A stretch of DNA of 64,000 bases from an uncultured Nitrososphaerota archaeon (GCA_964518475.1 CAZFGR010000001.1:256001-320000); one strand, 5' to 3'. Counted from the first letter of the stretch, positions 1-64,000 are shown. The notes: generated by a model not told the origin, from the letters alone. Made by a program: numbers and translations.

Positions 1-1082
1 TATTCAACGAGAATACCTTCAAAAAATTTCTTAGTCAGTACTCTATTTCGCTAGGTCCTCCACATTCAGAGGAAAAGGAAAAAACTTGGGGAAGAAACTG
101 GCGAGCAGAGAAGAATAAATCTAATGAAATTTCTCCAGAAGAGTTACAAAGATTAGCTAAGATCGATCAACAAAACGCCTTAGAAATAGCGAAGGAGCTT
201 GATAAAAATCTAGAGAAGAAAAAAGCCCCTTCTAAGCAGAAAGAAGAAACTCTAAATAAGAAACAAAAAAGTTTCTTACCAGGATACTCTAGTAGGCTAC
301 GAATGTATCAGAAGCTACTCAGTAAGCGGAGATATATTGCTGCTGTAAGAAAAGTTAGATTAGAGAAAATCTTAGCATCTCTTGACATAAGACCCTCTGG
401 TCAACAAGCTCTGGCTATCCGAGGACAAACTATTTGGGAAATAGGTGATGATGAAACAGAATTAAACATCGAGATGTCTGCTGAGACTTTTGGCTATGTG
501 ATACCAAATTTAACCACGTTGAGAAACCTATACGAAGAAGATGAGGAAGGAAAAAAGAAACGTGGAATAACGCATTTTGAAATAATAATCGATACTAGTG
601 GCTCTATGAATGGTCAACCATTGGAAACAGCTATAGATGTAGCCGTGGCTTTAATAGAAAAAGCTCGAAGACTTGAAAATTCGGTAGCTTTAGTGACTTT
701 CTCAAGCGGGGCTTGGGAAGCGCTACCTCCCTCTTTTGAATATGACGCTCTACAAGATATCGTTCTTCGTCTAATGGCTGATGGAGGAACAAACTTACGC
801 GGAACTTTAAATATCGTAGACACACATCTTAGCCAAGTAACGGGTCTAGGAGCTATCTTCATTATAACAGATACTGCTATATGGGATATAAATAAGCCAG
901 AGGTACGGGATAAGTTGCGTGAATGGGCGCGTAAACATCCAGTTTATTTGCTTGCGATTACCGACGAACTATATGAAGAAACTACTTACGCTCTCCAAAA
1001 CTCTGCCATAAGATTACTTAAGATCTCTCCGTCACATGAAGCTCCATGGGAAATCGTGTTAGATGCTTATGAACACCTTTAA
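1..1082 (+). CDS. vWA (MIDAS) domain protein, ViaA/CoxE-like; 5'-truncated by window edge
   Basis: IIIDTSGSM MIDAS motif, GGT and ITD motifs. The frame is open from nt 3 through the track ATG at 303. Confidence 0.8.
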   Translation, partial: FNENTFKKFLSQYSISLGPPHSEEKEKTWGRNWRAEKNKSNEISPEELQRLAKIDQQNALEIAKELDKNLEKKKAPSKQKEETLNKKQKSFLPGYSSRLRMYQKLLSKRRYIAAVRKVRLEKILASLDIRPSGQQALAIRGQTIWEIGDDETELNIEMSAETFGYVIPNLTTLRNLYEEDEEGKKKRGITHFEIIIDTSGSMNGQPLETAIDVAVALIEKARRLENSVALVTFSSGAWEALPPSFEYDALQDIVLRLMADGGTNLRGTLNIVDTHLSQVTGLGAIFIITDTAIWDINKPEVRDKLREWARKHPVYLLAITDELYEETTYALQNSAIRLLKISPSHEAPWEIVLDAYEHL

Positions 1083-1153
1083 TTTCCTTGCAAGACAACA
1101 CTATTTATGGAGCAGTTAATTCCCATCTAAAGTACCATTGTTGATGAAAATGG

Positions 1154-1783
1154 GTGCTTAGAATGCCAATACTTGCAAGAATACCCCCCGAGAAAGTTAT
1201 TGATGCCGCTCTTGCATTAATATCATACTTTCGTTCTTTGAAGAATTTAGTCATTCACGACATGCAGATAAATGGGTATTTTCTTTATCGATACCGAGGG
1301 ATACTCTTAGTTAGGAAAGGCATATCCGATGTGTTACTTCTCAATGATTTTGATGCCGTTAAGAAGTATCTCGTTTATGTGATGCGTAGTGTTTTAAGAT
1401 CAGATCTTATCACTTGGGCTAAAACTGCTGGTTTAGTCGAAATAATTATGAATGTTAATAGGGAGAAAAAATATGGGTTTATAGTGCTGGAAGTTTCTAA
1501 TGAAGAACAAATTTCTCGTGGAAATCTTAGAATTAGAGTAATCCTACGAGATCATAAAGATAAGCAATCTAACAAAAACATTTTGAAAGAAAACGGAGGA
1601 ACATCCACCGACTCGTTAATTAATGAAATAGACGAGTTAGTGTATCAGGAAGATCTAAGAGATATAGCCCCTCTCGATATATATGAGTTCTTCAAACCTA
1701 AGGAAATAGAGGAGATCCTCTCATTGATAGCAAAATTTGGTGGTGTAAGCGTGCTTATAGATTACGAAGAAACTCGTGAGTAA
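1154..1783 (+). CDS. hypothetical protein
   Basis: 209-aa ORF with normal composition; no motif recognised. Confidence 0.6.
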   Translation: MLRMPILARIPPEKVIDAALALISYFRSLKNLVIHDMQINGYFLYRYRGILLVRKGISDVLLLNDFDAVKKYLVYVMRSVLRSDLITWAKTAGLVEIIMNVNREKKYGFIVLEVSNEEQISRGNLRIRVILRDHKDKQSNKNILKENGGTSTDSLINEIDELVYQEDLRDIAPLDIYEFFKPKEIEEILSLIAKFGGVSVLIDYEETRE

Positions 1784-1893
1784 ACAATTAGAAGATTTTT
1801 TCAGCAATTACTTTTTTCTTATGTAATACGCCATAAAGATTGTTACTGTTGTATAAACTCTACGCTTAATTCATCGCGCTGTACGTTCTACAA

Positions 1894-3564
1894 ATGCGAG
1901 GGAAAAAGATGCCAAAGTACATTTTCGTGACAGGTGGCGTCCTTTCTGGTCTAGGAAAAGGCACCGTAGCTGCTTCAATAGCCAAAATTCTTCAATTCAG
2001 AGGATTCTCGGTCTCGATGGTTAAGTGCGATCCATATCTAAACGTAGATGCGGGCACAATGAACCCTCTTGAGCATGGCGAAAATTTTGTATGCGAAGAA
2101 GTCTGGGAGTTTTCTCCGGTTCCAGATATAGTCTTTAGAATAGCGGAAGTGGACCAAGACTTTGGTACTTACGAGCGATTTACTGGAGAGAATATCCATC
2201 CTAGCCACAATATCACTAGTGGTCAGATATATCTTACAATCATCCTAAAGGAACGTTATGGAGAATTCTTAGGTAAAACCGTGCAGATAATCCCACACGT
2301 TACTGATGAAATAAAAAGAAGAATTCTACTCACAGTTGATGAGAAAAAAGATGTGATAATAGTTGAGATAGGAGGGACCGTAGGAGATATAGAAGGAATG
2401 CCCTTCCTCGAAGCAATACGGCAGCTAAGACATGAATTGCCCCCAAACGATACTCTTCTCGTACATGTCACATATGTGCCTTTTCTTAGAACAATAGGTC
2501 AACAAAAAACAAAACCAACCCAGCACAGCGTGCAAAGACTGTTGCAAGCTGGGCTCCAACCTGATATCATCGTGGCTCGAAGCGAAACCCCCCTCTCTAA
2601 AGAAGCTAGATCAAAAATAGCACTCTTTGCTGGATTGCGAGAAAACGCGGTTATCTCAGCCCCCGACTGTGAAGTTGTCTACGAGTTACCCCTAATTTTT
2701 GAAAACCAAGGAATGGGAAATCTTATACTCCAGAAACTCAATTTGACCCCTAAAACGCCTCCAGAAAGGAATATTGTTGAATGGAGATCTATTGTGGAGA
2801 AGTTTAAACACTCGGAACTACTAGTAAATATCGCTATGGTCGGGAAATATACCCACATTAAGGACTCGTACATCAGTATTGTGGAGGCATTAAAACATGC
2901 TGGTGCCCATGAAAACGTTAAAGTAAATCCAGTTTTTATAGATGCTGAAAAGATTTCTGAGAATGAATTGAAAACATTTGATGGTATACTCCTTACTCCC
3001 GGATTTGGCCGTAGAGCTACAGAAGGGATGATCTTAGCCGCCAGAATAGCATTACGTACTGGAATGCCCTTCCTAGGCATTTGTTTTGGAGCACAATTAG
3101 GTACTGTAGCCTTTGCCCGCGAAATTATGAAATGGGAAAAAGCGAATTCTACAGAGATTGATCCTTCTACACCGCATCCCGTAGTAGACTTGCTACCCTC
3201 TCAGAAAGAGGTAAAAGTTAAGGGTGGAACAATGCGATTGGGGGGCATAAAGATAAAACTAGTACGTGGTACAAAATTATGGCAAGCGTACGGACAAGAT
3301 TGGATAGTGGAACGTTTTAGACACCGTTACCATATAATCTGGGAGTACGCTAAAATTATGCGAGAAAAAGGCTTCATAATCAATGCTATTGATACTGAAA
3401 ATAATATCGCTGGTTTCGAAGTAGAATGGCACCCATTCTTTATAGGTGTTCAGTTCCATCCTGAATTTAAGAGTCGACCTTTCGCACCCTCTCCAACGTA
3501 TAGAGCGTTTATTAGAGCTGTAAAAGAGAAAAAGAAAAATGAGCATCTAAAGAACAAAAACTAA
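1894..3564 (+). CDS. pyrG: CTP synthase
   Basis: KYIFVTGGVLSGLGKG, KTKPTQHSV, GICFG and FHPEF motifs. Probable start is ATG 1909. Confidence 0.97.
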   Translation: MRGKKMPKYIFVTGGVLSGLGKGTVAASIAKILQFRGFSVSMVKCDPYLNVDAGTMNPLEHGENFVCEEVWEFSPVPDIVFRIAEVDQDFGTYERFTGENIHPSHNITSGQIYLTIILKERYGEFLGKTVQIIPHVTDEIKRRILLTVDEKKDVIIVEIGGTVGDIEGMPFLEAIRQLRHELPPNDTLLVHVTYVPFLRTIGQQKTKPTQHSVQRLLQAGLQPDIIVARSETPLSKEARSKIALFAGLRENAVISAPDCEVVYELPLIFENQGMGNLILQKLNLTPKTPPERNIVEWRSIVEKFKHSELLVNIAMVGKYTHIKDSYISIVEALKHAGAHENVKVNPVFIDAEKISENELKTFDGILLTPGFGRRATEGMILAARIALRTGMPFLGICFGAQLGTVAFAREIMKWEKANSTEIDPSTPHPVVDLLPSQKEVKVKGGTMRLGGIKIKLVRGTKLWQAYGQDWIVERFRHRYHIIWEYAKIMREKGFIINAIDTENNIAGFEVEWHPFFIGVQFHPEFKSRPFAPSPTYRAFIRAVKEKKKNEHLKNKN

Positions 3565-3616
3565 TATCGAAAACCTTAACATGAAATTAACAATCCTTAA
3601 ATCATCACACCTATGT

Positions 3617-4066
3617 TTAGGATCCTCGTGAAGGCACTAGTTCTCTAGCTTTCTTAAGATCACTTATGATTTTCTCTATTTCATCGGCCACTTCTCGGAG
3701 TTTTCTAGCAGTACTCATAAGCTTATCTAATGCTTCTTCGAGCAATTTATCCTGTTCCTCCATCTGAGCGAGCAGTGCGCTCATTTTTGCCCCAACTTCT
3801 GCTGCTTCCTCGTAGGCTTCTATTCGCAAAGAGTTCCAATCCCAGACCACTTCGCCATTCTCTATATCGAATTCGCACATTATCCGAATAACATCTCTTT
3901 TCTCTATTCCTTTTTTCTGCAACTCTTCAAAAACTTTTTTATTAAGTTCCGCAGCTGCTTTTAGTATAGCGTCATCAGATAACTTATCACCCAACATTGC
4001 AAAAAGAACTCTCCTAACTTTTCTATCATATCCAGACGCACGAACAAAACCAGTACTTAGACGCAT
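3617..4066 (-). CDS. ThermoDBP-related (DUF2258) single-stranded nucleic acid-binding protein with C-terminal coiled coil
   Basis: MRLSTGFVRASGYDRKVRRVLFA N-terminus typical of DUF2258. GAGGTGA SD favours ATG 4066. Confidence 0.8.
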   Translation of the reverse strand: MRLSTGFVRASGYDRKVRRVLFAMLGDKLSDDAILKAAAELNKKVFEELQKKGIEKRDVIRIMCEFDIENGEVVWDWNSLRIEAYEEAAEVGAKMSALLAQMEEQDKLLEEALDKLMSTARKLREVADEIEKIISDLKKARELVPSRGS

Positions 4067-4253
4067 ACATACTTCACCTCTTAATATTGTAAAGGAAATT
4101 AATAAAACGCATTCTCCAAAATAGTAATAAAGCATTACAAGTGTTTAAAACTTATTTTCTCAAGCCATAAGCTAATAAAAGGCTTAAAGACTCGATAATT
4201 ATGGGATTGTTCGCTTCAAATTTTCAATCAAGAATTTTTAGCAGGGACGAATT

Positions 4254-5378
4254 ATGCGCATCAAATTGAATGACGAAGTGATCGATATTAGAGCCATATG
4301 GTTAGATAACAAGGATCTAGGAATAGTTAAGATGATCGACCAACGCCTACTGCCTTTCCAGTTTAAAATCTTCGAGAGCAGAACTGTCCAAGATACCGCC
4401 TGGGCTATAAAGAATATGGTGACTAGAGGCGCACCAAATATCGGTGTCGCCGGAGCTTACGGTATCTATCAAGCAACAGTAGAAGCTATCAATAAAGATA
4501 CTTTCCCGGAATATGTATTCGAGAAGGCGCAGGAGATAATGAAAACTAGACCAACTGCTGTTAATTTATTCAACGTTGTAAAGGAAGTACTAGATTTCTT
4601 GCAAAAGAAGTTATCAGAAGGCTTATCCAAAGACGAAATACTCGATGCACTATACAAAAAGGTGGAGAGTATAGCGAATAGAGAGGTAGAAGCTAACCGC
4701 AGAATTGGTGAAATCGGTAAAAAATTGATTCGAGACGGCGATAACATTCTAACACATTGCAATGCTGGCGCATTAGCAGCGGTAGATATTGGAACAGCGC
4801 TCGCTCCTATAAGGTTTGCGTACTATGAAGGAAAAAACATAAGAGTCTATGTGGATGAGACCCGTCCGTGGCTTCAGGGTGCTCGCTTAACTGCGTGGGA
4901 ACTAGAAATGGAAGGAATCCCCTATTACTTAATCCCAGATAACACGGCTGGTTGGCTGATTCAGCGCCGTGACGTTGATTTAATAATAGTTGGTGCTGAT
5001 AGAATTGCCATGAATGGGGATGTAGCTAATAAAATAGGTACATATAAATTAGCGGTACTCGCTAAGGAGAACGGAATACCTTTTTATGTAGCAGCGCCAT
5101 TAACAACTTTTGATCCAAATATAGCGACTGGAGATGAGATACCAATAGAGGAGAGATCACCAGAAGAAGTTATCTATGTATTAGGCTATGATGAAGAAAC
5201 TAAAAAACTAAAGCGTGTTCGGATAGCTCCGGAGAATTCAAGAGTTTTAAATCCAGTATTTGATGTAACGCCTTTTAAGTATATTGATGGTATAATTACG
5301 GAAGTTGGAATATTGAGAGAGCCTCAAGAAATTGAACGAGCTGTAAAAGCATTAAGATCATCTGCTACACAATCATAA
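4254..5378 (+). CDS. mtnA: S-methyl-5-thioribose-1-phosphate isomerase (eIF2B-like family)
   Basis: RGAP, TRPTAVNL, LTHCNAGALA, ETRPWLQGARLTAWEL, ANKIGTY motifs. Confidence 0.92.
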   Translation: MRIKLNDEVIDIRAIWLDNKDLGIVKMIDQRLLPFQFKIFESRTVQDTAWAIKNMVTRGAPNIGVAGAYGIYQATVEAINKDTFPEYVFEKAQEIMKTRPTAVNLFNVVKEVLDFLQKKLSEGLSKDEILDALYKKVESIANREVEANRRIGEIGKKLIRDGDNILTHCNAGALAAVDIGTALAPIRFAYYEGKNIRVYVDETRPWLQGARLTAWELEMEGIPYYLIPDNTAGWLIQRRDVDLIIVGADRIAMNGDVANKIGTYKLAVLAKENGIPFYVAAPLTTFDPNIATGDEIPIEERSPEEVIYVLGYDEETKKLKRVRIAPENSRVLNPVFDVTPFKYIDGIITEVGILREPQEIERAVKALRSSATQS

Positions 5379-5401
5379 TGCAACTATTGTGAAGTGATGT
5401 T

Positions 5402-6643
5402 ATGATGCTTTTCCAATATCTCGACTTAGTAATCCTTTTTGTATCCATTGGAATTGTAATTACTCTAATCTACCTATTTATGACCCACGATCTTTTACGC
5501 AAGTACCGAATTTATCTTAAAATTAGATGGCGTATGCTTTATTCCTTCGCAAAACATCTTTACTATGATCTGCTATACCTAGTTAAGCTTACAGAATTAC
5601 TCAAGGTTGTTTTAGCTATTGTTTTGGTGATAGGTTTTATCGGCGTCTTAGTACTTGGTTTTATTGCTTTTTGGAACACATATTTTGTTAAGTATCTTGG
5701 ATTGAAACCTTTGATCCTCCCACTACCCCAACAGCTTTTAAGTAGTAGATTCAATATTTTTTGGATAGCAGGAGCTGCGGGGGGCTCACTTTTGTCTATG
5801 TTTATTAAACCTAAATTAGATAAGTTTGCGGATAAGGTTAGCGCAAAGCCTAAAATGATATACATCTTTGGATCAAACGTTCTCACCGAGAAACTAATTA
5901 AAAGCTTAGTAGATTTGGGCATCGGACCTATGATAGCGCTAATTGCTGAGAAGAAATATTATTGGATAGAAGATTTAGGTAAAACCGTGGACGTATTAAT
6001 TCTAGATTCTCCCGATGAGCTTCGGATGCCTACTCTATATGATAAGATAAAATTTACAAACGCTATCAAAGTTATTAGCTTGGTTGAGGATCCAGAGCTC
6101 AACCAGCATATAATACTTAATGTTAGGCGAAATAATCCAGATGTAGAAATCGTTATTTTATCTAGAAATAGACCTTATATCCTCGATTTGGTAGGCGATC
6201 ATGTCAAAAACATAACTGTGATTGAAGATCTTGAAACCATTACTAGGGAAATTATAAGACGTTTAGCGCTCGGTTTTATATACTCACCAGTTATTGAGGC
6301 ACCTACTCCTAAGGAATATGTTAATAAGAAACCATCTGACATTGAAAAGGATTTCAATGGAAAAGTGGTCGTTCTAGGAGTAAAACGGAATAATGAAATA
6401 ATTCCTTCCCCTGAAACAATAGAACCTAATGACGTCCTCATTATGTACCTTGTAGATCCCGGAGTTCTGAGAGAATTTTTGCAACTATTACCTATAGAAA
6501 AAGCAGAAGCAATAACTCAAACTCAGGAAACACAAATTCGAGAGACACAACTAGAGGCCTCTACCGAGGAATCTAATAAAGATCGAAAAATGGATACCGT
6601 ACTTAAGAAGTTTACAAAACCCTCCGATGAGACACAACAGTAA
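5402..6643 (+). CDS. membrane protein with C-terminal RCK (TrkA-N/TrkA-C-like) domains
   Basis: About three N-terminal hydrophobic segments, Rossmann-like IYIFGS, and RCK_C-like VLGVKRNNEIIPSPETIEPND. Confidence 0.65.
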   Translation: MMLFQYLDLVILFVSIGIVITLIYLFMTHDLLRKYRIYLKIRWRMLYSFAKHLYYDLLYLVKLTELLKVVLAIVLVIGFIGVLVLGFIAFWNTYFVKYLGLKPLILPLPQQLLSSRFNIFWIAGAAGGSLLSMFIKPKLDKFADKVSAKPKMIYIFGSNVLTEKLIKSLVDLGIGPMIALIAEKKYYWIEDLGKTVDVLILDSPDELRMPTLYDKIKFTNAIKVISLVEDPELNQHIILNVRRNNPDVEIVILSRNRPYILDLVGDHVKNITVIEDLETITREIIRRLALGFIYSPVIEAPTPKEYVNKKPSDIEKDFNGKVVVLGVKRNNEIIPSPETIEPNDVLIMYLVDPGVLREFLQLLPIEKAEAITQTQETQIRETQLEASTEESNKDRKMDTVLKKFTKPSDETQQ

Positions 6644-6663
6644 TGATTTAGGAATGGAGTATA

Positions 6664-6720
6664 GAATCAGCGAGGGCTCCACTCCTCATTGCTATCGGTC
6701 GACTGTTTACTCATCATCAA
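6664..6720 (-). ncRNA. box C/D guide sRNA (23S rRNA targets)
   Basis: Minus strand: C ATGATGA (6717-6711), guide GTAAACAGTCGA, D' CCGA, C' ATGAGGA, guide GTGGAGCCCTCG, D CTGA (6670-6667). Guide 1 complements conserved LSU CGACUGUUUA. Confidence 0.9.
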
Positions 6721-6856
6721 ACTGATCTAATCGTCCTAATGCATTATGCCCAATGAGAATATATAACTTACGGTACTCACTAATTATTATTTTGAGTACT
6801 TTCAAATAACCATTAATCCCTAGATAGTTCGAGTAAATTTCGCAAAGGGGTTAGCA

Positions 6857-7765
6857 ATGAGCGAATATTTAAGAGAACCTGCTGTTGCTGGATACTTTTA
6901 TGAAGGAAGAAAAGATAAGCTAATGGAGCAGATTAAGTGGGCCTTTCTTCATCCATTAGGTCCTGGAAGACTTCCGGAGCAATCACCAGGAACCTCTAGA
7001 AATCTTATTGCTGCACAAGTACCTCATGCTGGATACATCTATTCGGGTCCCGCAGCAGCCCATGTCTATTATGCATTACACCAGGATGGAAAACCGGAAA
7101 CATTTATTATACTAGGCCCTAATCACACTGGATTTGGTTCCGCCGTTTCTGTTTATCCAAAAGGTATTTGGAGAACGCCTTTAGGCGATGTGAAAATTGA
7201 TGAGGAATTTTCACGTGAGCTCTTAAAATACGAGCCTTTTGAGGAAGATTTGCTTGCTCATGCTTCAGAGCATAGTATTGAGGTTCAGATTCCATTCATA
7301 CAATTTACCTTTGGAAATGATGTAAAGATAGTCCCGATAACGTTATTAGATCAACGACTAGAAACCGCAAATAAAATTGCTGAGGGAATATTGAAAGCTA
7401 AAGAAGCACTAGATAAAGACATCATTGTCTTAGCTAGCTCCGATATGTCACATTATGAGCCGCATGAAGAAGCTCGTTTAAAGGATCTCCAAGCTATAGA
7501 ATATATTGAAAATCTAGACGTAGAAGGTCTTTACAGATACATCCTCTCAGAAAATGTTACAATGTGTGGCTATGGCCCCGTAATGGTAGCAATGATTATT
7601 GCGAAATACCTTAATGCTACTGGTCTCCTCTTACAATACTATACATCAGGAGACATAACTGGAGACAAACACGCCGTTGTAGGATACGCTTCCATTATAT
7701 TTGGTAGAGGGCTGATAAAACCAAAGCGAAGAACGCTCGAGATAAAAGAGCCCCTTCCTGTATAA
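6857..7765 (+). CDS. MEMO1/AmmeMemoRadiSam protein B family
   Basis: REPAVAGYFY, PHAGYIYSG, GPNHTG, EHSIEVQ, SSDMSHY, MCGYGP motifs. Confidence 0.92.
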   Translation: MSEYLREPAVAGYFYEGRKDKLMEQIKWAFLHPLGPGRLPEQSPGTSRNLIAAQVPHAGYIYSGPAAAHVYYALHQDGKPETFIILGPNHTGFGSAVSVYPKGIWRTPLGDVKIDEEFSRELLKYEPFEEDLLAHASEHSIEVQIPFIQFTFGNDVKIVPITLLDQRLETANKIAEGILKAKEALDKDIIVLASSDMSHYEPHEEARLKDLQAIEYIENLDVEGLYRYILSENVTMCGYGPVMVAMIIAKYLNATGLLLQYYTSGDITGDKHAVVGYASIIFGRGLIKPKRRTLEIKEPLPV

Positions 7766-7814
7766 GTGATTATTATAATATCTTAAATCTTAAAACTGAT
7801 AAAGGTTAGTTTTC

Positions 7815-8288
7815 GTGGAGGGGAAATCCCACCCCGTAAAACCCTCGGAGATTACTATCAGAAAGGCCTCTATAGAGGATGTAGAAGAAATTTTCGAGAT
7901 CGAGAAACTTTCTTTTAAACGCCCTTATCCTAAATACTACTTGCAATGGCTCATAGAAGGCCTTGCGGATATTTTTTTAGTTGCAGAAGTAAATGGAAAA
8001 ATCATAGGCTATATTGCGGGTAGAGTGGAGTATGGTAATCTAGGCCATATAGTAACAATCGCTGTTCACCCAAACTGGCGCAGAAAAGGTCTAGGAACTA
8101 TGCTTATGAGAAAGATTCTAAATTACTTTCGCAAGAATAGTTGCAAAAAAGCTTATCTCGAAGTAAGGGTAAGTAATGAACCAGCCATCAAACTATATCA
8201 GAGATTAGGTTTTCGCAAAGTAAGGATTATTAAACATTATTATGAAGATGGAGAAGATGCCTTCTTAATGGCGAAATTCCTGGAATAA
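7815..8288 (+). CDS. N-terminal acetyltransferase (RimI/Ard1 family)
   Basis: GHIVTIAVHPNWRRKGLG, LEVRVSNEPAIKLY, YYEDGEDA motifs. Confidence 0.9.
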   Translation: MEGKSHPVKPSEITIRKASIEDVEEIFEIEKLSFKRPYPKYYLQWLIEGLADIFLVAEVNGKIIGYIAGRVEYGNLGHIVTIAVHPNWRRKGLGTMLMRKILNYFRKNSCKKAYLEVRVSNEPAIKLYQRLGFRKVRIIKHYYEDGEDAFLMAKFLE

Positions 8289-8401
8289 TGCAATGTACTC
8301 AATTACATTATTATACTTTTAGCGATTAGTTAAAAGAGTATAACTTAGCTTCAGTATTATTTCTAAGGCATATGTTCTCTAAGATTCATTATTAGTTTAT
8401 G

Positions 8402-8458
8402 TCGATGATGATAAGGCATTTGTGGGATAATAATGACCGTTGCTCCCGCATCTGAGAG
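8402..8458 (+). ncRNA. box C/D guide sRNA (23S H69/H71 region targets)
   Basis: C ATGATGA 8405-8411, guide TAAGGCATTTGT, degenerate D' GGGA, C' ATAATGA, guide GTTGCTCCCGCAT, D CTGA 8452-8455. Confidence 0.82.
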
Positions 8459-8498
8459 CATTATCTCAATTGCGTAATAAATCAGATGACTATAAAAC

Positions 8499-9764
8499 TC
8501 ACGCGTATCTTAGTATAGCTGCTATTCCTTTAAATGCGTTTAGAAACATCTCTCCTATTTCACCTTCACTTGAAATGAATTCGACCTCAGCTCCAATATT
8601 TTTCGCTTTATTCATCAAATATTCTACAACATCATCACTAATAACTTCTACCTTAGGAGAAGAGCCGTATTTAGAGCACAATTTACTGGCTCTTTCTTCG
8701 ACTTTTTTCCTTTCAAAATCACTGGTTACCAAAACTTCTATCGGATCAATGTCCACTCTTTCACATGAAACTCTAACCACATAACCTCGAAGCTCCTCAT
8801 GAATTATTAATTTCTCTATTTTCCCTTCGTTTAATGCTTTATTAACTTCTTGAAAACCGTAAGCTACAAGCTCCGGGGATGTGGCAGCTAGCCTCATTAA
8901 TTCATCCACAATCTCCTTTTCTCGGATATATTTGCTCTCTTTTATTAATTCTCTTGCTTCATAAAGAGCTTCTCTTAAGCCTTCCTCTCCTAGATATTGC
9001 GTCGTCACTTTTCCTAAGATCTTTTGTCGCAATCTATAGTCTAGATACTCGCTTTCTAGGAAATCTTCTTTGGCGAAACCAGGTCCTCCTATAATTAGTC
9101 CCTTAATGTCTAGGTCAAGAAATACTTTGTTAGCTTCCTCTGCTACCTTCTTTAGAAATTCCTTATAAGCTCCTTCAATTAATCGCTCAAATCTCCTAGC
9201 TGATTGTCCTCCCTTACTATGTTTGGGAGGAACATAACCAGAAATATTTTTGATAACTTCTATCCTTGTACCATCTAATAAACCAATCGTAGCTTCATCA
9301 CGCTCTAGTAATATGATCCCATACTTCTCTCCTTCTTCAAGCATTTCCTTTAATACACTCGTATCAAATCGAGAATCACAGAGATACTTCTTCACACGCA
9401 CTGGTTTGGGAGGAACAATTTCATAATACTCTAATTTACCCTCTTGAGTAATACCAGCATAGATAATCAGTCCTGTCTCTGGTATTTCTTTCCAATATCT
9501 CAACCTACTTTGAATGCTGGATAGCGCAGCTTGCACATTTTTCCTAGTGGTTCTGGACTTTATTCTTGCTGCCGTGGCTAGTTCCTGTCTTATCAATTCT
9601 GTCACTTCACCCATGGGTGTGCCAGGAGGAATTATTAAAGAGACTAATGTAGTGGAGTGCCCATCAATCGCCGTCTTTTTATCAAGTTCCTCTATGAGCC
9701 TTTTTAATTCAAATTTCTGTCTTTTCTCCATATGGTGTTCTTCTTTGCTGCTTTCATTAGCCAT
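8499..9764 (-). CDS. prf1: peptide chain release factor aRF1
   Basis: GGQSARRF, YLCDSRF and C-terminal GIAAILRY; GGAGG SD. Confidence 0.96.
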   Translation of the reverse strand: MANESSKEEHHMEKRQKFELKRLIEELDKKTAIDGHSTTLVSLIIPPGTPMGEVTELIRQELATAARIKSRTTRKNVQAALSSIQSRLRYWKEIPETGLIIYAGITQEGKLEYYEIVPPKPVRVKKYLCDSRFDTSVLKEMLEEGEKYGIILLERDEATIGLLDGTRIEVIKNISGYVPPKHSKGGQSARRFERLIEGAYKEFLKKVAEEANKVFLDLDIKGLIIGGPGFAKEDFLESEYLDYRLRQKILGKVTTQYLGEEGLREALYEARELIKESKYIREKEIVDELMRLAATSPELVAYGFQEVNKALNEGKIEKLIIHEELRGYVVRVSCERVDIDPIEVLVTSDFERKKVEERASKLCSKYGSSPKVEVISDDVVEYLMNKAKNIGAEVEFISSEGEIGEMFLNAFKGIAAILRYA

Positions 9765-10017
9765 TTCTAGTCCTCCATAATAGCATTTATCTCATGATAA
9801 AAGTCTTGTCTAGATTTGCGAGCAGATTTAAAATTAAGCATTCAATCGGTGACTTCAATAGCAATTTTCCTTATATTTTCCCGCGACATAAGTCTGAGAG
9901 GAATTTCCCAAATAGCGTTGGAAAGTATTACTTATAAGCGACTATTACTATAAGTTATAATATTGTAAAGTTTTGCTTGCAGATTAATAAGTTAATGTTA
10001 GTTAGTGGTTAGAGTGG

Positions 10018-10620
10018 GTGGAAATTATGACTGATGACAAGAAGAAAAGGAAAGATGATTATTGGGAGGAGGATCCATTCGAACGTTTTCTAAGACGTTT
10101 CTTTGGCTCACGCTCTCCTTTTGAGGAATTCTTCCGTGAATTTAATGATATGCTACGTAGATTCATGAGAGAGATCGAATCTTTTGAATACCCCTTTGAG
10201 AAAGACGTATTCAAAGAGAAGAAGGGACCTATAAAGAGTTACGTATACGGATTCAGCATTACAATCGGCCCCGACGGCGTCCCTAGAATAAAGGAATTTG
10301 GCAATATAAGACCCACAGCTGTTGGTGTAGTGACTCGCGAAGAATGGGAACCACTTTCTACAGTATATTCCGAGGATGATAAAATTAGGGTAATAATAGA
10401 CCTTCCAGGGGCTAAGAAAGAGTCTATAAAAATTAATGCATCAGAGACTGATGTAGAGGTTAAAGCTGAAGCTGGAGACCGAAAATACTATAAGCGAATT
10501 CAACTGCCAGAAGAAGTTATTCCCGAGAGTGCTAAGGCTAGGTACAATAATGGTATCCTAGAAATTACCTTTGAAAAGAAGAAAAAAGGCAAAAAGACTA
10601 CTGAGATCCCAGTAGAATAG
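10018..10620 (+). CDS. small heat shock protein Hsp20
   Basis: YGFSITIGPDG..IKEFGN, DLPG, AKARYNNGILEI, and IPVE C-terminal IXI motif. Confidence 0.92.
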   Translation: MEIMTDDKKKRKDDYWEEDPFERFLRRFFGSRSPFEEFFREFNDMLRRFMREIESFEYPFEKDVFKEKKGPIKSYVYGFSITIGPDGVPRIKEFGNIRPTAVGVVTREEWEPLSTVYSEDDKIRVIIDLPGAKKESIKINASETDVEVKAEAGDRKYYKRIQLPEEVIPESAKARYNNGILEITFEKKKKGKKTTEIPVE

Positions 10621-10836
10621 CGTCAAAAATCATTACTTCAAAGATAATTCCAATAGTCTTTGCTACAAAAAGTTTTCAAGCAAAAATAATTATTCATAGA
10701 ATTTTTGCTTCGACAGCCCTATCTATGCACTTTATCTCTTCTCACTAAAATATTTATGTATAATCACTTGATGTTGGATGTTGAAATAGTTTACACATAT
10801 TTATATTTTAGAAGACTAGAGTTGTGTTTAAACTAA

Positions 10837-13080
<2,244 letters not shown>

Positions 13081-13120
13081 ATCTTACACCGAATTATTCA
13101 CACGCATTATATTACTACTT

Positions 13121-13600
13121 TTAATGTGATTCCTTTCCCTCTCCTTTCCAAATACCCTCATATAATTTTTCACTCCTCGCGCTTATAAAGATTATTTGCG
13201 CTATTCTAGCTCCTTTTTTTAGTTTTATGCCATGGGGATTCATTACGTGGAGTAATCCGATTCCTCGACCTTCATAGCCAGAATCCCAAACCGCTGTGTA
13301 AATAGTAGCACCCATCCTTAATAAGGATGACCTCGGAAGAACTAGCCCTATCGCGTTCGGAGGTATTTTTATCCATTCTCCATAACGTACTAAGTATACT
13401 CCAGACGTCAATAACCATTCGATTCCTTCTAATTTTTCATACCTAGGCATCTCTCTCTGTTCTTCATAGAGCTTTCCTTCGGATCCAAATGCATAGATCT
13501 CCGACACTGTTAGGTCTACTCCATTAGGTTGAACTCTAATTTGTTTAGATGCTACACCTGCAGATATCCATTTAGCCACTTCTTCACCACTCCAAATCAT
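13121..13600 (-). CDS. dut: dUTPase/dCTP deaminase family (archaeal dUTPase)
   Basis: QPNGVDL, PRSSLLRMG, WDSGYEG, ARIAQ motifs. GGGAGTGA SD favours ATG 13600. Confidence 0.85.
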   Translation of the reverse strand: MIWSGEEVAKWISAGVASKQIRVQPNGVDLTVSEIYAFGSEGKLYEEQREMPRYEKLEGIEWLLTSGVYLVRYGEWIKIPPNAIGLVLPRSSLLRMGATIYTAVWDSGYEGRGIGLLHVMNPHGIKLKKGARIAQIIFISARSEKLYEGIWKGEGKESH

Positions 13601-13924
13601 TTTCACTCCCCTTTTAACAAAAAGTATTCCCGAACTCTCAGTATTCAGTTTTCTAGAATTGATAGAGGATGAATTTGGAATTTTAATATACGGAGCCGAG
13701 ATTTCAAGGGACATATGGTGATTAATCATACTATTCTCAATAAAGTCCGAATACAGCCTAATTCTCTTCACTCATAGGAAAGATCTTTGACAATAATCAA
13801 AATGTCACGCAATATTTTTGAGAAAAATCACTCTACTATAAAGCATCTTTGAATAAATTATAATCCGTTAATGAAGTCTAGGCCTTATGATTAACTATGA
13901 TGTAAGCTTGATAGGGGATCTATC

Positions 13925-14104
13925 ATGGCGAAACCAAAAATAAAGCCTAAGATTATCGAAGCGCTGAAAGAAGGACCTAAGAGTCTAGACGAGATCGTAA
14001 ACTATGTAGGTGCGGAAGCAAGAATTGTTAAAGGAGTATTAACAAAAATGGTCAAGAAAGGAGAGATCGCGGAAGAAGGGGGCAAGTACAAGCTTGTTTC
14101 CTGA
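13925..14104 (+). CDS. small basic winged-helix protein (59 aa, not in ORF track)
   Basis: MAKPKIKPKIIEALKEGPKSLDEIVNYVGAEARIVKGVLTKMVKKGEIAEEGGKYKLVS. GGGGA SD upstream; T-rich tract downstream. Confidence 0.8.
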   Translation: MAKPKIKPKIIEALKEGPKSLDEIVNYVGAEARIVKGVLTKMVKKGEIAEEGGKYKLVS

Positions 14105-14169
14105 ATAGAAGGCTATCATCAATAGCTTATTACTTAACCCTCAAAAGCTTTTTTATCTTTCTATTTTTC

Positions 14170-14577
14170 CTACTCTACGCCTTCCCCTCTTGGTGGTTTT
14201 TCCCCTAATTCCTTAAAAAAATTCTTGAGAATCTGACAGCCCTTCTCTATTTCTTCTTTAGAAAGAAGATCTACATATGGGCAAACTTCATCATCTGGCA
14301 CACACTCGGAGAAAAAACCCATCACGATAGGATATGCTTGACAGCCCAATGGTCTATTATCATAGATCTCGCATAACCCCTCATCTGTAAGAAATACACA
14401 CCTATTATTTACATTCTTCAATCTCCAATATTCTCCGTCATAATATATGCTCTTCTCAATGTTTACGCCAATAATTAAAAGCCTAATCAGATCTCCCATC
14501 GTAAGAATCATCTCAGTATCTAAACAGCACTTGTAACACTTATTTTCAAGACAGTGCTTTCCATCAAGAATACCCAT
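14170..14577 (-). CDS. YkgJ family Cys-cluster (Zn/Fe-S) protein
   Basis: CxxxxCxxCC, CVFL, CEIYDNRPLGCQAYP motifs. Confidence 0.88.
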   Translation of the reverse strand: MGILDGKHCLENKCYKCCLDTEMILTMGDLIRLLIIGVNIEKSIYYDGEYWRLKNVNNRCVFLTDEGLCEIYDNRPLGCQAYPIVMGFFSECVPDDEVCPYVDLLSKEEIEKGCQILKNFFKELGEKPPRGEGVE

Positions 14578-14669
14578 AAAGTCGTCCTCAGGCTAATTAA
14601 TTTCAAAAAGCAAATATTTGAAGAGACCCGGATTTTTTGGGACAATATCTACTGAAAAAGGTTTAAGAA

Positions 14670-17573
14670 TTATTGAAAGTTTATTCCGGGCTTTAGGGGG
14701 ATCGCGTATTTTGCCCTCGCAATTCCTCTTTCTAAAGCGTCTTCTTCTCTTAAAATCTCTAAGGGTATTCCGAGAGTTTTTTCAAGAAAGCCTTTTGCTT
14801 CATTAAATAACGCAAGCTCTTCTTCTTGTTCTGGCACGAACGATGGAATAAGCTCCTGATTTTTCATGATTCTCTGCACGAATTCCATGGCATTTTTCAT
14901 TGGAATTTTTTGCAATTGTTCGTTCTCCTTAATTCTCTTAGCAACTTCTCGCAAGTTTAGTCCTAAATTATTCTTCTTCATCTCCAATAGTATCCTAAGT
15001 ATCTCCCGTTTCCATTCAGCAGCGATGATAATTATGCTTTTCTCAGGTTGCTTCTTCATGGTCTTTAGGATTTCTTTCGCATCATCTATTAACCCAATTA
15101 CTGCGTTTTCCAAGACCTCCGCCCGTTCATCTATTTCACTTTCAACTACTTTTGGCCAGTTAGCAATCGATACGAAATAGTCCTTACCCATACGACTCCA
15201 GATTTCCTCTGCTAGATGTGGGATGACAGGAGACAATATGATTATCCAGGGCTCAAGGATGTATCGTACTCCTCCTAAGCCTCTTTTCTCTCCCACCCGT
15301 CTAATGTAATACATAACATCTTTCAGCATTTCGAAGAAAGCTGTTACGATGTAATCCCTTATTCTCATTCTTTCGAGGTATTCTTCAGCTTTTTTTACTC
15401 TCTTGTAAAAGCGCGTTAGTAACCACCTATCAACTATCTTCGCACCAAAGTCATCGGGTATTTCGGCTTTTGCTGCCTCTATGGCTAGTTCAGCGAATCT
15501 TAGTAGCCTATTTTTAACGCTCTCTACTTCTTTTCCTTTCCAATCCAGTATAGTATCAAGATCCGCTGCAAATGCTATATATAATCTAAATAAGTCAGCA
15601 CTATATTGCTTGGCAATATCTCTAAGAAGGATTACATTACCTTTACTCTTGGCCATTTTTTTGCCTTCTCTTATGACTAATTCATTTAATGTGATTGCCC
15701 TTGGCCAATACCGCGGTTCGAAAATCGCTATGTGATGCATGATGAAGAACATTAGATGATTAGATATGTGTGGAATACCAGTATGTCTCTGATCTACTGG
15801 ATACCAATACTCAAACTCTTTTCGCATAGTTTCTAGCAATTCCTTTTTGATCCCCGTTTTTTTAGCTAATTCTTCAGGATCTCCTTTTCCCAGAAAGACA
15901 TAATCGAAAAATTCTGGCACTAATTGATCAGCTGAAATATTGTATCGCCGTAGATAATGTACTATAGTATAGAAAGCCATGTAAATAGTTGAGTCGGAAA
16001 GGCTCTCTATAATCCATTCTGGGTCAAAAGGTAGGCGCGTACCGAGCCCTCTTCGTCTTGCGCATGGCCTTTCATGTAACCAATCAACAGTATCAAAAAA
16101 CATCTTTTTGTACTTCTCTGGGTATATCCACATTTTCTTAAGCCATTTCTTTGTTTGCTCTTTCCACCATTCTTGAGAGTAGTCAATAAACCACTGATCA
16201 CGTATCCTAGCTATTATGATTTTTCCGCCAGCTCTGCATCTAGCTTTTCTAGAAGTTTCATAGAATAACAATGCTTTATGATTCTCCAGTAACCAGTTTT
16301 TGACCTTCTCCTTTGCCTCACTGACTTTTAAGCCAGCAAATTCTCCCGTTTTATCATTTAGCACGCCATTATAATACTGCTCCTTGTAGACTATTTTTGT
16401 TGCTTCCTCCAAACGTTCATCTAATTGAGATTCGATACCCATTCTCTTAACGACTACCTCAGCATGATGGCCATCAATTCCTGGTACATCTATTATCTTT
16501 ATTGGTTCTATTTTACGCAAAACTTCGGGACTAATACCGTATTTTTTAAGTTTCTCGGGGTTCCTCCTCAAATCCATTAAAGCTATGTAGTCATAAGGAG
16601 CATCAGAGGGCTCAGAATATACAAATCCCGTAGCCACGTCTGTGTCTACGAACTCCGCTGGAAGAATTATTAATTCTTTACCAAGAGGATCAATAACCTT
16701 CTCACCAACAAATTCTTCTCCACCTATTTCCTCGAGAACCTCCACTTTATCATATTGATGCTCAAACTTCACTAATGCGTCTTTGGAGATGTATAGGATT
16801 TCACTATTGTATTTTACCTTTACATATTTTCCAGAAGGATTTACCCACATGTTTGTAGCTCCGAAAATAGTCTCAGGTCTTAGCGTTGATGCTAAAATAT
16901 ATCCGTCCTTATACTTGAACTTAATGGCTACGAATTCTACAATGTCCACCGGGTTCACATCAGCATCCGCGATATCATCCTCTCCCTCAGGTTGTTTATG
17001 AAGAAGACAATAAGTGACATAGTGAGAACCTTGTTTGAGTAAGTTTTTCTCTTTCAGCTTAAAGTACTGCCACTCAACGAACTTATTATATATCGGCTCT
17101 CCTGTGTGAAACTTTCGTCTCCAGTCAATGCTATATCCAAGCGCCTTAAAATCTATGTGAATGCGCTCCGCAAAGAATGTAGCTACATTGATGGGATCTG
17201 TAAAGGATTTTAATATTTCCTCGACTTTTTGCGGATCATTCACGTATAAAGACACATAGTGTCTGTACATTCTTATGGCTTCGGGATTCCCTCTTTGGAT
17301 TCTATCAGAAATTGCTGCAATAGGAGTCCCGGTTATGTGAAAAGCCATTGGAAATAAAACATTATATCCTTTTAGTCTCTTGTAACGAGCAACTATATCC
17401 CCGATTGTATAGGTTCTACCATGACCTATGTGAAGAGGCCCGCTAGTATAGGGGTAAGGTACTGTAATGAAGAAGTTCGGTTTTGAAGGATCAGGATCAG
17501 CCTCAAAAACTTTCTCTTTTTCCCATTTTTCTTGCCATTTACGTTCAATTTGTCGTAGTTCGTCTAAGTCCAT
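14670..17573 (-). CDS. leuS: leucyl-tRNA synthetase (archaeal/eukaryotic type)
   Basis: PYPYTSGPLHIGH, TLRPET editing motif, ESLSDSTIY, KMAKS. Confidence 0.96.
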   Translation of the reverse strand: MDLDELRQIERKWQEKWEKEKVFEADPDPSKPNFFITVPYPYTSGPLHIGHGRTYTIGDIVARYKRLKGYNVLFPMAFHITGTPIAAISDRIQRGNPEAIRMYRHYVSLYVNDPQKVEEILKSFTDPINVATFFAERIHIDFKALGYSIDWRRKFHTGEPIYNKFVEWQYFKLKEKNLLKQGSHYVTYCLLHKQPEGEDDIADADVNPVDIVEFVAIKFKYKDGYILASTLRPETIFGATNMWVNPSGKYVKVKYNSEILYISKDALVKFEHQYDKVEVLEEIGGEEFVGEKVIDPLGKELIILPAEFVDTDVATGFVYSEPSDAPYDYIALMDLRRNPEKLKKYGISPEVLRKIEPIKIIDVPGIDGHHAEVVVKRMGIESQLDERLEEATKIVYKEQYYNGVLNDKTGEFAGLKVSEAKEKVKNWLLENHKALLFYETSRKARCRAGGKIIIARIRDQWFIDYSQEWWKEQTKKWLKKMWIYPEKYKKMFFDTVDWLHERPCARRRGLGTRLPFDPEWIIESLSDSTIYMAFYTIVHYLRRYNISADQLVPEFFDYVFLGKGDPEELAKKTGIKKELLETMRKEFEYWYPVDQRHTGIPHISNHLMFFIMHHIAIFEPRYWPRAITLNELVIREGKKMAKSKGNVILLRDIAKQYSADLFRLYIAFAADLDTILDWKGKEVESVKNRLLRFAELAIEAAKAEIPDDFGAKIVDRWLLTRFYKRVKKAEEYLERMRIRDYIVTAFFEMLKDVMYYIRRVGEKRGLGGVRYILEPWIIILSPVIPHLAEEIWSRMGKDYFVSIANWPKVVESEIDERAEVLENAVIGLIDDAKEILKTMKKQPEKSIIIIAAEWKREILRILLEMKKNNLGLNLREVAKRIKENEQLQKIPMKNAMEFVQRIMKNQELIPSFVPEQEEELALFNEAKGFLEKTLGIPLEILREEDALERGIARAKYAIPLKPGINFQ

Positions 17574-17765
17574 TAGATCACCAATTACGGCTATTCGAAT
17601 AAAAATAAGTGCTTAGTATAAAGAATTATGGGGAAGCACTTAATAGTTTTTAATTTTTCTTTGCTCTACCAAAAAATCTTAGAGATATTAAGGACTATAT
17701 CGCTTTGATAACTCCACTCAATATTCTAGCTGAATGCTCCTTTCGTTCTTGTAGGGTTTCGTCCT

Positions 17766-18275
17766 ATGGTAGTTAATCATAATGCAAGAGTCATAATCCG
17801 AAAAGCGCATCCAAATGACTTACGCCAGATAGAAGCCCTCGCTAAAAAAGTATTTAGAGACAGTCCAGATGCTTATTGGGCCGTAGTAGGAGCAAAAAGG
17901 GCTCAAAGAACATTCGTTGCGGAGATAAATAATCGTATAATAGGCGTTATTGAGGTCGAAGTAATTAATTTATCAACAGGTAAACACGGCCACATAGGAT
18001 ATATTTTTGTAGATCCAGATTTTCAAAGAAGAGGCATAGGAACAAAACTCCTTATAACTGCTGAAAAATTCTTTCTAGAGAAAAAAGCAAGCAGTGCTTG
18101 GGCTCTCACAACTCCAGAAAATATAGCAGCTCAAAGATTATTCGAAAAAAATGGTTACGAGAAGATTTCACTTGCTTATTTGTATAAAGTATTACCCGAG
18201 AACGACGTCCAAAAACTGCTTAGACGAATGGTTTACTGGGAGGGCGATATAATCTACCATAAAAAACTTTATTAA
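17766..18275 (+). CDS. GNAT family acetyltransferase
   Basis: VDPDFQRRGIGTKL and NIAAQRLFEKNGY motifs. Confidence 0.85.
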   Translation: MVVNHNARVIIRKAHPNDLRQIEALAKKVFRDSPDAYWAVVGAKRAQRTFVAEINNRIIGVIEVEVINLSTGKHGHIGYIFVDPDFQRRGIGTKLLITAEKFFLEKKASSAWALTTPENIAAQRLFEKNGYEKISLAYLYKVLPENDVQKLLRRMVYWEGDIIYHKKLY

Positions 18276-18562
18276 GTGTCGCCAACACAGCCTTGTCATA
18301 GCTGTTCTTTGTTATGAATATAGAATATATTCTCTAAATCTTCATGCAGAGGAGATAGAAATCAATTGAACTGAAATCTATTTCGTTATTAGGTAAGTCC
18401 TTGCAATGTGATTCTAGAGAATCTAAGGATTTAAGAAAAAAGCAATGTACGTTACTTTATTTTTCTTAGTCACGATAATCTTTTTAATAATCACATTGTC
18501 AATATGCTAAACGATCTAAACTACCTATGATTTGGTTACTAGTTGCATCAGAAGGGTTCAAA

Positions 18563-19684
18563 ATGAGTATTAAAAAACGACTAGAACTAGTGTTAAGAAA
18601 CGTAGCAAAACCAATAGATGAATTCGTTATCACACTAGAAGATCTAGAACAATTACTATCTTCTAAGCCTAATCCAACAGCATACATAGGCTATGAACCA
18701 AGCGGTCCTATCCATGTTGGATATTTACCCGCTCTTGAAAAGATACTGGATCTACAAAAAGCTGGATTCCATGTTACCATACTATTAGCAGACCTTCATG
18801 CATTTCTTAATAGAAAGGGCCCATTAGAACTTATCAAGGAAGTATCGGAGACGTATTGGCCAGAAATCTTTGCTGCTTTGGGTGTAGATCATGCAAAGTA
18901 TGTCTTAGGGAGCTCTTACCAGTTAGAAAAGGATTACGTATTAGATTTAATGATTCTTAGCGAGAGAGTCCGCGTAAAGGAAGCTTGGAAGGCTATGACT
19001 CTAATTGCTAGAGAGGCTGAAGACCCCACTGTTAGTCAATATGTTTATCCTTTGATGCAAGCACTTGATATTTTGTATCTAGAGGCTGATCTAGCTTTTG
19101 GAGGTACCGATCAAAGAAAGGTTCATGTCCTCGCTAGAGAACAGTTTTCTTCCTCAGAACTAAAGCTTAATCATGAGAAGTGGGTACCAGTGGCTATACA
19201 CTTACCTATAATCCTTGGATTAACGGGCGAGAAAATGTCTAGTAGTAAACCAGAAACCCACATAGCTGTTCATGATAGACCAGAGACAATTCGCAAAAAA
19301 ATGCGAAATGCGCTGTGTCAGCCAGATATTACTGATCCAGAACAAAACCCGATATTCTCATATCTACATTACATAATCTTCCCATACGTTGATAAATTTA
19401 TAGTACGTAGACCAGAAAAATACGGAGGAGACGTTACTTATAAGACTTTGGAGGAGTTGGAAAGGGATTATTTGGAAGGAAGACTTCATCCCCTTGATTT
19501 GAAAATGGCGATTGCAGAATACTTCATAAAACGCTTAGAGTCTGCAAGGAAGAAACTCGAAGCCGATCCTGATATATTGCGACCAGTCTACAATTTGCAG
19601 AAGTGGCAATGGGAACACGGTCTAATTAGTCGTACTGCTTGGGAAAAGCTCTCAACAGAATATTCCTATTATGGGTTAAGGTGA
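18563..19684 (+). CDS. tyrS: tyrosyl-tRNA synthetase
   Basis: YIGYEPSGPIHVG, YPLMQALD, GGTDQRK, KMSSS, LHPLDLK. Start probably ATG 18563. Confidence 0.95.
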   Translation: MSIKKRLELVLRNVAKPIDEFVITLEDLEQLLSSKPNPTAYIGYEPSGPIHVGYLPALEKILDLQKAGFHVTILLADLHAFLNRKGPLELIKEVSETYWPEIFAALGVDHAKYVLGSSYQLEKDYVLDLMILSERVRVKEAWKAMTLIAREAEDPTVSQYVYPLMQALDILYLEADLAFGGTDQRKVHVLAREQFSSSELKLNHEKWVPVAIHLPIILGLTGEKMSSSKPETHIAVHDRPETIRKKMRNALCQPDITDPEQNPIFSYLHYIIFPYVDKFIVRRPEKYGGDVTYKTLEELERDYLEGRLHPLDLKMAIAEYFIKRLESARKKLEADPDILRPVYNLQKWQWEHGLISRTAWEKLSTEYSYYGLR

Positions 19685-19690
19685 TGAAAC

Positions 19691-19978
19691 ATGGGGAAAC
19701 TGATTCTTTATGGTGATTTAGCACAACGAGTTGGTAAAAAGGAAGTAGAGATATCCACACGAGGAAAAAAGGTCATAGATATATTGCGTGAATTCGCACG
19801 TAAATACAATGTGCAAGATCTTCTTTTTAAGAATGACAAGCTACGACCTCTTTATCTAATACTCATAGATGGTCGCGATTACTATAGTCTTGGACTACTC
19901 AATACAATCCTAGATGATGAGAAAGAAATTCGTATAATTCCCACATTTCATGGAGGCACTCGTTTTAAGCAAATCTAG
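19691..19978 (+). CDS. ubiquitin-like beta-grasp protein (Urm1/SAMP/MoaD family) with C-terminal extension after GG
   Basis: LILIDGRDY and IIPTFHGG, followed by TRFKQI and stop. Confidence 0.8.
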   Translation: MGKLILYGDLAQRVGKKEVEISTRGKKVIDILREFARKYNVQDLLFKNDKLRPLYLILIDGRDYYSLGLLNTILDDEKEIRIIPTFHGGTRFKQI

Positions 19979-20047
19979 AAAAACTGCTTAAGTTATACCT
20001 TTAGAGTATTATTGTGGTAATTTAGGAATAGTTTATGGTGGCACTGA

Positions 20048-21622
20048 ATGCATGAAATCTCAGAATTAATAAATATGCTAACTGAGAGCGAGAGAAAACT
20101 CCTTGCTTTTTTGCGAGAGAATAACTTAAGTCAGGCTTATGAGGACTCTATTGCAGAGGCATTAAAAACGGATATTGCAGAAATTTCTCGCGCAGCATTA
20201 TGGTTAGAAAATAAAGGAATACTGAAACGAGTAAAGGAAGAAATAGAAATAATAACTATAAGTGACAAAGGCAAAAAATATTTGACTAAGCCTTTGCCAG
20301 AGCAACAACTTCTCGGCTTCTTAAAGAAAAGGAGGAGCGTAAAATTTGATGAAGCACTCCAGGAGCTTTCCATGGATTTAAAAGAACTAAATGCTGCTGT
20401 GGGTAAACTTATACGAGCAGGTCTGCTACGCTTATTAAAAAAGGACTCTGAGAGGTACCTCCAGATAACCGAAAAAGGTTTAACTATTGAAGAGTTACCA
20501 ACATCAACACTATTCAGAGAGATTGCTAAGAAAGGTACAGTGTTTTTTAGCGAAATAGATTCGAAAAATAGAGCATTAAAAGAACTTCTTTACAGAGGTA
20601 TAGTAACAAAGAAAAAATTAAGTCGCATCAAACTACAATTAACAGACCTCGGAAGGGAGATAATAAAGCACGAGATCCCTCCAATTGAGATTATAGATAC
20701 ATTATCACCCGAGATTATTGTAAGTAAGGAATGGATGCGGAAAAAAATTAGATGGTATGATGTTTCATCCAAAGTTCCTAGAATATGGGGTGGGCGAAAA
20801 CATCCTCTTAGAGAAATAATGGAGATGATTAGAGAAATTTTCCTAGAAATGGGATTCATGGAAATGCGAGGCCCGTGGGTAGAACTAGCGTTTTGGAACA
20901 TGGATAGCATGTGGATTCCACAAGATCATCCAGCTCGAGAAATGCAGGCGACATTCTATTTAGAGGTTCCGAAAAGAGGATTTGTAAGAGATGAAGCATT
21001 ACTAGCTATTGTTAAAGAGGTTCAAGAGACTGGTGGTGATACGGGTTCTACAGGATGGCAACAGCCATGGCGTATAGATGAGGCCCTAAAAACACTACTA
21101 AGAACCCATACCACCGCAGTAACTTTTAGAGTTCTAGGTTTTTTGCTTCGCCGCAAAATAATAGAACCTCCCGTAAAGTTCTTCTGCATAGATAGAGTCT
21201 TCCGCAACGAAACAATAGATTGGAAACACTTGGCAGAGTTCCATCAAGTGGAGGGGTTCGTCGCAGCCAAAAATTTAACGCTTAAAAGCTTAATGGGATA
21301 CATTAAAGAATTTTATCGCAAGATGGGCATAGAAAAAATACGATTTAAGCCAACTTACAATCCTTACACAGAGCCCAGTATGGAGATCTTTGCACTACAT
21401 CCTAAGGTTAAAAAGTGGATAGAAGTGGGCAATAGTGGCTTATTTAGACCAGAAAGTTTACGTCCTTACAATATTGATGTGCCTATAATAGCATGGGGCT
21501 TGGCCGTGGAGCGTTTAGCAGCAATAATTTATGACATAGAAGACATCCGCAAATTAGTTGGTCCTATGTGTGATATAGATTGGATCAGATGGCATAGGAC
21601 TCCTATCGGTAAACTATTCTAA
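20048..21622 (+). CDS. pheS: phenylalanyl-tRNA synthetase alpha subunit
   Basis: PQDHPAR, LRTHTT, RVFRNE, EFHQVEG, YNPYTEPS, WGLAVERLA motifs. Confidence 0.96.
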   Translation: MHEISELINMLTESERKLLAFLRENNLSQAYEDSIAEALKTDIAEISRAALWLENKGILKRVKEEIEIITISDKGKKYLTKPLPEQQLLGFLKKRRSVKFDEALQELSMDLKELNAAVGKLIRAGLLRLLKKDSERYLQITEKGLTIEELPTSTLFREIAKKGTVFFSEIDSKNRALKELLYRGIVTKKKLSRIKLQLTDLGREIIKHEIPPIEIIDTLSPEIIVSKEWMRKKIRWYDVSSKVPRIWGGRKHPLREIMEMIREIFLEMGFMEMRGPWVELAFWNMDSMWIPQDHPAREMQATFYLEVPKRGFVRDEALLAIVKEVQETGGDTGSTGWQQPWRIDEALKTLLRTHTTAVTFRVLGFLLRRKIIEPPVKFFCIDRVFRNETIDWKHLAEFHQVEGFVAAKNLTLKSLMGYIKEFYRKMGIEKIRFKPTYNPYTEPSMEIFALHPKVKKWIEVGNSGLFRPESLRPYNIDVPIIAWGLAVERLAAIIYDIEDIRKLVGPMCDIDWIRWHRTPIGKLF

Positions 21623-21628
21623 AGAAAG

Positions 21629-23350
21629 GTGAGAAAACTGCCAGTTCTTGATACTCAATTATCTCGTTTAAATAAACTTCTCGGAAAAACTTTGACTCTC
21701 TCAGATCTCGAAGAAATATTATTCAAATTCGGTATGGAATTAGAAAGCTACGAGAAACTAGCTAATGAAGATTATGCATTGAAGATAGAGATAACGCCCG
21801 ACCGACCAGACATGCTATCAACATTCGGTCTCGCTCGAGCCCTTAGAAAATACATGGGTTTAGATCCCGGATTTGACGAATATAAACTTCACGAAAACGA
21901 AAATTACAAAATAATTGTTGATAAAAGTGTACTACCGATAAGACCGTACATAGCATCCGTAGTTGTAAAAAATATTCAATTAGACGAAGATACTATACGA
22001 GATCTAATCTATACACAGGAAAAATTGCATGAAACGTTTTGCAGAGGACGAAAGAAAGCGTCTATAGGGTTCTATCCTTTACGCCGTGTTGTCTGGCCTC
22101 TCCACTATTTTGCAGAAAAACCCGAGAAGATAAGATTTAGACCCTTGGGATTTAATGTAGAGATGAATGGTTATGAAATTCTTCAGAAGCATCCTACTGG
22201 TCAAAAATACGCTCACATACTTATAAAGCATGAAAAATACCCGCTCTTTACTGACGATATGGGTAACGTGCTTTCACTCCCACCTATAATAAACTCTGAA
22301 GATTATGGAAAAGTAACTCCTCAAGATAAGGATGTACTTGTCGAAGTAACCGGAACTCATAAACCCACAGTAAAATTAGTAGTAAATATTCTTGCATCTA
22401 TAATGCACGATCTAGGGGGGACTTTATACTCCGTTAAAATAATTTATCCAGACTTCTCAGAGAAAAGTCCTTACTTCGAGGCTAGAGAAATCGAAATAAA
22501 AACAAGATATGTTCAAGAGGTTCTTGGGATTGCTTTATCAACTCAGGATATTTCCGAACTTCTTGCTAGAATGGGCTTTGGAGCAAAGATTATAGATAAA
22601 GAGACTATTTTAGTCCGTGTACCTCCTTATAGAGCAGATATCTGGCACCCTATAGATATTGTTGATGATATAGCCAGAGCATATGGATTTGATAATATGT
22701 CTCCAGACTTAACACCCGTCTTTACAACAGGTTCTGTTTTAGAAAAGAGCAAAGTTATTGACTATATACGTGAGATATTTGTGGGACTAGGATTCCTAGA
22801 AGCTTTCACATTCGCTCTCACTAGCGATGAAGATCAATTCGATAAAATGCTCCTCGAGAAAGAAAAAGATATAGTTCGGATAGCGGGGGCTAAAGAAAAG
22901 AGAATAAACATGGTACGTAAATGGCTTTTGCCAGAACTCCTCAAAGCGCTAGCACATAATAAAGATAAGAAATACCCGATAAAACTCTTTGAAGTTTCAG
23001 ATGTTGTGATACTCAGCCCAGAGGCAGATACTGGTGCTATCAATAAAACTCATTTAGCTTTCTTAGTGGCTCATAAAGATGCAAACTTCACCGAGGCACG
23101 GCAATATTTAGAATATACGCTTCAAACATTAGGTTTTCAAGAAACATCATTTGTTAGAACTAATCATCCCTCGTTCATAGAGGGTCGCGTAGCAAGGGTA
23201 ATCATTAACGGAAAAGAACTAGGAGTCATAGGCGAGCTTCATCCTCAAGTGATTCTTAACTGGGGCTTATCAATTCCTATAGCTGCTGCAGAAATAAGTA
23301 TTAGTGATCTATTTGACTGGGAGTATAAACCAGTAGACGTTCCTTCTTAG
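21629..23350 (+). CDS. pheT: phenylalanyl-tRNA synthetase beta subunit
   Basis: TPDRPD, QEKLH, SLPPIINS, PPYRADI, GELHP motifs. Start may be CTG 21638. Confidence 0.96.
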   Translation: MRKLPVLDTQLSRLNKLLGKTLTLSDLEEILFKFGMELESYEKLANEDYALKIEITPDRPDMLSTFGLARALRKYMGLDPGFDEYKLHENENYKIIVDKSVLPIRPYIASVVVKNIQLDEDTIRDLIYTQEKLHETFCRGRKKASIGFYPLRRVVWPLHYFAEKPEKIRFRPLGFNVEMNGYEILQKHPTGQKYAHILIKHEKYPLFTDDMGNVLSLPPIINSEDYGKVTPQDKDVLVEVTGTHKPTVKLVVNILASIMHDLGGTLYSVKIIYPDFSEKSPYFEAREIEIKTRYVQEVLGIALSTQDISELLARMGFGAKIIDKETILVRVPPYRADIWHPIDIVDDIARAYGFDNMSPDLTPVFTTGSVLEKSKVIDYIREIFVGLGFLEAFTFALTSDEDQFDKMLLEKEKDIVRIAGAKEKRINMVRKWLLPELLKALAHNKDKKYPIKLFEVSDVVILSPEADTGAINKTHLAFLVAHKDANFTEARQYLEYTLQTLGFQETSFVRTNHPSFIEGRVARVIINGKELGVIGELHPQVILNWGLSIPIAAAEISISDLFDWEYKPVDVPS

Positions 23351-23533
23351 GAAATAATTGAAGATACTTGTTATTCTACATCAAAGGCTTGGTAAAAGCA
23401 CTAGCATATTCTTTAATATATCTAGTTTTCGAGACAATACTTATCTCGTAATGCATTACTTTTTATTTCATTCTCACCAAAGAAAGCTTCCAGATAAGAT
23501 ATTAATCTTGACATTTATTTACTATTTTTTACT

Positions 23534-25324
23534 TTGGTGGAGTATATGCCCATGTTATTCGAAACCCTATGCGAGTACTATGATAGATTAGAGAAGCTCT
23601 CAGGAAAAATTGAGATGACTAAAGTTCTCGTTGATTTATTTATTAAAGCGGATCCGGATGAAATAGATAAAATTGTTTACTTAACGACTGGTGAGCTCTG
23701 GCCAGAGTATCTTGGTCAACCAGAGTTAGGCGTTGCTGAGAGATTGCTATTGCGAGCTATTTCTAAAGCAACGGGTGTTCCATTAGAAAGACTAGAGAAA
23801 ATGCTGAAAACTTTAGGAGATATAGGCAAAGTAGCGGAAAGAGCTGTTAGCATGAAGAGAACTCAGGCATTACTTGTTACACCCTTAACAGTTAATGAAG
23901 TCTATGAGAAATTAGTAAAAATAGCTCATGCGACGGGTGAGGGGAGTCAAGACTTAAAATTACGAATTCTAGTCGGGCTATTAGTCTCTGCAAAACCTTT
24001 AGAGGCAAGATACTTAGCACGGATAATCGAGGGGCAGCTTCGATTAGGAGTAGGAGAAATGCTAATTCTAGATGCATTAGCAGAAGCGTTTCTTAGAGTA
24101 AAAAATGGTCGAGAAATTATCGAAAGAGCATATAATAAAGTCCCGGATCTTGGATATATTGCAAAAATTGCTGCAAAAGAAGGAATAGAGGGACTCACTA
24201 AGTTAAAAATAGAACCTGGAAGACCAATCCGACCTATGCTTGCTGAAAGATTAAGTGATCCAGCGGAAATCCTGAGAAAATTGGGTGGAGAAGCCGCGGC
24301 TGAATGGAAATATGATGGAGAACGATGTCAAATACATAAAAAAGGTGATAAGGTATGGCTTTTCTCCCGCCGGCTTGAAGATATAACTAGTCAATATCCC
24401 GATGTTGTAGAATATACTAAAAAGTATGTTAAAGCTGATGAATGTATTATAGAGGGAGAGATCGTCGCAATAGACCCAGAAACTGGAGAAATGAGACCAT
24501 TCCAAGAATTAATGCGAAGAAAAAGGAAATACGACATCCATAAAATAATGGAAGAAATACCTGTAAAGGTATTCCTTTTTGACCTCATTTATCTAAACGG
24601 AGAGGAATTCTTGGACAAACCTTATTTGGAGAGACGGAAAAAGCTTGAAGAAATACTTGTACCAAACGATAAAATGCTACTTTCACATATGAAAATAGTA
24701 AAATCACTGGAAGAATTAGAGCGTTTCTTCTTAGAAGCTATCGAAGCTGGATGCGAAGGTCTCGTGGTAAAGTCTCTAAGAGATGACTCCATTTATCAGG
24801 CTGGTGCACGAGGTTGGTTATGGATTAAGTATAAGCGGGATTATAAATCAGAGATGGCTGACACTGTTGACTTAGTAGTAGTTGGAGCTTTCGCGGGAAA
24901 AGGACGAAGAGCTGGATCTTACGGCGCACTATTAGCAGCTGCTTATAATCCAGAAAAAGACGTTTTCGAAACTGTTTGTAAAGTTGGTTCTGGATTTACT
25001 GATACCGAACTTGATAATTTACCTGTCCTTTTACAGCCGTATATAAGAGACAGAAAACCAGCAAATGTTGAAAGTGTAATGGAACCAGATTACTGGGTAG
25101 AACCAGCATTAGTAATGGAAGTCATAGGCGCTGAACTTACCCTTTCACCAGTCCATACTGCTGCGAAGGATTTAGTCAAAAATAAGCTTGGTAAAGACGC
25201 TGGAATCGCCATTAGATTCCCTAGATTCTTACGTTGGCGCCCAGATAAGGGCCCAAAAGAAGCAACAACGGCAAAAGAACTATTCGAAATGTATCTTGCT
25301 CAGTTAAAGAAAGTTGAGAAGTAG
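23534..25324 (+). CDS. lig: ATP-dependent DNA ligase
   Basis: KYDGER, EGLVVK, WIKYKRDY, IRFPRF motifs. Confidence 0.97.
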   Translation: MVEYMPMLFETLCEYYDRLEKLSGKIEMTKVLVDLFIKADPDEIDKIVYLTTGELWPEYLGQPELGVAERLLLRAISKATGVPLERLEKMLKTLGDIGKVAERAVSMKRTQALLVTPLTVNEVYEKLVKIAHATGEGSQDLKLRILVGLLVSAKPLEARYLARIIEGQLRLGVGEMLILDALAEAFLRVKNGREIIERAYNKVPDLGYIAKIAAKEGIEGLTKLKIEPGRPIRPMLAERLSDPAEILRKLGGEAAAEWKYDGERCQIHKKGDKVWLFSRRLEDITSQYPDVVEYTKKYVKADECIIEGEIVAIDPETGEMRPFQELMRRKRKYDIHKIMEEIPVKVFLFDLIYLNGEEFLDKPYLERRKKLEEILVPNDKMLLSHMKIVKSLEELERFFLEAIEAGCEGLVVKSLRDDSIYQAGARGWLWIKYKRDYKSEMADTVDLVVVGAFAGKGRRAGSYGALLAAAYNPEKDVFETVCKVGSGFTDTELDNLPVLLQPYIRDRKPANVESVMEPDYWVEPALVMEVIGAELTLSPVHTAAKDLVKNKLGKDAGIAIRFPRFLRWRPDKGPKEATTAKELFEMYLAQLKKVEK

Positions 25325-25332
25325 AAAGATAG

Positions 25333-25390
25333 GTATCAGGAGAGGGGCACGTCTTCATGAGTCTCCGGTAGGTGGGGTTATCATCATGTC
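25333..25390 (-). ncRNA. box C/D guide sRNA overlapping the ribL stop codon (probable 16S 5'-domain targets)
   Basis: Minus strand: C ATGATGA (25387-25381), guide TAACCCCACCTAC, D' CGGA, C' ATGAAGA, guide CGTGCCCCTCTC, D CTGA (25339-25336). Confidence 0.88.
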
Positions 25391-25854
25391 TGGCAACCTT
25401 TAGTCTTAGTAAATATTTTTAAGATTTTTTTCCTAACTTCCGAAGAACTTTCTAATCCATTAAAGCTGAATTTGGGTAGCCGAATGATTTTTAAGCTTAA
25501 ACCTTGTTGTTCAGCCCACTTTTTTATATCTTTTTCCGAGAATTTCTGATCATATCCAAGAACTACTATATCTGGCTTTAACTCTTGGAGAATATCGTAG
25601 AAACTATCCTTATCTAATTCTCTTCCCAAAATAGCCTTATCAACTGGCTTTAAATTTTGAACAATCTCCAATCTTTCTTTCTCGTTAAATACTGGATCTC
25701 TTCCTTTAAGTTTCCTTACGGTGCTATCGCGAGCAACAATAACAATTAATTCTGTATTTTCTGCGACCTTCTTAGCTGCCCATAGAAATTTTAAATGCCC
25801 AAGATGAATGATGTCAAAAGTACCTCCTACGACTACACGCACTTTCCTACTCAT
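25384..25854 (-). CDS. ribL: FAD synthase (cytidylyltransferase-like)
   Basis: GGTFDIIHLGH, VARD, KPDIVVLGYDQ, SSSEVR motifs. Confidence 0.85.
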   Translation of the reverse strand: MSRKVRVVVGGTFDIIHLGHLKFLWAAKKVAENTELIVIVARDSTVRKLKGRDPVFNEKERLEIVQNLKPVDKAILGRELDKDSFYDILQELKPDIVVLGYDQKFSEKDIKKWAEQQGLSLKIIRLPKFSFNGLESSSEVRKKILKIFTKTKGCQT

Positions 25855-26004
25855 ATAACACACATCTTTAAGCATATCTTATCAAATATAAAGAGATCTT
25901 CGAGGATTATTTTTCATCCAAGTATTATTACTCTCAGAAGTCCGAGATGGTTTTTTATTTCCTTATAGCATCCCCGTATTTTGATAGAAAATGTGATAAA
26001 AAGT

Positions 26005-26688
26005 TTAGAACTGATAAATTTCACCCGGGCTTAGAATAACGACTTTTACTTCTGGGCACCTCTTCTCTACCTCTTTTTTGAATTCTTCAGGATCACCTGA
26101 AATTACATCAAATGTTTTGTAATGCATAGGGATAGCTACTTTTGGTTTCAATAATTCTACAGCTTTTGCCGCTTCGAGAGGACCCATTGTAAAGTGTCCT
26201 CCAATCGGTAAAAGTGCGATGTCTGGCTTGTAGAGTTCGCTAATTAATTGCATATCTAGAAAAACTCCGGTATCTCCAGCGTGATATATTGTTGCCTCAT
26301 TACCTTTTATAACTACTCCTACTGGTGTACCAGTCGAGCTTGAATGATAAGCTGGTACAAGAAATGCTGTTAATCCCTCAAGTTTAATGGGTCCACCAAT
26401 ATTAGCTCCAATAGCCTTTTTTACTCCTTCTTGTTGTGCTTTTGCGGATAATTCGAAGATTCCAACAAATGTGGCATCGAATCTCTTAGCAATTTCAAAA
26501 GCTTCTCCAAGATGGTCTCCGTGATCGTGTGTGACAAATACGTAGTCAGCTTTTTTTACATCGTTAAGAGTTATTGGGGATTTTGGATTCGTTATCCAAG
26601 GATCAATATATATCACTTTATTATCAAGAAGAATTTCAAAACTCGCGTGCCCTAACCATTTTACATAACCCATAAAATATCCCTCCAA
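26005..26688 (-). CDS. UPF0173 metallo-beta-lactamase-fold hydrolase
   Basis: WLGHA, THDHGDH, YHAGDT, LPIGG, PMHY motifs. Confidence 0.9.
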   Translation of the reverse strand: MEGYFMGYVKWLGHASFEILLDNKVIYIDPWITNPKSPITLNDVKKADYVFVTHDHGDHLGEAFEIAKRFDATFVGIFELSAKAQQEGVKKAIGANIGGPIKLEGLTAFLVPAYHSSSTGTPVGVVIKGNEATIYHAGDTGVFLDMQLISELYKPDIALLPIGGHFTMGPLEAAKAVELLKPKVAIPMHYKTFDVISGDPEEFKKEVEKRCPEVKVVILSPGEIYQF

Positions 26689-26842
26689 AATCTTCTATCA
26701 TGCTAAATGCATAAGTTATTCAAAAATATTGTACAAATTTCAACTCTACGTATAATGCTAATAGGGTTAGTGGTGTGCTAGTGGATAAAAATAACATATT
26801 ATGTATCATTTATCGAAGTGAAAAATTTTTTCTAAATGCTAG

Positions 26843-27577
26843 TTATAGGACTAAAAGTATGTACATTAGCAATATGCTGAGCGGTATTGTTATGAACTTT
26901 GATATCATGTAAACTTTCGAGTAACCATAACCACTAATTACGCCTGTAATAAATGTTGTTCCCAGAAGTACTATTCGTGCTGATGAGAATGAATGATAAA
27001 CTTGAGTTGGATTGAAAGTTATTAGGAATGAACTATGTAATTGTGTAATGTAAAAGATGTTGCTTATAGACATACCAATGATTATTGGCCATAGAGAGTA
27101 CCCTAATATAGCGAAGCTTAAACTAAAGTTTGTTTCTGCACCAAAAAGGTTTAGGAAGAAGTTAAGAAATAAGATATAGAACACAGCCCATGCGAAGCAT
27201 ATTACAAAACTTAGCAACAATACTGTGAGTAAGTGAATAATACGCATTAGCGCTGTTTGAGTTGCAGGTACTATAGGCAGCAAATAATTAAGAGTTATCT
27301 CGAAACGTAATGTTAGTAGTAAGGATAATAGAATTAAAAGGAGAAATCCGCCCTGAAGATCAGGAGCTAGTAATATTTCGGAGAATAAACTAAAAGGATT
27401 TAAAAGGGCCTTCTTTAACCTGTTAATAATGTCTCGAAGAGTTACTTCTCTAGTTGCTCGGAACCTAATTATTAACCTGAGATCGTAGCCGCAGTAGGGA
27501 CATATTGGGTAGCCGATAGGAACTACCGATTTACAGTTAGGACATTTTATATGTAGTTTATCTTCCATAATCATCAA
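26843..27577 (-). CDS. double zinc ribbon + Yip1-like multi-pass membrane protein
   Basis: CPNC..CPYCG, then PDLQGG and ILGYSLWP, resembling Yip1 DLxGP and LGYxxxP; about five TM segments. Confidence 0.7.
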   Translation of the reverse strand: MMIMEDKLHIKCPNCKSVVPIGYPICPYCGYDLRLIIRFRATREVTLRDIINRLKKALLNPFSLFSEILLAPDLQGGFLLLILLSLLLTLRFEITLNYLLPIVPATQTALMRIIHLLTVLLLSFVICFAWAVFYILFLNFFLNLFGAETNFSLSFAILGYSLWPIIIGMSISNIFYITQLHSSFLITFNPTQVYHSFSSARIVLLGTTFITGVISGYGYSKVYMISKFITIPLSILLMYILLVL

Positions 27578-27582
27578 CTTCG

Positions 27583-27870
27583 TTAAGAATCGACCTCTTG
27601 AAGAAGTATTTTCTTTATTATATCCTTGTCAGCGTGTTTTCGTAAAAATTCTTTTTCAATTTGTTTGTTCCTGAGATTGCTGGGATATAACCAAGGAACT
27701 CCTTTAATGATTGGGAACCATCTAGAGCATTTTTCGCATACAAGAATACCCTCTAGAACGATTTCTTGTTTCGAGTTTGATACTATTTTTTCTTGCGTTT
27801 CAAAGGTATATAGTTTTAAATGTCCTTTACAATCAGGACAGGCTAGAATATTAACAAGATCTTTGCGCAT
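27583..27870 (-). CDS. Trm112-like methyltransferase activator
   Basis: ILACPDCKG...EGILVCEKCSRWFPIIKGVP. Confidence 0.85.
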   Translation of the reverse strand: MRKDLVNILACPDCKGHLKLYTFETQEKIVSNSKQEIVLEGILVCEKCSRWFPIIKGVPWLYPSNLRNKQIEKEFLRKHADKDIIKKILLQEVDS

Positions 27871-28356
27871 TTAATTCTCCTTAGTGGTACTTTCTTCTTC
27901 CAGTTCTAATAACTCTTTAAGTAAATCCTTGAAATAGGAATCTTCAACATGTATTACGTCTGGTAATGCATTTTTATCATATTCCAACCCAAGAGTCTTT
28001 TTTAATTCCTCTCTCTCACTATATACCCGGGCTATTATATGGTAGCAATACCTCCTTCTAATCAGAGATTCCTGTCTTGCTTTTAAAAGTACGTGAAATA
28101 AATAATCGGGACAAGAGCATAGGAACATATATTCCTGATCGGTTTCTTTCTGGTATGAAGTTACTATATATTCAAAACTCCTGCCAACAACTAACCATAA
28201 TATTTTTCTAGACGGAAAGAAAATGTATTTTTTTACGCTTTTTCTTCGGGCAGCTTGCACTCCTTCGGCATATATTTCAGGGAATAGTTTCTCGTACGTT
28301 TCAAGAATTCCTGAGAGAAAGTTAAGGCGTTTTTTCATTTTTGTTTCTGTTAACAT
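27871..28356 (-). CDS. SWIM zinc-finger protein (SWS1/ZSWIM7-like)
   Basis: FPSRKILWLVVG, CSCPDYLF...CYHIIA (CxC-n-CxH). Confidence 0.8.
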   Translation of the reverse strand: MLTETKMKKRLNFLSGILETYEKLFPEIYAEGVQAARRKSVKKYIFFPSRKILWLVVGRSFEYIVTSYQKETDQEYMFLCSCPDYLFHVLLKARQESLIRRRYCYHIIARVYSEREELKKTLGLEYDKNALPDVIHVEDSYFKDLLKELLELEEESTTKEN

Positions 28357-28364
28357 ATTTTATC

Positions 28365-28946
28365 TCACTGCTGTAATAATTGCTGTCTTCGGCGTCTTTT
28401 TTCTAGAACTTGCTTAAGTTGGCTCATAAGCTCTTGTCGTGCACTCATTTTACTAGCAAAGCGGGGGGTAGCTGATTGTTGAGGAGAGGGCTGAGCAGAG
28501 GGCCCTGCTGATGTTAATTGTAGGGATTGTTCTGAAGCAGTTTGTTGAGTGACGGGGTACTGTGGAACAGTTTGTTGAGTTGGTGCTGGTGGACTTTGAC
28601 TAGATTGCTGAGGAGCTACGGTAGTAGCCGATTGTTCTGGTGCAACACTTGCTTTAGTAGGAGAAGAAGCTGGTTGAGTAATTGGTTGGATCTGGAGAGA
28701 AGCCGAAGTTTGGCGTGATAAACGCTGTTCTATTTCGTTTGCTTTGTTTTCTAGCATATCTAGAGACTCATGAATGTCCTGTAATATTATTATTAGTTGA
28801 TTAACAACTTCTTTTAGGAAAGTATCAATGTCTGAGATCTCGCTCTTTATTTTCTGGTATTCTTTCGTAACCTCTTCAAGCCTTTGTCGCATGTTTTCCC
28901 AAATCTCCGCGGTTTCTGAAGGAGCTTCTGGAGAATCTTTGCTCAA
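28365..28946 (-). CDS. coiled-coil / low-complexity linker / C-terminal amphipathic (WH2-like) helix protein
   Basis: GGAGGTG SD with TTG start; heptad N-terminus, Q/P/S/T/A-rich linker, SARQELMSQLKQVLEKRR tail. Confidence 0.75.
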   Translation of the reverse strand: MSKDSPEAPSETAEIWENMRQRLEEVTKEYQKIKSEISDIDTFLKEVVNQLIIILQDIHESLDMLENKANEIEQRLSRQTSASLQIQPITQPASSPTKASVAPEQSATTVAPQQSSQSPPAPTQQTVPQYPVTQQTASEQSLQLTSAGPSAQPSPQQSATPRFASKMSARQELMSQLKQVLEKRRRRQQLLQQ

Positions 28947-29088
28947 AAAGACACACCTCCAATACTACTATCAACAATAGAATTTCTTATAAAAAATGAT
29001 ATGGATTGCAGACGCTCTCGAAAATATATAGAACGTCAACAGTTAAGAGATTTCTAAGGCAATTATTATTTACATTGTCGGTAATTCG

Positions 29089-29145
29089 GGAATGATGATA
29101 CCTGGCAAGTGAGATCTTAATGATCGATCACAGTTAATCTGACCC
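29089..29145 (+). ncRNA. box C/D guide sRNA (23S H69/H71 targets)
   Basis: C ATGATGA 29092-29098, guide TACCTGGCAAGT, D' GAGA, C' TTAATGA, guide GATCACAGTTAAT, D CTGA 29139-29142. Confidence 0.8.
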
Positions 29146-29598
29146 TTTCCTCAACATTTCAATTTCTTTCTCTAATTCTTCTGGAGAAAAACTAAAGTAT
29201 CCTGGAAACTTGAAACTGATGTGTATAATATCATCTCCCCAACCTAGTTTTATATTTCCTAGGTACGCTACTTGCTTATCTAAGCGGATATATAGTGTTT
29301 TTGTTGAGCTATCAAAACGCTCACTAATCCAATTAGGATATAGAAAACCTTCAATTTTACTCATGATCCACCTAAAAATAGCCTCTGCCTCTTTCTTATT
29401 TCTTATAAACGCTTCTAACCTAATGATTGGATTTCCATAATGCCCCGAAATCACTTCACGTGACAATTTTATTTTCAGATTCGGTGGAAGAACATTTCTA
29501 ATAGCCTTGATAACTTTTTCCTCATCTTCTGTTGCGTGTACATGCACGGCTATTCTAACCGATATCGGCTTAATTTTTCCTCTATTCACCAAAGTCAC
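29134..29598 (-). CDS. predicted RNA-binding protein (COG1325-type, exosome/RNase P-associated family)
   Basis: HATEDEEKV, GHYGNPI, LYIRLDKQ motifs. Confidence 0.85.
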   Translation of the reverse strand: MTLVNRGKIKPISVRIAVHVHATEDEEKVIKAIRNVLPPNLKIKLSREVISGHYGNPIIRLEAFIRNKKEAEAIFRWIMSKIEGFLYPNWISERFDSSTKTLYIRLDKQVAYLGNIKLGWGDDIIHISFKFPGYFSFSPEELEKEIEMLRKGSD

Positions 29599-29689
29599 CT
29601 AAAAATAAAAAATAAGGTAAGGTTCCATATGATCATAAAGTAAATAGAAGACTCACCGTTTTACGTTCTTATATTTATGCCATTAAATT

Positions 29690-29750
29690 GGGATGATGAG
29701 CCCGCGAGGATCCAACTTTAAGGATGACGAGAGCACGGCGCTTCTGACCT
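29690..29750 (+). ncRNA. box C/D guide sRNA (tRNA-CAU targets)
   Basis: C ATGATGA 29693-29699, guide GCCCGCGAGGAT, D' CCAA, C' ATGACGA 29724-29730, guide GAGCACGGCGCTT, D CTGA 29744-29747. Confidence 0.88.
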
Positions 29751-30070
29751 TACTTTAGAACATATTCTCGTAACCACTTAAGGTAATCCCCATACGCTTG
29801 AGCATCTAAAACAATTAGCTCAGGCACAGTATATGGATGGTTTTCCTTAAGCCAATTCAGAATTTCATTTTGCTTCTCAGAAGCTGTCTTTATTTCCAAG
29901 ATATACTCGCGCTCACGCTCAATTTTTCCTTGCCAATAATACGTTGAAAAAGCTTCAATCACACTAATACATGCAGCAAGTTTGTTACTTACAAGTTCCA
30001 GCGCTATTTTATCCGCTTTCTCCTTAGAGTTAACGGTTGTGAAAATAATGATGATCTTACCTTTCTCCAT
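29750..30070 (-). CDS. cutA: divalent cation tolerance protein CutA
   Basis: KLAAC, STYYWQGKIE, HPYTVPE motifs. Confidence 0.92.
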   Translation of the reverse strand: MEKGKIIIIFTTVNSKEKADKIALELVSNKLAACISVIEAFSTYYWQGKIEREREYILEIKTASEKQNEILNWLKENHPYTVPELIVLDAQAYGDYLKWLREYVLK

Positions 30071-30196
30071 TTCAAACGCCCTGATTTAATGCTTATGCGT
30101 TCAAAAGTTAATGTCTTACAACTCAACTTGTTCTAATTCGCTAAAAAGCTATATATTATATGCTCTTGTCATAATTCTTCCTATATGCGAGGTTGA

Positions 30197-31060
30197 GTGA
30201 GGATTTATGGAGGAATAAGATTGAAACTAAAAGAAGTTGTGCCAATGAATCGTCAAAAGTTACAACAAGTGTTAGAAGAATTATCGGGACTAAAGTATGA
30301 TTTCGTAGTAGATGCTCATTGCCACATAGAATCAGATCTATTCACCCAGGAAGAAAGAGAGAGAATATTGGACATAGCTATTAAAAAATATCGTGTACGA
30401 ATGTTCACTACACCTATAACAATGCAGGAAAGAGTTCTAGCCCTTAAACTCTCAGAAAAGTATTCTAGCTCTTTATTCATTGTTACTGGATCGCACCCAC
30501 TTTCTGAGGAACCATTAGATGACGTGATAGAGTTTATAAGAAAACACAAGAAGATCATCGTGGGGATAGGAGAAGTCGGTCTAGATTTCACGCCCCCAAA
30601 CAATACATCAGAGATAAAAGAAAGACAAATCCGAAAATTTGAGACTTTTATACAGCTTGCGAAAGAGATGAACAAACCTCTTGTCGTTCATTCACGTAGT
30701 GCTGGAAAGTATGCCTTGGATATACTTATAAAAAATGGTGCTGAAAAGGTTCTTATGCACGCATTCTCTGGTAAAGCAAAGTATGCTAAGAAAGGAATTG
30801 AGGCTGGTTTTTATTTTAGCATACCGCCTAATGCTGCTTTTAGTCCTCAAAAAAGGAGTCTCATTAACGTATTACCGATAGAGAATATTTTGTTAGAAAC
30901 GGACTCCCCCTATATGCGACTATTCAATAACGTAATTACGTATCCTTGGCACGTCTTGATTTCTGCAACGATCATTGCTGTAGCAAAAGAAATGGAAGTA
31001 GAGGAAGTGATACGTGTAACTACCCAAAACGCTCAGCGCTTATTCTCTGTCTACTTCTAA
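30197..31060 (+). CDS. TatD family nuclease
   Basis: DAHCH, GEVGLD, HSRSA, HAF, ETDSP motifs. Start uncertain. Confidence 0.9.
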   Translation: MRIYGGIRLKLKEVVPMNRQKLQQVLEELSGLKYDFVVDAHCHIESDLFTQEERERILDIAIKKYRVRMFTTPITMQERVLALKLSEKYSSSLFIVTGSHPLSEEPLDDVIEFIRKHKKIIVGIGEVGLDFTPPNNTSEIKERQIRKFETFIQLAKEMNKPLVVHSRSAGKYALDILIKNGAEKVLMHAFSGKAKYAKKGIEAGFYFSIPPNAAFSPQKRSLINVLPIENILLETDSPYMRLFNNVITYPWHVLISATIIAVAKEMEVEEVIRVTTQNAQRLFSVYF

Positions 31061-31064
31061 TGTT

Positions 31065-32453
31065 TCATTTTGTTACTTCGTTGATAGTATCTAAAAGCAT
31101 TTTTTTGAATTCTTTATGAATTTCTGTGAGTTTGTCTTTCTTTCTACTCTCCGTCATCATCCTAATAACGGGCTCTGTGTTGCTAGGTCGTATGAGAATG
31201 GATGCGCCTTCTAGATACACTTTAACACCATCTATGGTGCTTACGTCAGAAAACTTGCTCAGTATTTTCTCTTTTAGTTTTTCAATTACGCTCCATTTGA
31301 TAACATCGTCGACTGGGATATTTTCACGAAGAACATAGTACGTACCTATCTCATCGTAAAGTTTGCCTAATGGTTTATTCTCCTTAGTTATTATTGAAGC
31401 TATAGTATATGAAGTAAGCATAGCATCATCATAATAAAAACCGTAGAGAGGTAGGAAGAAATGATAGCTTCCCTCTACTCCTATTTTTGCATTATGCTCC
31501 TTCGCTGCCCGTGCCACAAACACGTCTCCCACTCTGGTCTCTATAGCTTTAATTCCCATTTCCTCAAGCTTTTCTCTTAGTAATGATGAACATTCTGCGT
31601 TATAAACGACTGTATCCCCTGGTTTAAGAAGATTTCTAGCTAATAAAACGCCTATTACCTCCGCTGGAACTACTCTCCCCCTCTCATCAAGTATCACTGC
31701 TCTATCTGCATCACCATCAAATGCTATGCCAATATCCCCCCTCACAGCCTCAATTACTTTTCTCAAATTTTTCAAATCACTATGAACAGGATCAGGTGAT
31801 CCAGAAGGAAATGTTCCATCAACCTGCCCATTTAGGACAATTATTTCATGATACTTACTAAACATTCTTGGAATAACTATTCCTCCGATACCGTTCATTG
31901 TATCTAGTACCACTCTTAGACTATCATTTGGTTGAAGGGGTGTATTCCATACGAAGTCTAAATAATTATTGATTACCTCTTCTCTATCCCCTGTGATAAT
32001 TGTTCCTACTTCATCCCACTCTGCCCATTTAATTTCGTTTCTGAAAAATCGATCCCTAATTTCCTTATTCTCCTCCGCAAAACCAGTACCATCGTTTTTT
32101 CTGAAGCGAATCCCATTCCACTCTGGAGGGTTATGAGAAGCTGTTACGTAGGCTCCTCCATCGGCTTCTTCGCTTTTCCAAACAGCAAAGTAAAATGTCG
32201 AGATCGGTAAAGAATCAAACATAACTACGTCAATACCCGCAGACACAATACCAGCTGCTGCTGCATGGATAAACAGTTTTGTTGATGTTCTCCCATCCCC
32301 GGATATAAAGGCTTTTTTTCCACCCCACTCCTTTATGATATTAGCAAATATTGCTGCGGCTCTTGCGATAATATCTGGAGAAAGCGTCTTGCCGAAAATA
32401 CCTCTAATATCATAAGCTCTAAAAATTGTTTTTAGGTAGTCTTGATACATCAT
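31065..32453 (-). CDS. phosphomannomutase/phosphoglucomutase
   Basis: FRAYDIRG, TASHNP, FDGDADR, RPSNTEP motifs. Confidence 0.93.
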   Translation of the reverse strand: MMYQDYLKTIFRAYDIRGIFGKTLSPDIIARAAAIFANIIKEWGGKKAFISGDGRTSTKLFIHAAAAGIVSAGIDVVMFDSLPISTFYFAVWKSEEADGGAYVTASHNPPEWNGIRFRKNDGTGFAEENKEIRDRFFRNEIKWAEWDEVGTIITGDREEVINNYLDFVWNTPLQPNDSLRVVLDTMNGIGGIVIPRMFSKYHEIIVLNGQVDGTFPSGSPDPVHSDLKNLRKVIEAVRGDIGIAFDGDADRAVILDERGRVVPAEVIGVLLARNLLKPGDTVVYNAECSSLLREKLEEMGIKAIETRVGDVFVARAAKEHNAKIGVEGSYHFFLPLYGFYYDDAMLTSYTIASIITKENKPLGKLYDEIGTYYVLRENIPVDDVIKWSVIEKLKEKILSKFSDVSTIDGVKVYLEGASILIRPSNTEPVIRMMTESRKKDKLTEIHKEFKKMLLDTINEVTK

Positions 32454-32479
32454 TATTTTTCACCAATGGTTGATATAGA

Positions 32480-33037
32480 ATGGCAGAAATTTGGATTTTA
32501 CGTTTAGGGCATAGAAGAAATAGGGATAAAAGAATATCTACTCATGTAGGATTAGTCGCAAGAGCTTTCGGAGCTAATGGCATTATCTTCTCAGGAGACT
32601 ATGATGAAAACGTTCTTGAGAGCATAAAACGTGTTGTAGAAATTTGGGGAGGCCCCTTTGAAGCCATATATGAAAAAGATTGGAAACGCTTAATAATCGC
32701 AAAAAAGGAGGAAGGATTCATAGTTATTCACTTAACAATGTATGGGGAGAATCTACCTGATATTATTGACGAGATTAGAAGACTATTTTACAAGATGAAT
32801 AAATCACTGTTAATAATTGTGGGTGCCGAAAAAGTTCCAGGGATTGTCTACGAGTTAGCGGATTATAATATAGCGATTTCTAATCAACCTCATAGTGAAG
32901 TAGCTGCATTAGCTGTATTCTTAGACTGGTTATTCGAGGGAAAGGAGCTTAAGAGGACTTTTAAGGATGCAAAATTAAAAATCATACCTTGCAAAAAGGG
33001 AAAGAAAGTTTTAAAAGCTTCAACTAATCCTTCGTAG
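32480..33037 (+). CDS. trm56: tRNA (cytidine56-2'-O)-methyltransferase
   Basis: [38 protein letters not shown] motifs. Confidence 0.93.
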
Positions 33038-33095
33038 ATAATTAGCTCCTTTTCCCTATGGGTACTAATACTAAATTAAAACAAGGAGGTGACTT

Positions 33096-34760
33096 ATCTT
33101 CAAGCTTTGGTTAGTCACATCTGCTTTACCCTATGCGAACGGCGAGCTCCATATTGGTCATATTCGTTCTACGTATCTCCCTGCAGATATATTTACGCGC
33201 TTTCTTAAGATGAGAGGTTTTGATGCTTATCACGTATGCGGCACCGATGAGCATGGAACGCCCATACTAGCGCGAGCTATAGAGGAGAAGAAGACTCCCA
33301 AAGAAATCGTTGATTACTATTATCAAATAATCAAACGTTCATTAGAGAAAACCCATATACATTTTGATATATTCTCCAGGACAACGAAACCTCATCACTA
33401 CAAGATGACACAGAAGTTTTATGAAAGGGCAAAAAAAGCGGGCTACATCTACATGAAAGAGATACCTATTTTATATTGCGAAGTAGATAGGATAGCATTG
33501 CCAGATAGATTAGTAAAGGGAAATTGCCCATACTGTGGTGCCCCTAACCAATACGGGGATCATTGCGAAGTATGTGGTAGAACATATTCTGCTTTTCAAT
33601 TAAAGAACCCTCGATGTTCGATATGCAATAATCAGCCAGTAATCAAGTATAGCAAGCATGCATTCTTTGCACTAAGTGAGTTCTCAGAAAGACTGGAAAA
33701 ATGGGTAAAAGAAGAAGTTAAATTGACACGAGGAGTCAGAGAACACGTCCTTCATTGGATTAGAGAAAAATTACAGGACTGGGATATAACACGTGATATT
33801 AGTTGGGGAGTCCCTGTTCCAGATATACCTAATCAAGTATTTTACGTATGGTGGGATGCGCCAATCGGCTACGTATCGTTTACAAAAGAACTATTCGGTG
33901 AAATAGGTAAAGATTGGGAACGTATCTGGATTGATGGAGAGGGACGGATCGTTCATTTTATCGGCAAAGATATAATCTATCATCATGTGCTCTTTTGGCC
34001 AGCAATGCTTATGGCAAACGAATTTGCTCTACCCAATGAGATAAGAGTACGCGGTTTTGCTACTTTAGAAGGCCAGAAAATGAGTAAGAGTCGGGGCATA
34101 TACATCGGATTAGAGGAGTTCATGGATTATTGGCCCGCAGAGTACTTACGATTTTACTGGGCCTTGACTACTCCTGAAAGTCTTGACGATGGTGATTTTA
34201 GTCTCCGCGAGTATCAGGAAAAAATAAACAAAACATTGATTGGAGAAGTCGGTAATTTTGTTCATCGAGTATTGACATTAATAAAACGGGGAAATATACA
34301 AAGTGGATCTGTTGATAAAGGGCTACAGAATAAGGTTTTAAACCTCGTTAAAGACTATGAAACAAAAATGCTAGATAATAAATTCGACGCCGCTATAGAA
34401 GTAATGCTTGAAATTGCACGAATAGGAAACAGGACACTTAGCATTACTGAACCTTGGAAAAACTTATCGAGCGAAACTTCCAGAAAGGTACTCGTAACAC
34501 TATTTAACTTTACTAGACTCCTCTCCGTACTCCTTACTCCAATACTACCAGAATCCAGCAAGAAAATGCGTAAGATGCTTGGAATAGTCGAAGATGCGAA
34601 AACAGCTTATGAATTCATTTTAAATACTCTCGATACTGATGCTACAATAAGTATTATAAGAAAGTTTTTAACCCAGACCAAGAAGATAGAACCTCTCTTT
34701 AAGAAAATAGCAAAAGAAGATATAGAGAAAATCCGTCTAAAGCTCGGAACCTCCACATAA
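33096..34760 (+). CDS. metG: methionyl-tRNA synthetase; N-terminus extends upstream of the track ATG
   Basis: The in-frame region upstream of ATG 33210 encodes WLVTSALPYANGELHIGH. Also GTDEHG, Zn knuckles, YVWWDA, KMSKS. In-frame TGA at 33090; candidate start ATC 33096. Confidence 0.93.
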   Translation: MFKLWLVTSALPYANGELHIGHIRSTYLPADIFTRFLKMRGFDAYHVCGTDEHGTPILARAIEEKKTPKEIVDYYYQIIKRSLEKTHIHFDIFSRTTKPHHYKMTQKFYERAKKAGYIYMKEIPILYCEVDRIALPDRLVKGNCPYCGAPNQYGDHCEVCGRTYSAFQLKNPRCSICNNQPVIKYSKHAFFALSEFSERLEKWVKEEVKLTRGVREHVLHWIREKLQDWDITRDISWGVPVPDIPNQVFYVWWDAPIGYVSFTKELFGEIGKDWERIWIDGEGRIVHFIGKDIIYHHVLFWPAMLMANEFALPNEIRVRGFATLEGQKMSKSRGIYIGLEEFMDYWPAEYLRFYWALTTPESLDDGDFSLREYQEKINKTLIGEVGNFVHRVLTLIKRGNIQSGSVDKGLQNKVLNLVKDYETKMLDNKFDAAIEVMLEIARIGNRTLSITEPWKNLSSETSRKVLVTLFNFTRLLSVLLTPILPESSKKMRKMLGIVEDAKTAYEFILNTLDTDATISIIRKFLTQTKKIEPLFKKIAKEDIEKIRLKLGTST

Positions 34761-34788
34761 TCTTCAAAACATAATTATTCAATAAAAC

Positions 34789-35883
34789 TTGAGGGAGAAG
34801 AAAATGCGAATCAATTATTTACTCAAATGGTTAGATTCTCCAGTACCCGGGCGTAGAAGAAAGGCCTTAGAGCAACTCACAAAACATGCTATAAGAACAC
34901 CATCTCAAATAGACCAAATATATCCACGAATAAAGCAATTAATAAAAGATTCAGATTGGAGCGTACGGAGCACATTGTTAAAATCATTGACAGAGCTAGC
35001 TTTGGTAAAGCAAGAGATATTACCAGAGACTCTTGAGGTTATCAAAGAATCCATTAACGATGAATTTCCGAACGTAAGGAGCACAGCCATCTTTTGTCTG
35101 GCCAAATTAATTGCTAAGTACAAAGACCTCGCCCAGGATACACACACTATTGACACAGCACTAGAACGTTTAAGAGACGAAAATAATAATGTAAAAGAAG
35201 CAGCTTTAAGGTTATTATTAGAATTATCACGGATAAACTCGGATATTCTTCAGAAAAAATTCAATGAGGTATATGGTTTAGCAAATCACGAGATTGCTAG
35301 TATTAGAAAACGTGTATTAGAAGTATTTAACGAGAATTTCGAAAATATTCCAGAAGACCAGTTAGCAAATGTCATCTCGCTTTATTACGAAAAACTAAAG
35401 GATCCTGATTACTTTGTCCGCGAATATGCACTAAAGGGCTTTTGCCGATTGGTAGAACTCGATAAGGTAAAAATTGATGAGACTCTAATAAGAGAAGTTA
35501 GGAAGAGGCTCAGAGATCTCTACATTCCAGTTAAGAGAGCAACCATTGAGCTAATTAGAAAGATCTTAGACAAGAACATCTTTTACGCAGATAACTTTCT
35601 TGACATCATTTCTAATGAGATTTTATTAAAAGAGAAGAGCCTAAACTTTAAGCTTGAGGTCTTAAGGTTATTGTACGACTATATCGATAAAATACCCCAA
35701 GGGATCATTCATAAGCATAACATTCCGCGATCTCTAGATAAACTAGAGAAAGCTACTGTAGAAAAATCAGCAAAACGAGAAGAAATTAAAAAACTTGCTC
35801 GTGTAATTCTTGAACAGAAACTCGGATATACTGTTGAAATACGAAGAAAGAAATTCGGAGAACCAGATCAAAAAGAGAAATAA
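34789..35883 (+). CDS. HEAT-repeat protein
   Basis: Repeated L.D....VR..A units (IKDSDWSVR, INDEFPNVR, LRDENNNVK, LKDPDYFVR, LRDLYIPVK). Confidence 0.85.
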   Translation: MREKKMRINYLLKWLDSPVPGRRRKALEQLTKHAIRTPSQIDQIYPRIKQLIKDSDWSVRSTLLKSLTELALVKQEILPETLEVIKESINDEFPNVRSTAIFCLAKLIAKYKDLAQDTHTIDTALERLRDENNNVKEAALRLLLELSRINSDILQKKFNEVYGLANHEIASIRKRVLEVFNENFENIPEDQLANVISLYYEKLKDPDYFVREYALKGFCRLVELDKVKIDETLIREVRKRLRDLYIPVKRATIELIRKILDKNIFYADNFLDIISNEILLKEKSLNFKLEVLRLLYDYIDKIPQGIIHKHNIPRSLDKLEKATVEKSAKREEIKKLARVILEQKLGYTVEIRRKKFGEPDQKEK

Positions 35884-35895
35884 AACTACTATTCA

Positions 35896-37806
35896 TTATA
35901 CTCCTCCGAAGAATTTATCTAGCGTTACTCTCTCTTCCTCCTTCTTTTTGGCTCTTGTTTTCTCTTTCGTTTTCTTCTCCTTTTCTTCCTCTTCTCGTTC
36001 ACTAACTTTTTCCTCTTTTACCTGTGCACTCGGTATTGGTACGATGGATTCTACTCTCGGACCTATCTTGCTTAATGCGTCCTCATATGCTTTCAGAACT
36101 TCTTTCTCAATACTGCTTCTCTCTTTTTTTCTTCCAAAAACATATCTCATGAAAATACTAATTGTTTCCTTAGGAATCTGTAATCTAGCGAATAACCGGC
36201 CTATAATATCCGGTCTTTGTTGAGCAAGGTATGCTAAGAAGCGAAGCTCTCTTCTCGCTCTCTTCCTCGAAATATGCGTATACTTTGCGTATCTTTCTAG
36301 CAATGGTCTTAGTCCTAGTTTTTTAGTGCTGATTTCTTCCGTTTCCTCGGATTCCTCTTCTGCTTCTTCTTCTATCTCACCCTCCATTAGTTTCTTCATT
36401 TTATAAAGTTCTTCAACAATTGTGGGCTTATTTACCCTAATTTTCCTGAGCTCCCACACATTTTTCGCTTGCTTACCATATTTAGCCATAGCCGTTGCTA
36501 AGACGTTCATGGCATCTCTATAAGCGATTTTCCAATTCATTGTTCTAGCGCCGATTTTATAAAGATAGTCTGCTAGAGCTAATTCATTGTAGAAATTAAA
36601 GAGCCCTTTAGAACGATCTATAAATGCGTAAGCATTTTCCCAGACCCATAAGATTAATTCCCATGGATCCACGTCCGTAGCTGCGCTTAGATATCTCTGT
36701 ACTCGCGAGATAGTCTCATCTAAAGTTCTCCCTTTAAAGCCAAAGGCGTATCTTATAGCATCCTGCAAGCTAAGCATTTCTTCATGAAAGATATCTGGTA
36801 AGACACCCGTATGATAATAAACTTCTAATGCTTCCACGATTGTTCTAAAGTCGGGTGCGTATTTAGCTAAGAAATTGATTATTTGCTCTGGCACCTCCAT
36901 CTTCATTCTAGCCATTATGCGTTTGATCAGAGCTTTTGCTTGATATTCCTGAGGCCTATCAAAGAATACTGTTAAACACTTTGTCATGAGTGCTCTAACT
37001 TTCCTGTCATGAATAACATTAGCTGTTAGTATCAGAGGTAATCGAATATCATCAAGCAATCTCATGAGAGCCGAAAAACCACCACGATCATCTCTACTAG
37101 ATAATCCATCCACTTCATCTAACAGTATAATTCTAGGTGGTTTTGTTGGATCGCCTCCAATAATGAAACCTGCGCTTTTAAGGGCCTCTTTCACGATTTC
37201 TCGTACAATACTACCACTTCGTTTATCACTAGCATTAAATTCAACTACCATAACTCCCTCTTGCCAAGCTAAAGCATAAGCTGTTGATGTTTTTCCAGTA
37301 CCAGGAGGACCTACTAAGAGTAGCGGTTTATAAGGTGGAAGAGGTGGTATAGCGGGAGGTGTAATGCTCTCCTTCACTTGTGAGAGAAATTTTCCCCATA
37401 CTTTATCTAGCCACTTCTTTATCTCTCTAAAAGCTGTTGGTTTAAGAGTTGTTGTTAATTCCTTCCCTTCTTCCTTAAATAAGGTAGTATGGCTTGTTGG
37501 TATTTCACCTCTACTAGGTACCCCTGCCCATTTCTCGAATTCTTGTTGAAATAGTGATTTCCATTTTTGTAAATATTTACTTGCCCATTCCTTTCCCTGC
37601 TGTGTTTTAAGAAATTCAATCCATTTGGTCCTCTCTTCAGAATTCCAGATTCTAAAGATGTTCCAGAGAATTATCCATGCCCGCCACCAGTTTAATATCT
37701 GTGTTCTTTGTCTATTTGTTATTATAACTTCGTAAAGAGATCTCGGTCTAAAAAGCTCTGTCCATGGAATCCTTCTCTGTAACTGATGAGCCAAAGTTAT
37801 CACCAA
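35896..37806 (-). CDS. rfcL: replication factor C large subunit-like, with Trp-rich insertion
   Basis: [32 protein letters not shown]-terminal PIP-like VTLDKFF; downstream of rfcS. Confidence 0.88.
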   Translation of the reverse strand: MVITLAHQLQRRIPWTELFRPRSLYEVIITNRQRTQILNWWRAWIILWNIFRIWNSEERTKWIEFLKTQQGKEWASKYLQKWKSLFQQEFEKWAGVPSRGEIPTSHTTLFKEEGKELTTTLKPTAFREIKKWLDKVWGKFLSQVKESITPPAIPPLPPYKPLLLVGPPGTGKTSTAYALAWQEGVMVVEFNASDKRSGSIVREIVKEALKSAGFIIGGDPTKPPRIILLDEVDGLSSRDDRGGFSALMRLLDDIRLPLILTANVIHDRKVRALMTKCLTVFFDRPQEYQAKALIKRIMARMKMEVPEQIINFLAKYAPDFRTIVEALEVYYHTGVLPDIFHEEMLSLQDAIRYAFGFKGRTLDETISRVQRYLSAATDVDPWELILWVWENAYAFIDRSKGLFNFYNELALADYLYKIGARTMNWKIAYRDAMNVLATAMAKYGKQAKNVWELRKIRVNKPTIVEELYKMKKLMEGEIEEEAEEESEETEEISTKKLGLRPLLERYAKYTHISRKRARRELRFLAYLAQQRPDIIGRLFARLQIPKETISIFMRYVFGRKKERSSIEKEVLKAYEDALSKIGPRVESIVPIPSAQVKEEKVSEREEEEKEKKTKEKTRAKKKEEERVTLDKFFGGV

Positions 37807-37955
37807 ATATTTCTAGGCATTCTCAACTTAACTAATTTATTAAGACCTTTCTGGCGTTTTAATATTATTCACAAACGTATAAAAAGGAGAGAGAGAGAGA
37901 CAAAGTCTAGATTCTCGGAGTCCTGGTCTATGTTCTGTACGACTAGCGCCACTTT

Positions 37956-38963
37956 CTAATGTGTCTTTCTTTTATATTTCGCACCTAAGTCAGCTATATA
38001 GGCTAGCAGAGCCGTTAATTGCAGGTAATCTGTGGCCCCCTGAGAAATTCTGAAGTCTAGGTCGCTGAGAAATCTTAAGAGACTAATTTTATCTTCGGAT
38101 TCTATGGGAATTACACCCCTATTAATTGCTCTGAAGAATTCTGCTAGTAGATCCTCTCCGGAGACTCCCTCTTCCACAAGTGCATTGATTAGTTGTTTTC
38201 TAGCCTCTTCGAATTTTCCTTCAAATGCTAGTTTTATCATCTCTTCTACCTTCTCAGGATAAACTAATCCCGCTGTTCTATATACTACTTCTCTAGTCAC
38301 AGGCACACCTAGATAGGCTACGCTTTGGAGAAGATTTATGGCCTTTCTTAAATCACCTTCGCTTATCTCCATAATAGCCTCTAGACCATCATCCCTTAAG
38401 TCAACGTTTTCTTGCTCAGCTATAAACCGTAATCGTTTAATTATCGCTTCTTTTGGTAATCTCTTGAATTTGAATACAGCTGTTCTTGATTGAATAGGTT
38501 CGATTATTCTCGATGGATAATTGCATATAAGGATAAACCTTGTTATGTCAGCATAGTTCTCCATTGTCCTTCTGAGAGCATGTTGAGCCTCTCTTGTCAT
38601 CATATCAGCTTCGTCTAGTATCAGAATCTTATATGGAATTTCCCCTGTTATTCTAGATCTAGCAAAGTCCTTTAATTTTGTTCGTACCATCTCTATACCA
38701 CGTTCATCTGACGCATTCAGTTCAAGAACAAAGTTCCGCCAATTTTCGCCATACAAGTCGTGAGCTAGAGCTAAAGCAGCTGTTGTTTTTCCCGTACCCG
38801 GAGGGCCTGCAAAGAGCATATTAGGGATATTTTTTGATTCAACAAATTTTTTCAGCGCTTGGACAACCTCTTCTTGATCCACAATCTCATCTAATGTTTT
38901 TGGTCTGTACTTCTCAACCCATAAAACCTCTTCCAATTCCATTTTGCTCATAGAACCCACCAT
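37956..38963 (-). CDS. rfcS: replication factor C small subunit
   Basis: [39 protein letters not shown] motifs. Confidence 0.96.
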   Translation of the reverse strand: MVGSMSKMELEEVLWVEKYRPKTLDEIVDQEEVVQALKKFVESKNIPNMLFAGPPGTGKTTAALALAHDLYGENWRNFVLELNASDERGIEMVRTKLKDFARSRITGEIPYKILILDEADMMTREAQHALRRTMENYADITRFILICNYPSRIIEPIQSRTAVFKFKRLPKEAIIKRLRFIAEQENVDLRDDGLEAIMEISEGDLRKAINLLQSVAYLGVPVTREVVYRTAGLVYPEKVEEMIKLAFEGKFEEARKQLINALVEEGVSGEDLLAEFFRAINRGVIPIESEDKISLLRFLSDLDFRISQGATDYLQLTALLAYIADLGAKYKRKTH

Positions 38964-39205
38964 ACCCTATCACTATGAGATTGAAAAATTATATCGAAAT
39001 AAGAAAATTATTTTATAACCCAAAAATTTTCTTATGAGATCCTTTCGATGATATAGTTACCGAGAAATAATTAGATGAAATTAGATTGATAATTCTTGAA
39101 TAGTATCACTAGTTAAATAACCAACTAGCTGTTCATATTTCGCTATTACATGATACTTAGGGATAGTTTCTTGGCCATCAACTGCTTGAAATAAAGGGAG
39201 TTCGA

Positions 39206-39550
39206 TTGTTCAATGAGCAGTTAACAGTAGACCTTTACGAAATAAAGTTCCCAGGCAAGATAGTTGGTAAGGAAGTTATAGATCAGGAAGCAAAACGATT
39301 GGGTATAGTCAAAAATATTCGGTTGAAAACCCCTCCATTACGACTATTTCTTGTAGTAAGAAATAAAGATATTGATGTAGAGATTCCATTTGAACACGTA
39401 GACAAGATTGGAAAAAACATTATAAAACTGCGTAAAGTGATGGATGTTGAGGAACTCTCCGTTGAAGAAGCAATAAAAATACTTGAAAATGTTAAGACAG
39501 AGATAATTACTGACGTTCATCTTTTAATAAATGGCAGAAAAGATATATAA
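39206..39550 (+). CDS. PRC-barrel domain protein
   Basis: IVGKEVIDQEAKRLGIV...EIPFEHVDKIG pattern. Confidence 0.7.
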   Translation: MFNEQLTVDLYEIKFPGKIVGKEVIDQEAKRLGIVKNIRLKTPPLRLFLVVRNKDIDVEIPFEHVDKIGKNIIKLRKVMDVEELSVEEAIKILENVKTEIITDVHLLINGRKDI

Positions 39551-39565
39551 AATAATAGTTAGAAA

Positions 39566-39931
39566 TCATAGGAATATCTGGAATTCTATCTCTGAACCAT
39601 CCGTAAGTTTCAACTTCTTTCTTAAATTAATCGGTGCGACGATTTCTATCACATTCTCTGGATGCACGCTTTTCTGAGGTCTTATCACTACAATAGGGAT
39701 TTCCCCTATTTTGCCAGTAGCATATCTTATTGTTCCATATTCCATAGGAGTATATGTATGAGGAAGAATCTCGCTCGTTTTTTTACCGTCAATTATAACA
39801 TTAAGTGTACCAGGAAATGGATGCGCTTTTAGCACCTTCTTGAAAAAATTCAAATATTGGGGTCTTGTAACATAGTATGCGCCTTTTCCAACGCCACTAG
39901 TCACACGACCTCGAATTTTAAGAGTCTTCAT
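39566..39931 (-). CDS. ribK: CTP-dependent riboflavin kinase (no HTH domain)
   Basis: GRVTSGVGKGAYY, PFPGTLNV, EIVAPINLR motifs. Confidence 0.9.
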   Translation of the reverse strand: MKTLKIRGRVTSGVGKGAYYVTRPQYLNFFKKVLKAHPFPGTLNVIIDGKKTSEILPHTYTPMEYGTIRYATGKIGEIPIVVIRPQKSVHPENVIEIVAPINLRKKLKLTDGSEIEFQIFL

Positions 39932-40187
39932 AATATCATCCCATAAGATCTCTGATACGGCTATATCTTACAGTCGTATTACGTTAATATAATTTCTAAA
40001 AACTCTAGACTGGGGTCAAGAATTAATACTTATCTCGTGGATGGCGGAACGATTATTAATTTTCCGGAGCAATACTTAATATTCTTGATGACTAAACCTA
40101 GTTAATCCTCATATGATTATTGTTGCTAAAAATGGCCAACAATACTTCTTAAAAAACGTTTTTATAAAAATTGCATAGTGAAGTATT

Positions 40188-40928
40188 ATGCAAATAGTTA
40201 GATTCTGGATTAAAGTTCGTGATATTGCAGATATCGCTAGATTATTGTATATGCTCTCGAGCTCTTCAAAAAAATATCCTTATGTATTCTTAGAACAGTG
40301 TTCCAAAGAAATTTCAAGAATTGTTACTCTCGTAGCTTATCCAAAATTAATGCACCCTAGTCTCCTTTTGATATTTCTATACACTGATATCAAAAGACAT
40401 TATGAGTTAGAGAAGCGAGGCTATTTAAGGTATCTAGCGGCTCCTAGAGAAATGCTTAGCGTGAGGAAAAATATTGATGCCCTCGGATATTATATTCCAA
40501 TAATTAAATCGAAGAGATCATTAAGGCTGTTTATCATGGATTTTTCCGATAAGAAAACCGTGGTAAATCCTAAGAAAACGTCTCAAATAAATATTGAAGT
40601 GTTAAAATTGCCTTTCATAGAACATATGAGGTTGCTAATTGAAAAATTTGAATACGATAGAGTTGTCTATAAACTAGAGCAAGCTAACGAGACTTTTTTA
40701 TTTAGTTTTGTGGAAAAAACATCTCCAAGCGGCTCTCCTGTGCAAATATTAGTGAGTAATACAAATAAAGAATTAAAGACTCCATTTATCACCTTAAACC
40801 AGTATGGGGAAATAATAACATGCCGTGGGGAAGAGCATAGCAAGTTTACATATATTGCCTTAATAAATGTCGTAAAGATTCCAGAAGAATTAAGAACATT
40901 ACTCATGTCTTACTCTACTAGTTTCTAA
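40188..40928 (+). CDS. hypothetical protein
   Basis: 246-aa ORF; no motif recognised. Confidence 0.55.
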   Translation: MQIVRFWIKVRDIADIARLLYMLSSSSKKYPYVFLEQCSKEISRIVTLVAYPKLMHPSLLLIFLYTDIKRHYELEKRGYLRYLAAPREMLSVRKNIDALGYYIPIIKSKRSLRLFIMDFSDKKTVVNPKKTSQINIEVLKLPFIEHMRLLIEKFEYDRVVYKLEQANETFLFSFVEKTSPSGSPVQILVSNTNKELKTPFITLNQYGEIITCRGEEHSKFTYIALINVVKIPEELRTLLMSYSTSF

Positions 40929-41692
40929 ATGAATTTCCCTTTAATGAATCTTAGTGTTGTAAACGTTTCTGACAAAGAGTCTGAAAAAATGACAATTAAT
41001 ACTCTGAGATCTCTACGGATCTTGTTAAGGAACAATCTTGTGTCAATGAATTGCTCCCAAATACCACCTAAAGCAGGCACTACTCCCTCCTGATCCCATA
41101 TACTTACTGTTGGCCCAAAATATCTTTGCTCATATTTTGCTTTCTCATTTTTAATAAACGCTCTAACTTGATTAACGACGAAGACTGTGCTTCCTTTTTT
41201 TACTAAACTTCGTAAAATCTCTCCAACGATGCATATTGCCTTGTGAAGTTCATAAATGCTTTCTTCGCCCGTATCCATTAATTCAGCAAGAGCGTTTGGA
41301 AAAGAATCAATCACTATTATATTTTCTTCGCTAGACAAACTCTTTGTAAGATTTGTAATTTTATGAAGAAAATCCGATAAATCAATAGGCCTGTAAACAT
41401 AGATCCTTTTCAGAATGTTTTCAATTTTTTCTGAAGTCATTAATTCTTGCAACAATGTCAGTTCAAATACTTTATCCACATCAAAATACCAAGCGAGAAC
41501 TTTTTCATTCCTATAGAGATAATTTAGTATTATCTGTTGTATAAGTCTGGTTTTTCCCACGCCAGCAGGCCCACATATTTCAATAATTTCATTAAAGGGG
41601 ATGCCCCCTATGGAATCGATACTCGGAATTCCTATCTTTACTTTTCTCGTAATTTGTTTGCACAGATTTTTCTCGAAAATCCATTTAACCAT
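40925..41692 (-). CDS. RecA/Rad51 paralogue (RadB / RAD51-paralogue-like)
   Basis: EICGPAGVGKT, IVIDS, VVNQV, VPALGGIW..FIDTRLFL; no N-terminal HhH domain. Confidence 0.82.
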   Translation of the reverse strand: MVKWIFEKNLCKQITRKVKIGIPSIDSIGGIPFNEIIEICGPAGVGKTRLIQQIILNYLYRNEKVLAWYFDVDKVFELTLLQELMTSEKIENILKRIYVYRPIDLSDFLHKITNLTKSLSSEENIIVIDSFPNALAELMDTGEESIYELHKAICIVGEILRSLVKKGSTVFVVNQVRAFIKNEKAKYEQRYFGPTVSIWDQEGVVPALGGIWEQFIDTRLFLNKIRRDLRVLIVIFSDSLSETFTTLRFIKGKFI

Positions 41693-41836
41693 AAAAGCGT
41701 GCCTCTCTTAGTTTTGGTTTTAGTCTAATTTATATACGCATTGAAGCATGTTATACCTTAATCAGCGATTATAATAGTCAGCTCATGTATGAATTTACCC
41801 CTATTATTTAAGGCATCACTTTGAGGTGTAAAAAAT

Positions 41837-42385
41837 TTGACCAAGAATAATGAATTTCAGCGCGAAAAATATCTCCGGGTTGTAAAAATTAGACCTCTTT
41901 TCCCCATTCCATTAAGTCCTCTTCCTCCAACTGCTTCCCTTATGAATCCTGCTCTCCTTTCATCTTTAACAAGACCAGTACTTGAACTAAAATTAGAGGA
42001 TGGTAGTACTTTCAGAATGGGGGGTATTCCTTCTCATATAGCATTGGAGATTTGGGAATTATTAGAGACTAGAAAAGCGGGTATGGAAAATGTTGAGCGC
42101 GTAGATCCACGGCTCACATTATCCCAAGTAGTTGTTGAAATAGCGGAAGTTCAGAGAGTAAGAATATCCGATATTTTGCCTCAATACAACGTTTATGTAG
42201 CAGAAGTCGATATTCTCCCCGAAGGATTCGGCCGTCCAATAACTCTACAGATGGTGCCTTCTCACGCGATTCTCATTGGTTTACGGGCCAAAGCCGATAT
42301 TTATGTTGCTAAAGATTTGGTCGAAGATCAGCAGGAGGAAATGCAAACCGAGAGATCACGCGACGAAAGTTTCTACGATATTTAA
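41837..42385 (+). CDS. bifunctional nuclease (DUF151)-like protein
   Basis: PRLTL, V.I......YVAE, PSHAILIGLRAKADIYV pattern. Confidence 0.7.
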   Translation: MTKNNEFQREKYLRVVKIRPLFPIPLSPLPPTASLMNPALLSSLTRPVLELKLEDGSTFRMGGIPSHIALEIWELLETRKAGMENVERVDPRLTLSQVVVEIAEVQRVRISDILPQYNVYVAEVDILPEGFGRPITLQMVPSHAILIGLRAKADIYVAKDLVEDQQEEMQTERSRDESFYDI

Positions 42386-42464
42386 GATCCAAAAACGCTG
42401 AAACTTTAGAGAAAATAAAATCCTCATTTGTTTTTCACTCAAAAAGTATTTTTCCACTAAAAGC

Positions 42465-42776
42465 TCATAGAATTAAACCTATTGATTGGATATTAATCGT
42501 CAATACTCGTATCATTATAAAAAACTGCACAAACGAGGTTGATAAACCAGAAATCTGCATACTTAGTATACTGTAATATAGAGGCTCCGTGACCATAACC
42601 CCTAAAAGAAGTCCCTCCATAGTGGGCATCAGCACTACTATTAAATTAAGTAGTTCAAGAATGCCCAGAAATATTCTAAGCTCTTTCTCTGGAATTGTTC
42701 TGATAAGCAATAAAATATCAACATGCCAGGAAATCTGAATAAGAACCAACATCGACGTACAAAAAACTCTCGCCAT
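42465..42776 (-). CDS. possible small hydrophobic protein
   Basis: ORF fills an intergenic gap with GGGAG upstream of the ATG; no motif. Confidence 0.25.
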   Translation of the reverse strand: MARVFCTSMLVLIQISWHVDILLLIRTIPEKELRIFLGILELLNLIVVLMPTMEGLLLGVMVTEPLYYSILSMQISGLSTSFVQFFIMIRVLTINIQSIGLIL

Positions 42777-42987
42777 TTTTTCTCCCAACCAAAAATAATG
42801 TCGCTGACACTAAATATTAACGGTACAATAGCGTATTTTATTCCGCAAAATATAGGGCAAAACCTCTAGTCAATTTTAATGAAAACGTGACCAGAGAAGA
42901 ATTAATATTGCGTTTAAGCCATATGATTACTTCGTAGTAAAAAAATTCTTCATTCCTAAAAAATAATTTATTTACTGGGGGACAATC

Positions 42988-43851
42988 TTGGCGCTACCTA
43001 GAGGAGTAGAAATACGCCAGTATTTAATTAAACAACTTGACGAGATAATCAAAAGCGGTGCAAAAAATGTTCTTGTTACAAACCCTGATGGATTTGTCTT
43101 TCTCTCTCATGGAGATATCGACCCCGTGGATTTAAGCATTGCAGCATCCTTAGCTTCCGCTTTTCAGAACACTATACGGTATCTAAACAGTGATTTTTAC
43201 TACAAGTTAGGCTTACTTTTAAAGAAAGCAATTAAAATTAACGAGGTAAGTCTTTTCCAATACATACTATCCTATGGAGACAAAACATACGTAAGCATAT
43301 TTATTGAAGGATACTCTATAATATCCGTAGTACCCGACCCAACCAAGATCCAGGAAATTTCGGATCTATTATTAAAGACTATCATACAAGTAATGAATGT
43401 ATTTAGAGAGCTAAGAAAAAGAATCACTATCGAAAGTCCCGAAATTCCGGTAGGGATCACTAGTATTCCAACAACAACTCTTGAAGAAGTCCCGGTCGAA
43501 GAGCAAATCAATGAAAGCTTATTTATTGACCCAAAGATAGGATACCAGCACATACGTCAAGTAACCCTTACAGCACTAAAAGTGCTAGAAGAAAAAGGTG
43601 ATTGGTTATCTGCTCTTAAAGCATTCCAAGTAATTAGTCTATATATTAAAACACTATTGAAAAAGAACCCACAGTATACAGAAAATAATGTTATTATGAC
43701 TATTAATCGGTGGGTTGAGAAAACTGTTCAGAGAATCCAAACCCTTTTAAGAACTTATGGAAACTCTTCGATCGACGATAAGCGTAAACAAATTCTAAAG
43801 CAAGGCTTAAACCAGCTTCTTAATTATCTCCGTAGAGAGATTTACAAATAA
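42988..43851 (+). CDS. roadblock/LC7-like domain protein with C-terminal helical domain
   Basis: GAKNVLVTNPDGFVFLS...IAASLASAF pattern, then an S/T/P/E linker and a helical C-domain. Confidence 0.6.
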   Translation: MALPRGVEIRQYLIKQLDEIIKSGAKNVLVTNPDGFVFLSHGDIDPVDLSIAASLASAFQNTIRYLNSDFYYKLGLLLKKAIKINEVSLFQYILSYGDKTYVSIFIEGYSIISVVPDPTKIQEISDLLLKTIIQVMNVFRELRKRITIESPEIPVGITSIPTTTLEEVPVEEQINESLFIDPKIGYQHIRQVTLTALKVLEEKGDWLSALKAFQVISLYIKTLLKKNPQYTENNVIMTINRWVEKTVQRIQTLLRTYGNSSIDDKRKQILKQGLNQLLNYLRREIYK

Positions 43852-43902
43852 TGCAAAATACAAGCAAAAATGTAGTGTTAAGAGAAAATTAGGTGAAGAA
43901 AA

Positions 43903-44505
43903 TTGCCAGAAGAAGGAACTGAAGATAACCTAGTACATACAAGGCTATTAGTTCCAAAAGAGAGAATTGGGATAATAATTGGAAAGAAAGGAGAAACTAA
44001 AAAAAGAATTGAGAAAGAGCTAGGTGTTAAGTTAAAAATTGATAGCAAAACTGGCGAAGTAATGATTTATGCCCCACAAGAAAAAGCAGATGTACTTCTA
44101 AAGGCTAGTGCGATAATAAAGGCTATAGCTAGAGGATTCTCTCCTGAAAATGCCTTATTACTAAAAAATGACGATTATACTTTGTCATTAATCGATTTAA
44201 CACAATATGCACCCACAAAGAAAGCTCTAATCCGTATTAGAGGAAGAATAATTGGAGAGAAGGGTAAAGCAAGATTATTAATCGAAGAGTTAACAGGTAC
44301 TAAGATATCAGTGTATGGAAAGACAGTAGGTATAATTGGTCCTTGGGACAAAGTTAGTCTAGCAGAAGAAGCTATAAGAAAACTTGCTGAGGGCGCTCGC
44401 CACTCCACAGTTTTCGATTGGCTTTATGAACAAAAACGTATCGAGAAAATGATGGCGCTAGATGAAAAACTTAGAAAACCTTATGAAGAAGAAAAATATG
44501 TGTAA
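43903..44505 (+). CDS. KH-domain small-subunit biogenesis factor Dim2/Pno1
   Basis: RIGIIIGKKGETK, AIARGFSPE, RIRGRIIGEKG, GARHSTV motifs. Confidence 0.92.
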   Translation: MPEEGTEDNLVHTRLLVPKERIGIIIGKKGETKKRIEKELGVKLKIDSKTGEVMIYAPQEKADVLLKASAIIKAIARGFSPENALLLKNDDYTLSLIDLTQYAPTKKALIRIRGRIIGEKGKARLLIEELTGTKISVYGKTVGIIGPWDKVSLAEEAIRKLAEGARHSTVFDWLYEQKRIEKMMALDEKLRKPYEEEKYV

Positions 44506-44545
44506 AACTTTCTTTAGGTAATATTCTCAGTCTAACCTTAATTCT

Positions 44546-44989
44546 CTATCTTATAATTATGACGGAACAAGTAGCTAAAACCGCTACAGCAGCAGCTACG
44601 CTTCCTATCGGAGTTTCCTCATCTCCTGCCAATCCTTTTGCTCCTATTATTATTGCGTCGAAAAGCCCTTCTTCTGCTTCTTTTAAGATTTCTCTTGCAA
44701 TAGAAGACTGTGGAAAACGCACTTTACGTACTTTGTAATCTACCCTTATTCCTTGATTCTCTGTTTTATCCTTTACTTTCTCGAAGATTTTCTGTAATTC
44801 CTCTTCAGAAAAACCTTCGGGGACAACACTAAGGACGGTTATACTAGAACCGTACCTTTTTGCAAAATCAATTGCCAAATCTAGTGCTTTAAGTGAGGAT
44901 CCACTACCATCTACTGGAACTAATATCTTTCTAAACCATAGAGCTACAAAATAACTTTTCTCTGGCACATATTTTACTCCATTAGACAT
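44546..44989 (-). CDS. universal stress protein
   Basis: KILVPVDGS, IIIGAKG, GSVA, CSVIIIR motifs. Confidence 0.9.
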   Translation of the reverse strand: MSNGVKYVPEKSYFVALWFRKILVPVDGSGSSLKALDLAIDFAKRYGSSITVLSVVPEGFSEEELQKIFEKVKDKTENQGIRVDYKVRKVRFPQSSIAREILKEAEEGLFDAIIIGAKGLAGDEETPIGSVAAAVAVLATCSVIIIR

Positions 44990-46018
44990 CTAAAACCACC
45001 TTCTTAATATTCCTAGACTCTCATCTGTCTTTGAGATACTGTTTAGAGGATTTAGTTCTATTTCCATCATAGCTCTAACAGCATCAATATTTTCAGGTAC
45101 AACAATAGCTTCTTGATGAACACCATACATCAACCATACTTCATTCCCATCCGTTGTAATTGAGTCTTCCCATACTACTACTTCGTAGATATCATATCTA
45201 GGCCTTAAGATATCTCTCGCCCATTCTATGATATCAGCTGTACTATTAAAACCATAATTTTGTTGGATTAATAGAATCCTAGGTGTATGATTTAAAGAAT
45301 TAACGATATCTTCTCTCTCTACCTTCTTTTCTAACTCTATATTGAGAATGTGCATATGCATTCTTGTTGTAGGTACCACAACTGCTCCCGTAACTATGTC
45401 TACATCAGGAATTACTGTTTTTACATCTAGAGCATGATGACTTGGGAATGCTGCTGGATTTGGTACAATAGCTTCAATAGGACCCTTTTTGTATTCATGC
45501 GGGTCGGCTCCTCTTCTCACAATTATTCCTCGTACTTTCTTTATTGGTGATACTTCTCTTATGGCACAAATAATTCTACATAAGGCTGTAGTATTGCATG
45601 ACACTACACGCACATAATTTTTCCCGATAGCTTGACTATAATTGCAGAGAGCAGAAAACGATACTTCAGCAATATCTGCTTTTTCTCCACCCTGAAAGAT
45701 TGCCTTCTTATTATGTTTCTCGTAGAGGGGTTTATACTTCTCACCAATTCCCGCTGGTGTCGCATCTATTATTATGTCCACTTCGCTGATCATATCTTCT
45801 ACAGTACCTGCTACTCTAATACCAGCCTCTTCAAATTTTTTGGCATAGTCCTCCGAGGGAACATAAAGAGAAATTCTCTGTTTAATTGCTTGAACAGCAA
45901 TATAATCCGGCTTTGTCTTTGATACACCTATCAACTTCATATCACTTTGTTTCGTTACAGCGTACGCTATACGTTTACCTATCGTTCCATAGCCATTCAC
46001 AGCAACTTTAACTACCAT
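44990..46018 (-). CDS. gap: archaeal type II glyceraldehyde-3-phosphate dehydrogenase
   Basis: NGYGTIGKR, QGGEK, VVSCNTT, HQEAIVVPENIDA motifs. Confidence 0.96.
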   Translation of the reverse strand: MVVKVAVNGYGTIGKRIAYAVTKQSDMKLIGVSKTKPDYIAVQAIKQRISLYVPSEDYAKKFEEAGIRVAGTVEDMISEVDIIIDATPAGIGEKYKPLYEKHNKKAIFQGGEKADIAEVSFSALCNYSQAIGKNYVRVVSCNTTALCRIICAIREVSPIKKVRGIIVRRGADPHEYKKGPIEAIVPNPAAFPSHHALDVKTVIPDVDIVTGAVVVPTTRMHMHILNIELEKKVEREDIVNSLNHTPRILLIQQNYGFNSTADIIEWARDILRPRYDIYEVVVWEDSITTDGNEVWLMYGVHQEAIVVPENIDAVRAMMEIELNPLNSISKTDESLGILRRWF

Positions 46019-46024
46019 CAGTAC

Positions 46025-47269
46025 TCACCTCCTCCATAAAAACTTTTTAGCGGATTCCGCTAAAGCATAAATAGCAGGAAGGCGCTCTCCAGCTAAAAAT
46101 AGAAGAAGTGCGCCCCCAGCCAGACTTATATGACCAACTTTCTTTCTTAAGTTCTCATCTAATTCATTCGCCACCGCTATGAAGTGGCCTCCTCCAAATA
46201 TTGTAAAAGCATCCGTTTTTAATGCCGCTTCCGCAAGTTTAATCGTTCCAATTTTAAATAATTCATGTTCCATCACACCAGCCGGCCCCCTCAAAACAAT
46301 CACTTTCGCATCTTTCATTAGCTCTGAGTATATCTTGATAGTCTCACTGCCAATATCCATTATAACCCCGTTAACCTTTGTAACGGGCATTTCAACCCTT
46401 TTACCATTCCTGTTAACTGCGACATCATAGGGTGTTTCTATCGGTGCTCCCATCATTAATACTCTTCTAGCCCGGGGTATCAGACTGATTAACCCCTTCT
46501 CCGTCAAGACTCTAATATTCTCCTTACCGATATTGATACCCTTTGCCAAGAGGAAAACTTCCGCCAACAGACCTGTGATTAAAATACGATCAGCAGCACG
46601 ATTTCTCACAAGAGTTTCTATGATCTTCAAGGAATCTTCAACCTTTGCTCCCCCAAGTACGAAAACCTTGGGTCTTTCTTCCTTACTTACTATTCTCAAT
46701 AACGCTTTTATCTCCGCCTCAAATACTCTTCCTGCTACTGATGGTAAAACCATCGGGAAACCAACCAATGACGGCTGACTTCTATGAGCTGCTGAGAAAG
46801 CATCAAGTACAAAAGCATCAAATAACGGTGCTAATTTTCTAACTAGGAACGTCTTTGCTTGTTTCTCTGGAGCAGCCTCTATTATCTCCTCAGAAATTAT
46901 TCGCGTATTCTCCAAAACGAGAACTTCACCATTTTTAAGATTCCTTATTTCGTTCCTAGCCGAAGGCCCAATTATATCATCAATAAATTTAACATCCATT
47001 TCAATAATTTCAGAAAGCCTTTTAGCATGAAGCTCTAAGCTAACGAATTCTTTTTCGCCTGGTCGTCCTTGATGAGAAATTACTACAACTGCAGAATTTT
47101 TATTAACCAACTCCTCTATTGTTTTAGCATGTGCTTTAATTCTTGTATCATCAATTATTTCTCCTTTTTCAGGGTCTACAGGCACATTAAAATCTACTCT
47201 TACGAGTACTTTTTTACTTTCTAGATCGAGATCATCCATGAAGGGGATCTTAGGTAATTCTAGTGCCAT
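46025..47269 (-). CDS. pgk: phosphoglycerate kinase
   Basis: RVDFNVP, SHQGRPG, LENTR, DAFSAAHR, LGGAKV, GGGH motifs. Confidence 0.96.
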   Translation of the reverse strand: MALELPKIPFMDDLDLESKKVLVRVDFNVPVDPEKGEIIDDTRIKAHAKTIEELVNKNSAVVVISHQGRPGEKEFVSLELHAKRLSEIIEMDVKFIDDIIGPSARNEIRNLKNGEVLVLENTRIISEEIIEAAPEKQAKTFLVRKLAPLFDAFVLDAFSAAHRSQPSLVGFPMVLPSVAGRVFEAEIKALLRIVSKEERPKVFVLGGAKVEDSLKIIETLVRNRAADRILITGLLAEVFLLAKGINIGKENIRVLTEKGLISLIPRARRVLMMGAPIETPYDVAVNRNGKRVEMPVTKVNGVIMDIGSETIKIYSELMKDAKVIVLRGPAGVMEHELFKIGTIKLAEAALKTDAFTIFGGGHFIAVANELDENLRKKVGHISLAGGALLLFLAGERLPAIYALAESAKKFLWRR

Positions 47270-47498
47270 AAAATCTCCCCTAGAAGGGCTTGTAATATTA
47301 TTCCCTCCTAGAAAATCTGCTAAAAAACAGGATGAAGGGAGTAAGACAGTAGATCTAAAATCGATAAGAAAACATGAAATAAAAATTTACTATAAAGGTA
47401 AACTCTTAATGATTCTTCATGATCACGTTTTTCGTTTTCAATATCCTGACACAATATCGCTAGTATGTACGTGGAGATCTTTTACTCAAGGCGTCGCT

Positions 47499-47933
47499 TT
47501 ATAACTCCACACTTAAGACATATATATCTATCTCCGATAATGTAAGGGGTAAGCCAAATTTCTCTCTAAAATCATTGCTCATAAGTACTTTTGGTTTTTC
47601 GTTGTTCAGAACTCTTTTTAGGAAAGTATGCCATAACTGTTTATCAAGAAGTTCTCTTTCTACGAAGTGCCCTCTCTCAATTTCCACAGCCACCGTATTT
47701 TTCAGAAATGTCAAGCCAGTAATTTCTAATCGTGCCCCATATATGGCAAAAGTGCTAAAGTTTTCATCAATTTCATATAATCTCAATTCCCTATACGATG
47801 CTCTTGGACCAAAGAAATTTAACCATAAAATTACTCTAGTCTCTCGCAGAATTCTCTCATCATTCTTTAGAAAACCATTAACTAGCGTTTCTATTAGTTG
47901 TGCAGATTTTTTCCTTTTATTCTCTTCACTCAT
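47499..47933 (-). CDS. hypothetical protein
   Basis: Probable start ATG 47933 (MSEENK), overlapping the upstream ATPase stop. Confidence 0.55.
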   Translation of the reverse strand: MSEENKRKKSAQLIETLVNGFLKNDERILRETRVILWLNFFGPRASYRELRLYEIDENFSTFAIYGARLEITGLTFLKNTVAVEIERGHFVERELLDKQLWHTFLKRVLNNEKPKVLMSNDFREKFGLPLTLSEIDIYVLSVEL

Positions 47934-49314
47934 AACAATTCGCCTTAAATCCCTTCTTTTCCAATAGATAACCAAATACGTATAAAAATGCTGAGACCGG
48001 AACTTGGGGGATACTCTCCTCCACAAAATTCGTGCGTGACAAAATCATAGGGGATACGTGCTCCGTATCATATAATGTACGTAATTTAGATATGTCCTTG
48101 TATCTAACTCTAGTCCGATATTTCACCTCTACACCTACACTTCTACCTTGTAGTAGCTCTATTAGAAAATCGATTTCTCCCGAGGATACTCTCATAAATT
48201 TTAGACTTCTGGAGAACATTCTATACAGATGTTCGAAAACAACATTTTCAACAAGATAACCTACTCTATCGCCCTTTACCCATTTTAAAATCGTTCTCTT
48301 CAGATTTCGACTTCTGCTTTGCAGAAATACAGCTAAGCTGAAAAATATCGGGTCTCTAAAATATATCTTATACTCATCATCATAGCCCAGTAATCCAACT
48401 ATGTATACGTCTGCGAGATCGTTGATGCATTGAATAAAGTTCTCTCGGATAATTTTTGCTTTCGATGCTCTAGACTCTAAGGTATATGGAATAGTTATGA
48501 GTTGAAGAATAGACACAAAAACCTCTTTTAAGTACTCCTTACAATTGTTTCTTACAGTCTTGTAAATCGAACGGTAAAGTCGTACAAGAGAATCCTCGCT
48601 AAAGAATCCATATTTTAGAACTTCCTCTACAAATGGAAATAGACCCCCACTAAGCAGGTATATTTCAAAAATGGATTGAAAATCCGTTAAATCCTCTGTA
48701 AATTCATCTAAAGATCCAGAATGCCCTCCTAATAATTTATGTAATTGTTCTCTTTCCTCGCCTCTTACCAATTTTTTCTTTCCATGTAGCATTTCGAAAA
48801 ATTCCATAAAGTTCAGCGGTAGTAACTCCACTCTCAAAAATCCTTGAAATAGATCTATAGACCTGCTATGGCAAGAAGCGATAACAAGCATTTCTGGTTG
48901 AGTATTTTCAATTAACTTTTCTAACCGTACTAGTTTCTGCTGATTAATAGTATTTAGATCATCAATTAAGAGGCAAATCTTTTTCCTAATTCTTAGAAAT
49001 TTGATTACTGCTAATAGATCTCTAATTCCAATAGTTTCTATATCATGCCCATGCAAATATATCGGTACTAAATCATTCTCAGTAATCAATTTCTTTGTTA
49101 AAAGCTTTAATAGAGTAGTTTTTCCAACTAGAGGAGGTCCTGTCACAATAGTATATTTGCTCAAAAAAATTGTTTTAAGTAGGCTTTCGTATCTTCTTTT
49201 AAATTTGCTATTTAAATATGTTCTAATATAAGTATCTCTTAAAATTCTCTTTGGATTCTTTATCCATGGGTTCCGCTTTAATAGTAATCTTCTAACTTCG
49301 GCCATGTTCTTCAT
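47926..49314 (-). CDS. AAA+ ATPase with C-terminal DUF4143 / PD-(D/E)XK-like domain
   Basis: GPPLVGKTT, LLIDD, YLLSGG, YFRDP, EIDF...VEVKY motifs. Confidence 0.8.
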   Translation of the reverse strand: MKNMAEVRRLLLKRNPWIKNPKRILRDTYIRTYLNSKFKRRYESLLKTIFLSKYTIVTGPPLVGKTTLLKLLTKKLITENDLVPIYLHGHDIETIGIRDLLAVIKFLRIRKKICLLIDDLNTINQQKLVRLEKLIENTQPEMLVIASCHSRSIDLFQGFLRVELLPLNFMEFFEMLHGKKKLVRGEEREQLHKLLGGHSGSLDEFTEDLTDFQSIFEIYLLSGGLFPFVEEVLKYGFFSEDSLVRLYRSIYKTVRNNCKEYLKEVFVSILQLITIPYTLESRASKAKIIRENFIQCINDLADVYIVGLLGYDDEYKIYFRDPIFFSLAVFLQSRSRNLKRTILKWVKGDRVGYLVENVVFEHLYRMFSRSLKFMRVSSGEIDFLIELLQGRSVGVEVKYRTRVRYKDISKLRTLYDTEHVSPMILSRTNFVEESIPQVPVSAFLYVFGYLLEKKGFKANCYE

Positions 49315-49320
49315 TATTTA

Positions 49321-50685
49321 TCACTGAGAGTCTATTCCCATTCTCTTCAAGATCTCTTTTACTCTATCCGTAATTGGTATTGTTGCACGTTCGAATAATT
49401 CTTTAGGCTCTTTTTTAGTCGCGTCAATGATTATCTTTGCTCTAGGCGTACCACTCTGATCAAGAGTTGATCCTTTGGCTCTAGGTATTATAATAATGTC
49501 TCTTTTTGGGTGTGCTCTTGTAATTACTGCCCAATAAACCTCATTGCAATCGCGTATATTGATATCATCGTCCACTATTATAACTTTTTTTAAGCTAGGA
49601 TGTGCAGTTATTGCTGCTAATCCTACGTTTATGGGTTCATCTTCATGCCTTTTCCTAATAGATATAACGCATTCTAACCAACCACATCCCCAATTTACTA
49701 AGGCTACATCCTTAACAACACCAACCATCTTCGTTATCCGTAGAATGTGAATTTCCCTAGGCAAACCCATCAATGTTCTATGCTCAAAACCCGCAGGTAA
49801 AATTGCATGCAAAATCGGTTTCTCTTTTACAAGAATCTTCTTAATTCTAAAAACTGGCTGTTGTCTTACAGCATCGTAAGTCCCACTAATATCAACAAAG
49901 GGCCCCTCCGAAGCCCGCTTATTAGCTAGAAATTCGCCCTCTAATACTATCTCTGCTAACGGGTATTCTGTATCTACACTAGAACCTGCTACTAATTCGA
50001 GTGGCGTTCTATAGATTCCTGATGCAATTTCAAGCTCGTCAACATCTATAGGAACAGAAATAGCAGCGGCTAATGCAGTAGCTGGATCAACCCCAATTAT
50101 GACAGCGGCTTCTAAATTCTCATTTTTCTCCTCAGCTTTTCTGAGATATGTCCATAGATCTCTCTCAACAACTCTAACCACAACCTCTCTATTACTAATA
50201 GGCGTCATTCTATGATAAGACGCGTTTCTGATCCCTGTTTCCGGATCCTTAGCTATTACAATTCCAGCAGTAATGTAAGGTCCCTTATCTTTGAGATAAA
50301 ACCTAGGGATCGGAACCCTTGATAAATCTATATTACCCTCTGTTTGAAAAACTCTTAGAAAATCTTCTGCATCTCCGATTACTTTCGGTTTAATTGGATG
50401 TTCAATACCGTTTATTACACAGTTGAGTAATTCCTTTTCCGGAATTTTTAGCGCCGTAGATAATCGCATTCTATCTCCATAAATTCCAGTAGCTATTTTG
50501 AATTCCTTGCTTTCCTCAATTTTTTCAAATAGGATAGCATACTTATTTTCAAGCTTCTTTGTTAAAGCGGCAATCTCATATTTTATGGATACGTTCTCAT
50601 CGATTCTTATTAGCAATCCTTTATCTTCTAGCCTTTCTAGTACTTGTCTAAAATTTATCAAAGACTTCACCACATTAATGCTCAT
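49321..50685 (-). CDS. UbiD family prFMN-dependent decarboxylase
   Basis: DKGPYIT, RNASYHR, EGPFVD, VDDDI, AKGSTLD motifs. May be anhydromevalonate-phosphate decarboxylase (inference). Confidence 0.9.
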   Translation of the reverse strand: MSINVVKSLINFRQVLERLEDKGLLIRIDENVSIKYEIAALTKKLENKYAILFEKIEESKEFKIATGIYGDRMRLSTALKIPEKELLNCVINGIEHPIKPKVIGDAEDFLRVFQTEGNIDLSRVPIPRFYLKDKGPYITAGIVIAKDPETGIRNASYHRMTPISNREVVVRVVERDLWTYLRKAEEKNENLEAAVIIGVDPATALAAAISVPIDVDELEIASGIYRTPLELVAGSSVDTEYPLAEIVLEGEFLANKRASEGPFVDISGTYDAVRQQPVFRIKKILVKEKPILHAILPAGFEHRTLMGLPREIHILRITKMVGVVKDVALVNWGCGWLECVISIRKRHEDEPINVGLAAITAHPSLKKVIIVDDDINIRDCNEVYWAVITRAHPKRDIIIIPRAKGSTLDQSGTPRAKIIIDATKKEPKELFERATIPITDRVKEILKRMGIDSQ

Positions 50686-50758
50686 TTACTTTAGAATTCA
50701 TAGGAATTATTTCCAGTTGCAGTAATCTAAAACTCTAGAGTTTAATTTTCACTCATAT

Positions 50759-50821
50759 ATTTCAGCGCTACGGCAGGTTCATCATTGCTCTTTGCTCAGA
50801 GGTGGTACACATCATCATGTC
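50759..50821 (-). ncRNA. box C/D guide sRNA targeting 16S helix 34 (copy A)
   Basis: Minus strand: C ATGATGA (50818-50812), guide TGTGTACCACCT, D' CTGA, C' ATGATGA, guide ACCTGCCGTAGCG, D CTGA (50765-50762). All four boxes are consensus. Confidence 0.95.
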
Positions 50822-50919
50822 ATTAAATCACGCTAGACAAGAATAGAGAACCTTTTCCTTCCCTTAACCCAAAAGGCATGTTTATTATTTAAGTAATAGC
50901 ATGATGCTTTTAGCGGTTT

Positions 50920-50978
50920 TTATCAGCCTACGGCAAGCTCTTCATCACGAGATCCGGAGGTGGTGCACTCATCATATC
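50920..50978 (-). ncRNA. box C/D guide sRNA targeting 16S helix 34 (copy B)
   Basis: Minus strand: C ATGATGA (50975-50969), guide GTGCACCACCTC, D' CGGA, C' GTGATGA, guide GCTTGCCGTAGG, D CTGA (50926-50923). Confidence 0.92.
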
Positions 50979-51175
50979 ACATAGCAATCATCATAGCATC
51001 GTCCTATTTTATAAAAGGTTCTCCCTAGAGCACTAATATCCTTATATTAGAGATCTTCTTCCGCCGATATATTGATTAGTGCATGATAGCACAATCATAT
51101 AATGAGCTACACTGTAATGATGTGTTCAGTTGTAAGTGCTTATATGCATAGCAGTGGCTAATAAGTGATTGCTCT

Positions 51176-52078
51176 ATGAAGAAATTCTTCCTACAAATAT
51201 TTTTTAGAGAACAAGGATCTCGTGGCACGCTGCTCTACAAAGTGTTTTCTTATGATAGAGATTTACTAGCAGAGGGTCTTTATCCAGTAGGGTTAGATAA
51301 TATTAGTTATAATTACACTCCTAATTATCTAGAGTGGATTCACATCGTTAAGACCCCTTTTATTAATCCCGCAGGTGGGTGCGGAGCTACTAGCTATAAT
51401 AAATGTAAAAGATGCCCACTAGGATCACAAGAGGATCTAACAGTATGTGGTAGAGCACTTGTATATCTGCGTCCCTTTCCACATAAACGCGGAAAATTCC
51501 TGATTAAAGTAGGTGTGGGAGCAGACCTATTAAGACCTAGTTCCCAATCTTCTCCTTTCGCTATAATCTCCACCGATATAACCAGAAGAAAAGCCCTTTT
51601 TCTGGAAGAGTCTTTATCCAATATTTTTAATTTCGTAGTAAGGAATCCACGTGGAAGATTATTATGGTCTGATATTATTGCGAGAGGATTATGGAATGGA
51701 TTTGAGGAAGCTTCTTATCTCCTAGAGATATTACCGCAGATGTATGATAAAGTAAGAAATAACTACCCAGCAATTTACGCTTTATTAACCGATCCAGTAA
51801 TATTTATGCCCACTAAACATTTCTCCAGTCCTTTACCGACATGGATAGAGAAATTACCCATTAGAGATATAAGGAAATACGTTATTCGAGAACCAAATGC
51901 GATATACGGGGAAGTCGTAGCAAATCGGGGAGGATTACTAGTTATTGAGCATGAGGATGGTTTTTGGATATTCGAACCTAATGAACGGAGAATTTATGCC
52001 TTAGAGAAAATAGTTGGTCTTCAGGGAGAATCTACGATTTCCCACTTTGTTAAAAGAAAGATGATACTAAAGGAATAG
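51176..52078 (+). CDS. Cys-rich hypothetical protein, DUF2797-like
   Basis: CG....KCKRC.......C...VYL.......KVGV pattern. Confidence 0.5.
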   Translation: MKKFFLQIFFREQGSRGTLLYKVFSYDRDLLAEGLYPVGLDNISYNYTPNYLEWIHIVKTPFINPAGGCGATSYNKCKRCPLGSQEDLTVCGRALVYLRPFPHKRGKFLIKVGVGADLLRPSSQSSPFAIISTDITRRKALFLEESLSNIFNFVVRNPRGRLLWSDIIARGLWNGFEEASYLLEILPQMYDKVRNNYPAIYALLTDPVIFMPTKHFSSPLPTWIEKLPIRDIRKYVIREPNAIYGEVVANRGGLLVIEHEDGFWIFEPNERRIYALEKIVGLQGESTISHFVKRKMILKE

Positions 52079-52086
52079 GTGAGAGT

Positions 52087-52497
52087 ATGGTCTTATTTTA
52101 TGTGAGAAGGGAATTTCTTGATGCCTTGATTAAGGGAGAGAAAAAGGCAGAATTGCGCGTGGGAGAAAGCTGGATAAAAGTTGCTGAAAAAATTAGAACT
52201 GGAAGATTAAAACCTATAGCTATATTTAAGTGGAGAAATAGAGTTGTGGTAAGAGAGATTTACGATATCAAAGTTTACCCAAGTATTAGAAAAGCTCTAG
52301 CTAACGGCCGTTGGAGATTACTCGGCTTAAAAGCTAAAACATACCCAGAAGCCATCGATGAAGTTAGAAAATTGTATCACAAGGGTGCTAAAGGACATGC
52401 TGTCATGTTTTTTCTCCGAAAACCTAAGAGTTTCTCTAGAGAAGACGCTTTAGCCCTAGTGAAGCAAGTTGATGAAAATGCAGAATTAGAGAATTGA
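52087..52497 (+). CDS. ASCH/PUA-fold domain protein
   Basis: EFLDALIKGEKKAELR motif. Confidence 0.75.
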   Translation: MVLFYVRREFLDALIKGEKKAELRVGESWIKVAEKIRTGRLKPIAIFKWRNRVVVREIYDIKVYPSIRKALANGRWRLLGLKAKTYPEAIDEVRKLYHKGAKGHAVMFFLRKPKSFSREDALALVKQVDENAELEN

Positions 52498-52528
52498 AGT
52501 TAGTGATCTTTTATGCCATTCTCATTTC

Positions 52529-52592
52529 ATATCCGAGTGGTGCACGTTCAGCATCCGCGAAACGCGTCAGTGCAGGTTAGTCTCTTCATCTA
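52529..52592 (-). ncRNA. box C/D guide sRNA targeting 16S helix 34 (copy C)
   Basis: Minus strand: C ATGAAGA (52589-52583), guide GACTAACCTGCA, D' CTGA, cgcg-ttt-cgcg hairpin, C' ATGCTGA, guide ACGTGCACCACT, D CGGA (52535-52532). Confidence 0.85.
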
Positions 52593-52910
52593 GCACCCAA
52601 ATTTTTGCTTAGAAAAAAGTCACTTAGTTTTTAAAAATTCTTCTCAATTTCTTGAGGAAACTTAATCCCATTGGATACACTACATGATAGGAGATACGGA
52701 GTAGTTCGTCTGAGACACGCTTTTATATGAAAGTCATACCATATGATAATAGTTAACTAATTTCTTAATAAAGATATTAGTAAGGATTAAGCTCACCTAA
52801 GCAATGTGTTTTACTAATAGCTATAGTAGGCAACTCATCGATCTAGTAGGCTTGACTCTTAGTTTTTAGCTAATATTATCGCTTAGAAAAACTCCGCTGG
52901 GGGATGTATT

Positions 52911-54041
52911 ATGAGCACTATTGATCTATTATCACGAATAAAACCTGTTACTCCTGGTCAGCAGAAATTAATAAATGCCTTGCTGGATAGAGAAAAAGAA
53001 ATAGTAGGCGTTTTTGGACCAACGGGAACGGGAAAATCATTGCTTACCGTTGCTTATGCATTAACTAAGGTTTCAAAGGGGGAATTTGAGAAATTCGTAC
53101 TATGTAGGCCAATGGTTGATGTAGTTACTAAAAAGGAACTAAGCACTGCAGAAATTGGTGAGCAATTTATACTATTGGCAAAACAGTACTTGCATGATAT
53201 TCTCTCTGGATACATTGACTTAAGAGCTATTGATGAACTAATTAACAGTGGAAAATTAGTTATCGCTGATCCCCACTTTTTACGAGGTAGAACCTTTGAT
53301 AACGCGGTAATATTCCTTGACGACTCACAAAATATGCCACCAGAAAGCGCTGGGGAATTGTTAATGAGAATGGGTACTAATAGCAAATTTGTAGTAGCGG
53401 GTGATCCCGTTCTCCAGAAGGATCTACCTCTTGAACGCGATGGAGCTACTATTATGCGAGAGGCATTATTAGGTGAGAAAGATGCTACTGTTATTGATCT
53501 TGGACTTAAAGATATTGTTAGACCGGGAGCAAGAAGAGGAGCAAGAATTCTTCTAGAAATAAGGATGCGTAAAAGAGTACTATCGGAAAAAGAAAAGGAG
53601 ATTCTTGAGGTAATATATTCTCACGCTCCCGATGCTGATGTTTTGACTGTTGTGGATATACGCGACTTAAAAGAGAAATACGGTATTCCTGCGGAGCTGC
53701 CAGATGTTTTAGCTATTAGTAAAGCAGGTATGGTTGGTAGATTGATAGGAAAGGGTGGTGAAAAAATATCCCGAATTGAAGAAGAAGTAGGTCTTCACAT
53801 TAGAGCAGTAGAGGTCGGATTAGACTTTAGGCCATTACTCCTAGCGATTCATCCATTGAGACCTAAAGTTGAAAGAGGAATCGAGGATATAGATTTAGCG
53901 GGTCCAAGCTTACTGATCCGTATTCAAGAAAGAATTGCTGGACCGTATTTCGGTCCTAAAGGTGTTCATATTAGATTCGTGAATGATGTTTTCCAGCGGA
54001 TATTAGGTATTGGTGTACGAACAGAAGTAGTTAGCAGATAA
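52911..54041 (+). CDS. PhoH-family ATPase with C-terminal KH domain(s)
   Basis: GPTGTGKS, LRGRTF, DDSQN, GDPVLQ, then GRLIGKGG and FGPKG KH GxxG loops. Confidence 0.88.
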   Translation: MSTIDLLSRIKPVTPGQQKLINALLDREKEIVGVFGPTGTGKSLLTVAYALTKVSKGEFEKFVLCRPMVDVVTKKELSTAEIGEQFILLAKQYLHDILSGYIDLRAIDELINSGKLVIADPHFLRGRTFDNAVIFLDDSQNMPPESAGELLMRMGTNSKFVVAGDPVLQKDLPLERDGATIMREALLGEKDATVIDLGLKDIVRPGARRGARILLEIRMRKRVLSEKEKEILEVIYSHAPDADVLTVVDIRDLKEKYGIPAELPDVLAISKAGMVGRLIGKGGEKISRIEEEVGLHIRAVEVGLDFRPLLLAIHPLRPKVERGIEDIDLAGPSLLIRIQERIAGPYFGPKGVHIRFVNDVFQRILGIGVRTEVVSR

Positions 54042-54175
54042 TGAAATAAATACTAAAGATTTCACATTATCTACTGCTAAACAATGTTTTTTAACAGTTT
54101 TTAGAAATTGAGATATATTGATACGAACTCCATCCTCATTCCCCTTACTAATACGTGATGGATGGAGGGGGTATT

Positions 54176-54271
54176 ATGGGCAAATTATCTAATCTAAAAC
54201 GCCAAAGAAAACGCAGGAAAAAGAAAAAGCGTAAAAAACTTAAAAGAAAACTAAAACGGCGTAAAAGATAA
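54176..54271 (+). CDS. 31-aa Lys/Arg-rich peptide, eL41/eS32-like ribosomal protein candidate (not in ORF track)
   Basis: MGKLSNLKRQRKRRKKKKRKKLKRKLKRRKR (22 of 31 residues basic); strong GGAGGGGG SD. Confidence 0.7.
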   Translation: MGKLSNLKRQRKRRKKKKRKKLKRKLKRRKR

Positions 54272-54285
54272 GTCGTTAAAAAATT

Positions 54286-55464
54286 TTATTTCCTTCCTCC
54301 TTCCTTTAAATAGACCTCAATTGCTGCCCTAACCCCCGACTCCTTTACTGGAAAATCAAATTCTTTAAGAACGAGTTCAGCTATTCCCAGAACGGTTAGA
54401 ACCTCTCTTTCTGCTATTAAGTTCATATGAGAAACCCTGAATATCTTACCTTTCAGATGTGCTTGGCCACCAGCAACGAGAATTCCATGTTCTCTCATTC
54501 TAGATCTAAATTCCTTATCTGATATTCCGGGCGGATACTTTACTGCTGTTAGGGTATTACTCTCAAAACCTTTTTCTGGAAATAGTTCTAAACCTAAAGC
54601 CTCAAATCCCGCTCGTGTCATTTTTGCCATTAGTCTGTGTCTCTTTATCCTATTTTCAAGTCCTTCTTCGTGGATTATTCTTAATGATTCGTAAAGAGCA
54701 TAAAAGAGCGATACTGCGCCTGTAAATGGTAAATCTCCTTGTTTTTTCCATGTATCCCAATAACGCTTCAAATCTAGGTAGTACGCTAACCTGCCATTAT
54801 TCTTCTCTAACTCGTCTATAAGTTCTTCCCGAATAGCAACGAAGGCAAGACCAGGAGGTATACCAATGCATTTCTGAGAACCAGCAACTACGACATCTAA
54901 TCCCCATTCATCCATCTTAACATAATCGCCGCCTACAGAGGTTATTCCGTCAACAATTAATAACGCTCCATAATCTTTTACGACCTTAGCGATCTCTGGA
55001 GCTGGTTGCAAAACGCCCGTAGAAGTCTCGTTATGAGTCATTGTTACTACTTTAGCGTCTGGGTTACTCTTAAGCGCTTTTTCTACAATATCCGGTTTGA
55101 TAGCACGTCCCCACTCGACGTTAACTTCAATAACCTTCGCTCCCGCTGTTTTTGCTATTTCGGCAAATCTTTTACTAAATTTGCCTGCAATCAATGATAC
55201 TACTTTATCTCCTGGTTTAACAAAGGATCTAATAGCCGCATCCATTCCCGCTGTGCCACTACCCGTTAGCATAAATACTGGACCTTTTGTTCCGAAAAGA
55301 GGCTTCAACATTTTTTCAATCTCTTCTAGCAATGATCTAAACTCGGATGTTCGGTGACCATAAATTGGTTTTGCCAAAGCTCTTAAAACTCTAGGATGTA
55401 CGGGCACAGGTCCAGGAATCATCAAAAGAGTATTTTCTTCATCATAAATGCGAAACTCGCTCAA
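54286..55464 (-). CDS. class V PLP aminotransferase (serine-glyoxylate / phosphoserine aminotransferase type)
   Basis: LMIPGPVPV, GSGT, HNETSTG, VDGITS, GSQKC, FRVSHM motifs. TTG 55464 is the probable start. Confidence 0.9.
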   Translation of the reverse strand: MSEFRIYDEENTLLMIPGPVPVHPRVLRALAKPIYGHRTSEFRSLLEEIEKMLKPLFGTKGPVFMLTGSGTAGMDAAIRSFVKPGDKVVSLIAGKFSKRFAEIAKTAGAKVIEVNVEWGRAIKPDIVEKALKSNPDAKVVTMTHNETSTGVLQPAPEIAKVVKDYGALLIVDGITSVGGDYVKMDEWGLDVVVAGSQKCIGIPPGLAFVAIREELIDELEKNNGRLAYYLDLKRYWDTWKKQGDLPFTGAVSLFYALYESLRIIHEEGLENRIKRHRLMAKMTRAGFEALGLELFPEKGFESNTLTAVKYPPGISDKEFRSRMREHGILVAGGQAHLKGKIFRVSHMNLIAEREVLTVLGIAELVLKEFDFPVKESGVRAAIEVYLKEGGRK

Positions 55465-55554
55465 ATTAATCGCCTGCAAATCATTTTTTAGATTCTTAAT
55501 CATTATTTTTCAATAACTGTATCTTGCTTAATGATAGAATACTATATACAGCAC

Positions 55555-57372
55555 CTAAGTGACTTCTTCCTTTATCTCTGCCTTTAATGCTTCGCATAAT
55601 CTATCACCAGCTTTTACGAGATTCAATAACACATGTTCGGACTCTGCTCCGAGAATTGAAAATCTCATCTGTAACTTGACTATTTGTTGCATAATTTGTC
55701 GGGAAGTTTCTTTCATCTTTCGAAGCGATTCACTCCTCAACATTAAAAGGGGTTTTACATCCTTCTTTCTGATTTTTTCAGTTGTGTGCATGATTAGTGA
55801 TGCATTAGCAATAGGATTATTATGAGGTAATAAGCCCAGACAGAGACATATACCATTTAAACATCTCGTAAAACCTTCAAGTATTTCAGGAAGGTCATCC
55901 ATGGAAAGAGTTCGTTTCGAAAGAGCTTGTTTAAAGATTTCCCGAGCAATGAGTAATTCCTCGCGAGCTATTATGAGAAGATCTTTTTTCTTAATGTTTT
56001 TATTCATTAAGACTTTTCCTAGCCTGTTTCCAAAGAATTCTTTAATAAATATATTCATTAGATTATCAACAATGTTTTTTTCTATCTTAACTTCGTGTTT
56101 AATAAACCAATATTTACATAAATACTTAGCGAGATCAGTTATCGTTGAGTATAAATCATTGGTTAGTGAAGATATTACTGACCTCGGAACAGTAAGACCT
56201 AGTTCTAACACCTTCCTAAAATACCTATTCAGCAGTAATTGTCCAAGCACTTCTCTCGACAATAATGCGTATTTCCCACTACCAACTTCTATCAATACTT
56301 TATCCTTAGGATTAATTAACAATTCAAACCGTTCCGCTATATCGCCCTTGGGGTAATAAATATTAAGATACAAAGGAACTTGAGCTACTACCTCTGTTTT
56401 TGATAATATTGTTTCCGATTTCAAGTCCTCAATGATATAATCAGTGATCTTAGCGGCCACGTCAAGAGATGCACCCGACGTTAAAATTGATAAGAATATT
56501 TTTTCCGGCAAGAATCTCTCGAGTTTACCTTTTCGATCCACGATAATTCTATCGCTTATAGATCTAATTCTCTTCAAAAAGTCTTGGAAAGGTCCTTTGC
56601 TGTTAAGGAAACGTATACTCTCTAATTCTCCCATTATTTCAAAAATGATTCTAGAAAGTTTTAGCCCTTTGTCCGTCAGAGCAATTTTTCTTTCCCTAAT
56701 TTTCAAAAATCCTAATTGCTCTAATTTTCTTAGAGATTCAATGCCTTTTTGCGACGGAATATCAAAGAACCGCATTAGAAGATTTAGTATTCCTTCTAAA
56801 TCTCTTCTCAGATTACTAATTAGTAGTACTTTAATGGGCGTATCTTCTTTTAGAATAGCACATAAATCTTTCACGGAATTGACTAGCATCTTGCACTTAG
56901 AAAACAATCTCTCAGTTTCCTTTTTCGAGGCATCATAACCAACGAGTTCTGCTATCAGATTTTTTGCCCTTCCAGATAATAATACCGAGTCATGTCTCTC
57001 TCTAAGCAAATTAAGCAGTTTTATTAATTTTTTTACATAGCGATTAATTATCTTGATTATAAAGATTTCATTCAATGGTTTACTTTTAACAGCATCTTCA
57101 TACGATAACTTACTAAAAAGAATTTTCGTAACTTTCATATTTTTTCTTTTAAACCACTCTTTAACAATAGAATCGACTTTCTTGATGGTCTCTTCAAAAT
57201 TGTCTCCTACCGGCATAACTATAATGTATAGGAGAAGATCAGTGTCAATGTAATGCTTGAACTTACCTCCAGTAACGTTTCTTAGAAAATCTTCCAATTC
57301 GTTGATATTTGCCATCGCATCTTCTTTTATGTCCTCTAATGAATACACAATGACATAATTATCTTCCTGCAT
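55555..57372 (-). CDS. multidomain protein with winged-helix and ATP-cone-like regions
   Basis: LRKLEQLGFL....IALTDKG (wHTH wing); IVDRKGKLERFLPEKIFLSI..SG (ATP-cone-like). Confidence 0.6.
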   Translation of the reverse strand: MQEDNYVIVYSLEDIKEDAMANINELEDFLRNVTGGKFKHYIDTDLLLYIIVMPVGDNFEETIKKVDSIVKEWFKRKNMKVTKILFSKLSYEDAVKSKPLNEIFIIKIINRYVKKLIKLLNLLRERHDSVLLSGRAKNLIAELVGYDASKKETERLFSKCKMLVNSVKDLCAILKEDTPIKVLLISNLRRDLEGILNLLMRFFDIPSQKGIESLRKLEQLGFLKIRERKIALTDKGLKLSRIIFEIMGELESIRFLNSKGPFQDFLKRIRSISDRIIVDRKGKLERFLPEKIFLSILTSGASLDVAAKITDYIIEDLKSETILSKTEVVAQVPLYLNIYYPKGDIAERFELLINPKDKVLIEVGSGKYALLSREVLGQLLLNRYFRKVLELGLTVPRSVISSLTNDLYSTITDLAKYLCKYWFIKHEVKIEKNIVDNLMNIFIKEFFGNRLGKVLMNKNIKKKDLLIIAREELLIAREIFKQALSKRTLSMDDLPEILEGFTRCLNGICLCLGLLPHNNPIANASLIMHTTEKIRKKDVKPLLMLRSESLRKMKETSRQIMQQIVKLQMRFSILGAESEHVLLNLVKAGDRLCEALKAEIKEEVT

Positions 57373-57415
57373 TTTCCTTTCATCCCTTAAGATCGGATTC
57401 TAAAGCTGCATAATT

Positions 57416-58315
57416 TTATGAAAATACTATGAGGTATTCATCTTCGTAAAATCTATCTATGTACACTTTTCCGCGTACTTTCAGAATTCTTCGCTGAGAA
57501 AGCATCTTACTGAGAATATTGTTTAATTTTTCAACATTTTGAGAACCTCTGAGCAGATCCATTGGGAAATTGACAAACAACGGTCTAATAGGCATGATAT
57601 GCCTAGTTGTCTTTGGCGGGAAAATTCTACGTCTCACAGCATTACAAACAACATCATCCTTAGTTACTTGAGGAGTAATTATAACGCACGTTTCTCTTTG
57701 TTTCACCGCCTGCTTAATTTCTTTTAAAATCTCATCAGATCTATAAGAAATCGCAACTCCTAACTCTCTATTAAGAAAAATTTCTAAATCCTTTATCAGT
57801 TTATAAAAGAGAAAGACGTCGTTTTTATCAGAGTAAGCTCCTAATACTTCGTTTTCCCTCCCAATATATAGTCCAAAAGCCGCTTTATGTTTCCTTAAAT
57901 CTTGTTCTAACATCTCAATAGAGACTTTCTCTAGTGAAATTTCTGAGACTTGCTTTTTCTCAAGGAAATTAATGATTTTGATTAGTTCTCTTTCTCTAAG
58001 TTTCCCCTCTATAACTCTGTGCCACCTTCCTATTTTAATTGCTGAATGATTATAGTCTACTAGACATGCCACAATGTAATTATATCCTAAAAGTCTAAGC
58101 GCTTGATATCGATGCATACCATCTAGTATTACATTGGAATTCTTATCTACAATAATAGGATGCTTGAAAACATTAGACTCTGTTAAGGAAATTATCAATT
58201 TATCAAGAAACTCTTGCACAATTTCCTCATGAATATAGAGCGCTCTTAGAGGCACAACTGCTAGCGCGGCTTCAAAAGGGTTTGCATCATCGCCTAAATG
58301 TACGGTTTTGAACAT
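57416..58315 (-). CDS. ParB/Srx-fold protein, SerK/SbnI/DUF1015-like serine kinase candidate
   Basis: LYIHEE, PIIVD....ILDGMHR, FPPKTTRH motifs. Confidence 0.7.
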   Translation of the reverse strand: MFKTVHLGDDANPFEAALAVVPLRALYIHEEIVQEFLDKLIISLTESNVFKHPIIVDKNSNVILDGMHRYQALRLLGYNYIVACLVDYNHSAIKIGRWHRVIEGKLRERELIKIINFLEKKQVSEISLEKVSIEMLEQDLRKHKAAFGLYIGRENEVLGAYSDKNDVFLFYKLIKDLEIFLNRELGVAISYRSDEILKEIKQAVKQRETCVIITPQVTKDDVVCNAVRRRIFPPKTTRHIMPIRPLFVNFPMDLLRGSQNVEKLNNILSKMLSQRRILKVRGKVYIDRFYEDEYLIVFS

Positions 58316-58487
58316 GCTAGAGACCTATTACTACTATTTAGTAGGCAGAAGGATTTTTGGGGAAAATGCTGAGTAATGACAATCCTAAAAAGATTTTATG
58401 GAAAAAACTAAGTTACTAATATGCATGATATTATATCACGAAAGATACATCCTCCATTAATTATTGGTACAGTTTTGAAGCTATTCC

Positions 58488-58961
58488 CTATGTTAAAAAT
58501 ATGATTCCACTTATGTAATTTGCTAATTTTTGTGCAAACAAAATATAGGTTAGCGCCAGAAAGCCAAATAACAGTAATGCAAAGCCAAATGCAAGATAGA
58601 GCCCCTGATACTCTACGTCAGTGAAGTGTTCTACCGAGCTTCTAATAATGAATGCTCCCAGAACACTCATCAAAGTCAGAGCTATCACTATTATTCCTTC
58701 ACTTAGCGTTTGTCGATTTAAATCTGGGATTATTAACTTGGGTACGCGTGGACCAATGATCGCTGGAGGGAGGTTAACAGCTATGTATATTATTCCACTA
58801 GCTAACACTGCACACGTTATAGCTAAAATTAGGAAAAGGATCCTACGGTTTCCTTCCTCTGCGAGATCGATCTCAGGCAATTCTAATTTATACTTTGGTC
58901 TATAGAAACCGGGTAACCAGGGAATCTTTATTTTCCGTTTCACCTTAACCAAGTTACCCAC
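58488..58961 (-). CDS. OST3/OST6-OSTC(DC2)-like membrane protein
   Basis: Three TM segments with SGIIY....PP and Q...EG motifs of the OST3/6 family. Confidence 0.7.
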   Translation of the reverse strand: MGNLVKVKRKIKIPWLPGFYRPKYKLELPEIDLAEEGNRRILFLILAITCAVLASGIIYIAVNLPPAIIGPRVPKLIIPDLNRQTLSEGIIVIALTLMSVLGAFIIRSSVEHFTDVEYQGLYLAFGFALLLFGFLALTYILFAQKLANYISGIIFLT

Positions 58962-58965
58962 CTTT

Positions 58966-59898
58966 TTATTGTTCTCTTAATAAGTCTATTACGGTTTTAA
59001 TAACTACTTCCGCAGCTCTTTCTTGCGCCTCTTTTGTCTGCGCACCTATGTGAGGTGTTAAAATAACGTTTGAGAAACCAAGTAGCTTCCTGACGAAAGG
59101 ATTTTCTGGTTTAAGATTTGTATCAGCAGCTAGTCCTCTTATTTTGCCGGATTCAAGACCCCAAATTATTGCTTCAGGATCAAACAATTCCATTCTTGCC
59201 GTATTTATTAGCAATACTCCATCTTTCATTTTTCTTACTTCATCCCAACTTATCATATGCTTAGTCTCTGGTAGTAAAGGAACATGAATAGATATTATGT
59301 CAGAGCTCTCTAGAAGGTTTTCCATTGACACAAAATTAACATTAGCCCCTACCATTTTAGTCATTCTTTTAGCATTCTCTAGAAATTTATCATATCCAAT
59401 AACATTCATTCCTAAGGCATTAGCTATTCTAGCAACCCTACTACCTATGTTTCCCACTCCTATGATACCAAGAGTTTTGCCATGTAACTCTGTTCCCGTA
59501 CAGAAATTTTTTGCCCAAAAACCTCGTCTTAGAGCTTCGTCTCCGAAAATAATTTTCCTAGCTAACGCGATCATTAGTCCTATTGTTAGCTCGGCCACGG
59601 AGTCTGCTGTGGCTGCTCCCGCGTTAATAACCTTTATTCCCCGCGCTTTAGCAGTTTCAACATCTATGTTGTCTAATCCAACACCAACTCTTGCAATAAC
59701 TCTTAGTTTTGCCCCCCTCTCTATTACATCCTTAGTAACCTTTGTTCGCCCTCTTACAAGAACCGCGTCGTATTTATCAATTATTTTCATTAACTCTTCA
59801 TGAGATATATCGGGGCGGTAATCATACATAATTCCAGCTTCCTCTAATAGCTTCAGACCTTTCTCTGATATGGGATCTGTGATAAGGATCTTTATCAT
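58966..59898 (-). CDS. serA: D-3-phosphoglycerate dehydrogenase (no ACT domain)
   Basis: RGRTKVT, RVGVGLDNID, SVAE, GNIG, INTAR, TPHIGAQTKEAQ. GGTGA SD favours ATG 59898. Confidence 0.85.
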   Translation of the reverse strand: MIKILITDPISEKGLKLLEEAGIMYDYRPDISHEELMKIIDKYDAVLVRGRTKVTKDVIERGAKLRVIARVGVGLDNIDVETAKARGIKVINAGAATADSVAELTIGLMIALARKIIFGDEALRRGFWAKNFCTGTELHGKTLGIIGVGNIGSRVARIANALGMNVIGYDKFLENAKRMTKMVGANVNFVSMENLLESSDIISIHVPLLPETKHMISWDEVRKMKDGVLLINTARMELFDPEAIIWGLESGKIRGLAADTNLKPENPFVRKLLGFSNVILTPHIGAQTKEAQERAAEVVIKTVIDLLREQ

Positions 59899-59911
59899 AC
59901 AATTCACCAAG

Positions 59912-61549
59912 TTATACAAATAGTTCGGATACATCTTCCCGCGCTTTTTCTTCGACCTTGGGATACATTGATTCAATTTTTATTGATAATTTCTCATACA
60001 TGACTAAAAAATCTTGTCCACCATGACTCGCTAACACTTTTCTTGTTTTTTCCGTTAATCTTGGTGCTGTGAAGAAGAGAAGCCTGTGGATATAATAAAA
60101 GAATATGTTCCGTAACCACTCGTTTTTACCCCAACCATTCTTCTCCAGATATTCGCATGTTTCAACAAAGTCTTTCATTAAGTGATTTAATAATTTAATA
60201 ATGTCTCTCAGCCGTTCTTCATTAATTTTCGAAATATCCTCTATTTCTAGTATTGGTAAAATAGTTTCAAGAATAAATGGTACAGGCTCGCCCATTAGTA
60301 GGCGAATTCCAATAAGTGCTAAAGGATCCCTTCTCGCATGCTCGAAAAGTATCCTAAAAACTTCAGGTTTTCTAATAATGCTAGTTCTCAACATCACCTT
60401 TGCCTCGAAGTTCCAGTTAGCTATTTCTTCTAAAGCGTCTTGTGAGATAAGCATAGTTGATCTAGGAGATAACCTATCATGAATAGATAGTGGCGGCGGG
60501 GTCAACGGAATAGCTAATAATATTATATCCGGTGAAACTTTTAGAGAAATCATGCTAGTCGTCCCAAAAATTTTCAGAGCATTCTTTAAGTAAAGATTCC
60601 CCACTCCCCTCAGAACTTCCAGCACACCTTTTATGTCATTCTTTTCAATTAGTGCATAAATTCTCGCTACTTCCTGTAGAAGAACTTCTCCGAGATCAAC
60701 GCTTTCTTCAACAATATCTATTTTATTTAGCCCTTTTTTAAGCATCTCGACAATTTTTTCTATATCTTCGCCCTTTGATTCATCATTTTTCAAGATAACA
60801 ACCCTAGATAACGCTTCAAAAAGAGTGGGCAGCATCAAAAGAACTAATTTCTTATTCATTCGGTCATAATTATCTATTCCCATAAGAATATTGCCCAGCG
60901 TATCACTTAGTGTCTTTCCTTTCTCCAATAGAGGCCGTATTCTCTCTGCCAACTCTTTTCTATTCTTCTTATCCATGTAGCTTAGAGTTTTCTCGAGAGC
61001 CTTTGCATGAATAGACAACGCTAAGTCAAATAATTCTTTCATGTTGATTTTTTCTAGTAATTCGTAAAGTTCCTTATCATCTACTGCTCTTAGTAAAATG
61101 TTAAAAGCTTCTTCTTCAAACTCCCCTCTTTCTATAAGTTGTTGAAGTATTTTTGGCCCGCCTCCTTTCCACACTACATATAGTGTAATCAGAAGAAAAT
61201 AGATCGATAACCATTCAATAGTGATTGCTTTTGCATAAATAGGTAATTCTAGGGCGAAGAGACTTTTAACGATCTCTTTGGTTTCAGCAAGCCATGCTGC
61301 CACTAGATCTTTTGGGACGGTTATTTTTTCCTTCTCGCTCTTTAGTAACGGCTTAAACCTTGCGACAACGAGTTTTAATACTTTTTCCTTAACGTTCTGG
61401 AGCTCCTGGAATTTATCAATACTTAGATTGATTATCTCATTGACATTATTGTCCAAGAATTCTGTTAGTAGCTTTAAGTCCTGAATAGTAGTTATTGTTG
61501 GGTAGAGCAAGTACTTGAGAGAGATTATAATTTCATTATCTATTTTCAA
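59912..61549 (-). CDS. large helical hypothetical protein
   Basis: Long Leu/Glu/Lys-rich ORF; GAGGTGA SD favours TTG 61549. Confidence 0.65.
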   Translation of the reverse strand: MKIDNEIIISLKYLLYPTITTIQDLKLLTEFLDNNVNEIINLSIDKFQELQNVKEKVLKLVVARFKPLLKSEKEKITVPKDLVAAWLAETKEIVKSLFALELPIYAKAITIEWLSIYFLLITLYVVWKGGGPKILQQLIERGEFEEEAFNILLRAVDDKELYELLEKINMKELFDLALSIHAKALEKTLSYMDKKNRKELAERIRPLLEKGKTLSDTLGNILMGIDNYDRMNKKLVLLMLPTLFEALSRVVILKNDESKGEDIEKIVEMLKKGLNKIDIVEESVDLGEVLLQEVARIYALIEKNDIKGVLEVLRGVGNLYLKNALKIFGTTSMISLKVSPDIILLAIPLTPPPLSIHDRLSPRSTMLISQDALEEIANWNFEAKVMLRTSIIRKPEVFRILFEHARRDPLALIGIRLLMGEPVPFILETILPILEIEDISKINEERLRDIIKLLNHLMKDFVETCEYLEKNGWGKNEWLRNIFFYYIHRLLFFTAPRLTEKTRKVLASHGGQDFLVMYEKLSIKIESMYPKVEEKAREDVSELFV

Positions 61550-61764
61550 GCAGAATTCACCTCTCACTCTTAAAAGAAAAAATACTAACACTAATGCATA
61601 TAAGTTACTCGTCTTCGGGAGATATTTGCTACTCTTCGTTATTTCTCTAGCCCCTACAGCGATAAATACATAGTTCATATCTTTGTTTTATTCTTAATCG
61701 AACTATTGCGTGCAGATAACACAAAGATATATGATACTTGTTGTGCCAGGTTTTAAAATAGGGG

Positions 61765-62880
61765 TTGAGTAAAATGCCAGAAATAAATAAGGATGAAATA
61801 TTCCAGTTACTCAAAATGATATGTGAAACGCCTTCTCCTTCTGGTTATGAAGATTCTGTCAGGGAGATTCTAGTCAAAGAAACAGAGAGATATGCTGACG
61901 AAGTATGGATTGACGCCATGGGAAACCTAATTGCTAAGAAGGCGGGAGAGGGAGAAGGTAAAATAATGATATCAGCGCATATGGATGAGATAGGCCTCAT
62001 GATTAATAGTATCGATAAGAATGGCTTCCTAAGATTTGTGCCCGTTGGAGGTTGGAGCGAGAGAATACTCCCGGCCCAGAGAGTACTGATAAAAACGCTT
62101 GAGGGTAAGATCATTAGAGGAGTCATAGGCGTCAGACCGCCTCATATAGAAAAACCTGAAGAACGCCAAAAGGTTATACCAATGAACTCATTATTTATAG
62201 ATATTGGAGTTTCATCGGAAGAAGAAGCAAAGAAACTTGGGGTAACTGTTGGTTCTATTGCAGTATTAGAACGCACTGTTGAAAAACTGGGAAATCCAGA
62301 TATAGTTACGGGTAGGGCCTTTGACGATAAGATTGGCGTCGTGACTGCTGTTGAGACTCTTAAGGTGCTAGGAAATACAAAAGCAGATGTTTATTTCGTA
62401 TTCACAGTTCAAGAAGAAGTGGGACTAAAAGGGGCTAGAACAGCAGCTTTTGGAATCCATCCGGATGTTGGTATAGCAATAGATGTAACAACAGCAACCG
62501 ATGTTCCAGGAACTCCAGAACATGCTCAGGTTGTAAAATTAGGAAAAGGTCCTGCCATAAAGATTATGGATGGACGCTCAGGCAGTGGGCTTATAGCACA
62601 TCCAGCAGTTCGTGATTTATTGATAAAAGTCGCAAAGGAGGAGAACATACCCTATCAGCTAGAGATCCTCCCGGGCGGTACCACTGATGCTTCAGCTATT
62701 CAGATAACAAGAGAAGGTATTCCAGCAGGTGCTGTTTCGATACCGACACGGTACATACATTCGCCAGTTGAAATTGTGCATTTAGAAGACGTTGTTAATG
62801 CCGTTAAACTCCTCGCGAAAACGATAAGTAGGATAAATCGCGAGTGGATCAATACTGTTCTTAAGCGAAAAATAAAATAA
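61765..62880 (+). CDS. M42 (TET) aminopeptidase
   Basis: SPSGYE, AHMDEIG, AFDD, QEEVGLKGA, GGTTDA, RYIHSP motifs. Confidence 0.95.
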   Translation: MSKMPEINKDEIFQLLKMICETPSPSGYEDSVREILVKETERYADEVWIDAMGNLIAKKAGEGEGKIMISAHMDEIGLMINSIDKNGFLRFVPVGGWSERILPAQRVLIKTLEGKIIRGVIGVRPPHIEKPEERQKVIPMNSLFIDIGVSSEEEAKKLGVTVGSIAVLERTVEKLGNPDIVTGRAFDDKIGVVTAVETLKVLGNTKADVYFVFTVQEEVGLKGARTAAFGIHPDVGIAIDVTTATDVPGTPEHAQVVKLGKGPAIKIMDGRSGSGLIAHPAVRDLLIKVAKEENIPYQLEILPGGTTDASAIQITREGIPAGAVSIPTRYIHSPVEIVHLEDVVNAVKLLAKTISRINREWINTVLKRKIK

Positions 62881-63056
62881 ATAGCCCTGTTCTTTCCTCA
62901 ATTTTCTTCCATAACTAATTTTTCTCCAAAGCGAGTTGTAATTTCTCACCCGCAGAATATTAGGTAGCAACTATTCGTCACTATAAACATTTCTTCTATG
63001 ATCAGTTGTTAATGCTAGTGTTGAATAAATCTAAAATTCTACAACCGGGGGAAAAA

Positions 63057-63644
63057 ATGCCACTAAGATGGATAGGAAAACACCTAATGATTAAAAGCAA
63101 GTTCACTAAGGATATCCTGACAGGCAAGAAAAAAGCGACAATTAGGCTAGGACGAGTAAAGGTTCGTTCTAACGAGTTTCTAATTCACTCTGGAGGAAGA
63201 ATAATTGCGCGCGCCAGACTTAAAGACGTCAAATACAAAAAAGTTAGTGAATTATCCGACGAAGACGCAAAACTAGATGGTCTAAGTTCGAGGGAAGAAC
63301 TAATCGATGAATTAAGAAACTACTATGGGGATTTAAAAGATGATGATATTGTAACGATCATAGAGTTTGAAATTATGGAAGTCCTTAACGAACCAGAAGA
63401 AAAATACATTGCTGGAATTCCACCATATAAAATCGCCCAATTGGCTTTACAACACTTAAAATTATCCGATAAAGAAGAACTCATACTGCGAACACTTGCA
63501 TCAACAAGAAGCATCAGAAAGACCGCTAAAAAAATGTTTGGAAAACTCTCCATGCGATGGAAGGTACGGAGCGTGGTAAGAAAAGCAGCAAGACAGTTAT
63601 TAGAGGCAGGTATTATAGGTGAAGAACAAGAAAAAGGCTCTTAA
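63057..63644 (+). CDS. ASCH domain protein with C-terminal HTH-like region
   Basis: ILTGKKKATIRLG and DAKLDG....L...L...YG motifs. Confidence 0.85.
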   Translation: MPLRWIGKHLMIKSKFTKDILTGKKKATIRLGRVKVRSNEFLIHSGGRIIARARLKDVKYKKVSELSDEDAKLDGLSSREELIDELRNYYGDLKDDDIVTIIEFEIMEVLNEPEEKYIAGIPPYKIAQLALQHLKLSDKEELILRTLASTRSIRKTAKKMFGKLSMRWKVRSVVRKAARQLLEAGIIGEEQEKGS

Positions 63645-63790
63645 AATTCTCTGAGAAAAGACCTGGCCATGAAAACTTGTTTTTGACGCTTATATTGCAT
63701 ATTGGAAGACCTATTCATACATGTAAAACGAGCCTAGTTTTTGATATAGGGATTCTATAACTATAAGATCATTAAAGAGTGGTGATTATT

Positions 63791-64000
63791 ATGGAAAAGC
63801 CAATTATTGCATTACTAACCGATTTTGGATACTCAGATGGGTACGTTGGGGCAATGAAAGGCGTCATTCTATCCATTAACCCAGAAGCTATAATAGTTGA
63901 CTTAGCTCATAACCTTCCTAAATTCAACATAAGATACGCTGCATTTGTCTTATATTCGACTTTTGATTATTTTCCGCTAAACACTATTTTTGTAGGTGTG
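63791..64000 (+). CDS. SAM hydroxide adenosyltransferase (DUF62) family; 3'-truncated by window edge
   Basis: MEKPIIALLTDFGYSDGYVGAMKGVILSINP...VDLAH; GGTGA SD. Confidence 0.88.
   Translation, partial: MEKPIIALLTDFGYSDGYVGAMKGVILSINPEAIIVDLAHNLPKFNIRYAAFVLYSTFDYFPLNTIFVGV

Follow-up and report, generated by a model that had tools for sequence, protein, structure and literature searches.

Three small RNA genes lie within a 1.9-kb region of the window, by which we mean the whole 64,000-nucleotide (64-kb) stretch of DNA that was analysed; positions are counted from its first letter. The host is a Njordarchaeales (Asgard) archaeon with a genomic G+C content of 38%, and its source runs are metagenomes from sediments and hydrothermal vents. 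All three genes are intergenic and encoded on the minus strand. We refer to them as sRNAs A, B and C and give the layout of each from 5' to 3', followed by a sequence element upstream of B:

sRNA A, positions 50762-50818, minus strand: box C/D sRNA of 57 nt with canonical C, D', C' and D boxes, reading AUGAUGA, UGUGUACCACCU, CUGA, 10-nt spacer, AUGAUGA, ACCUGCCGUAGCG, CUGA.
sRNA B, positions 50923-50975, minus strand: box C/D sRNA of 53 nt with CGGA as D' box and AUGAAGA as C' box, reading AUGAUGA, GUGCACCACCUC, CGGA, spacer, AUGAAGA, GCUUGCCGUAGG, CUGA.
sRNA C, positions 52532-52589, minus strand: box C/D sRNA of 58 nt with swapped guide order and AUGAAGA and CGGA as terminal boxes, reading AUGAAGA, GACUAACCUGCA, CUGA, 12-nt hairpin spacer, AUGCUGA, ACGUGCACCACU, CGGA.
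TATA-like element TTTTATAAAA, positions 51007-51016, minus strand: read from the sequence, 32-41 nt upstream of the C box of B.

Each RNA begins with a C box (consensus RUGAUGA) and ends with a D box (consensus CUGA), which are canonical in A and B and variant (AUGAAGA/CGGA) in C. Internal D' and C' boxes are present in all three. The guides, mapped from the window sequence, measure 12-13 nt and the RNAs 53-58 nt, in keeping with the guide intervals of about 12 nt and the length of about 50-70 nt that define the class. The original prediction of three C/D sRNAs at this locus is thus borne out in its boxes, strand and guides, and orthologues occur in related genomes. A and B share one order of elements, namely C box, guide to the 5' strand of 16S rRNA helix 34 (h34), D' box, spacer, C' box, guide to the 3' strand, and D box. 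In C this order is reversed, with the 3'-strand guide at D' and the 5'-strand guide at D; such a swap had been proposed, and both the exact mapping and the comparative data agree with it. The spacer of C folds as a CGCG-UUU-CGCG hairpin.

B and A lie upstream of a UbiD-family gene, while C is flanked by a 136-aa open reading frame (ORF) without a Pfam hit and by a PhoH/KH gene. Two adjacent plus-strand ORFs, at 51176-52078 (300 aa) and 52087-52497 (136 aa), both without a Pfam hit, occupy the interval between B and C; the same 300-aa/136-aa pair adjoins the sRNA cluster of the related genome G002 (locus L030). The TATA-like element is a candidate archaeal promoter of B and possibly of a joint B-A transcript. 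A and B are separated by 158-160 nt, matching the distance of about 160 nt given earlier, and beyond the RNA bodies their flanks show no similarity of the kind that would mark a recent tandem duplication.

At gathering thresholds, Rfam returned no match anywhere in the 64-kb window. Below threshold, A scored 22.4 bits against sR11 (threshold 39) and 20.9 bits against snoPyro_CD (threshold 45), and B scored 24.6 bits against sR11 (threshold 39), which places neither RNA within these curated C/D families. Judged by sequence, the likeness of A and B to these families is one of generic box architecture only. RNA runs were listed neither for the 1.9-kb region nor for the shorter A-B stretch of 261 nt.

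No 16S rRNA gene (RF01959) is assembled in the window's own genome, and among 20 relatives only two carry one: G005, of the same genus and partial, and G010, of the same order. We therefore paired the guides against the 16S of G005, the only same-genus sequence found. The G005 contig that bears it has conserved gene order relative to contig C1 of the window's genome and a G+C content of 35-39%, which identifies it as a true relative; the two genomes share 65-72% DNA identity. E. coli numbering was taken from a MAFFT alignment with rrsB, and targets were assigned by a scripted N+5 rule. The six guides, all on the minus strand, are as follows:

D' guide of A, UGUGUACCACCU, positions 50800-50811, minus strand: pairs with 16S 1046-1057 over 12 bp (2 G.U); predicted target G1050; 5 of 20000 shuffles score as high.
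D guide of A, ACCUGCCGUAGCG, positions 50766-50778, minus strand: pairs with 16S 1188-1199; predicted target A1191; expects U1190.
D' guide of B, GUGCACCACCUC, positions 50957-50968, minus strand: pairs with 16S 1045-1056, 12/12 Watson-Crick; predicted target U1049.
D guide of B, GCUUGCCGUAGG, positions 50927-50938, minus strand: pairs with 16S 1189-1199; predicted target C1192; expects U1190.
D' guide of C, GACUAACCUGCA, positions 52571-52582, minus strand: pairs with 16S 1194-1203 with one internal A.C at 1200; predicted target G1197.
D guide of C, ACGUGCACCACU, positions 52536-52547, minus strand: pairs with 16S 1047-1057 over 11 bp (1 G.U); predicted target G1051; 0 of 20000 shuffles score as high.

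Against the G005 16S, complementarity extends over 9-12 bp, for a class minimum of 8-10 bp, and the N+5 nucleotide is Watson-Crick paired in all six guides. When guides were shuffled with their composition preserved and scored within the h34 window, between 0 and 182 of 20000 shuffles per guide matched the observed score. The predicted target pairs are U1049/C1192 for B, G1050/A1191 for A and G1051/G1197 for C, the same positions that had been proposed before the scripted assignment. The idea that the three RNAs tile both strands in one-base steps holds for the 5' strand (1049, 1050, 1051) and fails for the 3' strand (1191, 1192, 1197). Pairing with the opposite strand is itself upheld, with the correction that the guide of C pairs with GCAGGU(C)AGU at 1194-1203 and not with CUACGGCAGGU. 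Compatibility with 16S, which had been proposed as a check, is found for all six guides, with reservations: relative to G005, the D guides of A and B each contain an A.C mismatch next to the target nucleotide, at guide position 4 and 3, respectively, where G005 has C1190 in place of the expected U1190. Together with the A.C at 1200 in the D' guide of C, these mismatches imply that some guides may methylate poorly.

Position 1190 varies among the relatives: in our own alignment of their 16S sequences it is C, G or U, and the seven-archaea alignment of PMC4644070 also contains A. Five species have CCGUAG in the D guides of A and B, implying U1190, so that with C1190, as in G005, an A.C mismatch arises at a distance of one or two positions from the target. 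The B-type guide of G001 instead reads CCGUGG and matches C1190. G001 and G005 share derived features of the C-type RNA, namely a CGGA D' box and a CCUGCG guide end. Since G001 groups with G005 and carries a G in its guide that fits C1190, co-variation of guide and target at 1190 is probable between two subclades, G001/G005 and the others. This leads to the prediction that the 16S of the five species has U1190 and that of the G001/G005 subclade C1190. A search of Logan contigs from four DNA runs of the likely source metagenome with the G005 16S yielded one 335-nt contig at 94% identity, from an unassigned organism and with AGGUGGUGCA unchanged; such contigs are short, the conserved stretch pools many organisms, and a minority letter at 1190 would lie under the 10% reporting share. 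Three metagenome contigs carry a genus-like h34 3'-strand motif, and all three have C1190. Only one of them, L036, has comparable flanking genes, and it was considered as a possible representative of the window species. Its flanking genes are only 68-72% identical to those of the window's genome at the nucleotide level and give the same matches as contig C57 of G005; L036 was therefore rejected as the window species and assigned to a G005-like one.

To place the three RNAs in a comparative frame, we collected orthologues from the relatives G001 to G006 by BLAST and pattern searches followed by inspection. The C type (G1051/G1197) occurs in all seven genus genomes and the B type (U1049/C1192) in five (the window's own, G001, G002, G003 and G004), while the A type (G1050/A1191) occurs in three (the window's own, G002 at 93% identity, and G006). 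Guides cover 1049, 1050 and 1051 together in the window's own genome, G001, G002 and G004. In the five aligned species (alignment A2), the boxes and guides of C are invariant or nearly so, whereas spacers and flanks vary, which is the signature expected of selected guide RNAs. The orthologues of A and B show the same contrast between conserved boxes and guides and divergent spacers and flanks. The terminal boxes AUGAAGA/CGGA of C are identical in these five species and in G005, and the D box of G001 is CAGA. G001, G002 and G004 retain the register of B and have CUGA, the canonical form, as D' box.

The comparison with related genomes that had been proposed thus recovers all three types, and in G002 the genes for B, C and A are clustered within 330 bp, upstream of UbiD. 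There (contig C189, 2040-2440; L030), B runs in the opposite orientation to C and A, and B and C have traded places with respect to the window, which suggests a rearrangement between paralogues. A contig of Candidatus Njordarchaeota isolate B77_G9 carries the same sRNA cluster as C189. Outside the genus, C-type RNAs occur in a second Njordarchaeales family, f2 (G007, G010, G011 and G012), with a perfect 3'-strand guide, UGACCUGCU, and a canonical CUGA box. A similar dual guide in family f17 is directed to G1197 and G1050, where that of the genus is directed to G1197 and G1051.

These comparisons support an origin of A, B and C as paralogues by duplication and register shift. A and B differ by 1-nt indels adjoining the D' and D boxes, and both targets are moved by one position; together with their shared RNA bodies and the comparative data, this agrees with the duplication followed by register slippage that the original prediction had put forward. 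B and C share the core GUGCACCAC, which occupies the D' position in the former and the D position in the latter; A and C share a second core, ACCUGC, found at D and D', respectively. The three RNAs therefore form a circularly permuted, register-shifted superfamily in the sense established for sR56/57. Because the C-type layout is also found in the second Njordarchaeales family, it appears to be the older form, and the A and B types, with their opposite guide order, are on present sampling specific to the genus.

The protein partners of an archaeal box C/D sRNA are all encoded in the window's genome. Fibrillarin (PF01269, 322 bits) and Nop5 (PF01798, 229 bits) are the products of adjacent genes, and L7Ae (PF01248, 95 bits) is also present. 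A strict regular expression finds at least 43 complete C/D sRNAs in the genome and 1 in the reversed-genome control. Two of them lie elsewhere in the window on the minus strand, at 6667-6717, where the D guide pairs with 16S around the AGAGGGUUCCAA segment, and at 25336-25387, where a CGGA D' box accompanies an AUGAAGA C' box. The same association of boxes holds throughout the genome: internal CGGA occurs only with AUGAAGA (11/11), and UGAUGA only with CUGA (22/22). Counted as internal C'/D' combinations over the 43 sRNAs, these are U/U 22, A/G 11, A/U 6, A/C 3, G/C 1 and U/G 0. The pairing of AUGAAGA with CGGA would place an A.G in the K-turn where a U.U pair usually follows the tandem G.A pairs. 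Within the three RNAs, this variant is found at 50939-50956 (C' and D' boxes of B) and at 52532-52535 with 52583-52589 (D and C boxes of C).

Further guides to h34 lie outside the window in the same genome:

sRNA E, contig C1, positions 336418-336474 (window coordinate about 80418), plus strand: fourth h34 sRNA, with predicted targets G1050 and G1182.
sRNA F, contig C7, positions 24898-24946, minus strand: C/D sRNA with predicted targets G1045 and U1075.
sRNA G, contig C11, positions 49918-49968, minus strand: C/D sRNA with predicted target G1061 and, tentatively, C1195.

The D guide of E, UGUGCACCACCA, is directed to G1050, the same site as in A, and its D' guide pairs with 1179-1188 for a target at G1182; E is conserved in G001, G004 and G006. 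For the D' guide of G the best automatic match is not in h34, and the assignment to C1195 comes from a tentative pairing by hand with 1193-1200, by which G would pair with both strands of upper h34. With E, F and G included, h34 becomes a predicted hot spot of methylation with about ten sites, of which G1050 is targeted twice. At C4:83120, a lone half-unit whose guide is directed to G1197 lacks partner boxes and was not counted as an sRNA. In other Asgard families (f17, f16, f9, f14 and f7; for example, loci L040, L041, L045 and L046), box-plus-guide patterns match 1049, 1050 or 1051; these loci are pattern matches, with partner boxes and matching 16S checked in few of them.

With gene anatomy, rRNA complementarity, conservation and protein machinery all observed, the explanation that best accounts for the locus is that A, B and C are genuine box C/D sRNA paralogues that guide 2'-O-methylation on both strands of h34, and we consider it highly probable. 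Their expression, and methylation at the predicted sites, we infer from sequence. According to this proposal, each sRNA would assemble with L7Ae, Nop5 and fibrillarin, and its two guides would pair with nascent 16S in h34, on the 5' strand in the lower part (1045-1057) and on the 3' strand in the upper part (1188-1203). The nucleotide facing guide position five, counted upstream from D' or D, would then receive a 2'-O-methyl group from fibrillarin, which would give Um1049 and Cm1192 for B, Gm1050 and Am1191 for A, and Gm1051 and Gm1197 for C. When the two strands of h34 are cofolded, the known G1064-C1192 pair is recovered and the two guide sites fall on opposite, staggered halves of the helix, so that a bound RNA would be expected to keep both halves open and, as we propose, close together. 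A folding-chaperone effect may accompany methylation.

The one-base tiling could instead be a product, on paper, of the N+5 rule. The RNAs would then still exist and bind h34, with methylation at some of the six sites only, and the paralogues would be partly redundant or in competition. The 5'-strand guides all span the same 11-12 nt, so only one RNP could be bound at a time, and in yeast, overlapping guide sites on h34 do interfere with each other (PMC5464676). The double targeting of G1050 by A and E and the near-target mismatches in the D guides of A and B, as measured against the only available 16S, point in the same direction. However, the registers of A and B are each conserved in several species, that of B with a canonical CUGA in G001, G002 and G004, which argues for selection on distinct positions. 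In addition, adjacent predicted sites that arise from indels in duplicated guides are documented in archaea (PMC4644070). On balance, partial methylation of this kind seems unlikely.

Somewhat less likely still is that the main selected function is to aid rRNA folding during assembly of the 3' major domain, with methylation as a by-product or absent. The paired guides would, in this view, keep the h34 strands separate from each other yet near one another while the domain forms. Four RNAs would pair with both strands of h34 (A, B, C and, by the tentative hand assignment, G), and two-strand pairing of the C type appears older than its exact targets, which are G1050 in f17 and G1051 in the genus. 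A chaperone model of this sort has been proposed for sR17 (h28) and sR15 (h30) of Nanoarchaeum equitans (PMC4644070). Yet conservation extends to the registers of the guides with respect to D and D', a feature of consequence for methylation alone, and the boxes that position fibrillarin are intact in a genome that carries the fibrillarin gene; methylation and chaperoning are, moreover, compatible with each other. That the loci have no function and represent box-like motifs arisen by chance or decayed pseudogenes, as the non-consensus terminal boxes of C and the lack of an Rfam match at gathering threshold might suggest, is effectively refuted by the conservation pattern, in which the guides are conserved and rRNA-complementary and the variant boxes of C recur in five aligned species and co-vary as the pair AUGAAGA/CGGA, and is further opposed by the count of 43 regular-expression matches against 1 in the reversed genome.

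Guidance of methylation by A, B and C, our preferred reading, has close parallels in published systems. The sR56/sR57 superfamily of Pyrobaculum arose by an ancient within-genus duplication with circular permutations, and its guide cores are offset by indels so that both 16S targets are shifted by 2 nt (U877/G908 versus A879/G906), a process termed 'target migration' (Lui et al. 2018, PMC6009581). A, B and C resemble this superfamily in their duplication, shared guide cores and indel-offset targets. They differ in lying on h34, in a shift of 1 nt rather than 2, in comprising three or four members rather than two families, and in belonging to Asgard archaea rather than Thermoproteota; no sequence homology between the two sets has been shown. 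Dennis et al. (2015, PMC4644070) describe duplicated sRNA genes of Methanopyrus kandleri (sR24/sR25 and sR39/sR119/sR88) whose predicted sites are displaced by indels at the ends of the guides, invoke such indels for 'numerous instances' of neighbouring predicted modifications, and report that sR88 is a circularly rearranged paralogue and that several sRNAs share one site. The M. kandleri set has other targets, and none of the passages considered describes three consecutive nucleotides on one helix strand. The same paper reports that the D and D' guides of N. equitans sR17 and sR15 pair with opposite strands of h28 and h30, the basis of the chaperone proposal; as described there, these are single RNAs on different helices, whereas A, B and C form a tiling set of paralogues on h34. 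The RNA-chaperone idea is thus an existing hypothesis (PMC4644070, PMC7994747).

A different parallel is provided by yeast, where snR55 (Um1269), snR40 (Gm1271) and snR4 (ac4C1280) have overlapping sites on the 5' strand of 18S h34 (Sharma et al. 2017, PMC5464676). As in our set, several box C/D RNAs overlap on this strand; in contrast, each yeast snoRNA has one h34 guide and none to the opposite strand, and no middle site (1050) is reported. Um1269 and Gm1271 would be the counterparts of E. coli 1049 and 1051, which are the predicted targets of B and C, as deduced from the motif GGUGGUGCA(U/C)GGCCG and the +2/+11 spacing to Gm1271/ac4C1280 rather than from an alignment. The likeness of the yeast and archaeal h34 guides could reflect either homology or convergence. 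That Asgard archaea and eukaryotes inherited methylation at 1049 and 1051 from a common ancestor, with the Njordarchaeales set preserving or elaborating an ancestral module for h34 assembly and modification and adding the middle nucleotide and, on each RNA, an opposite-strand guide, strikes us as a long shot. Guides to 1049-1051 in other Asgard families are as compatible with convergence on a strand that is exposed and conserved as they are with descent.

Duplication, target shift by indels, circular permutation and chaperone-like guides to opposite strands have already been published for Methanopyrus, Pyrobaculum and Nanoarchaeum. With the principle established, the value of the present case is incremental, except if the positional match with eukaryotic h34 proved ancestral. 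A full-text literature search combining Asgard with box C/D sRNA or snoRNA returned no paper describing them, and within the literature searched our analysis offers a first look at the C/D sRNAs of an Asgard lineage. It predicts that U1049, G1050 and G1051 are methylated as Um1049, Gm1050 and Gm1051. The locus thus provides a clean, genus-wide and checkable case of the diversification of methylation-guide RNAs, in which duplication, 1-nt indels beside the D and D' boxes and a guide swap would have led to predicted methylation at three consecutive nucleotides in the helix of the decoding site.
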